Assembly (NCBI GenBank): GCA_011364905.1
Contig: RDNZ01000002.1
Span: forward strand, 37,994-101,993
Origin: Candidatus Thorarchaeota archaeon
Lineage (GTDB): Archaea; Asgardarchaeota; Thorarchaeia; Thorarchaeales; Thorarchaeaceae
DNA length: 64,000 bases
Reading direction: 5' to 3'
In this document: piece after piece, positions 1 through 64,000 of the stretch
How the letters are laid out: every line of letters starts with the position of its first letter
Position numbering within the stretch: the first letter of the stretch is position 1
Position numbers and translations under genes: made by a program
Notes under the pieces: generated by a model
Database searches by the model: none
Told to the model about the DNA's origin: nothing
What the model saw: the letters and a program-made list of their open reading frames with translations, nothing else

Positions 1-1361
1 CGAACAAGAAATGATTTAGTAGTCCCGCCCCGCTTCAATGTTATCACTGATACCGATTGGGTCACATCATCGAAGAGTCGTGAGTTTTCCGAGAATTCGT
101 CAATACCCAGAAGGCGATTTTCTGCGAGTATTGACTTCCTCAAGGCGCGTGATGAGAGGTCTCCCAGAATTGTGGATGGTACGACGAATCCAATTGTGCC
201 ATTCAGTGCAATCAACTGAAGCGCTCGTTCAATGAATAGCCGATGAGTGTCAATCGTATACTTATTACCAAACTGATACTCACCCGAATCCCTGAAGTAA
301 CTGACATCCTCACGTAGTCGTTCCCTATGCTTTGAGAAGCTGTCCAAATGAATGTCTCGATCTCCTGTGAGAAGATGTTCTCTCAAGAATTCAGCCAAGT
401 TGGGTTTCAGTCGCTCGTACGGAGGATTCATCAAAATGAAGTCAAATCCACCATTGTCCAAGATTTCACCGAACTCGCCATGCCACTCGAAAGGGATTCG
501 AGAACCAGCATCGGAAAAGAACTTCGTGTGGTCAGCTTCTCCGCTAAGTCCTTTGAGAGAGATGATGGAGTTGCCTTGTTTTAGTGATCGACCCAGCCGT
601 GAAACATCAAGATTACCGGGGGAAGTCTGAGCGAGTAGACGAAGTGAGATATCAGTTACCTCTAATGCTCCAGAATCAATGTCAACACCAAACATATTCT
701 GGCGAAGGGCTTGTGAAAAATCCATTATACCAGCGTTTCTCAATTGGCGACGAGATGCACCGTTTTCAATGGCATTCTTGATTCCAGTTTTCATCGCATT
801 CAAAAATACTCGCATTGCAGAAACAAGAAACACCCCTGTTCCACAAGCGGGATCAAGAACTTTTAGTGAGAGCATTTTTTGTAATGAAGAGAGACCCTTC
901 CTTGAGGCACTTGACGCTAGTCCATTAAGAGTCGGTTCTAGGGTCTGCGATACAATATAGTCTGCAAGCTGTGGCGGAGTTGAAAATGCTCCAAGCGGTT
1001 TTCGCAAGGTACCCCTGTTATAAATTCGAGGAAGCGAGTAGCATCCATACGAGTATATCAATCCAAGGAGCCTGACTAAGTCATCCGTATCAAGTCCCTT
1101 GGGACTCGGAAGAGTGACTGTTTCTAATGCTTCTTGTGAAAGCTTAGAAACACGGTTCTGACTAACCTGTGATTTCTCAGCCTCATATGAAAGATGAGAA
1201 AATGAGTATTCATTATCTCGTTGAAACGAGGACAAAACATGGGTCAAACTGGCTAGTCTGATTGCTTCTGACATTTCCAAAGGGCTTTCTGTGTATCCCT
1301 TGAGATGCTGATGGAATCCATTCAGTACCGCCTCTGCAATCTCATTCAGCCCATGACTCAC
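1..1361 (-). CDS. N6-adenine DNA methyltransferase (TaqI/Eco57I-like, gamma motif order), partial; runs off the window start
   Basis: Not in the ORF track because there is no stop in the window. Manual translation from GTG at 1361 is open to base 1 and contains motif X (GAFSTPP), motif I (VLDPACGTGVFL), FGVDID and motif IV (FDFILMNPPY). Confidence 0.9.
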   Translation of the reverse strand, partial: MSHGLNEIAEAVLNGFHQHLKGYTESPLEMSEAIRLASLTHVLSSFQRDNEYSFSHLSYEAEKSQVSQNRVSKLSQEALETVTLPSPKGLDTDDLVRLLGLIYSYGCYSLPRIYNRGTLRKPLGAFSTPPQLADYIVSQTLEPTLNGLASSASRKGLSSLQKMLSLKVLDPACGTGVFLVSAMRVFLNAMKTGIKNAIENGASRRQLRNAGIMDFSQALRQNMFGVDIDSGALEVTDISLRLLAQTSPGNLDVSRLGRSLKQGNSIISLKGLSGEADHTKFFSDAGSRIPFEWHGEFGEILDNGGFDFILMNPPYERLKPNLAEFLREHLLTGDRDIHLDSFSKHRERLREDVSYFRDSGEYQFGNKYTIDTHRLFIERALQLIALNGTIGFVVPSTILGDLSSRALRKSILAENRLLGIDEFSENSRLFDDVTQSVSVITLKRGGTTKSFLV

Positions 1362-1417
1362 TACAACATCCTCGACTTACGAAAGCGAGTGTCTCACAAA
1401 GGTGTTTTGCTTGATTC

Positions 1418-1795
1418 TTATTTTGCGTTTGCATCGCTCTGCATAATTCCCCAAAGGTTCCCTTCGGTATCCTTGAAGTATGCGAGATAGCCAACTCCAG
1501 GAATGACAGACTTGGGTCTGACAATCAATCCACCATTCTCTTCTATTTGCTTCACCGTTTCATCAATCGATGATACATCTATGGTGTTTACCACGGCATC
1601 GTCCTCACTCTGGCGAATACCGAAAGCACCATCTATTCCAGATTCTTTCTCATCTCCGGTCGTCAAGAACCAATAGTCCGTTGGCCCATCCCATTTTTGG
1701 ACCTTCCAACCAAAGACTGTCTTGTAGAAGTTCGATATTCGATCTGCATCGTCCGCAACAATTTCAAAATGCACTACTCTTCCCATAGGAATCAA
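1418..1795 (-). CDS. VOC family (glyoxalase/bleomycin resistance) protein
   Basis: VVHFEI...FY..VFGW; GIDGA; IPGVGYLAYFKDTEGNLWGI signature. Confidence 0.9.
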   Translation of the reverse strand: MIPMGRVVHFEIVADDADRISNFYKTVFGWKVQKWDGPTDYWFLTTGDEKESGIDGAFGIRQSEDDAVVNTIDVSSIDETVKQIEENGGLIVRPKSVIPGVGYLAYFKDTEGNLWGIMQSDANAK

Positions 1796-1880
1796 CCACA
1801 GAAGATGTTAACTATAGTGAATATTAGTGTTCTGCTTTGAGCGTGCGAGTTTTTTAGGCGGTTGCCCAATCTCATGAAGT

Positions 1881-2636
1881 ATGGTTTCGGAGAGCGAGAT
1901 TGCTGAGCTTGAACTCTTAACATCGCATTACTGGCCAGCTAGAGAGATTGTTACCTACAAGGGGTGGGTGATTCAGTGGAATGATGGTATCACATGGAGG
2001 GCTAATAGCGTACTACCAAATGAATGGGAAGGCACGGTTGAAGTTGAGAAAGTGGTCGATTATGTTATTGAAATGTACAAGGAAAAAAACACCCAGCCAG
2101 CTTTCAAGATGTCACCAGCGAGCCAACCTCTGGGGCTCGACGAGCTACTTGAAAAAAAAGCGTTTGCCAAGAGAATGGTCACTCACGTACAAACTGTGGC
2201 TATTCAAGAGCTGTCCTGTTTGGATCCGCATCTACCAGTCGACCTCTTTAAAGTTAACAGCGAGTCCCTGAATGTACTAATGCACCAATCAGAGCGAGAG
2301 AGAGAAGAGATTGAAGGAAGAAAGGGAATAATCAATCGTATTGAAGGAGCCAAAAACATCGCACGAGTTATGATGCACGGAAAAATCGCAGGTGTGGGAC
2401 TTGGTGTTGTCCAAAAGGACTGGTTGGGCTTGTTCTCTATAAGGACAATGCCGGAGTTTAGAAGGCGAGGAGTGGCTTGGTCAGTAAACTGTGCACTAGC
2501 AAATTGGGGAGAAGACCTAGGTGCAAACAGAGCATTCCTTCAGGTGGAAGCTGAAAACAGACCCGCTTTGAATCTGTACAAAACAATGGGATTCGAAACA
2601 CTCTATACATATTGGTATAGAATCCTTGAAATCTAA
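1881..2636 (+). CDS. GNAT family N-acetyltransferase
   Basis: C-terminal motif A (RTMPEFRRRGVA) and FLQVEAEN..ALNLYKTMGF. Confidence 0.88.
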   Translation: MVSESEIAELELLTSHYWPAREIVTYKGWVIQWNDGITWRANSVLPNEWEGTVEVEKVVDYVIEMYKEKNTQPAFKMSPASQPLGLDELLEKKAFAKRMVTHVQTVAIQELSCLDPHLPVDLFKVNSESLNVLMHQSEREREEIEGRKGIINRIEGAKNIARVMMHGKIAGVGLGVVQKDWLGLFSIRTMPEFRRRGVAWSVNCALANWGEDLGANRAFLQVEAENRPALNLYKTMGFETLYTYWYRILEI

Positions 2637-2714
2637 TGTATTTCAGCATGGCGCTACTCATGGAATCCCCCTTGAAAGTGAGTGAGGTGCAATATCTGTT
2701 TCATGCAATAGAGG

Positions 2715-4595
2715 TCAAATTGTGTCTAGGTCTCTTAGACCTGCAGACTGGAGTTTGGAGTCCACGCTGGCAAGTCCAAGCGTCGTGAGGGTTTCAGAAG
2801 TAGGTACGCCGTTTTCATCCCATCCCACCGCTTGATAATACTCTGTCCGTGTCCTCTCAAAGGTCTCTCGATCCAGTGTCTTTCCCTCGAACGGTCCTGA
2901 GGGCATTGGCTCCCAGAATCGAGGCGGATTGTCATCGTCTATTTTAGGTCTCCAGAAGACATCAGGTCCACCGAGTAACAACATCGCACGCTGTATCTGA
3001 AGGATTCTTAGGGCCTTGTCATGATACCAGTCATCTGCAGACAGGTTTAGTCCTGTTATTGTCGTATAGAAACGAAATATCTCCTCATTGTCAACGCTCT
3101 TTGCAAATGTGCAGTAGACTGCTGAATCATGCAGAATCGAGGCCAACTCACCACCTTCAAGTGGTGGATAGCGTGCTTGTGATCCATGGTCTCCTCCCTG
3201 AGTCGAACAGGCATACCCGATGAGATGCGAGATAAAGTCCTTCTCACTTCTAATGCCGTGACCTCCGATGGCCATTCCCTTTTCCTGCACAACATACCTC
3301 ATGAGGTCTAATCCCTTCATCTCTCCAATTCTCTTTGCAGCCCTATAGACTCCTTGCGCAAGAATATCTCCAATCCCTTTCCGATTGACTACAAGTTCCA
3401 TCAGAGCCTCAAATGCTTCTGCATCGCCCCATTCAAGCTTGATTCCTTCGAGATCCTCTTCACTGAGTATCTCTCTCTGATACAACTCTGCTGCAAGTCC
3501 GAGAACCGCTCCTCCCTGGATTCCGCAGAGACCGCTTTCGTTTACGAGGCTTGCGAGATGAATGTTTGTTTCCGGATCAAAGACACCCAGATTTGTTCCA
3601 TCGTATGACTGTAATTCGTAGTCCGGATTGTCACAGATGTCTCCTGCATACTTGCCATCCTTGAGGACAGCCAGCTTTAAGCATGTCACAGGGCAGCCGA
3701 AGTCACCCCAGTACTTCTTTGCCCAGAATTTGTCAAACTCGTCCCCGCTGTATTCCTCGATGTCATGCCATTCTTCTTGCCAGTTCCTAATTGGTTCTGA
3801 ACTCGTACCTGCTCCAAAGTAGTAACCTCCGTTTCCGGTACCCCATCGTCTGAAGGTTTCTCTCTCATAGGCTGGTTCGGACATGGTATTGTACATGGAA
3901 GCCATCGCCTCTGAATCATGCACCTCCGGAAGAGGTCCAAAGCCCTTTGCTACAACAGCCTTCAGATTCTTGGACCCCATCACGCCACCGTAACCCCCAT
4001 AGCCTGCGGCATGAGCATACTTAGAGAGAACAACAGCGACTCTGGTTGAATGTTCTCCTGCAGGACCGATATAGAGCATTGAGGGCTCTTTTATTTCGCC
4101 ATAGTCTACATGACTCACTTTTATTTCATCATTTGATTTCTTTGTGAGATATCGGACGGTTTCTCTACCCTGTTTGCCCCAGATTGGTGACGCATCCTTA
4201 ATCTCCACATGTTCATCAAACACGGTAATGTAGGAGGGTCTCTCTGCCATTCCTGAGATTATCAGACCATCAAAGCCCGCACACTTTAGATCCACTCCAA
4301 ACTCACCAGCGAGAGTCGAACCTACGAGGCCATTGCACTGTGGAGACTTGCCTGTAACGCAGCTCTTTGTTCCAGGGAAGTAGCCTGTAAGTGGTCCTGT
4401 CAGCATCATCAGGATGTTTTCAGGCCCAAGAGGATCTACGCTTTCCCATTTCTTTCCTAATCTGTCCCACAGTATCTTTGCAGCTAGTCCACGACCGCCC
4501 ACAAAATCGCTAAGGATTTTATCTGAGAGTTTTGTTTCTTCAATCTCTTCGGATGTGAGATCGATGTCCAAGAACTTGCCTGCGTAGCCTTTCAT
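2715..4595 (-). CDS. Tungsten-dependent aldehyde:ferredoxin oxidoreductase (AOR) family protein
   Basis: MKGYAGKFLDIDLT N-terminus, GGRGLA, DPLGPEN, IGPAGE, GGVMGSKNLKAV, GCPVTC. Start taken at ATG 4595, which overlaps the upstream stop (ATGA). Confidence 0.92.
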   Translation of the reverse strand: MKGYAGKFLDIDLTSEEIEETKLSDKILSDFVGGRGLAAKILWDRLGKKWESVDPLGPENILMMLTGPLTGYFPGTKSCVTGKSPQCNGLVGSTLAGEFGVDLKCAGFDGLIISGMAERPSYITVFDEHVEIKDASPIWGKQGRETVRYLTKKSNDEIKVSHVDYGEIKEPSMLYIGPAGEHSTRVAVVLSKYAHAAGYGGYGGVMGSKNLKAVVAKGFGPLPEVHDSEAMASMYNTMSEPAYERETFRRWGTGNGGYYFGAGTSSEPIRNWQEEWHDIEEYSGDEFDKFWAKKYWGDFGCPVTCLKLAVLKDGKYAGDICDNPDYELQSYDGTNLGVFDPETNIHLASLVNESGLCGIQGGAVLGLAAELYQREILSEEDLEGIKLEWGDAEAFEALMELVVNRKGIGDILAQGVYRAAKRIGEMKGLDLMRYVVQEKGMAIGGHGIRSEKDFISHLIGYACSTQGGDHGSQARYPPLEGGELASILHDSAVYCTFAKSVDNEEIFRFYTTITGLNLSADDWYHDKALRILQIQRAMLLLGGPDVFWRPKIDDDNPPRFWEPMPSGPFEGKTLDRETFERTRTEYYQAVGWDENGVPTSETLTTLGLASVDSKLQSAGLRDLDTI

Positions 4596-5119
4596 TGGTC
4601 CCACACCTCTCTCAAAGTCTTCTCTCCAAGTATAGTGCCACCTGTTGTCCGCGTCAAGGACTGAGGAGTTTCTGGCAATGGCTTTTTGATTCCATCTTCA
4701 CCAAGAGAGAGAGCATTCCAATTTCCCTCTTGGCACACTCTTACACACTCCGGATCTCCACCGCACAGGTCGCAAATCACAACATGACCTTCACTAGGAT
4801 GCATATGCGGGATTCGACCAGGACAAGCATCGATGCAGATGCCACATGCAGTACATAGTGACTCATCCACTCTGATGCCGCCAATCTGTTCGTCAACTGA
4901 AATGGCACCCTCGGGGCATGCTTCAACACACTCAGGATTGTCACACTGGAAACACAGATGGGGAATCTCGATACCTGGGATTAGCATGAATACCCGCACT
5001 CGCGATGCCTCAGGCCAGATTTGTTTTTCATGGAATAATGAGCATGCCACTTCACATCTTCTGCATCCGCTGCACAATTCATAAACCCGATTAATCCAGA
5101 CGTTGCGGTTTTGGCTCAT
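4592..5119 (-). CDS. 4Fe-4S dicluster ferredoxin-like subunit (AOR partner)
   Basis: Multiple CxxCxxCxxxC / CP motifs (CSGCRRCEVAC, CFQCDNPECVEACP, CTACGICIDACP, CDLCGGDPECVRVC); translationally coupled to the AOR gene. Confidence 0.92.
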   Translation of the reverse strand: MSQNRNVWINRVYELCSGCRRCEVACSLFHEKQIWPEASRVRVFMLIPGIEIPHLCFQCDNPECVEACPEGAISVDEQIGGIRVDESLCTACGICIDACPGRIPHMHPSEGHVVICDLCGGDPECVRVCQEGNWNALSLGEDGIKKPLPETPQSLTRTTGGTILGEKTLREVWDQ

Positions 5120-5386
5120 ACACATTCCGTTCCTGTGCATTGTATAGATTCAACGTTACTTGCTTTGCCTATTCGGTTTTCGGTATCGCAGAATACTAGA
5201 TTCGTTATTGCATGCCAGTTGTCATCAACAATCAAATGGCCGTGCATGATTCCGCCGACTGCATGACTCTACAGACAATCATCAACAGAAATCCCAATAT
5301 TTCCTCCAAAAAAGTAAACGATGCCTCTTTGCGTAAGTAGAATTAGTCATATGGTGGTAATATTGAGCTCACAGAGGTTTTGACAA

Positions 5387-6811
5387 ATGTTAGATGAATT
5401 GCAGAAATGCGTCCGCATAGGCGAAGATCTCGGTGCAGATTTCGTCGAGGCAAGATATGATGATCTCACCTTGAGAGCCTTGCAACGAGTCAACGATATC
5501 TGGCAAGATATTCAGGTTAAGTCCCGGATGGGTTTTGGAATCAATGTGTATGTGGATGGTGTTTCGGGATTCTCATTCACAGCCAGTAAAGAGATGAGCG
5601 ATGTCCGTGTGGCGGTTGAAAAAGCATACAAATTGGCCAAAGCATCATCAAAGTCAGCCAAATTCAAGCTGCCTTTTGATGAAGCCCCGGCTGTGACCAG
5701 CAAGAAGTCTGACACACCAACAGTCAAAACTCACCCTCGCGATAGAGAGTTAGATTACAAGATTGACCTCGTCAATCGTGCAATAGAGTCCGCAAGAGAT
5801 GCGGGTGAGAATATTAGAACTGTTCGTGGTCTGTGGGGAGAATTGTATGGACCAAAGATGTTAGCAAACAGTGATGGAACCAATGTCAATTGGGAGTTCC
5901 TTGTATCAGACCTGCGAATACTCGTGAATTCCAAAACTGATGCAGGTGCCCTAGTTGTTGGTGCAGAAAGCCATGGTGGTACGTTTGGTCTGGAAGAATA
6001 TGAGAAAGATGAGTATACCCCTGAAAAGATGGGAGAAACAGCTGGACTAAATGCAAAGGAACAGCTCAAAGCGAAAGCATGCCCAGCTGGAAAATTCCGC
6101 GCGCTGGCTGAAGAAACCTTGGTTGGAGTTCTTGCTCATGAGTCTTTTGGCCACCTTAGTGAAGCGGATTTTGTAGTCACTGGTGGTTCTCCACTAACTG
6201 ACAAGATTGGTCATACTCTTGGTTCAGAGCATGCGTCGATTGTTGATGGTGGTATCCCTGATATCAAAAAACATGGTGGACTCTGGTTACCTTATGACGA
6301 TCAGGGAATAGCAACTAGGCAAACTACTGTGTTGGATAAAGGAGTGCTTCAACATTATCTACACAACCGAGGTACAGCAAAGAAGCTGCAGCAGCAACCA
6401 ACAGGAAATGCAAGAGCGGTAAGTTTTGTGTTTCCACCAATTCCACGTATGACAAACACGTATTTCCTACCTGGAGACCTAACCAAAGAAGAGGCAATTG
6501 AACAGCTTGGAACCGGAATCTATGCCATCCAAACATCAGGTGGCCAAGTCGAAGACGATGGTAGTTTTGTGTTCATTGCAGTCCGAGGTTACTGGGTGGA
6601 AAATGGTGAAATTCAGTATCCGATTCGCGAAGTGGCTCTATCTGGAAATATCCTGGATTTGCTGTCCAAGGTAGAAGGAGGTACTAAAAACTTGAAACTG
6701 ATATCAGGCTATTTTGGGGGATGCGGAAAGGGTGACCAACAACGTCTGCCCGTTGGAATGGGAGGGCCAGAGTTGCTCATTAATGAAGTCACATTTGGAG
6801 GCAAAGCATAG
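5387..6811 (+). CDS. tldD: TldD family metalloprotease
   Basis: HExxxH zinc motif (LAHESFGHLSEAD), YDDQG, GNARA, PIPRMTNTY, GCGKGDQ; adjacent to a PmbA partner. Confidence 0.9.
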   Translation: MLDELQKCVRIGEDLGADFVEARYDDLTLRALQRVNDIWQDIQVKSRMGFGINVYVDGVSGFSFTASKEMSDVRVAVEKAYKLAKASSKSAKFKLPFDEAPAVTSKKSDTPTVKTHPRDRELDYKIDLVNRAIESARDAGENIRTVRGLWGELYGPKMLANSDGTNVNWEFLVSDLRILVNSKTDAGALVVGAESHGGTFGLEEYEKDEYTPEKMGETAGLNAKEQLKAKACPAGKFRALAEETLVGVLAHESFGHLSEADFVVTGGSPLTDKIGHTLGSEHASIVDGGIPDIKKHGGLWLPYDDQGIATRQTTVLDKGVLQHYLHNRGTAKKLQQQPTGNARAVSFVFPPIPRMTNTYFLPGDLTKEEAIEQLGTGIYAIQTSGGQVEDDGSFVFIAVRGYWVENGEIQYPIREVALSGNILDLLSKVEGGTKNLKLISGYFGGCGKGDQQRLPVGMGGPELLINEVTFGGKA

Positions 6812-6830
6812 ACCAAGGAGGTGAAGGATT

Positions 6831-8225
6831 ATGGAGTTTGAGAATCTGAAAGATGAACTGCTCTCTGTCGTGGACACTGGACTCAAATATGTAAAAACGC
6901 TAGATGCGGCTGCTGAGTTTGAGATCTTTGTTTACTATCAGAATAATAACATAGCAAGAATAGCCCAGGGGATTATTACGGCTAAAGATGGTGCAACCGC
7001 AGGAACTGCAGTTCGAGCTGCCAAAGGAAAAAGTATTGGTTTTGCGGTGGCTAGTGGTGTTTCCATTGAGAGAATAAAACTTGCAGGAAGAGAGGCATTG
7101 GCAATTATCAATGGTGTCAGTGTGCAAGATGAGAGATTTCAGGGATTTCCTGACCCTAAAGGTTCGGGAAAAGAAGGAGCATTTCCAGAAGAAGTACTCA
7201 CCCTTGAAACGGAGGACATGATCAAATCCTGCGAGGAGCAAATCAAGGAGGCGAGGGCAGTGGATGAAAGAGTCAAAGTGGTTACGGCAGAAGCCTTTGC
7301 ATCTTGGAAAGGGTACGCTGTTGGAAACACCAGAGGAATTCTGCAGGCAACGAGAAGTGGTGAAAGTCGCTGCCAAACAGAAGTGCAAGCAATCGAGAAT
7401 GAAGAGAGGAGAGGTTCATTTCAATTCGACATTTCTAGAGAACGATTGTTCAATCCGGAGGGAGTTGGAAAGAAAGCGGCTGAAGCAGCCGTGAGTCTTT
7501 TGGGAGCGAAGAAACTCGACTTAACAAGTAGGATGCCGACAATTTGGACACCTGTACCAGCAGGTTTGTTCATACTCTCAAGTCTTGGCTATTCAGTAAC
7601 CGGTGATTTCGTTGTTGATGGTAGATCTCCTCTTTGCGATAAAATTGGTGACACAATTGCTGCTAAGAATTTCTCGCTTAGGGACAACGGTCAAAGTAAG
7701 GCGGGCCTTGGTACAGAGTCTATCGATGCTGAAGGTCTTCCTCAAAGCGACAATATTGTGATCCAAAAGGGGATTCTGAGGAATTATCTTTTTGACAATT
7801 ACTTTGGTAAAGCATACGGTCTTGAGTCAACCGGAAACTGCTCGCGTGGCGCAGACATTTTCCCATCGTCAACGCCGTATGAATCAAAACCTACTGTTTA
7901 CACAAAGTGGTTGGAAGTGGCCTCTGGAAAGAGGAACGAAGAAGACATCATTGCTTCAATCGATGAAAAAGCGATTCTCATCAGAGACTTTCCGATGGGG
8001 ATTATTCATTCCAATATATCGACAGGTGAGTTTTCCTGCGTTGCAGGTTCCGCCTACCTCGTTGAGCATGGAGAGTTAAAAGGATCAGTCCAACCAGTCT
8101 CAGTCGCAGGAGATTACTACGAAGGTTACAGGAATCTCAGAGAAGTAGGAAACAATAACCAGTTTCTAAGATTTGGGATTGATGTCCCAACACTGCTCTT
8201 TGATGACTTCTCCGTCGTAGGGTAG
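6831..8225 (+). CDS. pmbA: PmbA/TldE family protein
   Basis: TldD/PmbA fold motifs (DAEG, GILRNYLFD, STGN, HSNISTGEFS) without HExxxH; follows tldD. Confidence 0.85.
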   Translation: MEFENLKDELLSVVDTGLKYVKTLDAAAEFEIFVYYQNNNIARIAQGIITAKDGATAGTAVRAAKGKSIGFAVASGVSIERIKLAGREALAIINGVSVQDERFQGFPDPKGSGKEGAFPEEVLTLETEDMIKSCEEQIKEARAVDERVKVVTAEAFASWKGYAVGNTRGILQATRSGESRCQTEVQAIENEERRGSFQFDISRERLFNPEGVGKKAAEAAVSLLGAKKLDLTSRMPTIWTPVPAGLFILSSLGYSVTGDFVVDGRSPLCDKIGDTIAAKNFSLRDNGQSKAGLGTESIDAEGLPQSDNIVIQKGILRNYLFDNYFGKAYGLESTGNCSRGADIFPSSTPYESKPTVYTKWLEVASGKRNEEDIIASIDEKAILIRDFPMGIIHSNISTGEFSCVAGSAYLVEHGELKGSVQPVSVAGDYYEGYRNLREVGNNNQFLRFGIDVPTLLFDDFSVVG

Positions 8226-8333
8226 GGAAGGTATGGCTGGAGATTTGGGAAGGCATTTCCAGCTCCTCTTTTCCCATAGATAGCGCTGAACCTATTCCTA
8301 ATATAGTAAGAATAGGACCATGTTTCGATTGCC

Positions 8334-9416
8334 ATGAATTGGAGATTCATCCTAGTCACGACCATTTTGGTATTCTCTTTTGCCTCCTCAAATCCAGTGC
8401 GAGTGGCAGCATTGGATGTTCCCGACACATCAGACGTTAGCGTTCTGATTCTAGTAGGAAACTACTTCGGATGGAACTATTTCGATGCAAAAGAGTGTCT
8501 TGAGTCATGGGGAGTCAATGTTACAACCGTTGCATATTCACTGGACTATGAAGTCAACTCATGCCTTAATCGAGAACCTAGACCGATAACGGTAGATTTG
8601 TTATTGTCTGAGATGACACCTGAAATTCTCATTCAATTCGACTGCCTTCTAGTTACATCAGGGGGACAATGGCTCGCACTCACTCAGAGTGAAGATGTAT
8701 TGGATTTCATCTCAGATGCATTTGACCTAGGTCTAGTGGTCGCCTCAATCTGTACCGGCACACGAGTAGTTGCAGAGGCGAACAATATTGTAAACGGGAG
8801 CAGAGTAACCTATTACTCACTCAGTGATCCACAAATGACAGCAGCTGGAGCAATCACTATCCTAGGAGCCGAGGCGGTTGCGGATGGTTCGATGATAACT
8901 GGCGGGAGAGGAGGTGGGACCGGAGGTGGTGGGTGGTTAGAAGCTCCGACCTCAGAAGTTTGCGCAGAAATTGTGCGGAATGTTCTTGGAATGTCAAGAG
9001 TGAATGAAGTTTCAGTGACTCCCTCAAGCGGACCCGTTGGAACGAACTTCACGATTCTGGCATCGATAGGCAATTTGAATGAATCTTTGGGAGAAATACT
9101 ATCAACAGACATCAACAAGGTGATAGCGCAGATCTATGTTTTTGATAACAGGACTTTGTTAGACACCATAGAACTCAGTGATGATGACTTCGATGGAAAT
9201 TACACGGGCAGTTTTGTAGGCTTTCAAAACGGCCAATATAGGGTTGACATTGAGGTCGAAGATTCAAATGAAACAATTGAAGTCGCTAGGGAGCTCGGTA
9301 CATTTGAGATTGAAACTGAAACTATTGAACCCCTGGACATTGTTGTAATTTCTGCTGTGAGTGTAGGGAGCGTTATTATTGCTCTGCTAGTGATTGCGCT
9401 ATTCAGAAAGAAGTGA
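8334..9416 (+). CDS. Secreted, C-terminally anchored DJ-1/PfpI family protein
   Basis: Signal-peptide-like N-terminus, LLVTSGG, VASICTGT nucleophile elbow, DGSMITG; C-terminal hydrophobic helix followed by RKK. Confidence 0.8.
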   Translation: MNWRFILVTTILVFSFASSNPVRVAALDVPDTSDVSVLILVGNYFGWNYFDAKECLESWGVNVTTVAYSLDYEVNSCLNREPRPITVDLLLSEMTPEILIQFDCLLVTSGGQWLALTQSEDVLDFISDAFDLGLVVASICTGTRVVAEANNIVNGSRVTYYSLSDPQMTAAGAITILGAEAVADGSMITGGRGGGTGGGGWLEAPTSEVCAEIVRNVLGMSRVNEVSVTPSSGPVGTNFTILASIGNLNESLGEILSTDINKVIAQIYVFDNRTLLDTIELSDDDFDGNYTGSFVGFQNGQYRVDIEVEDSNETIEVARELGTFEIETETIEPLDIVVISAVSVGSVIIALLVIALFRKK

Positions 9417-9428
9417 TGTATTAAACTA

Positions 9429-10202
9429 CTACTGAGCTTTCAGATAGTACGCGTCCCAGTAATCAGGTTCCACATACCCAAGTTTAAGAGCGAGATGTAA
9501 CGATGCTTGATTCTCCGCATCCCAATGAGGAGTTATCCCGTGCTCGAGGGCATAGACGAGAAGAGCGGCGGACGCAACAGTGGCAAGTCCCTTTCTGCGG
9601 TGTTGTTCATCAAAGGTGTCGATCTCCACTTCAAACATATCTGTAAAGGGGGTATATGTTGATGCTATTGAAACAACCTTGCCTTTAAATTTGATACAAA
9701 ATGCCAGACCCATTTTGTAGAAATCCTCGGAACTGCCAAAAAAATTGAGAATGTACATTGACTTGCGCTTGTCGAGTTTCTTAATGGTTTCAAGATCCAT
9801 GCTTTCCAGTGTGTAACCCGGTGGCAACTGCGATTTTAAGTGCTTCAGATGATTAATATCTAGTAACTTAGGAGAGAGCTTTATTCGTTGTAGGACACCG
9901 AGTCGCTCACCCCATTCCTCCTTGATAATTTGAGCCCAACTGGAATCAGGTGTAAATACAGCTTGCATTGGTTCAATAGAGCGGATGATTTCTTTTGCAT
10001 CAGGACTCGAACTGTCGCCAGCGACTGCGTTAATCGGTGCTAAATGAAGGCATGCAACGGTTGGTGTTTCCAATGAGTTTGAAACCACAGTACCTCGGCC
10101 TTGATCAAGAGCCGGAAAAATGATGGCTCGCGCTCTCCTATAAGTTTCAAAAAGAGGACGAACAATCGCATGGTTCTCTTTAGGCAGCTCAATTATCATC
10201 AA
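9429..10202 (-). CDS. GNAT family acetyltransferase
   Basis: EVEIDT..QHRRKGLAT; PHWDAENQASLHLALKLGY. Confidence 0.85.
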   Translation of the reverse strand: MMIIELPKENHAIVRPLFETYRRARAIIFPALDQGRGTVVSNSLETPTVACLHLAPINAVAGDSSSPDAKEIIRSIEPMQAVFTPDSSWAQIIKEEWGERLGVLQRIKLSPKLLDINHLKHLKSQLPPGYTLESMDLETIKKLDKRKSMYILNFFGSSEDFYKMGLAFCIKFKGKVVSIASTYTPFTDMFEVEIDTFDEQHRRKGLATVASAALLVYALEHGITPHWDAENQASLHLALKLGYVEPDYWDAYYLKAQ

Positions 10203-10292
10203 CAGTGACCTTCGACTGGATGTAGCTAGGCCTGCGAATTAACTTTACCAATCACGTAAAGTCTGCATTATGAAACATTATCGTTCTATTCA

Positions 10293-10940
10293 CTAACTTC
10301 TGTATTTTCGTACTTCGCTCTCAGTGACACGAAGCGTTAGAAGAAGGAAGTCTTGTCCATATGTTCGCAGTATCAAACCTATTTCACCAAGTAAATCAGG
10401 TAATTCAGTCCGCACATACTCAAATAGTGCTTCTTCAGATTCCTTGAGGGCGTCCAGCATATTGGCAACATAAGCATGAACTGCTTTCTTACTGATTTTG
10501 CCAGTTTCCTTTAGCATCCACTTTTCCAGAGCTGCCTGTATCTCTTGGCTGATTTTATCTGTGTCTTCAACAACCTCAGTGGTGACTTTTGAACGAATCT
10601 TCTTGCCAAATTCAGGTTTTGCTCTTAAACTGCCCAACGCAAGTCGCATCTCATCGAGAGGTTTGTGCGGACGGATCTCTTCCCCAATGCTTTTGTCAAC
10701 GAGAAGGCGGCGATAGGCACGTTTTCCATGGAGTTTTAGAGATGAAACATATCCCTTTGCTTCCATGTCTCGCAGATAGTTTCTGAATGTCTCCTCAGTA
10801 ACCAGAGAACGTGACGCAGATAGACGGATGTACCTCTGGTAAAGAGAATCTTCCAGCTCAAGAACAGCCCACCCAAATGAGCGCATTATATCTAACTCAA
10901 GAGATGTGGGACTATCAGTCTCGCCTCCGCTCTCAGACAA
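10293..10940 (-). CDS. Hypothetical protein, possible winged-helix N-terminal domain
   Basis: Long open frame. Start moved to TTG 10940 (GAGGT just upstream), which removes the head-to-head overlap with the divergent gene. FRNYLRDMEAKGYV looks like a wHTH recognition helix and wing. Confidence 0.6.
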   Translation of the reverse strand: MSESGGETDSPTSLELDIMRSFGWAVLELEDSLYQRYIRLSASRSLVTEETFRNYLRDMEAKGYVSSLKLHGKRAYRRLLVDKSIGEEIRPHKPLDEMRLALGSLRAKPEFGKKIRSKVTTEVVEDTDKISQEIQAALEKWMLKETGKISKKAVHAYVANMLDALKESEEALFEYVRTELPDLLGEIGLILRTYGQDFLLLTLRVTESEVRKYRS

Positions 10941-11056
10941 CGTAATACCTCTATAATACAGGGGAAATATCAATAGTTCGTCTAATAAATGTTCTAATAA
11001 TTCTCCCTTTGGAATAGCGTAAACCAGAAGTAGGTCTTGTGCTTTCACATCACTTG

Positions 11057-11860
11057 ATGGAGATTAACACAGAGTCGATTTACGATCTGCTTGCATCCGG
11101 TAATCACCTAGGTCTGAGTTCTACTATCGAAGAAGCTCTAATAGGGAATTCTCAATCCGAGACAGATTGGGATGAGATAATATCTGTTCTTCAGAAAGGA
11201 TGTCAGGAGATCTATCAGAAGCATTGGCTGAAGATACATCATATTGTGCTCTCGATTTTCGGGGTACCAGAACTCCGTGGCGTTGATTGCTCTCTTTTCA
11301 AGGAACTCCATTCAATTGGGCAACCAGAAGATATGGAACAAGCGTCAGATAACCTCTTTTCAATCTTGATTGAAACAACAAAGAAGCAGTTGCAGAGTGG
11401 GGGATCAACACTCTTCTTCAATGTTGATGGAATTTCCTCAACCAGGTCTGCAATCATTGTTTCAGAATTGGTCCAAGCGCGATTTCGCGAAGCTGTTTTT
11501 GTGTTGGAGGAAATTGACAAACTTTTGCCTAATTTAACAAAAGAATGGGTAAATGTGTCTCGTCTTTGGAGAACTGGGTATGGATATCGTATTCTGAAAT
11601 CAAGAAGTCTAAGTACAATCATTCATATCAAAGAATACGCTAGAATTCGAAAGCTACTCCTAGATGAATTAGATATCGATTCTGATAGAATTAGTGCTGT
11701 TGGGAACAAATTAAGAGAGAAGAACAACTCAACCTACTTGAATCTCTCAAAAACCCTAGATGAATTCGTTGCGGGTTTGATAGCATCTCATGGTATTCGT
11801 GGCACATTTGAACCACACTATAGGGATTGGATTGATCATGAGGGTTTGGATGAATTCTGA
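11057..11860 (+). CDS. Hypothetical protein
   Basis: About 267-aa open frame with normal composition; no motif recognised. Confidence 0.65.
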   Translation: MEINTESIYDLLASGNHLGLSSTIEEALIGNSQSETDWDEIISVLQKGCQEIYQKHWLKIHHIVLSIFGVPELRGVDCSLFKELHSIGQPEDMEQASDNLFSILIETTKKQLQSGGSTLFFNVDGISSTRSAIIVSELVQARFREAVFVLEEIDKLLPNLTKEWVNVSRLWRTGYGYRILKSRSLSTIIHIKEYARIRKLLLDELDIDSDRISAVGNKLREKNNSTYLNLSKTLDEFVAGLIASHGIRGTFEPHYRDWIDHEGLDEF

Positions 11861-11919
11861 CCAGCCCAAACATTGCCCGAATCAACACTGAGTCTATCAA
11901 CTTCTGCAGTTAGTCGAAA

Positions 11920-12717
11920 CTAGAACCAATCTTGGATGAGTGTGTCAATTGTTCCATCGTGAAGACCGGTTGAGATAGCTGAATTTATCTCAATGAGTAG
12001 ACTATCAGCAGGTCTAGCGACATAAAACACCCTTTGTCCTGTAACTACCTGAAGGACTGTCGTGATATTATAAAGAGATGCGTATACTGCCACAACAGGA
12101 GTTTCCACAAAAACAGCATCAACCGTCCCGGAATCCAACGCATCGAAAAGCGAGTCTGTTGTTTCATATCGCACAACACTCACAGTGCCAATTGCACTTA
12201 TTGTTTCATCCGCAATAGATCCCAATGGTACACCAACAGAATGGCCCGATAGGTCATCGAGAGTAGAAACTTGTAGTGTTGACTCGTTCATAACAACTAC
12301 AGACATATCTATCTGGAAGTATGGAATACTATGCTGAAGTCTTAAAGCCAAGTCTTCTGTTATTGGCTTAGCTGCTGCAATGACATCGATAGTCCCGACT
12401 TCACAAGCCTCAGCAAGAGCGTCAAGTGCTATATCTTGAAACTCCACTGTAACATTCAGATATGCGGCGATATACTCCATCAGATCGATATCGAATCCCA
12501 CAAAATCAGACGTTTCGTTGAGGTACTCAAAAGGAGGATAGTCAGGCCTTGTTCCCACAATTAGCATGCCCCGATTTACAACCGTTTCTAAAGAAGTGTC
12601 TTCTGGAGTTGCAGGAGGCCTCCCAGTTAGTATGAAAATCCCAAGCCCAAATCCAATAACCATGCCAATAACAAGGAAAGAAATACCAGTTATCGTTCTT
12701 TGATTCAAAACATTCAC
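11920..12717 (-). CDS. Amino-acid ABC transporter substrate-binding protein (SBP family 3), N-terminal membrane anchor
   Basis: GTRPDYPPFEY, VGFDIDLM, SIPYF, DALDSGTVDA; no permease or ATPase next to it. Confidence 0.88.
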   Translation of the reverse strand: MNVLNQRTITGISFLVIGMVIGFGLGIFILTGRPPATPEDTSLETVVNRGMLIVGTRPDYPPFEYLNETSDFVGFDIDLMEYIAAYLNVTVEFQDIALDALAEACEVGTIDVIAAAKPITEDLALRLQHSIPYFQIDMSVVVMNESTLQVSTLDDLSGHSVGVPLGSIADETISAIGTVSVVRYETTDSLFDALDSGTVDAVFVETPVVAVYASLYNITTVLQVVTGQRVFYVARPADSLLIEINSAISTGLHDGTIDTLIQDWF

Positions 12718-12854
12718 ACTCTGGTTCTATTGTTGATTGATGCGCACTTCGCTCTTTTACAGTCACACAAATATATTGCGATTGTAGCGGGCATGAACTA
12801 GTGGAACCAAACAGTAGAGGATAATACTAATGAGTACAAGAAGTCCAGAGGAAC

Positions 12855-13685
12855 GTGTCAATTAAAGGAATGGTAATTGTGTCTCAAACTGAAGTGGATA
12901 TTCAGGAATTAATCGAGGATCTCGGTCTTAATCCAAAGGATGCAGATAAGTGGCATAGTCTTGGAGTTGCATATCTTTCAATAAATGAAGCAGACAAGGC
13001 AGAGGATGCATTCAACCAGTGTCTTAGAATCAACAAAAACCATGCTTTTGCCCTGGGAGACCTTGGAGGACTATTCATTCTGAGAGGCAAAAACAAGAAA
13101 GCCGTCAAGTATTTGGAGAAATCTGTCAAACTCGAACCAGGGAGGTTCGAGTACTGGTCAACCCTTGGAGTTGCGTATTTCCAAAAAGGGAAGTTCGACG
13201 ATGCAGTAGAGGCATTCCAAAACAGCCTAGCAATAAATCCCACATACTACGATGCTATAGTGTCTCTAGGGATGACCTACAGCAGGATGGAACTGTGGGA
13301 GGACGCTCTTAAAACACTCACTCAGGCTGAAACATTTGTCCCCAACAATTACCATGCACTCAAAGGCATCGCGAAGTCGCTGAGGAACCTCGACAGGATG
13401 GAGGATCTTGAGCAATTGTATCGAAAGATGCACATGCTTTTCCCGAAAGACCCGGCTTTTGCCATGTATTTGGGAAAGATGGAATTCGATCGCGGTAATA
13501 CAAAAGAGGGCCTGGCTTACTACAGGAAAGCAGTCGAGATTGACCCTCGAGCACTTATTGGTTGGAAAGTTCTTTCAGAGGCACTTCATAAATTGGGGAT
13601 GCATGAGGAGGCTCAAAAGGCTCACTTGAAGTACAAGGAAATTGAAGAGCAGTTGAAAAAGGAGAATGTTCGTTTGGTTGGGTAG
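12855..13685 (+). CDS. Tetratricopeptide repeat protein
   Basis: Repeated helical units of about 34 aa (W..LG.AY...A..AF...L.INP). Confidence 0.88.
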   Translation: MSIKGMVIVSQTEVDIQELIEDLGLNPKDADKWHSLGVAYLSINEADKAEDAFNQCLRINKNHAFALGDLGGLFILRGKNKKAVKYLEKSVKLEPGRFEYWSTLGVAYFQKGKFDDAVEAFQNSLAINPTYYDAIVSLGMTYSRMELWEDALKTLTQAETFVPNNYHALKGIAKSLRNLDRMEDLEQLYRKMHMLFPKDPAFAMYLGKMEFDRGNTKEGLAYYRKAVEIDPRALIGWKVLSEALHKLGMHEEAQKAHLKYKEIEEQLKKENVRLVG

Positions 13686-13766
13686 CTAAATAGAAACTGG
13701 AAAATGCACATTCTAGCCACCAGACTCTCCAAAGGGCTTTGGAACTAAGTAAGCTTTGATAAAAAC

Positions 13767-14543
13767 TTAGCCAAATTTGAAACTGGTCATGGAAATTGAG
13801 CCAAGAATGATTCTCTGATTATGTATATCATAGGTCCAATCCGATCCAGCTGCACCTTTTGCATAAAGAAGGGGAAGATAGTGATCCAAGGTCGGATGTG
13901 CTTTCTTTACCAGGTCTTGCAGATTCGGGAAATCAATGAGCATCTCGATATCTTTTTCATTGAGAGCACTCAAGACTACATTTTCAAATTCCAGCGCATA
14001 TTTGTGAATCGAACCGGGGTTGTGCCAATCAACTGCAAGAAGGTTATGCACCAGATTGCCGCTCCCGATGATGAGAACCCCCTGATCCCGGAGGAAAGCC
14101 AAACGCTTTCCAAGTTCAAAATGGAAACGAGGCGGTTTTGTATAATCAATGCTGAGTTGAAGTGTGGGGATGTTGGCGTCAGGGTACATTTGTCTCAGAA
14201 CGACCCAGGTCCCATGATCGAGCCCCCAGGATTGATCAGGTCTAATAGAAATGTCCTTGATTGACTCAGAGATGGTGTTTGCAAGTTCAGGTGCTCCCGG
14301 AGCAGGATACTGTTGTTCGTATAGCGCGGGAGGAAATCCATAGAAATCATAGATTGTTTTTGGTCGCTCCATTGCTGTCACTTTAGTTGAAGGAATGAAC
14401 CAGTGAGCTGAAACACAAAGAATGGCGTTAGGAATTGCGATTGATTCTGCAATCTCTCTCCATCCCTCCGTAAACTCGTTTTCTTCAACCGCATTCATCG
14501 GAGACCCGTGACCAACAAAAAGCGTAGGCATTCTTGCAGACAT
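13767..14543 (-). CDS. ygiD: 4,5-DOPA dioxygenase extradiol (LigB/YgiD family)
   Basis: PTLFVGHGSPM, SAHW, TIYDFYGFP, GLDHGTW, GSGNLVHNL, AHPTLDHYLPL. Confidence 0.92.
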   Translation of the reverse strand: MSARMPTLFVGHGSPMNAVEENEFTEGWREIAESIAIPNAILCVSAHWFIPSTKVTAMERPKTIYDFYGFPPALYEQQYPAPGAPELANTISESIKDISIRPDQSWGLDHGTWVVLRQMYPDANIPTLQLSIDYTKPPRFHFELGKRLAFLRDQGVLIIGSGNLVHNLLAVDWHNPGSIHKYALEFENVVLSALNEKDIEMLIDFPNLQDLVKKAHPTLDHYLPLLYAKGAAGSDWTYDIHNQRIILGSISMTSFKFG

Positions 14544-14659
14544 GTTTTATCACGCTAAATCAGAACCTATTGCTATAAACAGTGATGTAGCTGCATCTTT
14601 GAAATTGTCGTCAGATAGGTATGGTTAATTTCCAATGGTTGATGCATAGCACGGTCAAA

Positions 14660-17047
14660 ATGATAAGAGAACTAAAAGCTGAGGAAGTAAGAGCAGCATT
14701 TGAGAGAGGAAAAATGCAGTGTAAGACCACTGCTGAAATTTCGCCACTCGACGAAATCATCGGGCAGGGTCGAGCATTACGTGCATTGAAGTTTGGTTTC
14801 GAGATAGACGAAAAAGGTTTCAATATCTATGCTGCAGGCCAACCAGGAACTGGAAAAACAACTACTGTGGAAGGATACCTTGAAGATGTTGCTAAGTCCA
14901 GACTTCCTCCATTTGATTGGTGTTATGTTCACAATTTCAAGTCACCAGCAGAACCTAATGCCATTAGACTGCCACAAGGACATGCTATGGATTTCAAGAA
15001 GGACATTGGAAATCTGATTGATAATGTGAAAAAAGTTCTCCCAGAGATTTTTCAGAGTGAGGACTATGCCAACAGGAAGAAAGCTGCTTTAGAATCAGCA
15101 GAAAAGCAAAGAAATGATTTACTCGCAGAAATTAGTAAGAAAGCCACAACAAAGGGATTTGCGCTCCAAAGTTCGCCAAGCGGTCTCCTCGTAGTACCCA
15201 CGCTTGAGGGACGACCTCTTGATCAGAAGGAGTTCGCCGCCCTCAGTCCAGACGAAATGGCAAAAATAGCTAAAGCTCGTGAAGAGCTGGAGGGTGAACT
15301 CAGAAATACAATGCACGAATTGAGAGAAATCGACTCCAAGGCAAAAGAAGCACTTGAGGAATTGAATCGAAAAGTTGCACTGTACGCAATTGACCACTTT
15401 GTCGATTATCTTAAAGAAAAATACTCCAAGATTGAGGAAGTTGTGAAATACCTGGAGTCGATTCAAGAAGACATTCTTGACAATCTTGATGCATTCGTCA
15501 TGGATTCCGATGCTCCGCCTCCTTCTCAAGAAGCGGCAATAGCTATTATCCAGTTCTTTAGGAAATATGAAGTCAATGTTCTTGTAAACAACGAGGGGGT
15601 ATCTGGTGCACCGGTAATCGTGGAGCCAAATCCAACGCATCTCAATCTCTTTGGGCAAGCTGAGAAGGAAGCAAGATTCGGAGTCCTAACGACAGATTTC
15701 ACGTTGATACGTCCCGGGAGCCTTCATAAAGCCAATGGAGGCTATCTAATAATTCCAATACAAGAGTTGCTTGCAGCCCCATTTGCATATGACAGTTTGA
15801 AGAGAGCACTGAAGAACGAAGAGATAACAATTGAAGATGCGCAGGAGTCTTCGGGAGTATTGACTGCCAGAGGACTCAAACCCGAACCAATGAAACTCAA
15901 AGTCAAGGTGGTTCTAATTGGAAATCCTGAATTGTATGACTTGCTGTACACAAAAGATCCTGACTTCAGAGAGTTGTTCAAGGTGAAAGCTCATTTCGAT
16001 TCCTCAATGGATCGAAATGATGAAAATATCGCAAAGTATTGTGCGGCCATAACTTCTGTGTGTGAAAAAGAAGGACTAAAACATCTAGACACGGAGGCAA
16101 TTGCCAAGGTCATAGAATACAGTTCGAGACTGGCAGAGGACCAAAGCAAGGTTTCCACTAGATTCTCGGAGGTAGCGGACATAATTCGTGAGGCGACCTT
16201 CTACGCTGAGAAAGAGAATGTTGAGTACGTGACTGGTTCACATGTGGCGAAGGCAATTGAGGAGAAGATATACCGCTCGAATTTGGTACAAGAGAAAATA
16301 CAAGAAATGATCTCACGAAACATGATACTTATCGATACGGAAGGAGAGAAGGTCGGTCAACTAAACGGATTGGCAGTCATAAGTTATGGAGATGTGTCCT
16401 TTGGTGGTCCATCAAGAATAACTGCAAGTGTTGGTGCGGGAAGGCAAGGTATTGTTGATATTGAGAGAGAAGCGAATCTAGGTGGCCCGATACACACCAA
16501 AGGAGTCATGATTCTTGGAGGATTTCTTTCCCGGTTATTTGCATACAACAAACCTCTTGGTCTGGCGGCTAGGCTCGTATTCGAACAAAGCTACTCTGGA
16601 GTAGATGGTGATAGTGCGTCTAGTACAGAGCTCTATGCAATCCTATCAGAACTCTCAGGTGTCCCTGTGAAGCAGCAATATGCGGTCACTGGATCAGTGA
16701 ATCAAAATGGTGAAGTTCAGGCGATTGGTGGAGTCAATGAGAAGATTGAGGGTTTCTTTGATGTATGTAAAGTCAAAGGTTTCACTGGCGTACAAGGAGT
16801 AGTGATTCCAGAAAGCAATGCACAGAATCTAATGCTGAGAGAGGATATTGTGGAGGCAGTCAAGGCTGGAAAATTCCATATCATCACAGTAAGCACCATA
16901 GCGGAAGGGATTGAAGTCTTGACAGGTATGAAAGCAGGTGAGAAACAGCCTGATGGCTCATTTGAAAAAGACACGGTTTACTACAAGGTTGACATGCGCC
17001 TTAGTGAGATGGCTGAAGTTCTTAAACAATATCCGGGCTATGTCTAG
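14660..17047 (+). CDS. Lon-like protease of the LonC type (AAA domain plus Lon protease domain)
   Basis: Walker A GQPGTGKT, GSLHKANGGYL, Ser-Lys dyad motifs VDGDSAS and IGGVNEKIEGFF; coiled-coil insertion, no transmembrane segment. Start taken at MIRELKAEE. Confidence 0.88.
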   Translation: MIRELKAEEVRAAFERGKMQCKTTAEISPLDEIIGQGRALRALKFGFEIDEKGFNIYAAGQPGTGKTTTVEGYLEDVAKSRLPPFDWCYVHNFKSPAEPNAIRLPQGHAMDFKKDIGNLIDNVKKVLPEIFQSEDYANRKKAALESAEKQRNDLLAEISKKATTKGFALQSSPSGLLVVPTLEGRPLDQKEFAALSPDEMAKIAKAREELEGELRNTMHELREIDSKAKEALEELNRKVALYAIDHFVDYLKEKYSKIEEVVKYLESIQEDILDNLDAFVMDSDAPPPSQEAAIAIIQFFRKYEVNVLVNNEGVSGAPVIVEPNPTHLNLFGQAEKEARFGVLTTDFTLIRPGSLHKANGGYLIIPIQELLAAPFAYDSLKRALKNEEITIEDAQESSGVLTARGLKPEPMKLKVKVVLIGNPELYDLLYTKDPDFRELFKVKAHFDSSMDRNDENIAKYCAAITSVCEKEGLKHLDTEAIAKVIEYSSRLAEDQSKVSTRFSEVADIIREATFYAEKENVEYVTGSHVAKAIEEKIYRSNLVQEKIQEMISRNMILIDTEGEKVGQLNGLAVISYGDVSFGGPSRITASVGAGRQGIVDIEREANLGGPIHTKGVMILGGFLSRLFAYNKPLGLAARLVFEQSYSGVDGDSASSTELYAILSELSGVPVKQQYAVTGSVNQNGEVQAIGGVNEKIEGFFDVCKVKGFTGVQGVVIPESNAQNLMLREDIVEAVKAGKFHIITVSTIAEGIEVLTGMKAGEKQPDGSFEKDTVYYKVDMRLSEMAEVLKQYPGYV

Positions 17048-17118
17048 AGTGGCAGAGTACTAGTCTTTGGGGAGTTTGCTCGGGAAAATGCGGATCCCCC
17101 ATTCCATTGTGCAATGAC

Positions 17119-17817
17119 CTAGAGCAGAAATACAGCGAGAATTCCAGTCAAGAAGACTCCATCCCAGGTGCCCGCCCCACCAATTGATGCCTTTCCTGTT
17201 CTCAGACTGGATAGTTTACCCAAATTGGATATGTCAGCTCCTATCAAAGTGCCAAGTGTGCCAGAAACATAAGCAAGGGCGTATCCATTATAGGATCCTG
17301 GAATGACAGTAATCATTGCGATGGTAACAAAAACTGCCACCAAAGCCGGGAGTAAACCGGGAGTTAGAATTCCAACATTTGGCTCGAGCCTTGCAACCCT
17401 GTGAACAACAAGGCCGACAATTGTAACAGCGATCACAAACTGAATGATAGCAGTCGGATTTACTACTACTAAGTAGCCACTGACCAAAATAGGGATGATT
17501 GCTCCGCCAAGATTAATGCTAATCTGCGTTTCGCCGGGACATTCGGGTTGAAAGACCTGATAGTTCACACCATAATAAGCAACATGTGTTTCATCCGTGC
17601 AAGGAGCCGGATCGGATTCGATTGTGTACAGAGGTATGTTAACTACACTACCAAGAAGTGAACCAGGTATGATTAGAATAACTAACCAAAGTGGAATTCC
17701 AAGGTTCAGAAAAGCAATCCCAGCAGCTTGAAGAAAGAACAAGCTTAGAATTGCAAAGGCAATGATTGTGAATGCAGAAAAACTGCCTTTTCCATGTTGA
17801 AGCCGTACTTGACTCAT
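17119..17817 (-). CDS. DUF1614 family membrane protein
   Basis: LLGSVVNIPL, INLGGAIIP, GTLGTLIGADI, SIGGAGTWDGVFLTG. Confidence 0.88.
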   Translation of the reverse strand: MSQVRLQHGKGSFSAFTIIAFAILSLFFLQAAGIAFLNLGIPLWLVILIIPGSLLGSVVNIPLYTIESDPAPCTDETHVAYYGVNYQVFQPECPGETQISINLGGAIIPILVSGYLVVVNPTAIIQFVIAVTIVGLVVHRVARLEPNVGILTPGLLPALVAVFVTIAMITVIPGSYNGYALAYVSGTLGTLIGADISNLGKLSSLRTGKASIGGAGTWDGVFLTGILAVFLL

Positions 17818-17917
17818 CCTAGTTCAGAAGTTTCTTTCTTTAATATGCTTTTGAAAATTCTTGTATGTAGAAGAAGCGAACTCCAGCTTGAAACTCATTT
17901 GACAGTTAAGTTGCTTG

Positions 17918-18466
17918 CTAATCTTTGGGGAGTCCGAAATATCTTGGAGTTTCCCTCAAGTATGTCTGATATGACTCGCCGTATTTCTTAGTCAAAAACT
18001 CCTCCTCAAGTAGAGTAGTCCAGTGAAGATAGGGAATGGTAATGAAGAAATACAGAAGGAAAATCAGGCTCCAGATTGAATTGGACCAGCCAATAAGTGT
18101 CAGACCCAGGAAAAAGATGGCCCATCCGAGATATATTGGATTTCTTGAGTATCGATGAATTCGTGTTGTTGTGAGTCCGGAGTTGTGAGCAAACGAATAA
18201 AGTGCCATCACACCGATAGCCATTCCCGCAATAGAAATACTTAGACCGATGTAAAACAGAATTCCGAAATTCACAGGGGTAAAAATACTGACTATGAATC
18301 CCCCAATGATCCAGGTCAAAGCACCTGCAACTACCTTTTTACCTGCAAACAGGAACTCAGGATCGTCAAACGGTTCACCCCGTTTTCTGTTTGCCCATGT
18401 TTGAATAGAATAAGCGATGATATAGCCTCCAAGGTAGAAAACCCATAGATTGAAGATGCCAACCAA
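17918..18466 (-). CDS. Isoprenylcysteine carboxyl methyltransferase / PEMT-like membrane methyltransferase
   Basis: YSRNPIYLG and EEEFL..KYGESY..Y...TPRY. Confidence 0.85.
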   Translation of the reverse strand: MVGIFNLWVFYLGGYIIAYSIQTWANRKRGEPFDDPEFLFAGKKVVAGALTWIIGGFIVSIFTPVNFGILFYIGLSISIAGMAIGVMALYSFAHNSGLTTTRIHRYSRNPIYLGWAIFFLGLTLIGWSNSIWSLIFLLYFFITIPYLHWTTLLEEEFLTKKYGESYQTYLRETPRYFGLPKD

Positions 18467-18644
18467 GTATTATCGACCTCCCGGAAAAGAATGAAACTAA
18501 CTTTCCAATGAACTGGCAAAATATCACGCTTATAAGTTACTAGTTTTGGAAACAAAAGCATGCATAGGATTTGTGCTGAAACGGAGCACAAATGAATCCA
18601 TCAAAAGAGAAAAGGAACTCTGGGATTTACGGAAAGAAAAGGTA

Positions 18645-18667
18645 GGTGCAGAGATCACCCCTGCACC
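18645..18667 (-). terminator. Stem-loop followed by a T-rich tract (putative terminator of 18684..19112)
   Basis: GGTGCAG/CTGCACC 7-bp stem; on the minus strand followed by TACCTTTTCTTT. Confidence 0.45.
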
Positions 18668-18683
18668 AAATTGATACTCTCCC

Positions 18684-19112
18684 TCATTTCTTCATCTTGG
18701 CTTCGTAGAAAGCATAAATGAAGAGTAACAAGAGAAATGTTGTCAATGCAACTTGTGCAAACATTACAACGGGAATAATAGCAATTGCAATTGCGTACAG
18801 CTCTACAATGAGTCCGATTATCAAAAATGTCAGATTCATGTAGACGACAAGTTCAACATTCTCCCAAGATGAGGCACGATAGGCAAGTAGATTGCCAATA
18901 GCGAATCCGAGGAACAAAGCACCAATGAAGCGATCTGCAAACTCCTCATATGGGAAGGTGAACAGATCTGCATGAGATTTAGGGATTATTAGCATCCAAA
19001 GGCCATAGACAAGAGCAACTAGTCCATCAATCAATAATGAATATTTCAGAAACTTCGAAATCTCCATTTTCTTACCACCACGTCCATTTTGAACAGGACC
19101 ATAAGAACTCAT
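18684..19112 (-). CDS. Hypothetical membrane protein (about 4 TM)
   Basis: Four hydrophobic segments; true start is probably a later ATG (MEISKFLK). Confidence 0.7.
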   Translation of the reverse strand: MSSYGPVQNGRGGKKMEISKFLKYSLLIDGLVALVYGLWMLIIPKSHADLFTFPYEEFADRFIGALFLGFAIGNLLAYRASSWENVELVVYMNLTFLIIGLIVELYAIAIAIIPVVMFAQVALTTFLLLLFIYAFYEAKMKK

Positions 19113-19198
19113 AGAACTTTGATTAAAATCTTGTGTGAAAAAAAGAGTTTGTATTGGAATTGTATAATCGGAATAGAAATGGGGATATTTCTCGGATT

Positions 19199-20599
19199 CT
19201 AGTCTTCAACAAGTGTGTTTTGAAAACTGAATCCTTTCCACAAGAGCAATGCTCCGATACTTGACACCAGACCACTCAACAAAAGCACTACAGGAATGCC
19301 AGAAACCGAGATTAACCAACCAATAAGAGCAACTTGAGGTATTGCAGCCAACACTACAAGAGTAGGTAACAATGAGTAGACTCCGTTTCGAATTCTATTG
19401 GGAATAACATCAATCAATACACGGATCCATAGAATAGCTGCGACAGTGAAGAAAACTCCTCCACCAAACCATACTGTGAGAATTAGGAAAATTGGCACGA
19501 TTGATTCAGAGGGCACCTTAAGGAATACTATGTTTGTGAATGGAATAGCAACATCGATCAGCTCCGAATTGACCAGTGATGGAGGGAAAACGAGCATGAT
19601 TATCGCGAAGAGCCAAAAGAACAATGCTCCTGAGGACTGAATGAATCTAAAACGAGAGACCCATCTTCTGGGTTCAAACCTTTTAGCCCAAACTCCTGAT
19701 CGCTCCCAGAGAAATGCGAACACGACAAACACAGTTGTCATCAGAAGAGCTACTGCAAAGTCAGAGGTCAAGTATTCATACAGATATGGATACATGATCA
19801 GCTCGGCCCATGTGAATCCAATGCTCAGGAATAGAGTATTCCCAAGAATGATGTACTTCAGAAAAGGACTGCTAATGATATGTCGGGCGCCTTCTTTCAG
19901 GAGTGAGAAGTACTTGACTTCAACTTCATCTGTTTGTCCAAGCTCGCGTTTGATAGGGATATCACGAACTAGCATGACCGAAGCGACAGCAATCAGCATA
20001 CAAGCTATGGACTGTATTTGAAATACGAAAGCGCGTGCAACCAGTACTGCAATAAAAGCTCCGGGCAAGATAGCAAGAGCACGTGAGATCCTGAGGAACA
20101 TAGCCTGCTTTCCCACGAAGACACCGTAATGCGCTTTATCGTTGTCCTCAGGAACCGTCAACGTGTAGTTGTTATCAAACCACGAGTCAAGTGCGCCACT
20201 CTCTTGTGATGCAGCGACACCCATCAGGATATACACTACCAGAAACAGACCAAATGGTGAACTTGCAGTGATTAGTGAAACTATGTAAAAAGCAGCTGAA
20301 TACGTCAGAAATGCTGAGGCTAGTACCCATCGCTGGCCAACCAGGTCTCCAAGTGTACCTGTGGGGTAATCAAGAAGAGTCTGCACAACTTTTTGAACAA
20401 CTATGAACACGCCTGCCAGCGCCAAGCCGTTGATATAGGAGCCATTCCCTAGAGCCTCTGCGATGAATATGAGGTAGAAGGTAGCCGAGATACTAATTGC
20501 CGCAGTCATTGATGTCGATAGGCCAAGAAAGGTGGCGGCTAGCCTAGTTACCTCTGGTTTTTCTCCCTGTAGACCAAAGTAAGAAGTGATTCTACCCAC
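19199..20599 (-). CDS. MFS transporter (paralogue of 54756..56174)
   Basis: About 12 TMs; DYPTGTLGDLVGQR loop motif; SGALDSWFDNN. Confidence 0.88.
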   Translation of the reverse strand: MGRITSYFGLQGEKPEVTRLAATFLGLSTSMTAAISISATFYLIFIAEALGNGSYINGLALAGVFIVVQKVVQTLLDYPTGTLGDLVGQRWVLASAFLTYSAAFYIVSLITASSPFGLFLVVYILMGVAASQESGALDSWFDNNYTLTVPEDNDKAHYGVFVGKQAMFLRISRALAILPGAFIAVLVARAFVFQIQSIACMLIAVASVMLVRDIPIKRELGQTDEVEVKYFSLLKEGARHIISSPFLKYIILGNTLFLSIGFTWAELIMYPYLYEYLTSDFAVALLMTTVFVVFAFLWERSGVWAKRFEPRRWVSRFRFIQSSGALFFWLFAIIMLVFPPSLVNSELIDVAIPFTNIVFLKVPSESIVPIFLILTVWFGGGVFFTVAAILWIRVLIDVIPNRIRNGVYSLLPTLVVLAAIPQVALIGWLISVSGIPVVLLLSGLVSSIGALLLWKGFSFQNTLVED

Positions 20600-20602
20600 A
20601 CG

Positions 20603-20684
20603 TATTACCCTGTACTAGATTGAAAGTCGCTTACTAATAATTCGTACGTCAAGAAGAAGTGGAGCCGGCTCTGGGATTTGCACC
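20603..20684 (-). repeat. 82-bp direct repeat, copy 1 (tRNA-Cys 3' end plus downstream flank)
   Basis: Aligns without gaps to 22641..22722 with 7 mismatches (75/82), counted by eye. Confidence 0.92.
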
Positions 20685-20735
20685 CAGGTAAAACAGCTCT
20701 GCAGGCTGTCGCGTAAGCTTCTCCGCCAAACTGAC
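20660..20735 (-). tRNA. tRNA-Cys(GCA) full-length degenerate copy, probable pseudo-tRNA
   Basis: 76 nt, 3 substitutions relative to 23969..24044. The acceptor 5' strand GTCAGTT gives a U2-G71 wobble and an A4-C69 mismatch. Confidence 0.8.
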
Positions 20736-20843
20736 TTGGATGGTTTGTTGGATTAGCCTATTTACTAAAAATGATGTTGGCAAAAGCTGAAGGCAATTCT
20801 TCTAGGTTGATGATTTGCATCAATTTACCCATAGGCAAGACTT

Positions 20844-22289
20844 TCAAAGACGAACCAGTAACCAGAGATAGTACCCCGGATTAAAGGTATAGACACCAAT
20901 GGGACTATAAAGAGAGAATGATGGATCATTCACGAGTGCAATTTCCTGAGCGATAAATGGGACAATAGTCGTATCACTTGAGCTCACGATGACTAAATAG
21001 TCAGGTTCCAAGTTGTAGACGTAATCAGGATTGTATCCCGATTTATTGAATACTTCGGGTGTCAGTAATCCATACGTATCTATTGTTCGAAGTTTTGAGT
21101 AAAAAGGAATTGCGCCAACGTCGCTAACAGCAATCACTGAGTCAGGCGGAGCATTTTCGAATAGATACTTCCCAATTTGGATATGTGCATTTTCTAGGCT
21201 TTGACCATATGCCAGTGCGTGATCAGAAACAGCTCCAATTCTCGAAACAGGTGCAAAAAGAATAATCATAATTGGTATAACATATCTAAGACGCCACAAT
21301 AGTTGATAGAATTCCTGTAAGTTATGCGTAATTCTTGGTTCAACTTTTTTCGCAATTGTATATAACCTAATTCCAAATTCAGTGCTTAGGATTACAAGGG
21401 GGACAATTGCAGGGAATAGGAATCTGAAATCATAAGCCATGATGGGTTCCCAGATCCATGTGACAAGAACTAAAGCAACCAATAAGACAAGGTTTCGCAG
21501 TGTTGGTAAATTCGGCTTTTCGATTTCTATCAAAGACATAGCCATTGCAAAGAATAATGGAATGAAATACAGAATGAATTGAAATGATGTATAAATAGAG
21601 AGTCGGGATAAAAAGCCAACAGTCTTGAATGCTGTAGGGGATGAAAACAGTGTTCCGAAATACAGCAAACGGCCTATCTGAAAAACGACAATTGGAATAC
21701 CGACTACAATACTCGAAATGAAACTATCCCTATTTCTATGGTACAAAATATCCAGTGAAAGCATTGCCAAAACAATTAATGAGCCTTCTGTCCGAGTGAT
21801 AGCTACAAAGAAGGCGAATATCAATCTTTCAAAAAGACTATGATCATATCGCCATATCAACAGAACGATAAACAGCATATAGGTGGCTGTTTCCATTCCG
21901 GAAATGCTGTGAACACCTGAAGCAGGGATAACGGCCAGTAACAGAGGAGGAATAAAAGCATACTCCCGAGAGAAGTTCTGCAGGGTTATTCGATTGAGGA
22001 CAATTAAGATTGCGTGAAATGAAATGATCCCTAAAAACTTTGAGACAACTACTAAATCTGCTCCGAAAAAGGCAAATGGAGCAAGTAAGACTGTCAAGAA
22101 GAAGGTTGAAGAACCTTCGAGGGGCGCATCACCTATGTTCCACACAAACTGACCAGTTTTGGCAAGGTTTTCTGCAAATCTAAATGTAATGAATGCGTCA
22201 TCAACGGTAAATTGATACATCAGTATTTGATAAGCGAGAAGAATTACATGTGGAATGAAATTTCGTAGTTGCATGCGCCTACATCCCAA
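20844..22289 (-). CDS. GT-C superfamily membrane glycosyltransferase-like protein (AftB/ArnT-like)
   Basis: VDDAFITFRFAENLA..G..VWN.G..PLEGSST, SGMET, TRTEG, DVGAIPFYS..RTIDTYGL; many TMs. Confidence 0.75.
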   Translation of the reverse strand: MGCRRMQLRNFIPHVILLAYQILMYQFTVDDAFITFRFAENLAKTGQFVWNIGDAPLEGSSTFFLTVLLAPFAFFGADLVVVSKFLGIISFHAILIVLNRITLQNFSREYAFIPPLLLAVIPASGVHSISGMETATYMLFIVLLIWRYDHSLFERLIFAFFVAITRTEGSLIVLAMLSLDILYHRNRDSFISSIVVGIPIVVFQIGRLLYFGTLFSSPTAFKTVGFLSRLSIYTSFQFILYFIPLFFAMAMSLIEIEKPNLPTLRNLVLLVALVLVTWIWEPIMAYDFRFLFPAIVPLVILSTEFGIRLYTIAKKVEPRITHNLQEFYQLLWRLRYVIPIMIILFAPVSRIGAVSDHALAYGQSLENAHIQIGKYLFENAPPDSVIAVSDVGAIPFYSKLRTIDTYGLLTPEVFNKSGYNPDYVYNLEPDYLVIVSSSDTTIVPFIAQEIALVNDPSFSLYSPIGVYTFNPGYYLWLLVRL

Positions 22290-22389
22290 TTACGAGCTTT
22301 TCTTATCTTGCGCGATGGAACTTGCACATAATTTAACTTTTCCCAGTCTCTAGGCAACTGTATATAGAAAAGGGAGAACTCAATGATTC

Positions 22390-22414
22390 GCGTGCCCTCC
22401 TTTGCTGGGCACGC
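22390..22414. other. GC-rich perfect hairpin (8-bp stem, 9-nt loop)
   Basis: GCGTGCCC-TCCTTTGCT-GGGCACGC between the methyltransferase fragment and the GT-C gene. Confidence 0.6.
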
Positions 22415-22443
22415 AAAAGTCAAGCTGATACAAGTGGCATTAG

Positions 22444-22641
22444 TTATCTGTGGCGATACTTCCTGAGGAAGGCTATGCCATCTGTGCCATTTGTTTCATT
22501 TGAGCCAACACTGAATAGTAAAGCTCCACCTCTAATCAGTAATCGATGAAAGTCCATGAAAAGACGGAGGTGCATGGTCCTTGGGATACGAAAGACCGCA
22601 TATGTCGAAACGATACCATCAAATGTTTCGTTATAACACAT
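22444..22641 (-). pseudogene. Truncated class I SAM-dependent methyltransferase (central fragment only)
   Basis: TFDGIVSTYAVFRIPR...FHRLLIRGGALLFS matches the post-motif-II core; motif I is missing and the 5' end abuts repeat copy 2. Confidence 0.7.
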
Positions 22642-22722
22642 ATTACCCTATACTAGGTTGATGGTCGCTTACTAATAATTCGTACGTCAAGAAGAAATGG
22701 AGCAGGCTCTGGGAATTGCACC
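22641..22722 (-). repeat. 82-bp direct repeat, copy 2, containing a 25-nt tRNA-Cys 3' fragment (22698..22722)
   Basis: Minus strand GGTGCAATTCCCAGAGCCTGCTCCA is the T-arm to CCA with 2 substitutions, plus the same 57-nt flank as copy 1. Confidence 0.9.
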
Positions 22723-22754
22723 TTGAGGAATCGGTTTACAACTCAGATTCAATT

Positions 22755-23930
22755 TCAAAGCTCGAGTCGTAGTATTTCTTGGAATTTTGGTAACTCCTTA
22801 ATCGATGCCAAATCACGATCATTTAATGCGGTGCTTTTCAGCCTTTCATCAAGTCTAATGGACCTCTCTAAGAATTGCAGAGCATCATCAGTTTCACCAA
22901 GTTTGCACAAGGCACAAGCTTTGTTGTAGATGATATTAGCATCATCTTCTTTCAGTTTAAGAGCTTCATCCAGCGATGTTAATGCATCAGCATCTCGATT
23001 CAGTTCCATCAACGCAAATCCATGCTCAGCCCAAGCTTCCCAGTCCTTCGGATGTGATATTGTTAGTTCACGTAGTTGGACCTCAGCCTCTTCATTTCTA
23101 GCGAGTCTCAATAATGTTCTACTATGCAATAGTTTCCCATCATAGTGATTCGAATCAAGCTCTACAACTTTTCTAAATGCTACTTCAGAAGCGAAAAGAA
23201 ATCCACCTCGAGCAAAACCCTGTCCTCTGGCAAACCACGCTTGTGGGTTTTTCGGATCTTTTTCAATTTCAGGCATTGTTACTTGATCCATAATCCGGTA
23301 CGAATCCTCTCTTTGAATAATAGTTGCCAGTCTGATATTGACCATATTCTGGTGATATGTATCAATACCCTTGATTTTGGCTGCTTTCTGAAGAATGTCT
23401 TTTGCTTCAGCATATCTCTCCATATATTGCAGATATTTACCAAGAGTGTGGAATGCATCGAAGTTCTTTTTGTTCAGTTTAATCACTTTGCGAATTATCT
23501 CTTCAGCTTCATTGAATTGACCTTTTTCAAAAAGCAAAAGACTTAGTCCTTTGAGTGCCTCCTCATCTTTGGGGTTTTCACTGATAGATTGTCGATATTC
23601 GTCCTCAGTTGGAGTTTTTTCAACCTCGACAACCTCATCAGTATCAGGTACATTCTGGAGTAGCATCTTCATTGTAAACACTGCAAAACCTACATCTCCA
23701 AGAGCTTCCGCTTTGGATATGGCTTGTTTTGCCTCACGCAAGCGGCCTAGATCTTGTAGAGTTTGTGCGAGACCTACCCATGCAGTTGAGTAGTTCGGAT
23801 TTATCTCAATTGCTTTTCGAAATTTGGATTCAGCGGCTGAAAACTTTTCTGTCTTCAGTAATTCATAGCCCTCATTAGCTAAATCTTCTGAACTGTTCAC
23901 CATCACAACAACTCCCAGTTTGATAGACAA
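22755..23930 (-). CDS. Tetratricopeptide repeat protein
   Basis: Multiple TPR units (AW..LA..L..LGR..EA; IIYNKACALCKLGETDDAL.FLERSI.LD). Confidence 0.88.
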   Translation of the reverse strand: MSIKLGVVVMVNSSEDLANEGYELLKTEKFSAAESKFRKAIEINPNYSTAWVGLAQTLQDLGRLREAKQAISKAEALGDVGFAVFTMKMLLQNVPDTDEVVEVEKTPTEDEYRQSISENPKDEEALKGLSLLLFEKGQFNEAEEIIRKVIKLNKKNFDAFHTLGKYLQYMERYAEAKDILQKAAKIKGIDTYHQNMVNIRLATIIQREDSYRIMDQVTMPEIEKDPKNPQAWFARGQGFARGGFLFASEVAFRKVVELDSNHYDGKLLHSRTLLRLARNEEAEVQLRELTISHPKDWEAWAEHGFALMELNRDADALTSLDEALKLKEDDANIIYNKACALCKLGETDDALQFLERSIRLDERLKSTALNDRDLASIKELPKFQEILRLEL

Positions 23931-23968
23931 CTACGCACCAGTTGATAAATACTTCGAACAAAATAAGA

Positions 23969-24044
23969 TGGAGCCGGCTCTGGGATTTGCACCCAGGTAA
24001 AACAGCTCTGCAGGCTGTCGCGTAAACTTCTCCGCCAAACCGGC
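23969..24044 (-). tRNA. trnC: tRNA-Cys (anticodon GCA), intact, CCA encoded
   Basis: Cloverleaf folded by hand: acceptor GCCGGTT/AGCCGGC, D stem GCG/CGC, anticodon stem ACAGC/GCTGT with loop CT-GCA-GA, T stem CTGGG/CCCAG, U73 discriminator (the Cys identity element), then CCA. Confidence 0.93.
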
Positions 24045-24092
24045 TCAGCTGAGGTTTTTGTCACATTATTAGTTTTAAGGATGTCGGCAAAA
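24045..24092 (-). promoter_or_regulatory. tRNA-Cys leader and putative BRE/TATA promoter
   Basis: Minus strand TTTTGCCGACATCCTTAAAA about 30 nt upstream of the mature 5' end; the motif recurs in three other copies. Confidence 0.65.
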
Positions 24093-24186
24093 TCTGCGTC
24101 TATCTAATTGACAGTTATTTCATTGAGTACTGCGGAAAGTTTTTCATCTTGGATACAGTCTGGTTACTTCATTTGAGGGGCAATCT

Positions 24187-25737
24187 ATGTCGAAATTTCC
24201 AGAGCTCCATCCTGTCAATATTGGAATGTTGTTGACTAGGAATTCTCAATATCGCCCAAATCATCTTGGAATAATTGTTGAGAACATCCGACTTTCATAT
24301 CAGGAGTTTAACAGGGGTGTCAATCGCGTAGCCAATATGCTATGTGGTTTAGGTGTAGGAAAGGGAGATAAAATTGCAATTGTCCTGCCTAATTGTTTTG
24401 AATTGCTTGAACTGTATTGGGCAATAGCTAAACTCGGTGCAGTATCTGTACCCCTAAGTACATTACTCATGAGTCGAGGATTTAGATCACTCATCAATGA
24501 TTCTGATGCCAAGATAGTCGTAACAAGTTCTCAATATATGAGCATTCTAGAAGAGATTAAACATAAATTGACTGATGTTGAGGACTTTATTCTCATTGAT
24601 GACTCTTCAAATTCGGAGTATAAAGACTATCAATCACTCAAGGCAGAGGCCAGCGATAAAGAGCCTGATGTTGAAGAAATAGATGAAAATGACCCCTATA
24701 ATATCATCTATAGTAGCGGAACAACTGGATTGCCAAAGGGCATCGTGCTCTCGCATTACGTCCGGGCGTATTATGCCACTCTATTTGCATCAAGCTTCAG
24801 AATGACACCTGAAAACGTAATCATTCATTCGGGCTCTATTGTGTTTAATGGAGCCTTTGTTACTATGATGCCTGCGATGTTACTTGGATCAACATTTATT
24901 CTAAAACTCAAGTTTGATGCCCAAGAATTTATTGAAACAGTCCAACGTGAAAAGGTCACTCATGTGATTATGGTTCCTTCACAATTAATTGCCATCCTAA
25001 ATGCTCCGAACTTCTCGGTCGAGGCTCTGGAATCTTTAGAAATGATCTGCTCTGTTGGTGCGCCATTACTTATGGATGTCAAGGAAAAGCTCAATCAGCT
25101 CCTGCCAAATCGGTTTTACGAGCTCTATGGACTAACAGAAGGTTTCCTAACAGTTTTGGACAGAACGCATACTGCCAACAAGCTGCAATCGGTAGGTATT
25201 CCTCCACCTTTCTTCAAAATGCGAATTGTAAATGAAAATGATGAGGATGTTCCGGTTGGAGAGATTGGGGAAATTATAGGAAAAGGACCCACATTGATGA
25301 CAGAATACTATAAACGCCCGGACATAACCACAGAGGCAATGAGGGATGGGTGGCTCCATTCTGGGGATTTAGGTTATCTTGATGATGATGGTTTTCTCTA
25401 TTTGGTTGATCGGAAAAAAGACATGATTATTTCTGGTGGAGTAAATGTCTATCCAAAAGATATCGAGGAGGTCGTGGCGCAACATCCATCTGTGAAGGAA
25501 GTCGCAGTCTTTGGAATTCCAAACGAAAAATGGGGAGAGGCTTCTGTAGCAGCTGTTATACTACGAGACCCATTGTCGATAACAACAGAGGAACTAAGGA
25601 AATGGGTCAATGAGAGGGTTGGAGCGAAGTTTCAGAGAGTTCAACATGTTCTCATTGTCGATGATTTTCCCCGCAGTATATCAGGAAAGATACTCAAACG
25701 AGAACTACGTGAAACATTTCCAGATGGAACACCATAG
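24187..25737 (+). CDS. AMP-dependent acyl-CoA synthetase (class I adenylate-forming enzyme)
   Basis: IIYSSGTTGLPKG, YGLTEG, WLHSGDLG, DRKKDMIISGGVNVYP, SGKILKRELR. Confidence 0.93.
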   Translation: MSKFPELHPVNIGMLLTRNSQYRPNHLGIIVENIRLSYQEFNRGVNRVANMLCGLGVGKGDKIAIVLPNCFELLELYWAIAKLGAVSVPLSTLLMSRGFRSLINDSDAKIVVTSSQYMSILEEIKHKLTDVEDFILIDDSSNSEYKDYQSLKAEASDKEPDVEEIDENDPYNIIYSSGTTGLPKGIVLSHYVRAYYATLFASSFRMTPENVIIHSGSIVFNGAFVTMMPAMLLGSTFILKLKFDAQEFIETVQREKVTHVIMVPSQLIAILNAPNFSVEALESLEMICSVGAPLLMDVKEKLNQLLPNRFYELYGLTEGFLTVLDRTHTANKLQSVGIPPPFFKMRIVNENDEDVPVGEIGEIIGKGPTLMTEYYKRPDITTEAMRDGWLHSGDLGYLDDDGFLYLVDRKKDMIISGGVNVYPKDIEEVVAQHPSVKEVAVFGIPNEKWGEASVAAVILRDPLSITTEELRKWVNERVGAKFQRVQHVLIVDDFPRSISGKILKRELRETFPDGTP

Positions 25738-25761
25738 CAGCTTCACTTGATACGCCATAGT

Positions 25762-26607
25762 TCAATCGAAATTATTTTTCAGCCAATCTATTAAAGAGGG
25801 CGAGCACATAGCGTGTGTTTCTGCATGTTTCGCTCCAGGAATAACTTGAAATTCCTTGTTTTTACTAGGGACTTCATCAAAGAACGCACGTGCTGTTTCG
25901 ATAGAGAAAATCTCATCTTTTTCACCAATGCCAACGAGAACTGGGAAATCCAAATGCTCGGGAAATCGAAACTTCTTCATGAATCGTTGTGCATTAAGAT
26001 AATTCAGGAATCTTGGTGAATATTTGAAATTGAATAAAGGATCCTCTTTACCTATAATGCCCTCCCGTTTATATTCCATGACTGGGCGGTTGTAAGCAAA
26101 AATCATTTTTCCTATTGTCTTCAATTTCTCGCCTGTTGACATTTGGGGGAATGCGCCAGGCTTAATTTCTCGCCCAATACTCAGAAGAATAAGTCCAGAG
26201 ATATGTTCTGCACAATGATTCAGCCCTTCTTCAAGTACAACCAGGTTTCCCAGACTGCTGCCAACCAGAATAACTCCTGAAAATTCCTGGTTTTTTACAA
26301 ACATGATAGTTTCACAAACATCATTCACGAGTCTTTCCTTACTCGGATAATCACCCCTAACACCATCAGAAAGACCATGACCACGCAGATCGAGACCAAA
26401 TACGGAAAATCCAGCATCTGAGAGTGGACTTCCTAGCGAATCGTAGGGCTCACTATATGCGGTTATTCCGTGAAAAATGATAATTGCCGTCTTTGACGGA
26501 ACTGAGGGTTTCCATTCACGCAGGAACAGAACTTTACCATCTGTTGTATGAATTAGGTGATGGGGTTTATCAAATTCTGCTCTAAGCTTCACAACATCAA
26601 TATCCAT
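25762..26607 (-). CDS. Alpha/beta hydrolase (lysophospholipase-like)
   Basis: FHGITAYS, DLRGHGLS, nucleophile GSSLG, Asp in GEKDE, His in GAKH. Start set at ATG 26607 because the longer ORF runs into the tRNA fragment. Confidence 0.88.
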   Translation of the reverse strand: MDIDVVKLRAEFDKPHHLIHTTDGKVLFLREWKPSVPSKTAIIIFHGITAYSEPYDSLGSPLSDAGFSVFGLDLRGHGLSDGVRGDYPSKERLVNDVCETIMFVKNQEFSGVILVGSSLGNLVVLEEGLNHCAEHISGLILLSIGREIKPGAFPQMSTGEKLKTIGKMIFAYNRPVMEYKREGIIGKEDPLFNFKYSPRFLNYLNAQRFMKKFRFPEHLDFPVLVGIGEKDEIFSIETARAFFDEVPSKNKEFQVIPGAKHAETHAMCSPSLIDWLKNNFD

Positions 26608-26615
26608 ACAAATAC

Positions 26616-26688
26616 CACGCAACCTACTCCGCCAGACCGGCTCTGCTGAATGGCATCTCAAATTCGAGATTTAAGGATGCCGGCAAAA
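26616..26688 (-). repeat. tRNA-Cys 5' fragment (about 26 nt) with leader and promoter
   Basis: Minus strand TTTTGCCGGCATCCTTAAA...CAGCAGA-GCCGGTCTGGCGGAGTAGGTTGCGTG is collinear with 24019..24092, spacing conserved to within 1 nt. Confidence 0.82.
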
Positions 26689-26772
26689 GGGGCGTGTACC
26701 TATCAAAATTTAGTTGGATAACTTGTGTGAAAGACTGAAATAAGCTAAACTGAATGAAGGAGATGATATAAT

Positions 26773-27645
26773 ATGCAAATAGGTCTACAAATTCCTAGCT
26801 TTACATGGCCTGGTGAAATAAGAGCAACATTGAGCGAAATCGCAAGGACTGCTGAAAAGGCAGGATTTTCCAGTATTTGGGTCATGGACCACTTCTTTCA
26901 GTTAGAAATGTTTGGTGATGCTACTCAGCCAATGTTAGAAGCGTATAGCACCCTGAACTATATAGCTGCACAAACTAGCAAAGTAAAGTTAGGTACATTA
27001 GTAACAGGAGTTGTTTATCGTCATCCAGGTGCATTAATTAAAACTGTTACTACATTGGATGTTTTATCAGGTGGAAGGGCATATTTTGGTGTGGGAGCTG
27101 CCTGGTATGAAAGAGAGGCACGAGGATTGGGACTGCCTTTTCCGAAAATTCAGCACCGATTTGAAATGTTAGAAGAAACCTTGCAAATAGCAAAGCAAAT
27201 GTTCTCAGGAAAACGAGACCCATACAATGGAAAACATCATCAATTAGCTGAACCAATAAACAGTCCGCAGCCGCTCTCAAAACCACATCCTAAGATATTG
27301 ATAGGAGGAATGGGTGAGAAAAAGACTCTACGGCTCGTAGCTCTATATGCTGATGCATGCAATTTATTCGCTTATGCGGGTCTTGATGCAATCAATCACA
27401 AACTTAAGGTCTTGAAAAAGCATTGTGAAACCATTGGAAGACCATACGATGAAATAGAACGCACCGCATTGAGTACAGTGGATTTGTCTGCGGGAAATAT
27501 GTCAACTAAGGACGTTATAGGAATGTGCAAAGGACTGGCAAATGAGAGTATTGAACATGTTATTCTCAACATGCCAAATGTACATGAGATAACCCCACTC
27601 GAGAAGTTTGGAGAAGAAATCATTCCCGCTGTCGCAGACTTTTGA
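26773..27645 (+). CDS. LLM class F420-dependent oxidoreductase
   Basis: AEKAGFSSIWVMDHFFQ, LGTLVTGVVYRHP, LDVLSGGRAYFGVGAAW, PKILIGGMGEKKTLRLVA. Confidence 0.92.
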   Translation: MQIGLQIPSFTWPGEIRATLSEIARTAEKAGFSSIWVMDHFFQLEMFGDATQPMLEAYSTLNYIAAQTSKVKLGTLVTGVVYRHPGALIKTVTTLDVLSGGRAYFGVGAAWYEREARGLGLPFPKIQHRFEMLEETLQIAKQMFSGKRDPYNGKHHQLAEPINSPQPLSKPHPKILIGGMGEKKTLRLVALYADACNLFAYAGLDAINHKLKVLKKHCETIGRPYDEIERTALSTVDLSAGNMSTKDVIGMCKGLANESIEHVILNMPNVHEITPLEKFGEEIIPAVADF

Positions 27646-27684
27646 GATCATAAAAGGTGAGAGAATCTTTCACATGGATTTTAA

Positions 27685-27732
27685 CTCAGCTGAGTGAAGA
27701 CACTTTAGACTGGATTTGAGGAAGTCGGCAAA
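27685..27732 (-). repeat. Promoter/leader-only remnant of the tRNA-Cys unit
   Basis: CTCAGCTGAG (10/10), exactly 20 nt, then TTTGAGGAAGTCGGCAAA (16/18), compared with 24044..24091. Confidence 0.7.
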
Positions 27733-27770
27733 GTGGCAAGCAGTATGGATGAAAGTTTGTTACATTCATT

Positions 27771-28616
27771 TCATTTCTCTTGAAGTCCGAATCCACTTTC
27801 CATAAGTTCCAAGAGTTTGGCGACGAATCGTGTAGCAGGAGCACCATAAGAAACCTCCTCATCAAACATCACAGTTAGATTGAGGAATTCGCCGATATTA
27901 TCTTGATTCATTGGGTTTCTTGGTTTCTTAGAGATGCCACCTAATGCAAACACAACTGGGTGTAAACCAACAGGAATCGCCCAGCCTCCACCTTTTCCGA
28001 ACATTCCTATAGCTGTTACCCCAATTGTACCCATCATTTTTTTCCTCAAGAATGGATCTGATCTGAATTTTCGCCAGAAGAGTTTTCTAAATGGGCCCGG
28101 GAGACGACGAAGGCTACTATCTGAGGAAGATTTCCTTTTTCCAGAAACAATGCTATCACCAGAGTCAGCCTTTTGAGCTTGGCGAATCTCATCATGAATT
28201 TGTCTGAAACTCTTTTCACTTGCCTTCCGGACACAATATTGAGTTGGAATCTTCCCCGCTTTCGTTTCTTTTTCAACAATCATTCCAACATCAACATCAT
28301 CGAATATGACAAGCTTCTTTTTCCCTTTTCTGAGAGCTTGAACCTCTATATGTTCGCTGACTGCTTGACTAACACATTTTATCACCCAAGCTGTGAAAGA
28401 CATCTTCTCCCCTGTTCTTTCTTCTATCTCAGAAATAAACGTCCGAGCTTGTGTTACATCAACTTCTACTAATCCGTAGATACGATGTTTTGGTGCTAAG
28501 TTGTTAAGTAACTCTATGGGCAACGTGAATCTGTGTGTTATTTCCCTAAATGAAATGTCATTCCTTTCTTTAGCTGCTTCATCTAATTCTTGACTTCTTA
28601 AATTCATGAAGAACAA
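27771..28616 (-). CDS. Stand-alone 2-oxoacid dehydrogenase E2-like acyltransferase catalytic domain, catalytic His absent
   Basis: GLVEVDVT, MSFTAWVIKCVSQAV, VDVGMIVE, GTIGVTAIGMFG; C-terminal FDEEVSYGA in place of the usual DHRxxDG; no lipoyl domain. Confidence 0.82.
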   Translation of the reverse strand: MFFMNLRSQELDEAAKERNDISFREITHRFTLPIELLNNLAPKHRIYGLVEVDVTQARTFISEIEERTGEKMSFTAWVIKCVSQAVSEHIEVQALRKGKKKLVIFDDVDVGMIVEKETKAGKIPTQYCVRKASEKSFRQIHDEIRQAQKADSGDSIVSGKRKSSSDSSLRRLPGPFRKLFWRKFRSDPFLRKKMMGTIGVTAIGMFGKGGGWAIPVGLHPVVFALGGISKKPRNPMNQDNIGEFLNLTVMFDEEVSYGAPATRFVAKLLELMESGFGLQEK

Positions 28617-28704
28617 TCCTCTCAGTTGAAACCAAATTAATGCATGATATCATCAGACACTTTTTTCGCAGGTTCGAGGTCATTGGTGAAGGGGATATTA
28701 AAAT

Positions 28705-29958
28705 ATGTCATCGTACTCTAATGGAAACAAAAAACGTTGGCTATATTCAATGACAGAAGATAGTATGATTTCAGGTTTTGTCAAACCACAGTTCGAATCT
28801 GTTAAAGACGTTTTTATCGAAAACTTCGAACAACGGAATGAGTTGGGTGCAGCATGTTGTATCTATTACAAAGGAGAGAAAGTGGTTGACCTGTGGGGTG
28901 GAATCAAGAATGAAGGCACTGGGGAACCTTGGGAAGAGGACACTATGGTACTTGTTTGGTCAACAACAAAGGGGCTATCAGCTCTCGCAATGGCTCTTGC
29001 AAACTCTCAAGGATTGTTTGAATATGACGAACCAGTTTCGAAATATTGGCCAGAATTTGCTCAGAATGGGAAAGAAAGAATCACTGTCAGACAACTTATG
29101 GCGCATCAAGCTGGTTTGTACGCTTTTGATGAACTAGGTGATAGGGATATCATTGCAGACCTGGATCGTCTTGCTGTAGTATTAGCTGAGCAGAAACCTG
29201 CTTATGAACCAGGAACACAACACACGTACCATGCGTTGACACTAGGTTTCTACCAGAGCGAACTCCTCCGAAGGGTTGATCCAAAGGGGCGTAGCTTAGG
29301 GCAATACTTCCGTGATGAGATTGCTACTCCTTTAGGTATCGACTTCTACATTGGTTTACCAGAAGATATTCCAAACTCAAGACTCTCTCCGCTTAGAGAA
29401 GTCAAATTTTCTTTTTCAGCCATGAAGTCTGCAGGTCTAGGAATGATTCTTGCCGCAATGAATCCCCGATCTGCACTCAGACGAGCTTTGGTTGGGACAG
29501 AGTTTTGCTTGGATGAAGATCACATCTATACTCGAAATTATGAAGTTCCATCTGGGGGAGGTGTAGGCACAGCTCGGGCAATCGCTTGTGCTTACAGTGT
29601 TTTTGCAACTGGTGGAAAAGAACTTGGAATTCGTGAAGAAACGCTTCAACAACTAATGGCTCCAGCTATTCCTCCCACACGTGGTTTCAAAGATGGAGCC
29701 TTTAAGATGAATACAAGTTATTCACTTGGATTTGCTAGAGGTCTTCCAGAGAGCCCATTTGGATCTCCTAGCTCTTTTGGGATGCCGGGCACAGGTGGAT
29801 CGTTTGGATATGCGGACCCTGAAGTCGGGGTAGGTTACGGATATGTACTCAATGGACTTGGAACTTCATTTCCACACGATCCACGAGATATCGCTTTGCG
29901 TACTGCTTTCTACGAATCCATTGGCAAGTCAGATTTGCTAAGTAGCAAAAGGGTGTAG
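28705..29958 (+). CDS. Serine hydrolase, beta-lactamase/class C esterase family
   Basis: VVDLWGG, SxxK (WSTTKG), ITVRQLMAHQAGL, YHALTLG, SFGMPGTGGS. Confidence 0.9.
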   Translation: MSSYSNGNKKRWLYSMTEDSMISGFVKPQFESVKDVFIENFEQRNELGAACCIYYKGEKVVDLWGGIKNEGTGEPWEEDTMVLVWSTTKGLSALAMALANSQGLFEYDEPVSKYWPEFAQNGKERITVRQLMAHQAGLYAFDELGDRDIIADLDRLAVVLAEQKPAYEPGTQHTYHALTLGFYQSELLRRVDPKGRSLGQYFRDEIATPLGIDFYIGLPEDIPNSRLSPLREVKFSFSAMKSAGLGMILAAMNPRSALRRALVGTEFCLDEDHIYTRNYEVPSGGGVGTARAIACAYSVFATGGKELGIREETLQQLMAPAIPPTRGFKDGAFKMNTSYSLGFARGLPESPFGSPSSFGMPGTGGSFGYADPEVGVGYGYVLNGLGTSFPHDPRDIALRTAFYESIGKSDLLSSKRV

Positions 29959-30016
29959 GAACGACAATAATCACCTTTCAGCAAATGTATAAAAGTATTG
30001 AAACTTGCCCAACCAT

Positions 30017-30451
30017 ATGTCACCTACTCGCGCGGAAGAAGCAAAGAAGATAATGGATGAACAGAGAGGTTCTTGTTCACAAGCGATATTCGCTACCTAT
30101 GGTGTACACCTCAGTTCTGGAAAACTTGACTATAATACTTGCATGAATATAGCATCTGGGTTTGGTGGGGGTATAGCCAGTAATGGAAATGTATGTGGAG
30201 CTCTGACTGGTGCAATCATGGCTCTAGGACTGAAGTACGGAGGGTCAAGGATGGAGGAGAAAGTCTTTCAAGCCGCAAACACGCTTCTCGAAAATTTCAC
30301 CAAGCTTCATGGTTCGACGCTTTGCAGAGAATTAATCAAATATGACTTAGCCGCTGCTGAAGATGTGAGAGAAGCCTTCGAAAAGGGTGCATTTGACAAC
30401 TGTCCAAAATATGTGGAAGATGTGGCTGAGATTCTTGAAACACTAATCTAG
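30017..30451 (+). CDS. C-GCAxxG-C-C family putative redox protein
   Basis: CSQA, GFGGG, VCGALTG, GSTLCRELI, C..YV pattern. Confidence 0.88.
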   Translation: MSPTRAEEAKKIMDEQRGSCSQAIFATYGVHLSSGKLDYNTCMNIASGFGGGIASNGNVCGALTGAIMALGLKYGGSRMEEKVFQAANTLLENFTKLHGSTLCRELIKYDLAAAEDVREAFEKGAFDNCPKYVEDVAEILETLI

Positions 30452-30587
30452 TTTGTTTGATATTTGATTTTCTAAACAACTGCCTCCAGATCAGCACTAA
30501 AGTCCCAATGTGTTCTGACTGCGAATTGCTTAACGGCGTGCATCAGTTTTTTAACCTCAGGAATAGACATGTAGCGGAGGTTCTCTA

Positions 30588-31040
30588 ATGGAGAGAGTAA
30601 ATGAGAAGTATGGTTGGGTAGTGTACCTAGCTCTGAGTCTGTTGTGGTTGGTGGTTGGTCTGTACCAGATCTTCCTTCCCCGCGAACTGGCCGTAGATGA
30701 TGTTCAGCTTATCTTGAACTTGCCACTGGGTGATCTCGAGGCATCGAGTCCGCTGGCCATGGACTTTGCGTTCTGGCTATATGGGAGTCTGGGTCTCCTG
30801 AAGGTCAGTTGGTCCTTCTTTGTCTTAGCGATAACCCTAACGGGCTTCAAGAAAGGAGAAAAGTGGGCATGGTATACTCTGTGGTCAGTACCTGCTCTCT
30901 TGGTGAGTACTGGACTTTTCAACACTATCTACATTGGTGATGTTTCCCAGATGTTGCAATGGGTACCGATTCTAAGCCTATCGCTATTGGGACTCCTCCT
31001 TCCGTATAGGAAGTTCTTCCCCAAACAACCACGCGTGTGA
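30588..31040 (+). CDS. Hypothetical membrane protein (about 4 TM)
   Basis: GGAGGT RBS; hydrophobic segments; GFKKGEKWAWYTLW. Confidence 0.75.
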   Translation: MERVNEKYGWVVYLALSLLWLVVGLYQIFLPRELAVDDVQLILNLPLGDLEASSPLAMDFAFWLYGSLGLLKVSWSFFVLAITLTGFKKGEKWAWYTLWSVPALLVSTGLFNTIYIGDVSQMLQWVPILSLSLLGLLLPYRKFFPKQPRV

Positions 31041-31193
31041 GCTGAAAGAAAACACCTCGGACTGCAGTTAGGGACATCAGCGAAGGTCGCTTGTATACTT
31101 CCGGATACGCTTCTGTTACCGTTAAAGTAGCAGAATGACAAAAGCTTTAACACGGAACTGGGTCTGCCACTTACATTCTCAGGCGAACCAGAT

Positions 31194-32324
31194 ATGAGTC
31201 CAGAATATCCTTCGACTAAGCATTTTATGAAAGGGCTAGACCTTAGCCAGATCTTCTACGAGGAAGCTGTTAAACCCCTCTTAGAATCAGATTTTCCTGC
31301 TCTTACATACTCAGTAGGTCATCTAGGAGCTGGATCAGATGTACTGGGTTTTGACACGGAGCAGTCTATGGACCACGATTGGGGACCGAAGCTGTTAATC
31401 TTTCTTGGAGAGAAGGACCATGAGAAATACCACGAATCTCTAGACACTTTTCTCGGTCACAATTTGCCTACTGAAATTCGTAGCTTACCAGTAAACTTTG
31501 GATACCATGATGATGGTACTATTGTTATGCAACTGTCAGGCGAAAGACCACTCAATCATGGAGTCAAGATTGTTACGATCAGCGATTACTTTGAGAGATA
31601 TCTTACTGTAAATCCACTTGAGAAGATGAATCCGATAGATTGGGTAGTGCTTCCTGAACAACGATTACGAAGTATTACAAGTGGTCGAATATTCCATGAT
31701 GGGCTTGGGAAGCTACAACCCATTATGGAGAAACTGTCTTACTATCCTAATGATGTGTGGCTGTACCTCTTGTCGACCCAATGGCGGCGCATTGCTCAAG
31801 ACGAAGCCTTCATGGGACGTTGCGGACAGGTAGGAGACGAGTTAGGCTCTCGTGTTGTGGGTTCAAGACTGGTTTACGACATAATGAAGCTCTGTTTCTT
31901 GATGGAGAAGCAGTATGCCCCATATATCAAATGGTTCGGAACAGCTTTTTCGATGCTCAAGAGCGCAGGTACTTTGACAACAATCCTCAAGCGAGTGTTT
32001 GAAGCAACTTCATGGGAAAATCGACAAGAACACCTTGTGAGAGCATATGAGATAGTGGCGGGTATGCATAATGACCTCGACATTACCGAACCGATGAGAA
32101 CCAATGTGTTAAACTTTCACAACCGACCGTTCCGGGTCATTGGAGCGGATGATTTCGCTGAAGCAATCTACGCATCAATCCAAGATGAGGAAGTCTTGTC
32201 GCTTTCGAAGTTTCTCGGGGGTGTAGATCAGTTTGTCAACTCTACTGATGTACTATCCAAACCGGAACGATATCCTAAACTACGGAGTATGTTCGATTCA
32301 TTATCATTAGAGTATAGAATGTAA
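31194..32324 (+). CDS. DUF4037 domain protein (nucleotidyltransferase-like N-terminus)
   Basis: GLDLSQIFYEE, GAGSDVLGFD...DHDWGP, YYPNDVW, YAPYIKW. Confidence 0.82.
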   Translation: MSPEYPSTKHFMKGLDLSQIFYEEAVKPLLESDFPALTYSVGHLGAGSDVLGFDTEQSMDHDWGPKLLIFLGEKDHEKYHESLDTFLGHNLPTEIRSLPVNFGYHDDGTIVMQLSGERPLNHGVKIVTISDYFERYLTVNPLEKMNPIDWVVLPEQRLRSITSGRIFHDGLGKLQPIMEKLSYYPNDVWLYLLSTQWRRIAQDEAFMGRCGQVGDELGSRVVGSRLVYDIMKLCFLMEKQYAPYIKWFGTAFSMLKSAGTLTTILKRVFEATSWENRQEHLVRAYEIVAGMHNDLDITEPMRTNVLNFHNRPFRVIGADDFAEAIYASIQDEEVLSLSKFLGGVDQFVNSTDVLSKPERYPKLRSMFDSLSLEYRM

Positions 32325-32434
32325 GAGCCTTCTTCAGTTCCTCTTTCTTTTCTTACTCCAGAATTGTGCAATTCATGCATCTATAGCCGCTCACCAAAGT
32401 TTTCAAATATCCTCCTCCTCAGCTTTATGACGAA

Positions 32435-32941
32435 ATGAAACGAGTGCTTGTCTTAGGCAATTCTGGTTCAGGAAAGTCGAGCTTCGCAAAAAAACTAGCT
32501 GATAAGTTGGGAATTCCATGTATCCACCTCGACTCCTACTACTGGAGACCAAACTGGGTTCCTACTCCGGAAGAGGAATGGCCTTCCATAGTTCGTCGAC
32601 TCATTGATGAGGACGAATGGGTGATGGATGGAAACTACTCGACTACACTAGAGGAGAGAATACAGCGAGCCGACACAGCAATTTATCTTCGAGTAGCGCG
32701 TCCGATTGCATTCTGGAGAGTAATAAGAAGAAGGATTGTGCACCGTGGGAAGGTCCGTGCCGAACTTGCAGAAGGCTGCTATGAGAAGATTGACTTAGAT
32801 TTTCTGAAATGGATCTGGAATCATCCGAAGAGGGCGAAGACTAGAACATTTCCTATTCTAGAGAAGTACTCTAACTCAGAGAAGACTATTCTCTATTTAG
32901 ACGCGAAAGAAGCACAAGAGTTTCTTGACTCTGTGATCTAG
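32435..32941 (+). CDS. FlaR-like P-loop kinase (DNA topology modulation protein family)
   Basis: LGNSGSGKSSFA, HLDSYYWRPNW, WVMDGNY, GCYEKIDLDFLKWIW. Confidence 0.85.
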   Translation: MKRVLVLGNSGSGKSSFAKKLADKLGIPCIHLDSYYWRPNWVPTPEEEWPSIVRRLIDEDEWVMDGNYSTTLEERIQRADTAIYLRVARPIAFWRVIRRRIVHRGKVRAELAEGCYEKIDLDFLKWIWNHPKRAKTRTFPILEKYSNSEKTILYLDAKEAQEFLDSVI

Positions 32942-33117
32942 CATTCCAAGTCACTTGGTCTATTACTGCTCGGATACAGAAATCCCGCGTGAGTATAATA
33001 ATACTAAACTCTTGCAAGAATCCGGAAGTGCGTTTCTCCAGCTTGTTTCTTCCTGGGACAATACAGGTGATCGTGACTCAAAAACACATGATTTCCTTTG
33101 GTGTTCGCATCAATGAA

Positions 33118-33747
33118 TTACTGACGAACAATTGCTCGTATCATACCTACTAGATTCTCAACGAATTCATTATCGTCACCGAAATACCCTGGGAACATTA
33201 TCTGATATGTCATCAAAGTCCCAATCATCCGTTCAATCACAGTTTCGTGTCCCTTGATGTCAAAGGACTTCTTTGGGAACATTTTGGACAAATCATCAAT
33301 GAAATCCACAAACATTTTCCAACCCTGATTCATTGATTCAAGAGACTCGAGTGACTCAACGACATTTTCATACTTGTCAACATCTGCAAGCATCTCTATT
33401 TGAACTGCCGCAAGGAAGTGTCGATCTTTCCGTCGTAAATCTAAAACAGCTTGCAAGAGCTTACCTAATACCTCATCGAATGTTTTTCCGTGCAATAGCT
33501 CTTCAGATTTCAATAGTGACCCGCTTGTTTCGAATGCTTTCTGTTGCATCTTAGACAACAGTTCAGCAAGAATGGAAGTCTTTCCATCAGGAAAGTGGTA
33601 GTATAGAGTACCTATACTGACCTTTGAAAGATAAGCGATATCGTTTACATTGAGATTTGTGTATCCCTTTTTGCGGATTGATTTTTCGGCGATACGTAAA
33701 ATCCGTTCTTTGGCTTCTGACTTTCTCATAGCAGTTGATATCTTCAC
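33118..33747 (-). CDS. TetR/AcrR family transcriptional regulator
   Basis: KERILRIA....KKGY..LNVNDIA..SKVSIGTLYYHFPDGK. Confidence 0.9.
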   Translation of the reverse strand: MKISTAMRKSEAKERILRIAEKSIRKKGYTNLNVNDIAYLSKVSIGTLYYHFPDGKTSILAELLSKMQQKAFETSGSLLKSEELLHGKTFDEVLGKLLQAVLDLRRKDRHFLAAVQIEMLADVDKYENVVESLESLESMNQGWKMFVDFIDDLSKMFPKKSFDIKGHETVIERMIGTLMTYQIMFPGYFGDDNEFVENLVGMIRAIVRQ

Positions 33748-33768
33748 GCATCATCATATAAATATTTG

Positions 33769-33789
33769 AATTCGAGTCGGAATCGAATT
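33769..33789. promoter_or_regulatory. Palindromic operator, site 1 (putative TetR site)
   Basis: AATTCGAGT-CGG-AATCGAATT; 19/21 match to the perfect site at 34706; 22 nt from the tetR start. Confidence 0.7.
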
Positions 33790-33803
33790 ACGAAGGTTAT
33801 AGA

Positions 33804-33893
33804 ATGAAAAAACTGAGCAGACTAGAAGTTGCGAACCTTGGAAGAAAACGAATGATGAAGTTAATGCATCTAGGCGGATACATGATTGAATGA
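33804..33893 (+). pseudogene. 29-codon internally collapsed paralogue of the methyltransferase at 34741
   Basis: MKKLSRLEVANLG-RKRMMKLMHL-GGYMIE against MRKLSRQEVAELG (residues 1-13), RKRMMKLMRL (236-245) and GYLI; the upstream operator and RBS are also shared. Confidence 0.8.
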
Positions 33894-33919
33894 GCGATTG
33901 TTTCATTGAACTGAGTGTT

Positions 33920-34531
33920 CTAGATAAGTTTCCAAAGTATGTACTTCTGATCTTCTATCTGAAGAAGGAATGTCTGACTTAGTTTAAATCTGGAAATGGT
34001 TTCAATCTCCCTTTCTGATGGTCCTATTCCCAACATATACCAATTTTCATAGGGCCATTCTCTCTTAAACCATTTAGGCAATTCCTCTAGCAATTTCTCA
34101 TATAGATTTAGCTTTCGAGCTGTCGGTGTTATCCAAAAAGAAAAACCAGGATCATTTTCTTGTATTTGCAAATCTTCAAAGATTCTGTCATTAAAGAATG
34201 CAAACTTCAAAAATGGAATTACTGGTTTAATGTAAATGCACCCATAGCATTCCGTTTCATCGACATCAAGAATTGTAAAAGCAAATTCCTTTTTCATATC
34301 ATGATCTTTCTCGTGAGCTGTTAATTCCTTGAGATTCGTTTCTTTGGGGAATCCTTCTGGTCTGAATCCGCTTTCAATTACAGCCTTATAGTCAAGTTCA
34401 TTGTCGCTTGCTCTCAGTGGGCGAATCTTTACTTTTCCAAAAATCAGTTCTTCAGGAATGGATTGATTTGGCGGGAAGAATTCATTCATGTGCTGATTGC
34501 AATTTCCAAGACATATCAGCATTGCTTTCAT
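33920..34531 (-). CDS. GNAT-like (RimJ-type) protein
   Basis: IRPLRASDNELDYKAV, FAFTILD...CYGCIYI, FSFWI. Confidence 0.7.
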   Translation of the reverse strand: MKAMLICLGNCNQHMNEFFPPNQSIPEELIFGKVKIRPLRASDNELDYKAVIESGFRPEGFPKETNLKELTAHEKDHDMKKEFAFTILDVDETECYGCIYIKPVIPFLKFAFFNDRIFEDLQIQENDPGFSFWITPTARKLNLYEKLLEELPKWFKREWPYENWYMLGIGPSEREIETISRFKLSQTFLLQIEDQKYILWKLI

Positions 34532-34658
34532 AGCAAGAGAAATTCTGAAATAGAAATGAAGAAGGATTTTGTAAATCCTTCAAAATCATAGGTTTTTCAA
34601 TTCCGTGTTCAAATACTGAACGATAATCAACTTGTGATCATACGTACCATTATATTTG

Positions 34659-34679
34659 AGTTCGAGTCGAAATCGAAAA
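34659..34679. promoter_or_regulatory. Palindromic operator, site 2
   Basis: AGTTCGAGT-CGA-AATCGAAAA; 17/21 match to site 3. Confidence 0.6.
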
Positions 34680-34705
34680 TCCTAAAAGGGAATAAGAGGT
34701 AATAG

Positions 34706-34726
34706 AATTCGAGTCGAACTCGAATT
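34706..34726. promoter_or_regulatory. Palindromic operator, site 3 (perfect 9-bp arms)
   Basis: AATTCGAGT-CGA-ACTCGAATT, 14 nt upstream of the methyltransferase ATG. Confidence 0.75.
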
Positions 34727-34740
34727 ATGAAGGTAATAGA

Positions 34741-35553
34741 ATGAGGAAACTGAGTAGACAAGAAGTTGCTGAGCTCGGACTCTATGATTTCCTTGGATAT
34801 ATTGATGCATTTGATTCTCCTTATATCGGAGGGCTTGCCGGAACTCGCAGGTTAATTGAGCGTTTAGATATACCAAAAGATGAGAATTTTCATGTGCTTG
34901 AGGTCGGATGCGCATCTGGATTTACTAGCTGTATGATTGCTAAAGAATATGGTTGTCAGGTGACAGGGATTGATATCTCTGAGGTCCTAATCTCAAAGGC
35001 TAAAGACAGATCCAACAGAATGGGATTGAACAATGTTCGTTTTCAGGTAGCGGATGCGACACAACTTCCGTTTGACGACAATTCATTTGATGCTGTATTC
35101 GGAGTGGCATTAGTAGCACTTATCCCAATGAAAGAAAAAGTACTGCAAGAATTGAAGAGAATCACAAAACCAGGAGGAGTAATTGGGACACTGGATCTCT
35201 TTGCAAAGACTGGAGCAGACAAAGAGATTGTAGATTCATTTAGCAGTTCTATGAAAACACTCCTCGAATATGATGTGGCAATCTTGGATATTCAAAACTG
35301 GAGAAGTATCTTTGAAAAAACAGGACTTAATGACATCAGTGTTGAAGAGAACTATCATGATGTTCTACTACTTACAAGAAAACGTTCCGGCACAATAAAA
35401 GCCACAATGAAGATGCTCTACCACATGTTGATCAATGGTGCTGTAAGAAAACGGATGATGAAGTTGATGCGTTTAAGGAAGACGGCTACTATGAAGGATG
35501 AGGAAGGATTCGAGCATTTGGGATATCTAATATTCACTGGTCGAAAAGCGTGA
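34741..35553 (+). CDS. Class I SAM-dependent methyltransferase
   Basis: VLEVGCASG, VTGIDIS, VADATQLPFDDNSFDAV, ITKPGG. Confidence 0.92.
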   Translation: MRKLSRQEVAELGLYDFLGYIDAFDSPYIGGLAGTRRLIERLDIPKDENFHVLEVGCASGFTSCMIAKEYGCQVTGIDISEVLISKAKDRSNRMGLNNVRFQVADATQLPFDDNSFDAVFGVALVALIPMKEKVLQELKRITKPGGVIGTLDLFAKTGADKEIVDSFSSSMKTLLEYDVAILDIQNWRSIFEKTGLNDISVEENYHDVLLLTRKRSGTIKATMKMLYHMLINGAVRKRMMKLMRLRKTATMKDEEGFEHLGYLIFTGRKA

Positions 35554-35619
35554 CCATTCATAAAGACCTAGGTACCAAAGTACATCGGAATTAGTATCGA
35601 TGCTTTGTTCCAATGAGTA

Positions 35620-36369
35620 TTAGTTAAACACCAACAGGACTGGCAGAATAGAATATCCACTCAGTGCTATCGCTGTGACATTGATTAGGAGATGGATAAT
35701 TCCTAATGGCCACATACTCTTTGATTTTCTATATAGGAAGATGTAACCTACTGCTATCAGTGTCTGAATGGGAACAAAAAATTCACTGATTGGGAATACG
35801 TATTGACCCTCAGGGAGGACCAATATCCAGAATACTAGATGAATCAGGCTAATGAGAGCAATATACAACAGACCACCTATTGCAATCATCACTTTCCTCT
35901 TTGGGCCCTCTTTGAAGAACTCTGCATAGGAGTCGAAAGTATAGATCCAGATGAGCTGTTCAGAAAATGCATTCAAGGGAGCCCAAATCACAAGTGTGAC
36001 TATCCAACCTAGAATATTGAAGTCTGATACTCGTTGAAAAGTGATGAATTCGAATCCGACTAGAATTAGCTGAAGTATCAGTATGAACACGAAGATTGAA
36101 CTTACATAGCTCGCAAACTGTTTTCGGATTTCTCCCCGTCTTATTTCATACCCAACTGCACCCCGTCTCCATCTTACGATTAGCCAACAGAACACTCCAT
36201 AGTAGAGTATCAGTGGAATCAGTGCTCCAGTTGCGTTGAAAAGATATCCCGCAGCAAATGGCAATCCAATTGCAGCCAAAAGAGCTAAGATAAGGTCCAA
36301 GTATGTTGGCTGGAAATTATCTGGAACATCATGGAGGATTGTCATTTTGAGTCGAACGTTATGAAACAA
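35620..36369 (-). CDS. Membrane protein, CPBP/Abi intramembrane metalloprotease-like (degenerate motifs)
   Basis: Multiple TMs with NAFSEQLIW, SLIH and IIHLLIN at the positions of the CPBP EExxxR/H/HxxxN motifs. Confidence 0.55.
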   Translation of the reverse strand: MFHNVRLKMTILHDVPDNFQPTYLDLILALLAAIGLPFAAGYLFNATGALIPLILYYGVFCWLIVRWRRGAVGYEIRRGEIRKQFASYVSSIFVFILILQLILVGFEFITFQRVSDFNILGWIVTLVIWAPLNAFSEQLIWIYTFDSYAEFFKEGPKRKVMIAIGGLLYIALISLIHLVFWILVLPEGQYVFPISEFFVPIQTLIAVGYIFLYRKSKSMWPLGIIHLLINVTAIALSGYSILPVLLVFN

Positions 36370-36454
36370 TTAGGCTATATCTTTTTTTGGAAAAGGTGTG
36401 GCCCGTGTTAAGAGTCCATGAAACTAATCAAAGAACTCGGCAATTCTTATCTCC

Positions 36455-37102
36455 CTAGGTTGATTTAAGAAACTCTAAGGTTCGCTTCCAAGCCAAACGT
36501 GCTGCTTCCTCATCATATGCATCCTCGCGATCTGGTTCAAAGAACCAATGTCCTGTGCCTTCGTAAGTATAGATGGTTACTGGACGACCTGCCTTCTTAA
36601 GCTCTTTTTCCAGCTCCTCTACATTTTCCCTTGGTTCGTAGGGATCATTCTCAGCAAAATGACCAAGATAGCTCGCCTGCGATGTACTATGGTCTACAGG
36701 TCCAGAACCATAAAACAATACCACAGATCGAATGTACTCAGGACTGGATGCTGCCAAGTCCAAGGCATAATACGCCCCCAAAGAGAAACTGACAATGGCA
36801 ACATCCCGACCTGTGACTCCTGCCTTTTCACACAGATATTTGACGGCGTAAGCAATCTCATCCTTTGCTTGCAGGTAGTTTTCGTCCAGGGTGGAACCCA
36901 GTGCTTCAGCTTCAGTAATAGTGTCTGCCACCTTGCCATGATAGAGGTCTGGAGCAAAAACCAAGAATCCCTCATTAGCTAGCCTATCACAGATGTTTCT
37001 GATAGTGTCATTGAGTCCCCACCAAGCATGTAGAACCAATACAGGAGAGCCAGAATCCATCGAGGGAGTGGCAAGATAACCATCAGGTTGAGTGAGTGAC
37101 AT
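36455..37102 (-). CDS. Dienelactone hydrolase family protein
   Basis: VLVLHAWWGLN, LANEGFLVFAPDLYHG, nucleophile FSLG (Ser rather than Cys), GHFAEND, GTGHWFF, AARLAWKRT. Confidence 0.9.
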   Translation of the reverse strand: MSLTQPDGYLATPSMDSGSPVLVLHAWWGLNDTIRNICDRLANEGFLVFAPDLYHGKVADTITEAEALGSTLDENYLQAKDEIAYAVKYLCEKAGVTGRDVAIVSFSLGAYYALDLAASSPEYIRSVVLFYGSGPVDHSTSQASYLGHFAENDPYEPRENVEELEKELKKAGRPVTIYTYEGTGHWFFEPDREDAYDEEAARLAWKRTLEFLKST

Positions 37103-37280
37103 TTTACAGTCGTTGCTACTCATTTTATTTAAGCATGCTCCTTCACGAGCCAAAAATCAGAAGTCCAAAGAGAATAATTCCTTAGTTCCATACATCAAGT
37201 TGTCTTTGTGTTCATATGGAAACGTAAGACACAAAGAATATCTTATTCCTAGGTGCAAGGATTTGGCAAGGCGCTACACA

Positions 37281-37709
37281 ATGTTTAGCATAAATGAGAA
37301 AATCAGAGCGAATAGGTCTTTGTACTGGGCAGGAATAATACAGACATTGTATGGTTTTTTCGAACTATCTGACGTTGTTGCTGCAGTTATGATAGCGATT
37401 GGCTTAATCCCAAACATCTACGGACAGTTTATTCCAGCGACCACTGAAGTTGGAAAGTTCATGGAAACAACGCCTGCAATCTTCATCGCCATTTTCTTCT
37501 TCTTTGCTAGCTTGCGAGTCTTGTCGGGCTATTGGATTCTACTAAATCGAGCAAAGGGATTCTGGATGGCTGTACTTGTTTCAGGAGTATCGCTAGTTGC
37601 AGTTTGGTTCCTTCTGCCCTTAAGTGCTCTTGATCTCTGTATCATTCTTCCAGTCCTTATTCTTCTCTTCAAAGGATACTTCCGGGATTCGCCAATTGTT
37701 CCAGATTAA
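37281..37709 (+). CDS. Hypothetical membrane protein (about 4 TM)
   Basis: Hydrophobic helices; start set at MFSINEK because the longer ORF overlaps the divergent gene. Confidence 0.7.
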   Translation: MFSINEKIRANRSLYWAGIIQTLYGFFELSDVVAAVMIAIGLIPNIYGQFIPATTEVGKFMETTPAIFIAIFFFFASLRVLSGYWILLNRAKGFWMAVLVSGVSLVAVWFLLPLSALDLCIILPVLILLFKGYFRDSPIVPD

Positions 37710-37884
37710 CAGACTCTCAATCGTTGGTTAATAGTCTGTCAAATGGCGGGGCATTAAAACTAACGCTCATCAATTTCCTCACGAGAAATCAGTTGCATTT
37801 TCCCATTCGCAACACTGAAGACTCAAAAAACGCAAATGGATTATATCAGAGCTCTTAGAAGATTGCTACTTAGAGGTGAGATAG

Positions 37885-38061
37885 ATGAAACTTGAATTGA
37901 AATACATGAAAGCAGCTACTATTTCATGGATAATTACATCATTGTATCTATTGATTGGCATGCTTCGTGAGTTTCTAGTAGGGGGCGGCTTGGGGATATT
38001 GGGTATTTTACTTTTGACATCCTTAGCAGTGTTTCTTGTCGCATTGTTGTATTTCAGCTAG
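37885..38061 (+). CDS. Small (58 aa) two-TM membrane protein, absent from the ORF track
   Basis: GAGGTGA RBS 5 nt upstream; MKLELKYMKAATISWIITSLYLLIGMLREFLVGGGLGILGILLLTSLAVFLVALLYFS. Confidence 0.7.
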   Translation: MKLELKYMKAATISWIITSLYLLIGMLREFLVGGGLGILGILLLTSLAVFLVALLYFS

Positions 38062-38080
38062 TAGGAATATGTTGAGTTGG

Positions 38081-39019
38081 TCAAATATGCATTCTTCTAT
38101 ACATAACAGAAACGACTAGCACAACCGTTAGAATCCCTGCTGAAAGAATAGCTATCGAAGGCATATCGAGAGTTGTCGCTATGTCAGTGGGGGTGGTTGT
38201 TGTGAGATCATTTGAATCTTCAGGAGAAGCTTCGATAAGCCACTTTGAAACTCTGAAGAGGAGTGGCCATTCTGAATCAGGGTCGACAAGGTTAGCACCA
38301 AATGTAGTGTCGTCTCGGTCACTATTTTCCTCGTATTCGGGATGAGGACTTGAAAGGAAGACCGTTCCGTTGCCATATTCAAAAGCGACCATACCAGCTT
38401 TGTCATTATAATCGTAAGTGGCAATAATGTGCACGGCAGTTCCCCATTGTGGAGTAAGATATTGAGAGCCATAATACATGGTTGTGAAATTCTCCGAGAG
38501 GTCGGATAGATCCGGCCCAGTTGAAGATTGGTTAACATGCATGGTTGTCATATGTATTATCGAGCCCGGCTCGTTCACTGGGCTAATGAAACCGTTGAAT
38601 AAATGCAGGTATGTCACACCAAAGGTCGCACCACCACAAATTCCGAAGTAAGAACCACCTTGAGCAACGAAGTCCTTGACCTTCTGTTTACCTTCTTGAC
38701 CAAGTTCGCTACTGCATATGGTTTCAGATCCACCGGGAATAACAAGAATATCATATTCATCAAGGGAATCAATGAGAATTAGAGAAGCAGTGATAGTTGA
38801 AACCGATGCGTTCATCCACTCGAACATCTTTGTAAGGGCAGTGTGACTAGAACCCATCACACCTCCTCCACTGTAGACAGCAACCTTGACTCCTGTCAAG
38901 TCATCATGTTCAACTTGTGCAGTGGATTGGACTGGCGAAAGAATCACCAGACATAGAATTGACAATGCGCATAGACCAAGGAGCTTTCGACTATGAAATC
39001 CTCTATTTCTTCGCTCCAT
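38081..39019 (-). CDS. Secreted, C-terminally anchored BPL-N / class I glutamine amidotransferase-like protein
   Basis: Signal peptide, VAVYSGGG, LVIPGG, YFGICGGA, FLSSPHPE; Thr-rich linker, TM helix, RR. Confidence 0.8.
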   Translation of the reverse strand: MERRNRGFHSRKLLGLCALSILCLVILSPVQSTAQVEHDDLTGVKVAVYSGGGVMGSSHTALTKMFEWMNASVSTITASLILIDSLDEYDILVIPGGSETICSSELGQEGKQKVKDFVAQGGSYFGICGGATFGVTYLHLFNGFISPVNEPGSIIHMTTMHVNQSSTGPDLSDLSENFTTMYYGSQYLTPQWGTAVHIIATYDYNDKAGMVAFEYGNGTVFLSSPHPEYEENSDRDDTTFGANLVDPDSEWPLLFRVSKWLIEASPEDSNDLTTTTPTDIATTLDMPSIAILSAGILTVVLVVSVMYRRMHI

Positions 39020-39216
39020 CCGGAATCACCTAATTGGTGAAAAAACAACATTCAGGGCGTAATTTAATGGTACACATTAACGCAGGATTATGGAAAAACC
39101 GCCATGGGGATTTACAAAGGAAAAGGTTACAGTTGATTTTTATCACCGATTTCTGTACAGATAGGTCGCATTTCGCGAATAATTTCAATAATCACGAGAA
39201 TGGTTGAAAATCCACG

Positions 39217-40707
39217 ATGACAGAAACGCAAGATACTCTTAGCGAGAAAGCCTCTGCTAGTTTTGATGAACGTCTGCCCTTCAAGTCAAAACTAGCCTTT
39301 GGTCTGTCACAGGCATCCATCAACCTTCTTCAGGTCATAGCACTCAGTTCGGCAATCACTTTCTATTACAATATCAAACTCGGCCTAAGCGAGGAGTTGG
39401 CTTCACTTGCTTGGCTCCTGTTTGCCATTTGGAATGCCATCAACGACCCCTTGTTCGGAATTCTACAAGAAAGAATCGATACCGATATGGGAAGACGTAT
39501 TCCAGTTCTGCGGTACGGGGCACTCTTCTATACACTCACGTTCATTATTTGCTGGTTCCCGTTTTTGGGAAACTCACAAGTGGCATTATTCTGGAACCTA
39601 CTACTAGTACTCTTCTTGTTCGATACGATGTTCACAATGGTTGGATTGGTGCAAACAGCTTTGCCAGCCGAGATGTGCATAACTCAAGAGGCGAGGTCAA
39701 ACCTTAGTCTGTACAACGTGATTGTTGGGTCCGTAGGCGCCTTGGTGGCGATGGTCCTTCCTTTAGTCCTTCTCACTGATGAATCAACAACTGATCTTAG
39801 TCCCCTCTTCAAGCCCGTGATGTTGTTAGTCGGAATAATAGCTGGAACAGTCCTGTTCATTTCAAGTTACGCGCTGACCGAAAACGAATATGCAAGAATT
39901 GAAGAGCCGCTTGGTTTTATTGAATCAATGGTCGCGACACTCAAGAATAGAGAGTTTCTGGCTTTCGAGGCAATGAACTTCTTTCATGAAGCGGCATTCA
40001 CAATAGTGACTGGGTCTATGATTTACTTTGTGCAGTACGTGTTGAGATTGCAGGGAGTTTTAGCATCCATCCCCTTGTTTGTTGTATTCATACTCATGCT
40101 GCTGCTGAGCGTTGTTGCAGATAAAATGGTGAAACGGAGGGGTTTGAAACAAGTTTACGTCAGCGGGTTGGTAATAGCAGGTGCGGGTCTAGTGTTCCTG
40201 TTTTTCTCAGGGAGTCTGCTGATCGCAGTCATTCTGAGTCTTGTAGTGGTCGGAATAGGTTTGGCTCCTGTCACTCTGATATGGTCCCCATTACTGGCGG
40301 ATGTGATCGATTATGATGAGATACGAACAGGAAAGAGGCGTGAAACGACTTACGCTGGTATGAATGCATTGATCACGAAACCGGCCATCTCTATAGCTAC
40401 TGCAGTGTTTCTGCTTCTCATCAATGGATTTGGATTTGATAATGCTCAGGTGGTACAATCAGACTCAGCCATTCTTGGAATACGACTGGGCTATGCAGTC
40501 TTTCCAGCAGCTTGTTTCATTATAGGTGCAATCGCATTGTGGAGATGGTACACACTCGATGGTAAGGAATGGATAGCCAAAAAGTCCGAATTGGGCAAAA
40601 TACACATGCAGAAGGAGAAGGAGTACATCGCTCGACTCCAGAGAGAGGGAAAAATATCTAAGGTGTACCAGATTCTTTATGGCAAGTCGCACGAAGATAT
40701 GGAATGA
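39217..40707 (+). CDS. MFS transporter, glycoside-pentoside-hexuronide (MelB/GPH) family
   Basis: IWNAINDPLFG, GRRIP, LLADVIDYDEIRTGKRRE. Confidence 0.9.
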   Translation: MTETQDTLSEKASASFDERLPFKSKLAFGLSQASINLLQVIALSSAITFYYNIKLGLSEELASLAWLLFAIWNAINDPLFGILQERIDTDMGRRIPVLRYGALFYTLTFIICWFPFLGNSQVALFWNLLLVLFLFDTMFTMVGLVQTALPAEMCITQEARSNLSLYNVIVGSVGALVAMVLPLVLLTDESTTDLSPLFKPVMLLVGIIAGTVLFISSYALTENEYARIEEPLGFIESMVATLKNREFLAFEAMNFFHEAAFTIVTGSMIYFVQYVLRLQGVLASIPLFVVFILMLLLSVVADKMVKRRGLKQVYVSGLVIAGAGLVFLFFSGSLLIAVILSLVVVGIGLAPVTLIWSPLLADVIDYDEIRTGKRRETTYAGMNALITKPAISIATAVFLLLINGFGFDNAQVVQSDSAILGIRLGYAVFPAACFIIGAIALWRWYTLDGKEWIAKKSELGKIHMQKEKEYIARLQREGKISKVYQILYGKSHEDME

Positions 40708-40919
40708 GAAAACCCAAATCCACTATTCGACAACAGCAGAAGCGATTATGTCTTTGTTTTCTGGACTATTCACAATGGGACCACAACGAGTTGGCCTGCT
40801 CTACTCATCATTTCTCTGAGAACAAGACTACTGCATTTGTCATATCAAAACAGCATCTTATCGTCGATTCTTATTACGCCTTTAAGCAATCAATCCAAAT
40901 ACATTCCCTCTTCTGACTC

Positions 40920-42215
40920 TTACATATGGCTGATTCTTCGAGAGTATCTATAGGAAATCAAAAGCACAACAATTCCTACGGCTATAAGAACAAGAGCCGC
41001 AATGAAGCTACCTCTGTAGGCATCAGCATTTGATAAACCATGAGCTATTAGCAGATCTGCAATAGGTCCTGCAATAAGCGTTGCAGCAATACCCCAGCTA
41101 AGGAAAAAGGTCGCGTTGTAATAAGCGAACAACCTGCCTCTAAACTCCTCTGGTGCCAATCTGGCAACGATGGAGTAGCTCGATGATTGGATGACCACCT
41201 GTGATGAACCCATGAGAAATGACGCAAACAGGGCCAGGGCAAAACTTGGAGTCACAATGAGCCAAGATATGCCAATCATTGATAGTATGATTCCGGTCAT
41301 CATAACCTTGTTGTCATCAGCTTTTGCCACAAGAGATCCGATTACAAGACCAGCTAGCATAGAGGCAATATTCCCGACATTGCTGTATAGACCAATTGCC
41401 TCTCCAGTGGCGTTGAAGCCTGTCGGGTCTGCTAGAAAAAGAGAGGTGATGATTGCTATTGAGTTTCTGCCGAAGTTAATGAAGATCAACGCAACTATGA
41501 AGATCAAATATGAAACACGTATTTTTGAAGGGATCTCAGAGAGCGAGTGCTTCTCAGATGGCTTGATGTCTTCAGTGCTCTGTATTGACTCTTCTTTGCT
41601 CAGACGTATTGAAAAATAGACGATGACGCTCGAGAAGACCATGACGAATGCCGCAATATAGAAAATGATTCCGCTACTAAATCCGATTCCACCTTCGAAT
41701 AGGAATCCCCCAACAAAAGCGCCACCAATTCCGCCAAACCCTCCAATGATTGAGAGTTGTCCCATGATTCTCTTTCGCTCATCTATTACCGTCAACTCTG
41801 AGATCAATGCAGACCAACCAACATTGGACATGCTCCAAAAGACCTCAATCCCGCCAAGACAGAATATTATCACGTAACCAGCTACAATTGGCTGATTCAT
41901 CCTCAGGAAGAACATGTACACGAAAACCATTAGGAAGTGTCCAAAACCAGCAAACATCTCTCCAATAACTACAAACTGATTTGGCTTTCGGTACTTGTCA
42001 AGTAGATTACCCCAGAGGAACGATTGAGTGGATGCATTCGCAATCATACCAACAGTAGCCATCAGGGTCACTTCAGTGGTTGAGAGACCGAGTGATCTGA
42101 GATAAATCGACAAGAAGGAATACACTATTGCTCTTCGAAAATAAATGAGAATCTGAAATGTGGAGAGTCCCGTAAATTCTCGCCCTTTGAGTTGGGAGTA
42201 GTTTAGCAGTTTCAA
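40920..42215 (-). CDS. MFS transporter
   Basis: About 12 TMs; WGNLLDKY, ALISEL...ERKRIMG, APEEFRGRLF. Confidence 0.88.
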   Translation of the reverse strand: MKLLNYSQLKGREFTGLSTFQILIYFRRAIVYSFLSIYLRSLGLSTTEVTLMATVGMIANASTQSFLWGNLLDKYRKPNQFVVIGEMFAGFGHFLMVFVYMFFLRMNQPIVAGYVIIFCLGGIEVFWSMSNVGWSALISELTVIDERKRIMGQLSIIGGFGGIGGAFVGGFLFEGGIGFSSGIIFYIAAFVMVFSSVIVYFSIRLSKEESIQSTEDIKPSEKHSLSEIPSKIRVSYLIFIVALIFINFGRNSIAIITSLFLADPTGFNATGEAIGLYSNVGNIASMLAGLVIGSLVAKADDNKVMMTGIILSMIGISWLIVTPSFALALFASFLMGSSQVVIQSSSYSIVARLAPEEFRGRLFAYYNATFFLSWGIAATLIAGPIADLLIAHGLSNADAYRGSFIAALVLIAVGIVVLLISYRYSRRISHM

Positions 42216-42353
42216 GTTGAGTCTTCAGAGTCATTGTCAATCTTAAATACCATTTTCTACTGGCTAGTGTTTCTGCAGCGCTGGAGACAATTGATAGATT
42301 CTTGATTTGAGTGGAGAGCGAGAACTCATAAACCAAAACGACTTGTAAACGAG

Positions 42354-43469
42354 ATGAATACAATGACAACGAATCTGATTCATCATGAGGATTTACGAAT
42401 ATTCGCGCAACAAGTAATAGTAAAGATGGGAGCTTCAGAGGAAGACGCATACTATGTTGCCGATAACCTTGTGACATCGAATCTCCGCGGGATAGATTCC
42501 CATGGTGTTGGTAGACTGAAGAGATACGTGGATGGTATCAAAACAGGGTACATACTTCCGAAAGTATCCAGAGTTGTAAAGAGAGATAGCGCAGTCATCG
42601 CGAACATTGATGCGATGAACGGGTTAGGGCAACCAGCTGGCGTCTTCGGAATGGAGTTAGCCATTGAAAAAGCACAGAGTACAGGAGTTGGTGTTGTCAC
42701 TGTATTCAACTCAAATCACTTTGGTTTCGCTGGATACTACGCAATGATGGCATTGAAACATGACTTGATTGGAATTACAATGACAAACTCAGAGCCGCTT
42801 GTTGTCCCAACTTTCAGTAGGAATGCCATGATAGGAACGAATCCCATTGCCTTTGTTGCACCAACTAACACAGAACGATCTTGGGTGATGGACCTAGCAA
42901 CGAGCGTGGTGCCAAGTGGAAAGCTCGAAGTCTATGATAGAGCAGGAAAGGAGATACCCACAGGATGGGCAACCGATGAAACAGGTTCAAGTACGAACGA
43001 TCCAGCACAGGTCCTGAAGAATTTGTATCGAGGTCTCGGCGAAGGTGGTATCTTTCCACTTGGGGGCGAAGGCGAAATTCATGGGGGCCACAAGGGATAT
43101 GGACTTGCGACAATGGTAGAAATCCTGTGCGGCGTGATGTCAGGAGGAAATATCCTCCGCGATTTGAAATTCTACGAAAACGAGAAATACAAACACCCAG
43201 GAATAGGTCATTTCTTTATGGCTTTGGACCCATCGTATTTCATTGACATCGATTCATTCAAGGCAAAGATGGATGAGATGATTACTCGTCTGAAAGGCGC
43301 AGAGAAAGCTGAAGGGCAAGACAGGATATTTGTGCATGGCGAGAAGGAGTTCGAAGAGTGTGAACGTCGCACTGCGAATGGAATACCTCTTGATGAAAGA
43401 ACTGCTGAGAGTCTATTGGGATTGTCGGAGGAGTTCTCAATTGACATTCATTTCATTGATTCAAAGTAG
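42354..43469 (+). CDS. Ldh_2 family (malate/L-lactate/L-sulfolactate dehydrogenase) oxidoreductase
   Basis: RGIDSHGV, SNHFG, GTNPIA, MDLATS, GGHKGYGL, IFVHGE. Confidence 0.92.
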   Translation: MNTMTTNLIHHEDLRIFAQQVIVKMGASEEDAYYVADNLVTSNLRGIDSHGVGRLKRYVDGIKTGYILPKVSRVVKRDSAVIANIDAMNGLGQPAGVFGMELAIEKAQSTGVGVVTVFNSNHFGFAGYYAMMALKHDLIGITMTNSEPLVVPTFSRNAMIGTNPIAFVAPTNTERSWVMDLATSVVPSGKLEVYDRAGKEIPTGWATDETGSSTNDPAQVLKNLYRGLGEGGIFPLGGEGEIHGGHKGYGLATMVEILCGVMSGGNILRDLKFYENEKYKHPGIGHFFMALDPSYFIDIDSFKAKMDEMITRLKGAEKAEGQDRIFVHGEKEFEECERRTANGIPLDERTAESLLGLSEEFSIDIHFIDSK

Positions 43470-43582
43470 GTTGAGAGAACGATAATTATACAATGTTTGA
43501 CGTTTGATAAATGTCAAACTTTATTAATCCATAGTGCTTTTTAGAAACATCCAAGAACTTCAGAATGTCGGAGTTTTAAGCA

Positions 43583-44128
43583 ATGAATACTGATGATGAA
43601 ATGATGGAAACCGTAGGGAGGAATTTCCTACGGAAATACTGGAAGATGAATCTTGTTTTCGTTGTACTGATTGTTGCAGCTCTAGCAGAAGCACTACTTG
43701 TCTTCCTGTGGGTACTTACGGATCTGCAGACGCTAGGTGTGATCCAAACAACACTTGGACTATTGTCAGTGGGACAGATAATCACACTCATTCTGCATCT
43801 TCTGTTCTGGGAGATAATTCTAGTGGGAATCTGGGTGATTGTTGTTGCTGCATTGGTTTATACAAAATGGTACAACAACCTACCTGACGAGGACAAGTTT
43901 CCAAAGAGAGAGCGAGGTAGACGTGATGAGGGTGACGCTTTTGGATTCCTCATTGGAATCACATGGTTGATAATCATCTGGTTTACAGACCGATGGGATG
44001 TTACCTTCAATGCATGGACAGTCAATGATTGGGTATACTCATGGTTATGGGCGGTGTTTTGGGACCTGTTGATCATTGGCATTCCCGTGTTGTTGTTCTT
44101 CATCTATTGGATAAGGAAAAAGCCCTGA
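43583..44128 (+). CDS. Hypothetical membrane protein
   Basis: About four Trp-rich TM segments. Confidence 0.75.
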   Translation: MNTDDEMMETVGRNFLRKYWKMNLVFVVLIVAALAEALLVFLWVLTDLQTLGVIQTTLGLLSVGQIITLILHLLFWEIILVGIWVIVVAALVYTKWYNNLPDEDKFPKRERGRRDEGDAFGFLIGITWLIIIWFTDRWDVTFNAWTVNDWVYSWLWAVFWDLLIIGIPVLLFFIYWIRKKP

Positions 44129-44326
44129 TTATTTAGTGAAGTACCTGTCAACAACCTCTTGAATCATCAAGGTTCAGGGGTTGTTCGACACACTTCCATT
44201 GTTCAATGGACGCTCTCTGTTTCGTTAGTCGGTGGAGTCGTATTATACCAACTAGGTCTTCAAAGATTCTATAAGCTTGGATGGAATATAGTTTCCAAAT
44301 CATGTTGAAGCATTAGAGGTTGTCAA

Positions 44327-45154
44327 ATGAATCAGGAACTGGGTCTTTCCCCCCGATCATGTGCGAGGAATGCTGGAACTTTCTTATTGATCAGACTATC
44401 ATTTGGTTCAATCATCTACCTTGCTTTGAACAGCGTATTCCCGGTTCCGAGTTATGAGATGGTCGGAGCAATCTCCAATATCAAGACAAATTCGTTACTT
44501 TTCACCGGTCTTCTTGCTGCTCTGTTCTTTATGGGGCTATTCAGTTTGATCGTTGCGTTCCCTCTGAACAATGTCCTGACTTCAATCGACGAAGATGGTT
44601 CAAAACGTGCTCAAAAGGCAAGGTTGGCTGAACTCTTCTTCTTCATAGTTGGCATGGGATTATTGATATTCGAGAATCCAAACTCTATTCAGATACTGTT
44701 TGTTAGCTTTGTCTTTTATGTCATCTATATGATTCTGAATGGGTACCTAGTTTTCGTGTCAGGATACCTTAGCAAAGTCCTTGGGATTTCAATGATACTA
44801 GGCGGAATAACGGGATTTCTAACAATCACAATCACGCTCTATCAAATGCCTGGTTTAATCTGGCTATCAACAATAGGCGGCCTCTGTGTCGTGATTCCAG
44901 AAGTTGCCATGGCATTTACATTCTTAATAAAAGCACTCAGAATTGAAATCACTGACCCCAAAGAAACAATAACAATGATCTTGAAGGAATTTGGCGAAGC
45001 AACAACAGCAGAAATCATGGACCAATCGTCAAAGGTGTCTGCCGAGTGTAAAGACCGTATTCCTGAAGCCTTGGTATTCTTGGAATCTGAAGGCAAGGTC
45101 GCCAAGAAGCTATCAAAAGAGAAGAGAGGTTATGTTTGGTCACTAGTAAGCTAG
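44327..45154 (+). CDS. DUF4386-like membrane domain fused to a C-terminal winged-helix-like domain
   Basis: N-terminus ARNAG.FLLI...ISNI...LF and six TMs; soluble tail ILKEFGEATTAEIM...ECKDRIPEAL.FLESEGKVAKK...YVW. Confidence 0.65.
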   Translation: MNQELGLSPRSCARNAGTFLLIRLSFGSIIYLALNSVFPVPSYEMVGAISNIKTNSLLFTGLLAALFFMGLFSLIVAFPLNNVLTSIDEDGSKRAQKARLAELFFFIVGMGLLIFENPNSIQILFVSFVFYVIYMILNGYLVFVSGYLSKVLGISMILGGITGFLTITITLYQMPGLIWLSTIGGLCVVIPEVAMAFTFLIKALRIEITDPKETITMILKEFGEATTAEIMDQSSKVSAECKDRIPEALVFLESEGKVAKKLSKEKRGYVWSLVS

Positions 45155-45197
45155 AGAAAAGGTGTGAGAGAATTGTCGCATCCAGCTGTGAGGGTAG

Positions 45198-45734
45198 TCA
45201 AACTATGTACAGGTAAATCTTAGAATCTTCAACTGCTTTAATTGGTGACCATCCCTCAAAGAGATGAATATACGATACTATACGGGTGCCTGGATTTAAC
45301 TCGCTGGTTAACTTCGCTTTCAACCGATTGTTTGTACCTATCCGCTGAAACACGGTCACCACTGTAGCTCCCGAGAGGTCTAGATCGAAGAAATTCCCCT
45401 TGACTACCTGCACTTTTTCTTGCATCCCATTTCGTTGAACATTCCATCGCGACCACATGATACGAAATGGATCCACCTCGATTCCGATGGCTTTGGCTCC
45501 GAACTCCTTAGCTGCCATTATGATGATACGTCCATCTCCTGAACCTAAATCCACTACTGTGTCATCTTGGGTAACATTAGCCAATTTTAGCATCTTTCGA
45601 ACTGTTTCTCGTGGGGTTGGTGTCCATGGTGCTCCTTTTACAATTACAGGCCACAACAATGAAAGACCAAAGATGATGATGCAAATGCAAATGAATAGGA
45701 AAGTAATTCTAATTAGCATCAAGGTATCAATCAA
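45198..45734 (-). CDS. Membrane-anchored class I SAM-dependent methyltransferase (FAM173-like)
   Basis: N-terminal TM, GAPWTPTP, VDLGSGDGRI, GIEVDP, PGTRIVS. Confidence 0.82.
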   Translation of the reverse strand: MIDTLMLIRITFLFICICIIIFGLSLLWPVIVKGAPWTPTPRETVRKMLKLANVTQDDTVVDLGSGDGRIIIMAAKEFGAKAIGIEVDPFRIMWSRWNVQRNGMQEKVQVVKGNFFDLDLSGATVVTVFQRIGTNNRLKAKLTSELNPGTRIVSYIHLFEGWSPIKAVEDSKIYLYIV

Positions 45735-45769
45735 ATGAGCACCACATCTCTACTTCGATTTGTTACGGT

Positions 45770-45788
45770 TTCTAATGTGACATTAGAA
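45770..45788. promoter_or_regulatory. Perfect 19-bp palindrome in a divergent promoter region
   Basis: TTCTAATG-TGA-CATTAGAA. Confidence 0.55.
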
Positions 45789-45886
45789 CGGAGATGGACT
45801 ATTCAAATTAAACTATATCATTTCTCGGTTTTTGCGAGAGAATCTAACTTAACACGCGCATGTTGATAACATACTGGGTCATTTGG

Positions 45887-46678
45887 ATGAGTAGGTATTC
45901 GGTGGAAATTCAACCTGCAACAATTGAAGATGCAGGCACTCTTACAGAAACTTGTAAGAGAGCATTTGAATCTGATTCAGAATTTGGAGCACCCGGGCTA
46001 GGTGGACCTCCGGGGTACGACTCAGTTGAATGGAATGCTGACAAGATCAGGAATCGCTATCTAAACTTCTACAAAATCCTCGAAGGAAAGGAAATCGTTG
46101 GCGGATTCATTGTCGGTGACAGAGGCCCAGACTACATGGTGTGTGAACGAATCTGGGTAAATCCTGACCATATGCGAAAGAGCATAGGAACGAAAACCTT
46201 CAAGCTGGTCTGGAACCTCTACCCCTCAGCGGACCTGTGGGTCTTGGGAACTCCAGAGTGGAACACGAGAACAAATCCGTTTTATCAAAGCGTAGGTTTT
46301 GTTCAGATTGGTAAAACACACGATTATTCATGGGACGGCATATACTACGAGAAGAGAATGAAAGAAGGATTCCCAAAGGCAATGTCGAGGATTGAAGAAA
46401 TTCGGGACAGGCAACAGAGAGTGATTGTCGAAGGAAGAGTTGAGAGAATCGTAGGACCTCGTTCAGTAAAATCCCGCAGGACTGGGGAAGACCTAACGGT
46501 GGCTGATGTGACTCTCTCAGATGACACAGGCTCAATCAAGCTAGTCCTATGGAACAATCAGATACCTCAAGTGAAGATTGACACAAGCATTCGGATTGAA
46601 GAAGGGCATGTAAAGACCTATCGAGAGGAACTGCAAATGACGGTGGGGCAATGGGGAATGATAATAACTCTGACATGA
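45887..46678 (+). CDS. GNAT acetyltransferase fused to a C-terminal OB-fold (archaeal SSB/RPA-like) domain
   Basis: GNAT part: GPPGYDS, IWVNPDHMRKSIG, TPEWN....FYQSVGF. OB part: VIVEGRV...VKSRRTG...VADVTLSDDTGSIKLVLWN...IRIEEGHV..YREELQMTVGQWG. Confidence 0.85.
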   Translation: MSRYSVEIQPATIEDAGTLTETCKRAFESDSEFGAPGLGGPPGYDSVEWNADKIRNRYLNFYKILEGKEIVGGFIVGDRGPDYMVCERIWVNPDHMRKSIGTKTFKLVWNLYPSADLWVLGTPEWNTRTNPFYQSVGFVQIGKTHDYSWDGIYYEKRMKEGFPKAMSRIEEIRDRQQRVIVEGRVERIVGPRSVKSRRTGEDLTVADVTLSDDTGSIKLVLWNNQIPQVKIDTSIRIEEGHVKTYREELQMTVGQWGMIITLT

Positions 46679-46708
46679 GAATCTCTCACACTTTCTCACG
46701 AAACATGA

Positions 46709-47689
46709 TTAGTAGTCGTAGTATCCTGATCCTTCCGAATAGTAGTCCATGGGTTGTTCAGATCGGCCACGACGGGATCTAATTACCACTAGGCCTACAA
46801 CTGCAATCGCGATAGCGCCGCCGCCAGCAATGACAAGCCTGAGATCAATATCACCTCCAAATAGAGGAGGCGGTGTACTAGGTTCCTCCAAGGATAGTAA
46901 ATTGATTTCAGCTACAATTTCATTATTCTCATCGTACTGCCATTGCTGAACCAAAACTCCATTGTCAATATCAACCCAGACAATCGGTCCTCCTTGATAA
47001 TAGTCCCAATCATCTGGATTGCCAAAATCAGTATAAAGTCCCTCAAAGACGTAGGTATCAAGAACATAACATTCATACCCTCCGACCTCTTCTGTATAGA
47101 TGTTAGTGTCATCTTCCATCAAGAGGAATGTGTATTCATGGTAATCCACTGATTCTACGTAGATGCCATCTTCATAGTAGACCTCTGTATATGTTTCCTC
47201 GAATAGTGTTTCATTGTCAGTTATCGTGTGGTAATATCCATATTCATACATTGTTGTGACTGTGACTTGCTGATACCCTTCCAAGTGAAAGGAATATGTT
47301 GTTTCTGACTTGACCAATTTACCATTGATATTCGTATAGCTGTATTGATCTATAATATCGATATATCCCGAGTCTTGTGACTGTAGCCGATAGTCTGGTC
47401 GATGCATGATATAGTGCGTATTGTATGTGTCAAAAAACGTCTGTAGTGATTCGTTGGAGTATGTCTCATAGAGAGTAAACTCACCTTCAAGTTCTATCCC
47501 TTCAAGGGTGAGATTATAGCTATACTTGCCCATGAATCCTCTTCCTTGAGCACTCACTGGTGTAACAAAAAGAAGTGAGAAACACAGTATGCCAATTAAC
47601 AATGAGGTTAGTGTAGGTAGTAGGATTCGATATCTTAAACTGAACAACATGGCCTCATTCCTCCACATTTCCATAAACATCACCCCCAT
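46709..47689 (-). CDS. Secreted/surface hypothetical protein with C-terminal TM anchor
   Basis: Signal peptide ending VSAQ; Tyr/Glu/Thr-rich body; PSTPPP linker, TM helix, RSRR, Tyr-rich tail. Confidence 0.75.
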   Translation of the reverse strand: MGVMFMEMWRNEAMLFSLRYRILLPTLTSLLIGILCFSLLFVTPVSAQGRGFMGKYSYNLTLEGIELEGEFTLYETYSNESLQTFFDTYNTHYIMHRPDYRLQSQDSGYIDIIDQYSYTNINGKLVKSETTYSFHLEGYQQVTVTTMYEYGYYHTITDNETLFEETYTEVYYEDGIYVESVDYHEYTFLLMEDDTNIYTEEVGGYECYVLDTYVFEGLYTDFGNPDDWDYYQGGPIVWVDIDNGVLVQQWQYDENNEIVAEINLLSLEEPSTPPPLFGGDIDLRLVIAGGGAIAIAVVGLVVIRSRRGRSEQPMDYYSEGSGYYDY

Positions 47690-47938
47690 AAAAAAAGTCT
47701 GGTGGAAGTATTCCGTTGATTATTGACTCATGAGTTCTTCTTTTTGGATGAGGAAACAAGAAACTGACTTTGACGTCAAGCAAGAAGAGTTCATCAATTT
47801 CTCATGAGTTTGGGGCTGATCGCAATTTCATTTTCCATAGTGAATGGAGGACCTTATCTGGAAACCAATTAGAGGTGGGACCTTCCGAAGCACACCATGG
47901 AGAAGAGATGGTTGAAGTTGTTAATGAAGTTCACTTAT

Positions 47939-48904
47939 TCATAACTCAAGTGAGATGGAAGAAATGGCTTCCTTTTGCTCTGATGTCAGTTGTATCCTCA
48001 TAGCCTTAGCGTTTTGTTCTGCTTGATAGGTCTTGCTAGCCCCTGGTATTGCCACAATTGTGTCCCCATGATATGTTGTCGTCCAAGACAACGCAATCTG
48101 CGCGGCTTTAGCCTCATGTTCGCATGCTATGGATTCCAACGTTTCAATTAAGGCATGTGTCTTCTCTAACTGTCTGCTAAGACGAGACCTTCTAAGTCTG
48201 GGCATATAGTGAAGAAGCGTTGGACTGTGGTGGAGATTTCCCGTAAGCACCCCTTGTCCTAAGGGAGTGTAAGCAATGATGGTGACTCCTAAGTCCTTTG
48301 CAGCTTCCAAGACACCATTAGTTTCAATGTTTCGATGGAGAAGAGAGAATTGCATCTGGTTGGCCGCGAGGGGAATACCCCATTCCTCAAGAGCCTCGTG
48401 AGCCTTTATCATCCGACTCTTTGAAAAATTGCTGACGCCTATTGCCCGAATTAATCCAGATTCAAATAAATTTGCCATCTCTTTCATTTGAGTCTTTACA
48501 GATGAAACTGAGTAAGGCATATGGATAATGTAGAGACCAATTGGATATGGTGCTAACCGTTCGATGCTTTTCCTCGCCGATTTCCTCATTGATTTGGCTC
48601 GTTTAAGTATGGGAAACCATTTTGTGGAAATGACTACATCTTCAGGTTTCACACCTGCAGCTTTCAGCCCCTTTGCAACTGATATCTCTGAATAACCAGA
48701 GCCGTATAACTCAGCAGTGTCAATCCAGTTCGTTCCGTTTTCTATAGCGGTGCAGATGACCTCATCTTGAGTATCTGGCGGAACAGGTGCCAATAGATAC
48801 TTTATCATCCCTTTTCCACCGGAAAACTCCATGGCTCCAAGACCAATAGGGGTTATTCTTATGTCAGTTTTTCCTAGAGAACGTTTCTGAATAGCCTGGA
48901 TCAT
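47939..48904 (-). CDS. Aldo/keto reductase
   Basis: IGLGAM, IDTAELYG, ISTKW, IGVSNF, NQMQFSLL, AYTPLGQG, AIPGA. Confidence 0.93.
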   Translation of the reverse strand: MIQAIQKRSLGKTDIRITPIGLGAMEFSGGKGMIKYLLAPVPPDTQDEVICTAIENGTNWIDTAELYGSGYSEISVAKGLKAAGVKPEDVVISTKWFPILKRAKSMRKSARKSIERLAPYPIGLYIIHMPYSVSSVKTQMKEMANLFESGLIRAIGVSNFSKSRMIKAHEALEEWGIPLAANQMQFSLLHRNIETNGVLEAAKDLGVTIIAYTPLGQGVLTGNLHHSPTLLHYMPRLRRSRLSRQLEKTHALIETLESIACEHEAKAAQIALSWTTTYHGDTIVAIPGASKTYQAEQNAKAMRIQLTSEQKEAISSISLEL

Positions 48905-49176
48905 ATTATCATCCCTTCATCTTACAAAGAGAGTGGAATAAACTTTGACTCAGGTGCAAAACGAACTAGATTTCCATTTTGTGCAAAGGGAGTATGCTAC
49001 CACAAAAAAAGTACATTAGAAATCTCACTAGTTCTGACTCGGTTGAACGAGAGTTACGATGGCGCCTTCCAACGATGTAGACTCGTGGTTCTCTGTATGC
49101 GCTTTGAGGAGAACTGTCAGAGTCATAAACAAGTAGAGAAATAACGATGATATGTAACTGAAATTTCGTGGTCTGC

Positions 49177-52002
49177 ATGAAACCGAAAATCGTCATCGTT
49201 CCTCACACTCACTGGGACCGAGAATGGTACCTGCCTTTTCAGAGGTTTAGAATGAAACTAGTACATCTTATCGATGAACTCCTAGAGATTCTGGACCATC
49301 ATAAGTATACATTCATGCTTGATGGGCAGACGATTCTAATTGAGGACTATCTTGAGATACACCCGGAGAAGAAGGATGAGTTTTTGAAGAGAATTCGAGA
49401 GGGAAAAATAGTCGTAGGACCTTGGTACCTTCTTCCAGACGAATGGTTGGTTGGTGGGGAGAGTCTAATCCGAAATCTTGAGTATAGTCAGTCGCTAGCA
49501 AAGAGGATGAAGATACCCCTCATGGATCTAGCCTATCTTCCAGATCAGTTTGGTCATTCATCAGGAATCCCTCAACTTCTTCATGATCTCACAAGTTTAC
49601 GAACTACTGTTCTTTGGCGAGGAGTGCCATCCAAGATGACAACTGTCCCATTCGCATGGACCTCCCACTCATCGTCAAATGCTGTAATTCGTGGAATATA
49701 TCTCCCCAGCGGCTATGGTAACTTTGCCATTCTTCCCGATGACTACGAGGCGTTTGTCAACCTTGTTAGTGACAATGTCACAGAGCTTGAACAATTCTCT
49801 CCAGTTCCAGTCTATCTATTGATGAACGGTTCGGATCACAGATACCCACAAGCCTACGCAATTGACTACGTGAATAAAATGAGAACGGAGGGGCACGACA
49901 TTTCCATTGGATCTCTTCGCGAGTATGCAGACTTGTTGGATCAGAGAATGACAGAAGCAAACCATGTCCCTACACAATATGTAGGAGAGTTTCGTTCACC
50001 TGCAAGAGCTCCCCTCCTCCAAGACACCTATTCCGCACGAATGTGGATCAAGATTTGGAACCAACGAGTTGAGGACAGTTTGACAATGAGAGTAGAGCCT
50101 ATGAGCTCATACCTGTGGTTCCATTTAGGCAGACCGTATCCGTATGGTTTCATGGAAACAGCTTGGAAGTGGCTTTTGAAGAACCAACCGCATGACTCAA
50201 TCTGTGGCTGTTCAGTTGACCAAACACATAATGAGATGAAGTCCAGATTCTCTTGGGCAGAGTCTATTGGCGAGAGCGTGATTGATGACACTTGTGGAGC
50301 CATTCAGAAAGCAGCTGTTCCATCCGACACATCAAGCCTTCTCGTCTTTAATTCTTCAGGCAGTGTGGCCAGTCCTGTCTATTTCGAGTTTTCTTATCCC
50401 AAAGAAAAGAAAGTCAAAGGAATTCAAGGTCCTGATGGTATTGTCTATGATGTTCAGCCTCTAACCTCGCGACAGGATATCTTCATGGAAACCACAGTTG
50501 GACTTACAATGGCAAAGATGGGGATGCGGCTTCTTCCAGGAAGGAAACTAATGGACTTCTATATCAACGGCGTGGAGTATTTCGAGGGGGATGAGCCAGG
50601 TCTCCTTGAACTGAGATTCATCTCTGACAGACATCCGGTCGGAGATTTCGATATTGAGGAATTCAAGCGTGAAGCAAGAAGTATGATTGAAAGTAAGCGG
50701 TTCAAGAAAGTCCATTTGGTTGCTGCTCGTCCCACTCAGAGTGTTTACGCATCTATGGTCCCATTGCAACCATGGTCATTTACTCAGCTTATTCCTATCC
50801 CTGAAACCCCTAGCACCAAAGAGGAGTTAGAATGGACTGCAGAAGGCAACAAGGTTGAGAACAAGTTCTACTCCGTTTCATTCAACAGGGATGGTTCTCT
50901 GAATCTTTTAGACAAGGAAACGGAAACTGTGTATAGTAGGGTCCATGTGTTCGAAGATATGGGTGATAGAGGAGACGAGTATACGTTTGGTAGAGTGGAG
51001 CCAGAGAAAGAAAAGGTAAAGAGTATTAAAAGAACCCTAATCACAACCGGACCGATCTTTGCTGAGATACATCAGACCATGCTGCTTGAAGTGTTTGAGA
51101 GCATCGATGTAAAGCGGGAGAAGAGAGTTGGAGCTACAACAATTCCAGTTGAATCCACATTCAGATTTTACCGCGACAGTCCAAGGATAGAAGTAACAAC
51201 GAGGATAGTCAATAAAGCGAAAGATCATAGATTGAGGGTTTGCTTTGAACTCCCCTTTGTGTCCGAGGAAACCATCACCTCGACTCACTTCGGATGTATT
51301 CTTCGAAACGGTTCTGCGGAAACAATCCCGCTTGAGAATGAACTTGAGAGAACAAAATCCACTTTTCCTGAAAAGCCCTCTGGAATACAACCACAGAAGC
51401 AGTTCATTCGTGTTGAGAGTGACACAGGAGAAGACGCCATTACGATATTGAACAGAGGCCTTCCGGAAGTCGAACTTATTGAGGGGAATCGAGTGGCGGT
51501 AACTCTCATAAGATCCATTGGATGGTTGTCAAGATCCGACAATCCAGCAAGACCTATCCATGCAGGACCTTCAGAAGAAACGCCAGGAGCTCAAGAATTT
51601 AACTCTGAATACGAGTTCAACTATGCCTTTTTGGCTCATACGAAAGACGTACCAATCCATGAGAGCGCAGAACATGCTGACACTTTCTCGGACAAACCGA
51701 TGGTGATTTCTTTCAATGAAGCAGAGCCACCAAACGCACTAACAGAGTCAATCATTCGACTCGATAACCCATATGTGAGAATATCATCCCTAAGAGTCAA
51801 AGATGAGGCCCTTCTTATGACACTATACAACATAAACAACTCAGAAACCTCGGTACTCGTTGATATATCTGAGAGAATCGATAAGGCATCTGAGGTTCGA
51901 CTTGACGGATCAGAAAAGGAGGAGATCCGGATCACGGACCATACACTGAAGCTAGTCTTCAAACCGCGAGAGATTAAAATGTGCAAGCTTGAAACGAACT
52001 GA
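49177..52002 (+). CDS. Glycoside hydrolase family 38 alpha-mannosidase (MngB-like)
   Basis: VPHTHWDREWY, LDGQT, VGPWY..PDE, YLPDQFGH, NGSDH, QPHDSICGCS, DRGDEY. Confidence 0.92.
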   Translation: MKPKIVIVPHTHWDREWYLPFQRFRMKLVHLIDELLEILDHHKYTFMLDGQTILIEDYLEIHPEKKDEFLKRIREGKIVVGPWYLLPDEWLVGGESLIRNLEYSQSLAKRMKIPLMDLAYLPDQFGHSSGIPQLLHDLTSLRTTVLWRGVPSKMTTVPFAWTSHSSSNAVIRGIYLPSGYGNFAILPDDYEAFVNLVSDNVTELEQFSPVPVYLLMNGSDHRYPQAYAIDYVNKMRTEGHDISIGSLREYADLLDQRMTEANHVPTQYVGEFRSPARAPLLQDTYSARMWIKIWNQRVEDSLTMRVEPMSSYLWFHLGRPYPYGFMETAWKWLLKNQPHDSICGCSVDQTHNEMKSRFSWAESIGESVIDDTCGAIQKAAVPSDTSSLLVFNSSGSVASPVYFEFSYPKEKKVKGIQGPDGIVYDVQPLTSRQDIFMETTVGLTMAKMGMRLLPGRKLMDFYINGVEYFEGDEPGLLELRFISDRHPVGDFDIEEFKREARSMIESKRFKKVHLVAARPTQSVYASMVPLQPWSFTQLIPIPETPSTKEELEWTAEGNKVENKFYSVSFNRDGSLNLLDKETETVYSRVHVFEDMGDRGDEYTFGRVEPEKEKVKSIKRTLITTGPIFAEIHQTMLLEVFESIDVKREKRVGATTIPVESTFRFYRDSPRIEVTTRIVNKAKDHRLRVCFELPFVSEETITSTHFGCILRNGSAETIPLENELERTKSTFPEKPSGIQPQKQFIRVESDTGEDAITILNRGLPEVELIEGNRVAVTLIRSIGWLSRSDNPARPIHAGPSEETPGAQEFNSEYEFNYAFLAHTKDVPIHESAEHADTFSDKPMVISFNEAEPPNALTESIIRLDNPYVRISSLRVKDEALLMTLYNINNSETSVLVDISERIDKASEVRLDGSEKEEIRITDHTLKLVFKPREIKMCKLETN

Positions 52003-52015
52003 GACAAATCCAAAA

Positions 52016-52315
52016 CTAGTGATTTCCTTCAACATCAGATTTGGTCCAGTTTGGTTCGGGAGCCTCCAGAAACACCCACATGACAAAGCCTCGTTTGTTT
52101 CGAGATAGAGCAGGGATGAAACTTGGACTAAAACCATGTTCAACTGTGAACTTCTGTTCCCATGCTTGTATCAAATCGCCGAATGGAAAAGTATCATCAT
52201 TGATCATCTCTCGTCCTTGGGCTTCATCTATACCAAGATTCAATAAAATCCAACGACGCCACTTCTCAGGAGTTTGGGGATACTTTATTCGACTATTCAA
52301 ATCATAGGGAGTCAT
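52016..52315 (-). CDS. Hypothetical protein
   Basis: 99-aa open frame with globular-looking composition; no motif recognised. Confidence 0.5.
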   Translation of the reverse strand: MTPYDLNSRIKYPQTPEKWRRWILLNLGIDEAQGREMINDDTFPFGDLIQAWEQKFTVEHGFSPSFIPALSRNKRGFVMWVFLEAPEPNWTKSDVEGNH

Positions 52316-52651
52316 AATCTAATGCAGTTGATTTCATGATATGAAACCTTCCTTTGAAATTTCAAGAAGTCAATGATCTGGAGGGGCAATCTTTTTGGAA
52401 TTCCAGAAGTAAAAAGCCATAGCAACAGCCAATATGAAAAGACTTACATCTACGACAGAAATCCATCGACTACTAATCATAGAACCATTTGGAGAGGTTG
52501 GATCATGTGGGGAGGCAGATCGTCTTGTTGTAGTAGGTGTGGAGAACGACCTATCCAAACACCAACTCGAAAGTCCTTCATCGTCTCATAAATCCATTTG
52601 TTCTGGATTACGAAAGATAATAATGAAGGTTAGATTTCGGTTTGTCCTGCA

Positions 52652-54697
52652 ATGACCGCTAATCCCCCCTATCTGGACGAAAAAACCGAGATTGAGAACA
52701 GAGTAAGTGATTTATTATCCAGACTTACACTGAAAGAGAAGTTCATGCTTCTCACCAGTCATGGAAGATTACGACTGTATACGACCAAACCAATCAAGAG
52801 GTTGAGGATACCCTCATTAAAAATGACCGATGGACCTCTGGGTGTGGCAATGCATTCAAGCGGTTTCAAGAAGAATTCTAGATTTCCTGCTACCGTGTCA
52901 CTGGCAGCGACGTGGAATAGATCTCTTATGCATGATATTGGAATAGCTATGGCGAAGGAGGTGAGAGCAGTCGGAAGACATATTCTCCTCGCGCCAGGCA
53001 TAAACATATGCAGAACACCTCTGAATGGGAGAACGTTCGAGTATTTCAGCGAGGACCCCTACCTGACCAAGGAGTTGGCAATCGTCCTCGTAAAGGGCAT
53101 CCAGAGCCAACGGGTTGCAGCCTGCCTCAAGCATTACGCAGCTAATAATCAAGAAACAGATCGGAGAATTTGCAGTTCTGAAGTAGACGAACGTACGCTG
53201 AATGAAATCTATCTTCGTGCGTTCAAGGGAGTTGTCGAGAATGCAGACCCATGGGCAGTCATGACCTGCTATAACATGGTCAATAGTGTCTACGGTTGTG
53301 AGAACAAGTATCTCCTTCAAGATACATTACTGGACAAGTGGAACTACGATGGGGTTGTTGTGACGGATTGGTTTGCCTCAAGGGGCGTCGCAACGACAGA
53401 AGGGTGTATGAACGCAGGACTAACCCTGGAAATGCCTTGGCCTAGTAAGTATAAGCAGAAAGCACTACGAAAGGCTTACGATGAGCACAAATTCTCGGAA
53501 GATACTCTAAATGACCGGGTAGAGAGAAACCTTCGTGTGATGATGCTGACTGGGCTATTTGATAGCCCTGAAAACCTGCCAACAGGCCAACGAAATACTT
53601 TGGAACATCAGAAACTCGTCAGTCGTGCAGCTGAGGAGGGAATGGTGTTGTTGAAGAACAAAGACAACTTACTTCCTCTTGACATTAATAGCCTCAAGAG
53701 AATAAGCCTGCATGGTCCAAATCTACGCAAGAGATTCGGCAGGCTACTCAGTGGCGGCTCGTCAGCAGTAAGTCCGCCTTATGAAGTGACTCCACTTGAA
53801 GGTATTTCCGAAAAAGTTGATGGCAGGATAGAGCTAGCAATAAATGACAGATTGAAACAGGTTTTTTCTGATGTCGCTATTGTATTCGCGGGGTTGAATC
53901 ATGGAAAAGGAGGAGACACCGAATCCAAGGATAGGAGCTCTTTAGACCTCGACAAAAAGCAGGTCGAGGAAATCAAAAGAGTTGCAAATGAACATCAGAA
54001 TACGGTTGTGTGTGTGATTGCAGGGAGCCCAATTGCCATGGATGAGTGGATTGATGAGGTGGAAGCAGTTCTCATTTGCTGGTATGGCGGAATGGAAGCA
54101 GGCCATGCGATTGCCAATATCCTCTTTGGAGATGTGAACCCTTCAGGAAAACTTCCTTTGACATTTCCACGAAGGTTGGAAGACTCTCCTGCTCATAGCA
54201 CTGGTGAAAGAAGAAACTATCCGGGTGATGAGGAGAAGAGAGTCTATTATGATGAGGGTGTTTTTGTGGGATACCGTTGGTTCGACCAAAAGAAGATTGA
54301 ACCACTCTTTCCATTTGGATTCGGGCTCTCTTACACACAATTCGAGTTCAGTTCTATCAATGTGAACAGACAGCGGATATCAAAGGAAAAAGATGCAATA
54401 CTTCTTGGAGTTGATGTGACCAACGTAGGAGAACGGGCAGGGTCTGAGGTCATTCAAATCTATTCCAGGGATATGAAGGCATCTGTCAAGCGACCACCAC
54501 GAGAGTTGGCGGGTTTTGAAAAAATCCACCTAGGACCGGAGGAAACGAAGACAGCAGCCATCACGGTGAAAGCTCAGGACCTTGCATTCTTTGATCCTAA
54601 GAAACATGATTGGAGTATAGAACCTGGAGATTTCAAACTGTTCGTAGGCAGGTCATCAAGAGACCTACTTGGAGATGTTGATATCTCATACGGATAG
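52652..54697 (+). CDS. Glycoside hydrolase family 3 beta-glucosidase
   Basis: TDGPLG, GRTFEYFSEDP, KHYAAN, nucleophile VVTDW, PSGKLPLTF, PLFPFGFGLSYT, Fn3-like C-terminus. Confidence 0.94.
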   Translation: MTANPPYLDEKTEIENRVSDLLSRLTLKEKFMLLTSHGRLRLYTTKPIKRLRIPSLKMTDGPLGVAMHSSGFKKNSRFPATVSLAATWNRSLMHDIGIAMAKEVRAVGRHILLAPGINICRTPLNGRTFEYFSEDPYLTKELAIVLVKGIQSQRVAACLKHYAANNQETDRRICSSEVDERTLNEIYLRAFKGVVENADPWAVMTCYNMVNSVYGCENKYLLQDTLLDKWNYDGVVVTDWFASRGVATTEGCMNAGLTLEMPWPSKYKQKALRKAYDEHKFSEDTLNDRVERNLRVMMLTGLFDSPENLPTGQRNTLEHQKLVSRAAEEGMVLLKNKDNLLPLDINSLKRISLHGPNLRKRFGRLLSGGSSAVSPPYEVTPLEGISEKVDGRIELAINDRLKQVFSDVAIVFAGLNHGKGGDTESKDRSSLDLDKKQVEEIKRVANEHQNTVVCVIAGSPIAMDEWIDEVEAVLICWYGGMEAGHAIANILFGDVNPSGKLPLTFPRRLEDSPAHSTGERRNYPGDEEKRVYYDEGVFVGYRWFDQKKIEPLFPFGFGLSYTQFEFSSINVNRQRISKEKDAILLGVDVTNVGERAGSEVIQIYSRDMKASVKRPPRELAGFEKIHLGPEETKTAAITVKAQDLAFFDPKKHDWSIEPGDFKLFVGRSSRDLLGDVDISYG

Positions 54698-54755
54698 AAT
54701 TGTATAAGGAGATAATATAAGTGGCCAAAACCCTGCTTGAGTGAAGGCTGCTTCT

Positions 54756-56174
54756 ATGGGTAGGATAACAGCATTCTTTGGTCTTGAAGATGCAAGACCA
54801 GCTGTAGTCAGGCTGGCTTCCAAGTATGCATCACTCTCGATCCTGATGCAAGCTACCCTTACGATATCTTCTACGTTCTATCTCATCTTTGTGGCGACAG
54901 CAATTGGCGATGGAAACTTCATCACTGGGATGACATTCATTGGTATTCTTGTTGTATTTGAGATGGCAGTCCAGACTCTCTTCGACTACCCGACAGGTGT
55001 GATAGGAGATTGGATCGGTCAACACTATATCTTGGCGACATCGTTTTTCACATATGCTTTAGCCTTCTACCTTGTTTCTCTCGTCACATATCAAAGCCCC
55101 TTCATCAACCTGATTATTATCTATTCACTGATGGGTTTCGCCGGTTCACAGCAGAGCGGAGCCCTAGGTAGCTGGTTTGACAACAACTGGCGTGTTGCTA
55201 TGGTCGAGGACGAGGGACGCAAGCAATATGGTGTGTTTATAGGAAAAATGGAAATGCTGTCATGGCTAACCAATGTTCTATTTCTGATTCCAGGCAGTAT
55301 TCTTGCAGCAATCTTCAGACGAGCATGGGTGTTTCAACTTCAAGCAGTCCTTTGCGCAGTAATAGCAGTCCTTGCGGCTATACTTGTACGGAATCTTCCT
55401 GAAACTGAGGAGAATAGGCAGACTAGACCTACATTAGATGAGTATTTCTCCCTTCTCAGAGAGGGAATACAATATTTGTTCAGTAGCAGGTATGTCACGT
55501 ATTTACTCCTCGGCTCGATGCTGATGAATAGCTGTCTTTCTGTCTGGGCCAACCTGATTCTCTTTCCGATGTACTATAGCTATATGTTGACTGATGTTGC
55601 AGTGGCAAGTTTTCGAACACTCGTGATGATTCCTTTGGTCGTGTATTCGGAGCGATCTGGCGTCTGGGCCAAGAGATTCAAGCCTGAAAATTGGATCTCA
55701 AGATTTCGTTTCATCGGAACAGGAGGGGCTGTATTCTTCTGGATTTTTGCCACCATAATGCTGGTATTCCCAGTCCCCCCTCCCAACTCTCCGATGATTG
55801 AGTATTTTCTCCCTGGAACTGATATCCTACTGCTTAGTGTTCCAGTCGATTCACTGCTTCCTGTGTTAATGATGATCATAGTATTCTACACATTGGGGAT
55901 ATTCTTTCAGATTGCCAATGTTCTTACATCACGGGTATTTGTTGATGCAATCCCCAATCGAGTTCGCAATGGAGTCTACTCGCTCTTCCCAACGGTCGTT
56001 TTGCTTCTCAGTATCCCACAGATTGCCGCTTTTGGCTGGTTGATATCGGTAGCGCCTATCTCATTGACCCTTCTACTCACAGGTTTGATCTCAACTGTAG
56101 GCGTGATTATGATCCGCCTCGCTTTTCAACAACCAAGACCGGGGGAAGAACCCATTGATGAGATACTAATCTAA
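54756..56174 (+). CDS. MFS transporter (paralogue of 19199..20599)
   Basis: MGRITAFFGL, DYPTGVIGDWIGQ, SGALGSWFDNN, IPNRVRNGVYSL. Confidence 0.88.
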   Translation: MGRITAFFGLEDARPAVVRLASKYASLSILMQATLTISSTFYLIFVATAIGDGNFITGMTFIGILVVFEMAVQTLFDYPTGVIGDWIGQHYILATSFFTYALAFYLVSLVTYQSPFINLIIIYSLMGFAGSQQSGALGSWFDNNWRVAMVEDEGRKQYGVFIGKMEMLSWLTNVLFLIPGSILAAIFRRAWVFQLQAVLCAVIAVLAAILVRNLPETEENRQTRPTLDEYFSLLREGIQYLFSSRYVTYLLLGSMLMNSCLSVWANLILFPMYYSYMLTDVAVASFRTLVMIPLVVYSERSGVWAKRFKPENWISRFRFIGTGGAVFFWIFATIMLVFPVPPPNSPMIEYFLPGTDILLLSVPVDSLLPVLMMIIVFYTLGIFFQIANVLTSRVFVDAIPNRVRNGVYSLFPTVVLLLSIPQIAAFGWLISVAPISLTLLLTGLISTVGVIMIRLAFQQPRPGEEPIDEILI

Positions 56175-56184
56175 CGAACAAGTA

Positions 56185-56673
56185 TCAATCATTACTCATG
56201 AAAGCAGTCGCCTGTCGATAGCGAGTGTCTTTCACATAGTCGTACGATGCAATCTTCTTTGGAGTCACAATAACTGTGACCCATTTTGTTAGTTTGAAGA
56301 GACCGTCACGATAGTCGACTGCTCGCTGACTACTCATTCGACGATTGAAGACTTTCAAAGCGGTTTCCTCAATACCTTCATCGGTGAGTGTCGCCTCTCC
56401 ATAGATTATCACTCCACGGGTCGGAGGGCCTTCATCATCAACAAGAACTGTCACTCGATTGTCACGTTGAATGTTCTTTGCCTTCACACTATTATAGGGA
56501 GTACCAAAGAACAGTTGCCCGCCCTCGTAATAGTACCATACTGGAGTAGCATGAATGGTTCCATCTTTGTTATGTGTGCAAACTCGTGCAACAGTCATGT
56601 AGTTCAAAAATTCAAGTACTTCATCCGGTGAAAGAGAGGGAGATTGAGTATATGACACGGTTCTCACACACAT
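56185..56673 (-). CDS. Pyridoxamine 5'-phosphate oxidase-like (split-barrel flavin/F420-binding) protein
   Basis: ARVCTHNKDG..HATPVWY, KAKNIQRDNRVTVLVD. Confidence 0.85.
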   Translation of the reverse strand: MCVRTVSYTQSPSLSPDEVLEFLNYMTVARVCTHNKDGTIHATPVWYYYEGGQLFFGTPYNSVKAKNIQRDNRVTVLVDDEGPPTRGVIIYGEATLTDEGIEETALKVFNRRMSSQRAVDYRDGLFKLTKWVTVIVTPKKIASYDYVKDTRYRQATAFMSND

Positions 56674-56742
56674 TGTGTTTTGAAGGGTGCATTCCTCATC
56701 AACACCGTGGAGTATATGCGTTTTGGATTTGAAGAGTTAAGG

Positions 56743-57747
56743 TTACAGTTCCCGTTCTAGGTTAACAAGTCTACAATTCAAATTGAAACCAGCTTTCTCA
56801 TACAAGCGTATCGCACTTGTGTTGGCGGCAGGAGTCCCAACTGCGGCAAATTTGCAGCCGTAGTCCTTCAGAGTGTGTAGAGTCATTTCAATGAGATGTA
56901 GTGCAATCCCTCGCCTTCGATAGTCAGGCAGTACTGCCATGGGTCCAAGAACACCTGTTAGTGGTTTGTACTTTGATTCCACTATGAATGCACCAAGATA
57001 ACCGGCTGAAACACCATCAACAACAGCAACTTTCCTGAGTTCATCAGGAGATTCACCATAGAAACCGTCTGCCATCCTCTGAAGCAGTGCAGTTGCTTGG
57101 ATGTGTTCGGTTACTGTCTTGTCAAATCCATGTATCTTCCTTTCTTCTGGAGTTGAGGTGAATGACTTTACAACGATGCTTGCTAAGTCTTCAAAGGTGT
57201 AGTTGTCACCCGTTTCAACCTGAATTTCGGAAGTGCGTACAGAACTGTGAGGAATACTGCTCAATGGCATTACTAGATCGACCGAGTCTTGCAGTCTTTT
57301 CTTAAAACCTGCATTCGAATACAAATCTAAGTGATTGGCAACTAATTCAGGGGAGTCAACTGGATACTTAGAGTGAGAGCTTACTCTCTTGACACCTAAT
57401 GAAGCCAGAGCATCAATTGCGTATTCGAGTAAAACCTTCGCCACGTTTGTCTTCCTAAAAGCAGGAAGTGCAGCAGGCTCCCATCTTCGTATACGTGCCA
57501 TGAGATTGTTGTGACGGAGACCAAGAATGCCTACCACATCAACAGGAGTATCCGCGTAGGCGAAGAAAAACATATTCTCGCGATTCTCGAAATCTGATCG
57601 CATTTCCTCGAGTTCCTCATTCTTGTTGAAATCGAAAGCGGGATTCTCCTGATACCAGTAGTAATGTTCCATCGCCATGTTCCATGCCTGAGAGTAGACG
57701 GACCAATCACTAGCTGGCTCTATGACTACTTTACGATCCTTTTCCAT
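56743..57747 (-). CDS. Tandem GNAT acetyltransferase
   Basis: Two GNAT halves (ALPAFRKTNVA; AVLPDYRRRGIA...NTSAIRLYEKAGF). Confidence 0.85.
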   Translation of the reverse strand: MEKDRKVVIEPASDWSVYSQAWNMAMEHYYWYQENPAFDFNKNEELEEMRSDFENRENMFFFAYADTPVDVVGILGLRHNNLMARIRRWEPAALPAFRKTNVAKVLLEYAIDALASLGVKRVSSHSKYPVDSPELVANHLDLYSNAGFKKRLQDSVDLVMPLSSIPHSSVRTSEIQVETGDNYTFEDLASIVVKSFTSTPEERKIHGFDKTVTEHIQATALLQRMADGFYGESPDELRKVAVVDGVSAGYLGAFIVESKYKPLTGVLGPMAVLPDYRRRGIALHLIEMTLHTLKDYGCKFAAVGTPAANTSAIRLYEKAGFNLNCRLVNLEREL

Positions 57748-57845
57748 GCTAACTCCAATGTGGGTTGCTGCGATGACAAATAGATATTGTGCACCCCAAA
57801 GGACATGCTTATTTCGTACTCATCGCAAATTTGAGATGGCTCAAA

Positions 57846-58124
57846 ATGAGAATCAAGGCAGTTTTTCGCGATGCAGAGATTTTGAAAATGGAAGAGGGAT
57901 CAAAGGAGAGAGTTATGGCTGTTGCACAGAAGAACCTAGACCGGGTTGTGAACCTGCCAAAACTCCTCAAGGTGATGGGTCTTGAGTTTGATAAGCGATG
58001 CCTCATGCTTGATGTATTGAAGGACTCGAAGTTTCATATATGGCTGCTCAACGATTCGGAGCAACATCTGATTTACATGAATGAGGAAAAGGAAGCCACT
58101 CCCGGTGGGTACATGTGGCAATAG
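57846..58124 (+). CDS. Small hypothetical protein
   Basis: 92-aa frame from MRIKAVF; convergent with the GTPase gene. Confidence 0.6.
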   Translation: MRIKAVFRDAEILKMEEGSKERVMAVAQKNLDRVVNLPKLLKVMGLEFDKRCLMLDVLKDSKFHIWLLNDSEQHLIYMNEEKEATPGGYMWQ

Positions 58125-58131
58125 AATAACT

Positions 58132-58839
58132 CTAAGTATGAGGGACCAGTTCTTTACATCTCCGATCCAGACACATCGCACAAGCATCATCGCAGTTAGG
58201 CTGAGTTCCGTGTCTAGTGTGTTGCGCCATACAAACCAGTTCCGCAAGTTCACTTCGTAGCTCAGGAATCCCAGTTCCAGTAATATTAGAAACGTAGGTC
58301 TGTTCTACACATCCACGATAGTCAGGAATCGTGTTTTCGATATTAGATCTAACAAAACCAACTGCTTGCTGCACTTGCTCTGGTTTTACATCAAAAGGAG
58401 TAATGTCAAGGTGAGTTCCAACAAGAACAACGTTTGTGAAGTTCTTGATTAGGTCATTCATGATTGCTGTTTCCAGCCAAGACTCTAGAACCGCAAGAGT
58501 GCGGAATTCGCTGAGCTTGTAAACAAGCAACACAACTGAGATGTTCTGCATATTGGGCATGAAGGAATAGGTTTCCATTATCTTCTCAAAAGTTCCCAGC
58601 TCTTCGGCTTGATCGACGCTTCTTTGCCCTGGCGGAACATACATCTGGAGCAGAATGGCTTCGTCAGAGGTCGTGCATTTACAGTTCACAAACTCGAACT
58701 CCATGTTGACTGTCTTTTTGAGACCATCAATGCATTCGATTCTAGTTGTTCCATCAGTGAATTCAGCCATAGCTTTTGAGAGAGCGGTCTTTCCAACACC
58801 ACCATCCCCTATGGGGAATATTGAACCGGTGACAGTCAT
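58132..58839 (-). CDS. Atypical small GTPase (Roc/Rab-like) with Cys-rich C-terminus
   Basis: G1 GDGGVGKT, G2 Thr in KTVNMEF, G3 VPPGQ (no Asp), G4 VGTHLD. Start ATG 58839 with GAGGT overlapping the upstream stop. Confidence 0.85.
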   Translation of the reverse strand: MTVTGSIFPIGDGGVGKTALSKAMAEFTDGTTRIECIDGLKKTVNMEFEFVNCKCTTSDEAILLQMYVPPGQRSVDQAEELGTFEKIMETYSFMPNMQNISVVLLVYKLSEFRTLAVLESWLETAIMNDLIKNFTNVVLVGTHLDITPFDVKPEQVQQAVGFVRSNIENTIPDYRGCVEQTYVSNITGTGIPELRSELAELVCMAQHTRHGTQPNCDDACAMCLDRRCKELVPHT

Positions 58840-58849
58840 GCTATAACCT

Positions 58850-59479
58850 CTAGACTGGACGAGACTCTCCATGCGACCGGTATTTGTATGCATCATCAAG
58901 CTTTACCGGTATTTCACGCAGTCCGTCTTTGCATACATGGCGGGGATAAACAACCACCATCTTTAGTCCCATGCCAGCTTGAACATCAATACCTCGTTCA
59001 ATGCTATCAGCATGCGAACTGACAACATCAGCAAGACCGAACCTGAGATTCTCTTCACAGATGTTACACCTTATGCTATACGCCTTCGCACGAAATTGCT
59101 CCAAAGGAGGAGCATTCCCAACATACTTGGCAAACATCTCCCTCGCTTCCTCATCCGTCAGGGGTTTACCAGCAACGTTTCTCCAGAGTCCGAGACTGAT
59201 AACTGATACTAGAACTACATAGATAGCCCCGCCAAAATAGACGAAGGAAACCATCAAATCAAGAGATACCGGAAGAACGACATATCCCAAGAATGTTAGG
59301 AGTTGAAACAGATACATCATCAAGAAGAAACAGATGAAAGCAACTAGAATCCAGTATCTTCCTTGCAGTCCAAGTGGCCGCAAAACGCCAACTGTCTTCA
59401 GCGTAAGAATCAGTCCATAGACAATGCCAATGATACCTGCGAGGGTGATGACTACCTCAGGCGAAAACACTAGCTGCAT
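58850..59479 (-). CDS. Three-TM membrane protein with C-terminal putative Zn-binding domain (CxxC...HxC)
   Basis: Three hydrophobic helices then RCNIC...PRHVC; the stop lies 10 nt before the GTPase start. Confidence 0.8.
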   Translation of the reverse strand: MQLVFSPEVVITLAGIIGIVYGLILTLKTVGVLRPLGLQGRYWILVAFICFFLMMYLFQLLTFLGYVVLPVSLDLMVSFVYFGGAIYVVLVSVISLGLWRNVAGKPLTDEEAREMFAKYVGNAPPLEQFRAKAYSIRCNICEENLRFGLADVVSSHADSIERGIDVQAGMGLKMVVVYPRHVCKDGLREIPVKLDDAYKYRSHGESRPV

Positions 59480-59585
59480 GAATTCTTCCAGAAATTGTCG
59501 TATTATTAAGATTCCTCGTGTAACTTAGAACTGTGCTTTTGTTACATGATGCAAAAAGCCACAATTCTACCAGCAAGTTGACTTG

Positions 59586-60308
59586 CTAATTGTAATTTGA
59601 TAATCGCTTTTGGTAATCATCTGGGACAGAAATACCATGACCTAAAGCACTCTGAAGCAACTCAACGATATCACCCTGCAACCGGACTCTGTCATCTGCC
59701 AGATCTGATAATAGAACCTCTGGAGTTTCAACGTTTTCTTCGATTTTCGAAACAACATCAAGCTGTTCAAACAAAGTGTCTAGTAGAGAAAAGAAGACTA
59801 GTTCACTCTCGGGGTTATCATCAAGTTCCGATTTGATTTGGTCTTCCAGAATTAGTAAAACGTAACGGATTCCATCAAATGCATGAAGCTGATCACCATA
59901 TAGTTTGGCATGTTTTCTTCCAAGAGTCAAGGCTTCATCAGCTCTGCCCTCTGACAGTAGCAATCGGCAGAGGTCTTCAAATGCGCAATGACCCGGAGGA
60001 TTGTTGTTGAGGAAATCCCGATACAGCTTCTCAGCTTCTTCAGTTCTAAGGGATTGGTCCAACAGCCTGCCAAGTCCGCACACAGCATCTTCAGAGGAGG
60101 AGTCTCTCGATATGACAAACCGGAAGGTAGTTTCAGCCTCAGAATCTCTGCATAGTCGCGACTGTATGTATGCAAGTTTTGTAAGAAGCTCAAGATTCTC
60201 TGAATCATGCTCTAATTGCTTCTTGACGAGAACTTCAGCCTCAAGGTCACGGTCACTTTCACAGAGACTATTTGCCTCGTCAAGTACATCTTCAGATTTC
60301 TTCTTCAA
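59586..60308 (-). CDS. TPR-like helical repeat protein
   Basis: EAE......L...ENLE....LA; AVCGLGRLL......EAEKLYR. Start set at TTG 60308 to avoid overlapping cysS. Confidence 0.65.
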   Translation of the reverse strand: MKKKSEDVLDEANSLCESDRDLEAEVLVKKQLEHDSENLELLTKLAYIQSRLCRDSEAETTFRFVISRDSSSEDAVCGLGRLLDQSLRTEEAEKLYRDFLNNNPPGHCAFEDLCRLLLSEGRADEALTLGRKHAKLYGDQLHAFDGIRYVLLILEDQIKSELDDNPESELVFFSLLDTLFEQLDVVSKIEENVETPEVLLSDLADDRVRLQGDIVELLQSALGHGISVPDDYQKRLSNYN

Positions 60309-60394
60309 GCACGTGACCTTCTTCGCCGAATATATGATATAGGCAATATTTGCAGAGTCCTTTTTAAAGAGAATCTCCAAGACGCAATTGGGTA

Positions 60395-61840
60395 GTGAAG
60401 ATGCTAAAAGTATACAACACAAGGACCCGGTCGAAGGAAGAGTTTGTGCCAATTGAAGGAAACACGGTCCGTATGTATGTCTGTGGTCCTACTGTGTACG
60501 ATTATCCCCATATCGGAAATGCAAGGTCATTTGCTGTCTTTGATAGCATTCGAAGATACCTTGAGTACAGAGGTTACCGAGTCACGTACATAACCAACTT
60601 CACTGACATCGATGACAAGATGATCAATCGTGCTAATGAGGAAGGGATTGAGGTGTCTGAACTTGCGGCGAAGTTCATCAGTGAGTATCGCAAAATCGAG
60701 AAACAACTCAATCTGAAACCTGCTACAGTGAATCCTCGTGCAACAGAACATATCGATGACATAGTCGAAATGGTTGATCTCATCATCAAGAATGGATATG
60801 GCTATGATGTGCATGGCGATGTCTACTTCAGTGTTCCAGCGTTTGATGCCTACGGAAGCCTCTCACGAATCCCGATGGATGAACTCACATCTGGTGCAAG
60901 GGTCGAGGTGGATGAGAACAAAAAAGACCCACGCGATTTTGCATTGTGGAAAGCTGAAAAGCCTGGTGAGCCTTCATGGGATAGTCCATGGGGCAAAGGA
61001 CGCCCTGGTTGGCATGCTGAATGTTCAGTCATGGGCAGGCATTATCTGGGGCTACCGTTCGATATTCATGGTGGGGGGCAGGACCTGATATTCCCACATC
61101 ATGAGAATGAGATAGCTCAATCAGCAGCAGCTTATGGGATAGAAGTTCCTGTCAAGTATTGGTTCCACAATGGCTTTCTGACAATGGATAGTGAGAAGAT
61201 GTCAAAATCCGAAGGTAACTTCTCAACAGCTCGTGAGGTGCTTGACAACTACGACCATCAGGCAGTTCGCCTATATCTGGTCACTGGACAATACAGACAA
61301 CCTCTCGATTATAACGCAAAAGCTGTGACTCAGGCAATCCAGTCCCTTGAGCGCATCAAGAACGCTGCTGATTCTATCAGAGGCAGAATCTCAATCCTGG
61401 AAAGAATTGGCAGTCGCGAATCAGAGGATGATAAGAAGCTCGCAGAAGCAGCGAAAAAAGTGCGTGAGGGATTTGAGCGAGAAATGGATGACGATTTCAA
61501 TACTCCAGGAGCCCTCGCAGAAATCTTCGCCTTTGTCAGAGAGATCAACACACTCGTTGGTGATGTCGGAGGAGCAGCAGTGCTTCGAGAAGCCCTTGCA
61601 GTACTAACTGAATTGGTGGGAATTCTAGGAGTCAATCTCACGGATGCTAGCGCAACAGATGAAGGAGCTGCACTCACATCTGACACTCTAAAAGGAGTGA
61701 TCGAGTTTCTCCTTGAGCTTCGGGAAGAAGCCAGAAAGTCAAAGGACTTTGGGAAAGCGGATCAAATACGAGACCGCCTTAAGCAGATTGGTGTTGAGGT
61801 CAGCGACACTAAAGATGGACCAACGTGGAAACTGAGTTAG
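60395..61840 (+). CDS. cysS: Cysteine--tRNA ligase (class I)
   Basis: MYVCGPTVYDYPHIGNAR, NFTDIDDK, DFALWK, GRPGWHAECS, DIHGGGQDLIFPHHENE, KMSKS. Confidence 0.97.
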   Translation: MKMLKVYNTRTRSKEEFVPIEGNTVRMYVCGPTVYDYPHIGNARSFAVFDSIRRYLEYRGYRVTYITNFTDIDDKMINRANEEGIEVSELAAKFISEYRKIEKQLNLKPATVNPRATEHIDDIVEMVDLIIKNGYGYDVHGDVYFSVPAFDAYGSLSRIPMDELTSGARVEVDENKKDPRDFALWKAEKPGEPSWDSPWGKGRPGWHAECSVMGRHYLGLPFDIHGGGQDLIFPHHENEIAQSAAAYGIEVPVKYWFHNGFLTMDSEKMSKSEGNFSTAREVLDNYDHQAVRLYLVTGQYRQPLDYNAKAVTQAIQSLERIKNAADSIRGRISILERIGSRESEDDKKLAEAAKKVREGFEREMDDDFNTPGALAEIFAFVREINTLVGDVGGAAVLREALAVLTELVGILGVNLTDASATDEGAALTSDTLKGVIEFLLELREEARKSKDFGKADQIRDRLKQIGVEVSDTKDGPTWKLS

Positions 61841-61871
61841 CCAGACCAAACCACGGAAAAAAATATGCGAA

Positions 61872-61893
61872 ACTGGAGGGTATTCCCTCCAGT
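61872..61893. terminator. Perfect hairpin between convergent cysS and larA-like genes
   Basis: ACTGGAGGG-TATT-CCCTCCAGT, 9-bp stem. Confidence 0.55.
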
Positions 61894-61909
61894 ACTAAAC
61901 CTCATAGAA

Positions 61910-63319
61910 TCAGTTGATTTGATTCTTGACATTAATCAACAGACCGGGATCATCAAGGACATAGACTCTTGGATTAGGATGCTCTTTCAAGAACCTGCTT
62001 ACAAGACCTCGTAGAGTCTTTTGAACCTCGGTCGAGTCTGTTACCTTGCATCCTTCCATTCGGTAGACGGTCTTTATCTCCTCAGGATCCAAGCCACTAA
62101 TGAGTTTGATATTGCCCTCTGCAACATCCAAGAGGATTCGGAAGAGATCAACTGGTTTTTGGTTTCCAATTTTGAAGGTCTGTTCTGAACCATATTCTTC
62201 GATGACATATCGAAGTGCATCACGAACCTCCAAGTCTTTGACCGCATGTATCGATTCCTCATATCCCGCGCTTCCAATTCCATCTTCACATGGAGCAAGA
62301 AGGACTATCCATCCCTTTCGGTCATGTCGAATTGCATTCCAAGCCGCGTGAATTCCCTTTCCTGCTTGATAGAGATTTATTCCTAGCTCGCCAACAGATA
62401 CAAAGACAATATCTCCAGGTTCATCAACATCGACCACTCTGAGTCTTCTCAAAGGAGAAGACGCTGCGTTGTGGCATTCGATTATGTCCCCCGCTTGTAA
62501 ATAGACTATCTCACCATGATGTACAATCGTATCTATACAAAATATCGGTATTTTCTTCTTCATTACGGTAGTAATCTCAATCATATCTTCGATTACTGGA
62601 TTGCCGTTGCAGTTTCCCAATCGGCAGCCATCAACGAATCCTTTCTTAATATCAAACATCCTTGGGTGATTAACCCGAATGGTCTCTCGACCAGCCACTC
62701 CTGGACAAAACAACTTCACAGTACCGGCTTGACCAGCAAAATAATGATACTCACTGTCGCTTAAAGGAATCAGCATGCTCGAGTCTAAGACGTTTTGGTC
62801 GATGAGGATGGGAGTCCCCCTTGAGGTCTTTCCTACGTTTGTATTTCCCTTATCACAGTCATGACTTAGAACATTCTCCCCCCAATCCTTGAATATCTCT
62901 GGACCTAGGATTCTTGTTTCTACATCTTTGAGAGTCGATGGGGTGTGAGAACCATTTGAAATCATAATCCAGATGTCCGCCTTACGGACTCCAAGACCAA
63001 TGAGACGGTCTGCAACAAGGGGAAGAAGAACCTTTGTGTGAATATTTGGACGCGTCTTATCGTCAACCATGAAGAGGATTCTCTTACCTTCTTCATAGTG
63101 GGTCTTAACAAACTCATCGAAAGGAGTGGAACCAAGCGGCGATCTGAGCACATCATCGAGTTTTTTCTTGATGTCAGTGAAATCAGGAGTGTATTCATCT
63201 ACTTGAAGAACTGTAACATCTTCAACACTCTTTGGAATGAATTCATCAATTGCGTCGCTGCCATAGTTCAACGGTGTATTGTAATAGGACATGTGATGCA
63301 CCATTTGCTCAGAGGTCAA
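61910..63319 (-). CDS. larA: LarA superfamily (nickel-pincer-dependent lactate racemase-like) protein
   Basis: DDKTRP, NGSH, HYFAGQAGTVK.FCPG.AG..TI..NH, NLYQAGKG, APCEDGIG. Confidence 0.82.
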   Translation of the reverse strand: MTSEQMVHHMSYYNTPLNYGSDAIDEFIPKSVEDVTVLQVDEYTPDFTDIKKKLDDVLRSPLGSTPFDEFVKTHYEEGKRILFMVDDKTRPNIHTKVLLPLVADRLIGLGVRKADIWIMISNGSHTPSTLKDVETRILGPEIFKDWGENVLSHDCDKGNTNVGKTSRGTPILIDQNVLDSSMLIPLSDSEYHYFAGQAGTVKLFCPGVAGRETIRVNHPRMFDIKKGFVDGCRLGNCNGNPVIEDMIEITTVMKKKIPIFCIDTIVHHGEIVYLQAGDIIECHNAASSPLRRLRVVDVDEPGDIVFVSVGELGINLYQAGKGIHAAWNAIRHDRKGWIVLLAPCEDGIGSAGYEESIHAVKDLEVRDALRYVIEEYGSEQTFKIGNQKPVDLFRILLDVAEGNIKLISGLDPEEIKTVYRMEGCKVTDSTEVQKTLRGLVSRFLKEHPNPRVYVLDDPGLLINVKNQIN

Positions 63320-63362
63320 TAAGATATGTAATGATTGCGGTTTGTCCGTTTGGGAATACTTA

Positions 63363-63414
63363 TTAGACGGGCCTAACTTTTTTAGGCTTGTCTAAGTTTC
63401 TTAGTCTGGTCTAA
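63363..63414. promoter_or_regulatory. Three tandem TTAG-N6-CTAA palindromes (putative DtxR-family operator)
   Basis: 63363 TTAGACGGGCCTAA, 63382 TTAGGCTTGTCTAA, 63401 TTAGTCTGGTCTAA; exact 19-bp period; directly upstream of feoAB. Confidence 0.8.
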
Positions 63415-63464
63415 GAATTATCTACTGGCATCTGTCACATGCCGGTCCGACTGTCAAAGGAGCC

Positions 63465-63869
63465 TTGACGATGGACGAGAAAGGGACTCACACCGAATCC
63501 AAGAACCACACCCGATTGATTTCTGTAAGCCCTGGAAAGACATGTAGGCTCGTTGGAATTTCTAACTCAGGTAGGGGAGCGCGCGGTAGGCACAGGCGAC
63601 ACGAGCATCCTGAGCGAAGGCATATGTTTGGTAGATTCTTCAAGCATCGTGGTCAATGGGATGAAAGGAAGAAGCAATGGCGCAAAAGAGGCGAACGGGA
63701 GATAGTAAAACGTCTGTTGGATCTCGGATTGACAAAGGGGTGCACATTCAAGGTCATTCATGGACAAGGCGCAGGACCTGTTCTTGTCGAAGTAAGAGGA
63801 ACTAGAATTGCACTTGGACACGGACTCGCCTCAAAAGTCCTCGTCGAGGTCTTGGAGGATACAGCATGA
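63465..63869 (+). CDS. feoA: Ferrous iron transport protein FeoA with a basic His/Arg-rich insertion
   Basis: [33 protein letters not shown]; coupled to feoB by ATGA. Confidence 0.88.
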
Positions 63870-64000
63870 AAATCACAGTCGCGCTCATTGGCAATCCCAA
63901 CGTAGGCAAGTCTGTAGTTTTCAACAGCTTGACTGGATTGAGACAGCACACTGGTAATTGGCCCGGAAAGACTGTGGAAATGAAACAAGGTTACTTCAAA
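63866..64000 (+). CDS. feoB: Ferrous iron transport protein FeoB, partial (N-terminal GTPase domain)
   Basis: Not in the ORF track. Translates as [45 protein letters not shown]. Confidence 0.92.

Follow-up and report, generated by a model that had tools for sequence, protein, structure and literature searches.

A tRNA-Cys gene as a probable recurrent insertion site flanked by a two-sided additive island in a Thorarchaeial genome

Archaeal integrative elements are reportedly found at tRNA genes, a setting that has been linked to "gene capture". Integrons have reportedly been seen in archaeal MAGs as well, and the CIMEs of streptococci are said to be cis-mobilisable elements that arise when segments accrete in tandem at a tRNA or another att site. 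In Prochlorococcus, tRNA-seeded islands are proposed to gather the DNA left by transient integrating elements, and 623 genomes yielded 501 elements that carry a tyrosine or serine recombinase of their own (Hackl et al., 10.1101/2020.12.28.424599). Elements at tRNA genes have also been described in Asgard archaea (Wu et al. 2022, PMC8813620). Here, we analyze a window of 64,000 nucleotides from a Thorarchaeial MAG (GCA_011364905.1, contig RDNZ01000002.1; assembly 3.08 Mb, 81% complete, 4.6% contamination), in which whole and partial copies of a tRNA-Cys unit alternate with small gene modules. Our data suggest that the tRNA-Cys gene is a recurrent insertion site and that the 20.6-27.8 kb stretch is a two-sided additive island built by these insertions, a reading to which we assign a probability of about 0.62. 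The known model of a tRNA-seeded additive island (Hackl et al.) would already account for att-flanked DNA that carries no integrase.

tRNA-Cys units and modules in the window

A tRNA-Cys unit was taken as promoter, leader and tRNA, and the whole 3.08-Mb assembly was searched by nhmmer with a profile of 16 congeneric units. Exactly five matches have E<9, all on the minus strand of the 20.6-27.8 kb locus, with E-values of 5e-43 (C), 1.5e-31 (A), 6.9e-13 (D), 0.0018 (B) and 0.0023 (E). BLASTN with a word size of 7 finds no further copies of the five stretches elsewhere in the genome, so D and E are not generic promoters, an option that the initial annotation had raised. Weaker pieces were sought by a scan with the R1 model, filters off, in a 22-kb search. 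The features are as follows.

19199-20599, minus: MFS transporter gene (Pfam MFS_1, 5.2e-8)
20598-20803, minus: unit A, second full-length tRNA-Cys, tRNA at 20660-20735 (ARAGORN; nhmmer)
20598-20659, minus: 62-nt flank of unit A, which also follows the tRNA part of B
20770-20786, minus: weakened promoter of unit A, with a type I leader as in G010
20844-22635, minus: module 4, a possible methyltransferase fragment (about 22444-22647) and a 481-aa multi-pass membrane protein (20844-22289), from ORF lists
22636-22722, minus: piece B, tRNA positions 52-76 (22698-22722) and the 62-nt flank; homology starts at tRNA index 52
22755-23930, minus: module 3, TPR protein, co-directional with the tRNA (Pfam TPR families)
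23960-24111, minus: unit C, intact tRNA-Cys(GCA), tRNA at 23969-24044 (ARAGORN; Rfam tRNA 54.8 bits)
24074-24092, minus: promoter of unit C, TTTTGCCGACATCCTTAAA, a 19-mer nearly invariant in 19 family units
24187-26607, mixed: module 2, alpha/beta hydrolase (25762-26607, minus; PF12146) and acyl-CoA ligase (24187-25737, plus; PF00501)
26616-26709, minus: piece D, promoter, leader and tRNA positions 1 to about 23-24 (26641-26618) (nhmmer; R1 model positions 17-111)
26773-27645, plus: module 1, F420-dependent LLM-class oxidoreductase (PF00296, 3.4e-39; TIGR03560, 4.7e-87)
27685-27761, minus: piece E, promoter (27715-27732) and leader to tRNA +1, no tRNA body (R1 model positions 9-86)
27771-28616, minus: acyltransferase-like gene, 2-oxoacid_dh catalytic domain (PF00198, 3.3e-15)
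31014-31100, minus: candidate 5' piece with a decayed promoter, a leader of type II and some 17 nt of tRNA (R1 scan)

The pieces are homologous to one another. A and C share 77 nt at 96% identity, and A and B have 87 nt in common at 91%, namely the 25-nt tRNA 3' end and the 62-nt flank. D matches the 5' part of C at 84% and the promoter at 81-94%, and E is 89% identical to the promoter 18-mer. ARAGORN calls two tRNA-Cys(GCA) genes, those of A and C. The five co-oriented tRNA-Cys pieces of the initial annotation are thereby borne out, with some corrections. Unit A is full-length with a weak promoter, as claimed, but it is less degenerate: the 5' strand of its acceptor carries two transitions (C2>T and G4>A) leaving one non-pair (A4.C69), and Rfam scores its tRNA at 42.7 bits and that of C at 54.8, both above the gathering score of 29. 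Piece E, rightly read as promoter and leader, is longer than first drawn.

On the 5' side, the end of D is followed after 10 nt by the hydrolase ATG at 26607, and the copied promoter in D may now drive this gene. Orthologues of D, joined to the hydrolase at the identical junction, are present in G008, G014 and G018, where module 2 is found at 85-92% DNA identity; its ligase matches the NCBIfam long-chain-fatty-acid--CoA ligase at 1.2e-130. The LLM gene is antisense to the tRNA. Piece E aligns with its counterpart in G008 (E') and with a junction in G018. The array is bordered on this side by the acyltransferase-like gene, and the stretch 3' of that gene is what flanks E upstream; in G010, an intact tRNA-Cys follows directly on this flank. 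Further upstream and co-oriented, the candidate at 31014-31100 is a weak match (7.2 bits, E=0.064 in the 22-kb search, model positions 23-102) whose leader aligns with those of E and of relatives; it may be the oldest 5' piece. Decay increases outward on the 5' side, where bit scores drop from 129 for C to 42 for D, 18 for E and 7 for the candidate.

On the 3' side, the 62-nt flank follows the tRNA part in both A and B. In A it directly precedes the MFS gene, whose start is the end of the flank, and in G018, too, a decayed tRNA 3' piece with the 62-nt flank stands before the MFS gene. Module 3 has no DNA match in 30 relatives. In module 4, the membrane protein had been named a GT-C glycosyltransferase, a name that finds no Pfam or NCBIfam match, and the methyltransferase fragment is weakly supported (Methyltransf_11, E=0.19). 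Modules of this kind are mostly 0.4-2.6 kb long; several are antisense to the tRNA and some hold two to four genes.

Layout, sides and breakpoints at related loci

The E-LLM-D-hydrolase/ligase-C order recurs in G008, an independent MAG (JBHLOX010000076), where the spacings are again 1045 and 2597 nt; the layout of the C-TPR-B-membrane protein-A half is known from the present MAG alone, with no independent replicate. In principle, strain variants could have been joined at the conserved tRNA during metagenome assembly. Contigs of relatives end at tRNA-Cys pieces (C36 and C180 of G003, C61 and C104 of G018), so the repeat does trouble assemblers, and the 4.6% contamination of the MAG points the same way. 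However, the pieces have diverged (73-96%) and are not identical k-mer joins, the 5' layout is repeated in G008, and the same pattern is seen in MAGs of numerous studies as well as in family genomes assembled as a single contig. An artefact of this type is scarcely credible.

We mapped 23 related tRNA-Cys loci with 25 partial units. All 25 are co-oriented with the intact gene, and 24 keep to one side rule, with 5' pieces upstream of it and 3' pieces downstream; the sole exception is a 5' piece in G002 that lies downstream. Partial units are present across 16 genera of the family, in agreement with the long-lived hotspot first proposed. Empty and occupied sites are found within one MAG: at G010 C60 the tRNA-Cys is followed directly by the f4 gene, and at G010 C225 the tRNA is followed by an 815-bp RibD_C module, a 3' piece that starts at position 37 and keeps the old flank, and then f4. 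Four different modules lie between the tRNA and the conserved f4 (in G010, G005, L031 and G076), each leaving a 3' piece before f4. Module order differs as well. G018 reads D'-hydrolase-ligase-(junction)-LLM-DinB-tRNA, placing the LLM gene on the opposite side of module 2, while the window and G008 read E-LLM-D-hydrolase-ligase-tRNA with the same module ends. The comparison of relatives suggested at the outset thus reveals variable content and order. Together with the side rule, these observations uphold the earlier proposal that modules were added serially by recombination in the tRNA unit.

Whole second copies are also seen: unit A, a decayed near-full copy in G002, several copies in G003, and two full copies 10 kb apart in G085. 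These would fit a history in which tandem duplication gave tRNA-Cys copies with other genes interleaved, and the surplus copies then decayed at random. Random decay, however, would scatter 5' and 3' remnants over both sides, and the side rule with co-orientation is not the pattern of duplication followed by such decay; the breakpoints are clustered too. In addition, the empty and occupied pairs show foreign DNA between the gene and the displaced piece, and the permuted module order would be unexplained. We regard tandem duplication as very improbable.

The 3' pieces begin at tRNA positions 37-44 or 50-55, that is, in the anticodon or T loop. The 5' pieces end at -25, -13, +1, +1, 10, 12 and 17-23, mostly in the D arm. 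Starts at the anticodon loop, the T loop or the 3' end are reportedly ordinary footprints of site-specific integration. The loop-centered breakpoints suggest that the recombination is site-specific. The tRNA-Cys gene does not have the special status first given to it, since tRNA-Ala, -Val and -Leu of the same genome, and less clearly -Ser and -Met, carry similar pieces. At tRNA-Ala, -Val, -Leu and -Ser, the pieces start at index 54-58 (T loop), at about 37 (anticodon loop), at 45, just after the anticodon stem, or with the last 12 nt. The tRNA-Leu site is occupied in this genome, G003, G015 and G034 and empty in G016 and G010.

Serial insertion and the search for a recombinase

In the serial insertion we favor, incoming DNA would bring a copy of part of the tRNA unit. 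On the 5' side, the shared part would run from the promoter through the leader into the tRNA as far as about the D arm; on the 3' side, it would begin in the anticodon loop or T loop and reach the CCA end. Recombination within it would put the DNA into the gene and restore one intact gene beside the newcomer, and the displaced partial copy would be pushed outward to decay. Read inward, the 5' side would then consist of possibly the 31014-31100 piece, E, the LLM module, D, the hydrolase/ligase module and C; read outward from C, the 3' side would consist of the TPR module, B, the membrane-protein module, A and the MFS gene. Unit A may be a second whole unit that came or was kept with module 4 and is now decaying. 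The recombinase would be supplied in trans by transient elements that have since departed, and the modules may be cargo or flanking DNA that stayed in place, in line with the tycheposon island model.

No recombinase has been found for the task. The initial annotation reported no integrase in the window, and the profile search extends this to the whole 81%-complete assembly, where PF00589, PF00239 and PF01867 are absent. Of 86 family genomes, only 29 have a PF00589 match, and no such match is found less than 30 kb from a tRNA-Cys unit (about 80 units, 57 family genomes). Ten fetched integrase contigs of the genus have neither a tRNA nor a tRNA piece, no recombinase, transposase or viral protein is found among about 50 scanned module and neighboring proteins, and no IMG/VR contig carries a 3' piece of tRNA-Cys, -Leu or -Ala. 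Serial insertion also sits uneasily with the uniform smallness of the modules, unlike remnants of randomly eroded 10-40 kb elements, with 5' breakpoints (+1, leader, D arm) that differ from classic integrase sublocations, and with the G002 piece that breaks the side rule.

Alternatively, host homologous recombination may have sufficed, by a Campbell-type single crossover in the unit and with no dedicated recombinase. Circles or fragments with any stretch of the tRNA-Cys unit, which is highly conserved, from relatives or from excision between direct copies, would enter this way, and each crossover would duplicate the shared stretch and shuffle modules among lineages. The lack of an integrase near the locus agrees with this, as do the varied repeat lengths (promoter only; promoter with positions 1-12; promoter with positions 1-23; 25 nt with the 62-nt flank in A and B) and the non-tRNA nature of that flank. 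The units are also mosaics of leader types, tRNA variants and flanks, as expected under frequent homologous exchange: the leader of A is like that of G010, those of D and E are of the G008/L031 type, and that of C is of the G005 type. The last 5' module is common to the window and G008, but their leaders differ, so that further exchange must be assumed under serial insertion too. Excision between two copies of the promoter, with re-entry at a third, could account for the swapped modules in G018. However, host recombination can shift existing modules but leaves the first origin of a piece and the 3' starts at the anticodon or T loop unexplained, and at 12-30 nt the pieces would be short for substrates of RadA-type recombination. 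It is a possible but unlikely account of the island.

A dedicated cassette system would need an unrecognized recombinase acting in trans, with integrase-less one-gene modules that carry a tRNA segment as the mobile unit and the tRNA gene serving as an integron's attI and promoter. The modules are small, fairly uniform and encode no recombinase; the same modules occur in varying order among genomes, the pattern appears at several tRNAs of one genome, and a tyrosine recombinase is absent from two thirds of the family genomes. Against this, no candidate enzyme was found, MAG incompleteness and the loss of mobile elements in binning could explain the missing integrases, no free circles were seen, and the module ends share no conserved motif besides the tRNA segment. 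An integron-like reading of the single-gene cassettes first envisaged also does not agree with modules that are often antisense and contain up to four genes, or with breakpoints of several kinds. We consider such a system distinctly unlikely. Of the initial interpretation, the recombination-built hotspot is supported and the likeness to a cassette array is not.

Comparison with known systems

Like integrons, with their IntI, attI, Pc and attC, the locus forms arrays of small modules at one site, in an order that varies between genomes, with a strong promoter at the head. Unlike integrons, it has no intI, its repeats are fragments of the tRNA unit instead of attC hairpins, the modules are often antisense with their own upstream regions, and insertion occurs on both sides of the site. 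CIMEs share with it the att-flanked, integrase-less segments and their tandem stacking at one att site; they derive from known ICEs whose integrases are in the population, and no such helper is seen here. Archaeal integrative elements likewise enter tRNA genes, leave direct repeats of tRNA parts and trap foreign genes. They are, however, many kb long and carry integrase genes or split halves at their ends, whereas the modules here span 0.4-2.6 kb and hold intact, ordinary genes with no integrase remnant.

The Prochlorococcus elements carry recombinases of a kind found at none of the units surveyed here, their islands are one-sided, and the host here is an Asgard archaeon. At the present locus, growth occurs on both sides of the gene, and the 5' pieces duplicate the promoter. 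The initial annotation expected one short duplication per integration, which holds for a single event, but arrays of duplications are known from the Prochlorococcus islands. As in these tycheposon islands, growth takes place beside a full-length tRNA gene, and partial tRNA copies mark past integrations. Incoming DNA that is not excised accumulates, the newest adjoining the tRNA, and in both cases the cargo consists of accessory metabolic genes.

Partial tRNA-Cys units in the window

The initial annotation described five co-oriented pieces of one tRNA-Cys transcription unit, and all five were recovered both by a repeat scan and by an nhmmer profile search of the whole source assembly. The pieces lie on the minus strand and comprise an intact gene (C), a second full-length unit (A), two 5' pieces (D and E) and a 3' piece (B). 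Between them lie small groups of genes, here called modules.

tRNA genes of the locus, followed by the gene order in the tRNA sense, from high to low coordinates
23969-24044, minus strand, tRNA-Cys(GCA) C, predicted by ARAGORN
20660-20735, minus strand, tRNA-Cys(GCA) A, predicted by ARAGORN
Acyltransferase-like gene, then E, then LLM F420 oxidoreductase (antisense), then D
D, then alpha/beta hydrolase (sense; ATG 10 nt past D), then acyl-CoA ligase (antisense), then C
C, then TPR protein, then B, then possible methyltransferase fragment and 481-aa membrane protein, then A
A, then MFS transporter, DUF4345, PEMT-like methyltransferase, DUF1614

In the repeat scan, A and C have 77 nt in common at 96% identity, and A and B match over 87 nt at 91%, which corresponds to the last 25 nt of the tRNA and a 62-nt flank. 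D is 84% identical to C over the first ~25 nt of the tRNA and 81-94% over the promoter region, and E is 89% identical to the promoter 18-mer. By direct sequence reading, the promoter TTTTGCCGACATCCTTAAA ends ~38 nt 5' of tRNA position 1, and it looks like an archaeal BRE/TATA type. The nhmmer profile, built from 16 congeneric tRNA-Cys units, gave exactly five matches with E<9 in the 3.08-Mb assembly, all on the minus strand and in the tRNA-Cys locus (C, 5e-43; A, 1.5e-31; D, 6.9e-13; B, 0.0018; E, 0.0023). BLASTN with word size 7 gave the same picture. Therefore, D and E are not generic promoters scattered over the genome, an alternative raised in the initial annotation and ruled out here by the restriction of the profile matches to one locus and one strand.

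An unfiltered scan added a sixth, weak piece (31014-31100, E=0.064), which is co-oriented and located farther upstream, and its leader resembles that of E. The bit scores on the 5' side drop outward, from 129 to 42, 18 and 7. Between the DUF4345 and PEMT genes, at 18605-18632, stands GTAAATCCCAGAG, followed by a pyrimidine run. By eye, it resembles a tRNA-Cys 3' piece in decay, and its position fits the place predicted if the MFS-DUF4345 pair entered in front of PEMT. This candidate remnant was matched neither by nhmmer nor by scans with R1, a sequence-only model of the unit. Elsewhere in the source genome (G000), ARAGORN with introns allowed predicted a third tRNA-Cys(GCA) of 107 nt (contig C49, 8359-8465); this prediction does not resemble the unit profile, and it could be either a spurious call or a gene with an intron.

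Unit A had been called degenerate. It is better preserved than that, although 4/19 promoter positions are changed. Its Rfam tRNA score is 42.7 bits compared with 54.8 for C (both above the gathering score of 29), and the 5' strand of the acceptor has two transitions, with A4.C69 as the single non-pair. Piece D, in the stretch 26607-26709, has preserved its BRE/TATA almost intact in four species, and the hydrolase ATG follows 10 nt after its end. Transcription of the hydrolase gene may now start from this copied tRNA promoter, in which case the leader would include 24 nt of tRNA. The GT-C label given earlier to the 481-aa membrane protein found no backing, as the protein has no Pfam or NCBIfam match. 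A metagenome scan with this protein returned a single distant match at 24% identity and no replicate of the B/A half of the locus. The half running from C through the TPR gene, B and module 4 (the possible methyltransferase fragment and the membrane protein) to A is known from the source MAG alone, without an independent replicate.

Insertion and reshuffling at tRNA genes

All genomes compared are MAGs, the source assembly being 81% complete in 95 contigs, and breakpoints were read from profile alignments with an accuracy of ~±3 nt. The promoter 19-mer and the tRNA are kept in every tRNA-Cys unit of the genus, and the flanks vary by species. With R1 and nhmmer, partial units turned up in many relatives and in further genera of the family. 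Of 23 mapped loci, 15 contain a total of 25 partial units, every one of them co-oriented with the intact gene (25/25), and 24/25 follow a side rule that puts 5' pieces upstream of the intact gene and 3' pieces downstream of it. In the source genome, the pieces at tRNA-Cys, -Ala, -Val, -Leu, -Ser and -Met obey both orientation and side rule (13/13). Insertion into the gene yields just such a pattern, and duplication followed by random decay would not. The evidence for serial insertion into the tRNA unit is good. If a newcomer brings the shorter part of the gene, the intact gene would be rebuilt and the displaced part would come to lie at the far side of the insert. In the relative G005, an opposite-strand tRNA-Arg(TCT) (L017:9156-9233) is located within the 5'-side tRNA-Cys island, with the partial units on one side of it and the intact gene on the other.

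Empty and occupied sites can be compared directly in G010. On its contig C60, f4, a small membrane-protein gene, comes right after the tRNA, forming an empty site. Contig C225 is occupied; there, the tRNA is separated from f4 by an 815-bp module with a RibD_C-type gene, and a 3' piece from position 37 stands in front of f4 with the old downstream flank kept. Four genomes have f4 with a 3' piece ahead of it, with four different modules between f4 and the tRNA. On the other side of the gene, the upstream flank of E continues in G010 straight into an intact tRNA.

The modules are also permuted. In the tRNA sense, G018 has the hydrolase/ligase module with its D piece first and the LLM module second, whereas the window and G008 have them the other way round; the module ends are alike. 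At the G018 junction, the ligase-side flank is kept to TTTT, the LLM-side end runs from CTGA, and the intervening promoter is deleted. In the window and in G008, G014 and G018, the D pieces have derived changes and the hydrolase junction in common; the D/hydrolase junction therefore arose once. Their upstream neighbours differ. Leader types form a mosaic, with A of the G010 type, D and E of the G008/L031 type and C of the G005 type, so exchange within the unit has apparently been frequent. Module content and order vary at the tRNA-Cys locus, in its empty and occupied sites and in the G018 permutation, as expected from the hotspot proposed in the initial annotation. Homologous recombination acting on the conserved unit can account for this shuffling and for the mosaic units, but not for the origin of the pieces.

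Other tRNA genes of the source genome carry pieces as well.

L077:2660-6000 (G000 C31 26660-30000), tRNA-Ala(GGC) array
L076:1871-2412 (G000 C7 41370-41911), tRNA-Leu(TAG) module and copy

Downstream of tRNA-Ala(GGC) are four 3' pieces of ~22-25 nt, each from the T loop to CCA, spaced 0.5-1.1 kb apart with single small membrane-protein genes between them, and a copy of the promoter and 5' part lies 220 nt upstream, beside a run of N. Three of the interspersed membrane-protein genes look like paralogues. tRNA-Val(GAC) has a pair of 3' pieces, which start in the T loop and in the anticodon loop, respectively, and tRNA-Ser and tRNA-Met have one short piece apiece. Behind tRNA-Leu(TAG) comes a 410-bp module with one gene, for a 116-aa membrane protein, and past it the 3' part of the tRNA is repeated perfectly over 44 nt. 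The perfect repeat suggested a recent insertion, an idea that was dropped because the module is common to three other species (~70% identity in G003, G015 and G034; absent from G016 and G010, where the site is empty). Conversion with the gene 410 bp away may instead have preserved the identity of the repeat. In G003 (contig C64, L090), a displaced tRNA-Leu 3' piece has an extra ~30 nt in the T-arm region.

Breakpoints and the missing recombinase

In the tRNA-Cys map, 3' pieces begin at tRNA positions 37-44 or 50-55; with the other tRNAs of the source genome included, the starts fall at 37-44, 50-58 or in the last 12 nt. The 5' pieces stop at -25, -13, +1, +1, 10, 12 and 17-23. Williams in 2002 reportedly placed the integration sublocations in tRNA genes at the anticodon loop, the T loop and the 3' end. 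The 3'-piece starts match these classic sublocations, whereas the 5'-piece ends (D arm, +1, leader) do not. The loop-centred starts of the 3' pieces point to site-specific recombination as with tRNA-targeting integrases.

The source assembly gave no match to the models for tyrosine recombinases (PF00589), serine recombinases (PF00239) or Cas1 (PF01867), so the absence of an integrase noted earlier for the window extends, for PF00589, to the whole assembly. In a survey of the family, 57/86 genomes have a tRNA-Cys unit match and only 29/86 have any PF00589 match. None of the latter lies within 30 kb of a tRNA-Cys unit in the 57 genomes with such units (~80 units). Ten fetched integrase contigs of the genus contain no tRNA and no piece of the 33 predicted tRNAs of the source genome. 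Some 50 module and neighbouring proteins (~50) were scanned, and no recombinase, transposase or virus protein was found among them; they include GNAT, dienelactone hydrolase, HXXEE, beta-lactamase family, DUF4037, M14 peptidase and methyltransferases, the rest being LLM, DJ-1, RibD_C, CxxCxxCC and small membrane proteins. IMG/VR holds no contig with tRNA-Cys, -Leu or -Ala 3' pieces. The promoter 17-mer occurs in 21 IMG/VR contigs, none a convincing tRNA-Cys unit; four gave weak R1 matches (E 0.001-0.013), two of which, L059 and L067, look like chance matches within coding sequence. A 124-aa conserved ORF beside the tRNA in G005, G008 and G014 has no family match and a coiled-coil-like appearance by eye, and it is not a candidate for the recombinase.

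Archaea usually have a Xer-type enzyme; with no PF00589 match in 57/86 genomes, this enzyme seems absent too. Several of these genomes are 97-99% complete. Mobile elements are often lost from MAGs in binning. The puzzle is that integration-like footprints are abundant, yet two thirds of the family genomes have no tyrosine recombinase, which leaves either transient vectors that escape binning or an unrecognised recombinase. There may also be a dedicated cassette system that acts in trans, but the searches yielded no candidate enzyme for it. In its full form, a trans-acting recombination system of a kind not yet recognised would insert modules of one to a few genes, which lack an integrase but each carry a segment of a tRNA unit, into D-, anticodon- and T-loop positions of tRNA genes. 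Archaea would then have an equivalent of the integron, with the tRNA gene itself as both docking site and promoter. We consider it unlikely, with a probability of roughly one in eight.

Asgard genomes are large and gene-rich with many acquired genes, and the routes of entry are poorly known. The locus and its relatives point to a concrete route, in which tRNA genes are two-sided docking sites where small accessory-gene modules accumulate. Across the whole family, these modules, which encode, for example, hydrolases, ligases, F420 oxidoreductases, methyltransferases and membrane proteins, are reshuffled between lineages.

Comparison with known systems

Asgard elements that integrate at tRNA genes are already known (PMC8813620). 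As in a tRNA-gene integration hotspot, the pieces follow an orientation and side rule and both empty and occupied sites occur, but no integrase-bearing element was found at the site. The initial annotation considered the locus functionally like a cassette array. The same modules in different order, in G018 compared with the window and G008, do resemble an integron. In contrast to integrons, there is no intI (no PF00589 in the source assembly or on the tRNA-Cys contigs of relatives) and no attC, the module borders being tRNA-unit fragments free of border inverted repeats in a scan of 19.5-29 kb. Nor are the genes co-oriented promoterless cassettes, since the LLM and acyl-CoA ligase genes are antisense and orientation is mixed in relatives.

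Among published models, the nearest is the tRNA-seeded additive island of Prochlorococcus, where transient elements integrate and leave, and the leftovers build up beside the tRNA (10.1101/2020.12.28.424599). The present loci differ in that no recombinase is found at ~80 units and most family genomes have no tyrosine recombinase. In addition, the modules are uniformly small, and the island extends in both directions from the gene, with the promoter duplicated in the 5' pieces.

Follow-up and report, generated by a model that had tools for sequence, protein, structure and literature searches.

A small GTPase gene and an adjoining putative zinc-domain gene form an apparently undescribed two-gene unit in Asgard archaea and Chloroflexota

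Eukaryotes have membrane-anchored or zinc-containing regulators of small GTPases that keep their catalytic Gln, among them Sec12-Sar1, the zinc-finger ArfGAPs and Mss4-Rab, and the G3 Asp of small GTPases is the residue that positions Mg2+. The absence of this Asp is a hallmark of the prokaryotic GTPase MglA rather than of Roc domains, with the MglA G3 motif reading TVPGQ or GTPGQ so that the Asp is lost and PGQ is kept (PMC4316618, Wuichet & Sogaard-Andersen 2015). In the conservons (CvnA-D) and the Rup group 1 neighbourhoods, a membrane sensor is coupled to a small GTPase, which has been proposed as an output replacing the response regulator (PMC4316618). GltJ of the Myxococcus gliding machinery has a cytosolic zinc-binding domain with an adjacent linker that engages MglA-GTP as a switch; this zinc ribbon (ZnR) is N-terminal, has 42 aa and four Cys, and its binding partners are MglB and the linker rather than MglA (PMC11135422). 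Small GTPase genes of Lokiarchaeon MK-D1 generally do not share an operon with genes for Roadblock, longin or TRAPPC3 proteins, and partners are therefore hard to predict from gene order (PMC10933270, Tran et al. 2024). Asgard archaea encode dozens of Ras-superfamily GTPases, and for one family of these we can now name a specific, genetically linked partner domain.

The window, a stretch of 64,000 nucleotides from a Candidatus Thorarchaeota archaeon, encodes on its minus strand a two-gene unit that seems to be undescribed and that provides a prokaryotic small GTPase with a partner open to experiment. The unit and its surroundings, read from the sequence, comprise the following features:

59500..59510, minus strand: candidate archaeal promoter, AT-rich TATA-like element CTTAATAATAC
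58850..59479, minus strand: gene 1, 209 aa, ATG start
58840..58852, minus strand: intergene junction, with stop codon TAG at 58850-58852, Shine-Dalgarno sequence GAGGT at 58846-58850 and 10-nt spacer at 58840-58849
58132..58839, minus strand: gene 2, 235 aa, Ras/Rab-like small GTPase without the G3 Asp

The junction reads TAG-AGGTTATAGC-ATG, and the first G of the Shine-Dalgarno sequence is the G of the gene 1 stop codon. The gap is exactly 10 nt and the overlap one nucleotide; the initial annotation had stated a two-gene unit with a 10-nt gap and a ribosome binding site overlapping the stop codon, and this is confirmed. The ATG at 58839 agrees with the N-termini of 15 homologues, so that a longer open reading frame beginning with TTG is unnecessary. 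At homologous loci the gap was 11 nt (L001, L004), and elsewhere the genes were separated by 1 nt or overlapped at start and stop. The TATA-like element, 21-31 nt ahead of the start codon of gene 1, is a candidate promoter for a leaderless or short-leader transcript that would span both genes. Within the genus the locus is syntenic and lies between housekeeping genes, CysRS and a GNAT. Two neighbouring genes were considered as members of the unit and rejected: the upstream TPR gene (59586-60452) is truncated or absent in L006 of the same genus and absent in L001, L004 and L010, and the conservation of the convergent 111-aa open reading frame (57789-58124) is limited to the genus.

Gene 1 can be divided into three parts, all on the minus strand:

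59171..59479, minus strand: three-helix membrane module, gene 1 residues 1-103, from AlphaFold2 helices and profile homology
59090..59170, minus strand: juxtamembrane linker helix, residues 104-130, from alignments and AlphaFold2 helices 109-120 and 126-130
58853..59089, minus strand: putative zinc domain (ZnD), beta-rich, about 80 aa, residues 131-209, AlphaFold2 pLDDT >90
59066-59068 (C138), 59057-59059 (C141), 58937-58939 (H181) and 58931-58933 (C183), minus strand: putative Zn ligands, from conservation

The AlphaFold2 model of gene 1 (pLDDT 91.8) has long helices at residues 7-36, 39-63 and 73-103 followed by a soluble domain of helix plus beta structure, and together with the Cys/His conservation it agrees with the three transmembrane helices and soluble CxxC...HxC domain first read from the sequence. 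By the positive-inside rule the module is predicted to have its N-terminus outside and its C-terminus inside, which together with the model would place ZnD in the cytoplasm. Profile searches with the module matched the N-termini of at least 12 proteins of the PAS-GGDEF-EAL, PAS-GGDEF, hybrid histidine kinase and PAS-histidine kinase types. An hhalign comparison with these bacterial N-terminal modules gave a probability of 98.9% (E 1.8e-17, 99 columns), while a control with the sequence reversed reached 2.5%, and the proposed resemblance to kinase and cyclase input domains is thereby upheld as homology. There is no Pfam model for the module itself. Its conserved intramembrane motifs are W, FFxxGY, P and GGAxFV. 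Only about seven N-terminal residues and a loop of about nine residues are predicted to be extracytoplasmic, so that any sensing would be intramembrane or through another protein. Of the earlier description as "membrane sensor-like", the relationship to input modules therefore stands, with the caveat that the protein has hardly any extracytoplasmic surface; the word sensor, as we use it for gene 1, draws on the homology of its membrane module to input modules.

The linker helix carries the motif G-x3-[ST]-D-x2-A-x3-F, with G104, A112 and F116 near-invariant, and the motif was also found by alignment in soluble variants of 270 aa. Within ZnD, C138, C141, H181 and C183 are invariant in 26-28 homologues with identities down to 23%; D195 is likewise invariant, and E189, R201 and R207 are near-invariant. 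The four invariant residues suggest that ZnD binds zinc, and their placement in a compact beta domain would fit a structural zinc site. No Arg is fully invariant in ZnD (R188 is missing from several of the 270-aa variants), and so nothing points to a GAP of the classical arginine-finger type. Gene 1 matched no family in Pfam or NCBIfam, and no family recurred at E <=1 when 16 ZnD sequences were compared with Pfam. The sole weak match, Toprim_Crpt (E 0.028), lies outside the Cys motif and was rejected as a domain of gene 1. Nothing was found in a PDB profile search with gene 1, and Foldseek with the full-length model gave no fold match in the PDB (best E 0.098). ArfGAP, Mss4, TackOD1 and the classical zinc ribbons were each considered as the identity of ZnD and were set aside for want of a sequence or fold match. 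ZnD thus seems to be an undescribed zinc domain with putative CCHC ligands.

Gene 2 encodes a protein with a small-GTPase fold that agrees with the Ras superfamily in all but the absent G3 Asp. Its motifs are G1 GDGGVGKT (residues 11-18), G2 Thr43, G3 VPPGQ (68-72), G4 GTHLD (141-145) and G5 SN (184-185), of which the following are located here, together with the C-terminal tail:

58786-58809, minus strand: G1
58624-58638, minus strand: G3 VPPGQ
58405-58419, minus strand: G4 GTHLD
58171..58233, minus strand: Cys-bearing C-terminal tail, gene 2 residues 203-223, Thorarchaeota clade only

Intact G1 and G2, VPPGQ in place of DxxGQ and a GTHLD G4 had been noted before, and all of these were confirmed. 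The G3 Asp was absent and PGQ was kept in 19 of 19 family members read, the G3 form being [VI][PFM]PGQ. Family members retain the P-loop along with the Thr/Ser of switch I, the catalytic Gln and the Asp for guanine specificity, with G11, G16, K17, G71, Q72, D145 and S184 invariant. THxD in G4 also occurs in members from Chloroflexota and Heimdall-type archaea, and a sister Asgard clade has the canonical NKxD. The G4 of the LRRK2 Roc domain reads THLD, which was the ground for calling gene 2 "Roc-like". This label did not survive: the Pfam Roc model (PF08477) reached 16.6 bits, below its cut-off of 27 bits, whereas Ras (PF00071) reached 28.9 bits (E 1e-6), above its cut-off of 21.6. The protein has only 235 aa and no further Pfam domain, in agreement with the earlier remark that COR and LRR domains are lacking, and THLD varies within the family. 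The closest matches listed by Foldseek for the AlphaFold2 model (pLDDT 81, low confidence at residues 213-235) were Rab7, H/K-Ras and Rab4/8, all at a probability of 1.0 and TM 0.76-0.86, and membership in the Roc/ROCO group was rejected. Five Cys (C36, C55, C203, C220 and C223) are conserved in the GTPases of the Thorarchaeota clade, and those of the tail (C203, C220, C223) are invariant in 16 of 16 aligned members of this clade. The tail is absent in Chloroflexota and in other Asgard members, and outside the Thorarchaeota clade these GTPases carry no lipidation signal.

The ZnD gene adjoined a gene of this Asp-less GTPase family in every full-length locus examined, which besides the window comprised L001, L002, L004, L006, L008, L009, L010, L011, L012, L013, L014, L026, L027, L028, L029, L031, L032 and L033. 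The pair was found in Thorarchaeota, in two other Asgard families and in Chloroflexota, including the cultured Leptolinea tardivitalis YMTK-2. The paired genes usually overlap or are at most 11 nt apart, and the flanking genes differ between loci. A gene-neighbourhood survey, one of the checks proposed at the outset, thus spoke for linkage. The recurrence of the same pair with the same motif peculiarities in each of these loci indicates more than chance. The signature of the partner GTPase (no G3 Asp; THxD or NKxD in G4) occurs nowhere else in the carrier genomes, and the genome of the window has one copy each of gene 1 and gene 2. Among Thorarchaeota, 6 genomes have gene 1 and exactly these 6 have gene 2, and the two are lacking from 24 genomes of the same genus; family f10 shows the same match in 3 genomes. 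The distribution is patchy, with the pair in 5 of about 29 genomes of the genus. Distance matrices of ZnD and of the GTPase were correlated with r = 0.91, a value reached in 0 of 5000 Mantel permutations, and the two trees agree in showing the same three clades. Family f8 includes seven genomes in which a "type A" GTPase of the Asp-less family occurs without any ZnD match, and in most other genomes of this family the locus lacks the gene for the three-helix ZnD protein and the GTPase adjoins an ArsP-like permease, which indicates that the pairing can decay. Taken together, these data support the two genes being a conserved functional unit that is inherited together.

ZnD was also found in other architectures. 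In a second type of about 270 aa (Leptolinea, whose 285-aa protein is fully soluble), it follows a soluble N-domain with no membrane anchor, and this N-domain also heads two histidine kinases of the cyanobacterium Microcoleus. As in a domain swap, ZnD fills the transmitter position in the three-helix and the soluble architecture alike, standing behind recognised sensor modules in place of a kinase or cyclase output. Heimdall-type genomes encode Gtr1/RagA-like GTPases (Pfam E 9e-36) that carry ZnD fused to their C-terminus, and this RagA-ZnD gene is present in most sampled genomes of the Heimdall-type families. At least 15 Heimdall-type genomes encode a GTPase of the Asp-less family (I[FM]PGQ, GTH[LY]D) 6-12 kb from RagA-ZnD, and gene order is kept in both Heimdall-type clusters examined for gene content.

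Several described systems share traits with this unit. Like MglA with MglB, gene 2 is an Asp-less prokaryotic Ras-superfamily GTPase that keeps PGQ and is encoded beside a dedicated partner. However, the residues before PGQ are [VI][PFM] in the gene 2 family, Lys and not Arg precedes the switch-I Thr, and G4 is often THxD. In none of the loci examined did a Roadblock/LC7 (MglB) gene adjoin the GTPase, whose neighbour was the ZnD protein, and no MglA was among the best 60 PDB sequence matches or the best 50 structure matches of gene 2, where Rab, Ras, Rho and Thor-Rab were found instead. With only the loss of the Asp in common, membership in MglA was rejected. The actinobacterial conservons (CvnA-D) likewise couple a membrane sensor protein genetically to a small GTPase, but they comprise a complete histidine kinase, a Roadblock protein and CvnC, whereas here there are two genes with ZnD in the place of the kinase. 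GltJ is, like gene 1, a membrane protein with a cytosolic zinc domain tied to an Asp-less small GTPase; its ZnR shares no homology with ZnD, a C-terminal domain of about 80 aa with putative CCHC ligands and without fold match in the PDB. The resemblance to Sec12, ArfGAPs and Mss4 would be one of concept only, with no Pfam ArfGap or Foldseek match for gene 1. Gene 2 belongs among the Asgard Ras-superfamily members and RagA-ZnD in the Rag/Gtr group (PMC10933270; Vargova et al., bioRxiv 10.1101/2024.02.28.582541); compared with other Asgard GTPases, the gene 2 family has a specific partner encoded alongside and extends to Chloroflexota. We found no published description of a ZnD-GTPase pair in the literature and no entry in family databases, in agreement with the initial annotation, which could match the pair to no described system.

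ZnD most likely acts as the output domain of a sensor and engages its cognate GTPase. Gene 1 would be a sensor-type protein in which an intramembrane three-helix input is connected by the linker helix to the cytoplasmic ZnD, standing where a kinase or cyclase output normally sits, and gene 2 would be its dedicated receiver GTPase. A signal in or at the membrane might then alter the nucleotide state of the GTPase, its membrane residence, or both, with ZnD serving as exchange factor, GAP or active-site co-factor, and the GTPase would pass the signal on to effectors. That the pair is a self-contained signalling module, inherited as a unit, in which ZnD contacts the GTPase directly at the membrane, is in our judgement probable, if by no means assured. 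The direction might also be reversed, with the GTPase as upstream switch and the ZnD protein as a membrane effector or anchor that docks the GTP-bound GTPase, the transmembrane module being a tether. SR-beta with SR-alpha is an analogous membrane docking pair. Such an arrangement would suit partner GTPases that lack a lipidation signal outside the Thorarchaeota clade, the minimal extracytoplasmic loops of gene 1 and the position of ZnD in the RagA-ZnD fusions, C-terminal to a GTPase as is usual for an output; GltJ, in which a linker next to a zinc ribbon binds an Asp-less small GTPase (PMC11135422), is a precedent. Yet the three-helix module and the soluble N-domain occupy the input position in histidine kinases and c-di-GMP enzymes, the conserved intramembrane motifs would be superfluous for a pure tether, and a membrane anchor is wholly absent from the soluble variants of 270 aa. 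We consider this reversal rather unlikely.

The remaining explanations fit the data less well. The Cys/His domain and the Cys tail of the GTPase might bind a metal such as Zn and hand it over, the GTPase serving as a metallochaperone-like NTPase. The CxxC...HxC motif of gene 1, the five conserved Cys of the Thorarchaeota-clade GTPases, and an ArsP-like permease, a thioredoxin-like protein and ArsR-type regulators near some loci all point in this direction, but gene 2 is Ras/Rab-like and outside the G3E metallochaperone class, its Cys tail is missing outside Thorarchaeota, the three-helix module common to kinases and cyclases is no transporter, and the four ligands fit a structural site; metal handling is accordingly an improbable role. 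Slightly more improbable still is a mobile defence or conflict module, in which a GTPase switch and its membrane partner would act against phages or other invaders. Patchiness within the genus and variable flanking genes agree with mobility, and horizontal transfer is suggested by the occurrence of the pair in Asgard archaea as well as in Chloroflexota. PADLOC, however, matched neither gene, nor three ZnD representatives of other architecture, nor two neighbouring genes; there is no nuclease, pore or protease effector domain, the pair is unlike the DO-GTPase/GAP1 conflict systems (PMC7159879), and within-genus synteny between CysRS and GNAT as well as RagA-ZnD in most sampled genomes of Heimdall-type families speak against such a module. 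That the genes are chance neighbours with no functional link is scarcely credible, given that the genes adjoin in all full-length loci examined, in two domains of life and between different flanking genes, and given matching presence and absence, congruent trees, and ZnD fused to or clustered with GTPases.

Beyond the probable reading of ZnD as an output that engages its GTPase, a wider one can be offered only tentatively, and we regard it as possible rather than probable: ZnD might be the hub of an unrecognised GTPase-based "two-component" system common to Chloroflexota and Asgard archaea, with interchangeable inputs and one receiver. The inputs would be the three-helix module, the soluble N-domain of histidine-kinase type, or a Rag-like GTPase with a middle domain, and the receiver would be a Ras-like GTPase that lost its G3 Asp. 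ZnD could act as exchange factor or could donate in trans an acidic or basic residue missing from the active site of the GTPase (D195; E189, R201, R207), and in Heimdall-type archaea a cascade from a Rag-like to a Ras-like GTPase might operate within a conserved four-gene cluster. If true, the lineage closest to eukaryotes would hold a prokaryotic precedent for signalling of the Rag type and from receptor to small GTPase. If ZnD is only a docking site, prokaryotic small GTPases would still have gained a new family of partners, although the result would be less far-reaching. The presence of the pair in cultured Leptolinea tardivitalis YMTK-2 opens the way to biochemistry, and perhaps genetics, free of uncultured archaea. 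The analysis also yields candidates for family databases, namely one putative zinc domain and two input modules, none of which appears to have been described. As a separate observation on the membrane module, matches limited to the transmembrane part were found in short open reading frames of other Asgard families, with E values of 1e-5 to 1e-9.

In the window, the initial annotation had described a two-gene unit with a 10-nt gap and a ribosome-binding site overlapping the stop codon. The junction, TAG-AGGTTATAGC-ATG, bears this out: 10 nt separate the two genes, and the first base of the GAGGT ribosome-binding site of gene 2 belongs also to the stop codon of gene 1. The features are as follows.

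58850..59479, minus strand: gene 1, 209 aa
58132..58839, minus strand: gene 2, 235 aa, ATG at 58839
21-31 nt upstream of gene 1, minus strand: candidate TATA-like element, AT-rich, from sequence inspection only

The start of gene 2 at ATG 58839 is also the start in 15 aligned homologues, and close homologues of both proteins are annotated as Candidatus Thorarchaeota or Promethearchaeota, which places the window in a Thorarchaeota (Asgard) genome.

Gene 1 had no family match in Pfam or NCBIfam, and a PDB profile search returned nothing consistent. Its AlphaFold2 model (mean pLDDT 91.8; input alignment of 26 diverse homologues) showed long helices at 7-36, 39-63 and 73-103, then a linker helix (109-120) and a beta-rich domain up to the C-terminus, in agreement with the three TM helices and soluble CxxC...HxC domain proposed initially. 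The positive-inside rule predicts an external N-terminus, with the first loop and C-terminal domain in the cytoplasm, a topology in which only about 16 residues face outward. Among homologues down to 23% identity, C138, C141, G171, H181, C183 and D195 are invariant, and G104, A112, G163, E189, R201 and R207 nearly so. Because four invariant residues of ligand type sit on two hairpins, we infer a putative structural zinc site in the C-terminal domain (residues about 131-209, here ZnD). A Foldseek search of PDB with the whole model, TM helices included, gave no match better than E 0.098, and 16 ZnD sequences compared with Pfam at E up to 1 had no consistent family match. No conserved arginine finger is evident in ZnD since R188 is not universal among homologues, so GAP activity is not asserted here. 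Candidate contacts with the active site of a GTPase without an Asp of its own are D195, which is invariant, and E189, R201 and R207, which are nearly so.

Gene 2 scored above the Pfam cut-off for Ras (E 1e-6), its AlphaFold2 model (pLDDT 81) matched Rab7, H/K-Ras and Rab4/8 in PDB with probability 1.0, and its best PDB sequence matches were Rab12 and Rab14. Its motifs GDGGVGKT, Thr43, VPPGQ, GTHLD and SN confirm intact G1 and G2, VPPGQ at G3 and GTHLD at G4. The label "Roc-like" was not upheld; gene 2 was rejected as a Roc because it lacks a COR domain and matched Pfam Roc below cut-off. Elsewhere, a missing G3 Asp is the hallmark of MglA, which has TVPGQ or GTPGQ (Wuichet and Sogaard-Andersen, PMC4316618). 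Gene 2 likewise lacks this Asp, but whereas the partner of MglA is a Roadblock protein, gene 2 has no such partner, and no MglA was among its top 50 listed structural neighbours; gene 2 is therefore not demonstrably an MglA.

A full-length ZnD gene adjoins a GTPase of the gene 2 family at every locus where this could be examined. Such loci occur in Thorarchaeota (the window, L001, L002, L004, L006, L008, L009, L010), in two other Asgard families (L011-L014, with tandem GTPases at two) and in Chloroflexota (L026-L029, L031-L033). The two genes lie up to 11 nt apart or overlap, the order is reversed once (L029), and the flanking genes are unrelated from clade to clade. The G3 Asp is missing from every partner GTPase, where G3 reads [VI][PF]PGQ; at G4, the Thorarchaeota and Chloroflexota clades have GTHLD, the other Asgard clade NKxD. 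The ZnD and GTPase trees contain the same three clades, and their distance matrices correlate at r = 0.91, a value reached by 0/5000 Mantel permutations. Across 400 Asgard genomes, where MAG incompleteness restricts what absences can show, ZnD and the GTPase occur in precisely the same six Thorarchaeota genomes, both genes are absent from 24 genomes of the same genus, and family f10 has both in the same three genomes.

In the window's genus, the pair is confined to 5 of about 29 genomes. This patchy distribution, together with the GTHLD that Thorarchaeota have in common with Chloroflexota and not with the other Asgard clade, suggests transfer between these two groups, for which the unrooted trees give no direction. 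Within the genus, synteny is GNAT - 111-aa ORF - gene 2 - gene 1 - (TPR) - CysRS. The TPR-repeat protein gene (59586-60452, minus strand), upstream on the same strand, is kept in two genomes of the genus, and a third (L006) retains only about 44 N-terminal residues of it; we rejected it as a member of the conserved unit, since it is dispensable within the genus. The convergent 111-aa ORF (57789-58124, plus strand) ends 7 nt short of the gene 2 stop codon. No family could be assigned to it, but three genomes of the genus keep it at 56-63% identity, and it is therefore probably a genuine gene.

The pairing can decay, since GTPases without the 3-TM-ZnD gene beside them were seen in family f8 and genus g28. 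Many f8 genomes encode a "type A" GTPase (VFPGQ, NKxD) beside an ArsP-like permease and without the 3-TM-ZnD gene. The loci compared are:

L038, 2789-5267: "type A" GTPase/ArsP-like permease locus
L039, 2404-3066: same
L040, 1135-3598: same

Seven f8 genomes had the "type A" GTPase and no ZnD match, as far as MAG incompleteness allows. In most g28 genomes the 3-TM-ZnD gene is missing at the locus, with the GTPase beside the permease. In the f8 comparison, the genomes G019 and G022 have this gene between permease and GTPase. The f8 arrangement without it suggests that the sensor gene was lost.

When 1.84 billion representative proteins were searched exhaustively by profile, no more than 34 clusters reached E 1e-10 or better. 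ZnD occurs in three architectures. The first is that of gene 1, 3-TM plus ZnD. Its 3-TM part alone matches the N-termini of bacterial PAS-GGDEF-EAL, PAS-GGDEF and GGDEF-EAL proteins and of hybrid and PAS histidine kinases, with W, FFxxGY, P and GGAxFV as common motifs. Profile-profile comparison (probability 98.9%, E 1.8e-17, 99 columns; reversed sequences 2.5%) thus substantiated the suggested resemblance to kinase and cyclase input domains. The module (window 59171-59479, residues 1-103) is widespread N-terminally in bacterial histidine kinases and GGDEF/EAL proteins, among them P0104, P0105, P0111, P0116, P0118 and P0128; Pfam has no model for it, and it appears to represent a membrane input domain not yet described. 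The second architecture, about 270 aa, joins a soluble N-domain of about 145 aa to ZnD in cultured Leptolinea tardivitalis YMTK-2 and Leptolinea MAGs, each gene being directly followed by an overlapping VPPGQ/GTHLD GTPase gene. The same N-domain heads two Microcoleus histidine kinases, with the junction at the same helix; these two genes adjoin each other. The domain carries the motifs LPGV...G.ISR..FFEK.G..FG:

L031, 2932-3789: soluble N-domain, Leptolinea-type ZnD gene
L034, 2932-4287 and 4398-5774: soluble N-domain, Microcoleus histidine kinases

This domain is unmatched in Pfam and probably represents a further input domain not described before. In both architectures, ZnD occupies the place of a kinase or cyclase.

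The third architecture, about 407 aa, is a Gtr1/RagA-like GTPase (Pfam E 9e-36), a middle region and ZnD. Most genomes of two Heimdall-type families have it, and one of the cluster's members bears the annotation Candidatus Heimdallarchaeaceae. As a third link between ZnD and the gene 2 family, at least 15 genomes with RagA-ZnD encode another GTPase of that family (140-168 bits; I[FM]PGQ, GTH[LY]D) on the contig that carries RagA-ZnD, at a distance of 6-12 kb. Gene content was read in two genomes, of families f8 and f13. Both show the same order, conserved between two Heimdall-type families: the GTPase comes first, then a protein of 1440-1535 aa that matched nothing in Pfam or PDB, then a Rag-like protein (490-565 aa) whose tail is long and acidic, and last the convergent RagA-ZnD gene:

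L035, 1595-9687 (G015:C1): four-gene cluster
L036, 1336-9612 (G085:C55): four-gene cluster

The best-supported reading, which we consider reasonably probable, is that the pair acts as sensor-output and receiver. In the window the input module of gene 1 would be intramembrane, and the linker helix and ZnD would engage the cognate GTPase in the cytoplasm and so alter its nucleotide state and/or membrane residence. The main rival reverses the direction, with the ZnD protein as effector or anchor of the GTP-bound GTPase, as modelled on GltJ and MglA (PMC11135422); we regard it as rather unlikely. Metal-handling and defence systems are weak explanations. A bolder extension of the sensor-receiver reading, that ZnD defines an unrecognised GTPase-based "two-component" signalling system in Chloroflexota and Asgard archaea, is put forward tentatively, as a possibility we rather doubt.

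The initial failure to match the pair to a described system held: neither the literature on prokaryotic or Asgard small GTPases (PMC4316618, PMC10933270, bioRxiv 10.1101/2024.02.28.582541), nor a paper on GTPase-centric conflict systems (PMC7159879), nor full-text searches contained a description of it. Database names of ZnD proteins are all "hypothetical protein", except for the RagA fusion ("ADP-ribosylation factor-like protein"). An operon of a small GTPase and a dedicated partner is already known from MglA/MglB, the conservon and Rup1; compared with these, the partner domain, the GTPase subfamily and the sensor-to-GTPase architecture are new.

Thorarchaeota-clade GTPases further carry five conserved cysteines, one in switch I (C36), one in the beta2-beta3 turn (C55) and three in the tail, all absent in other clades:

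58171-58233: Cys-bearing C-terminal tail of gene 2 (C203, C220, C223)

These cysteines may form a second metal or redox site tying the tail to the switch region.
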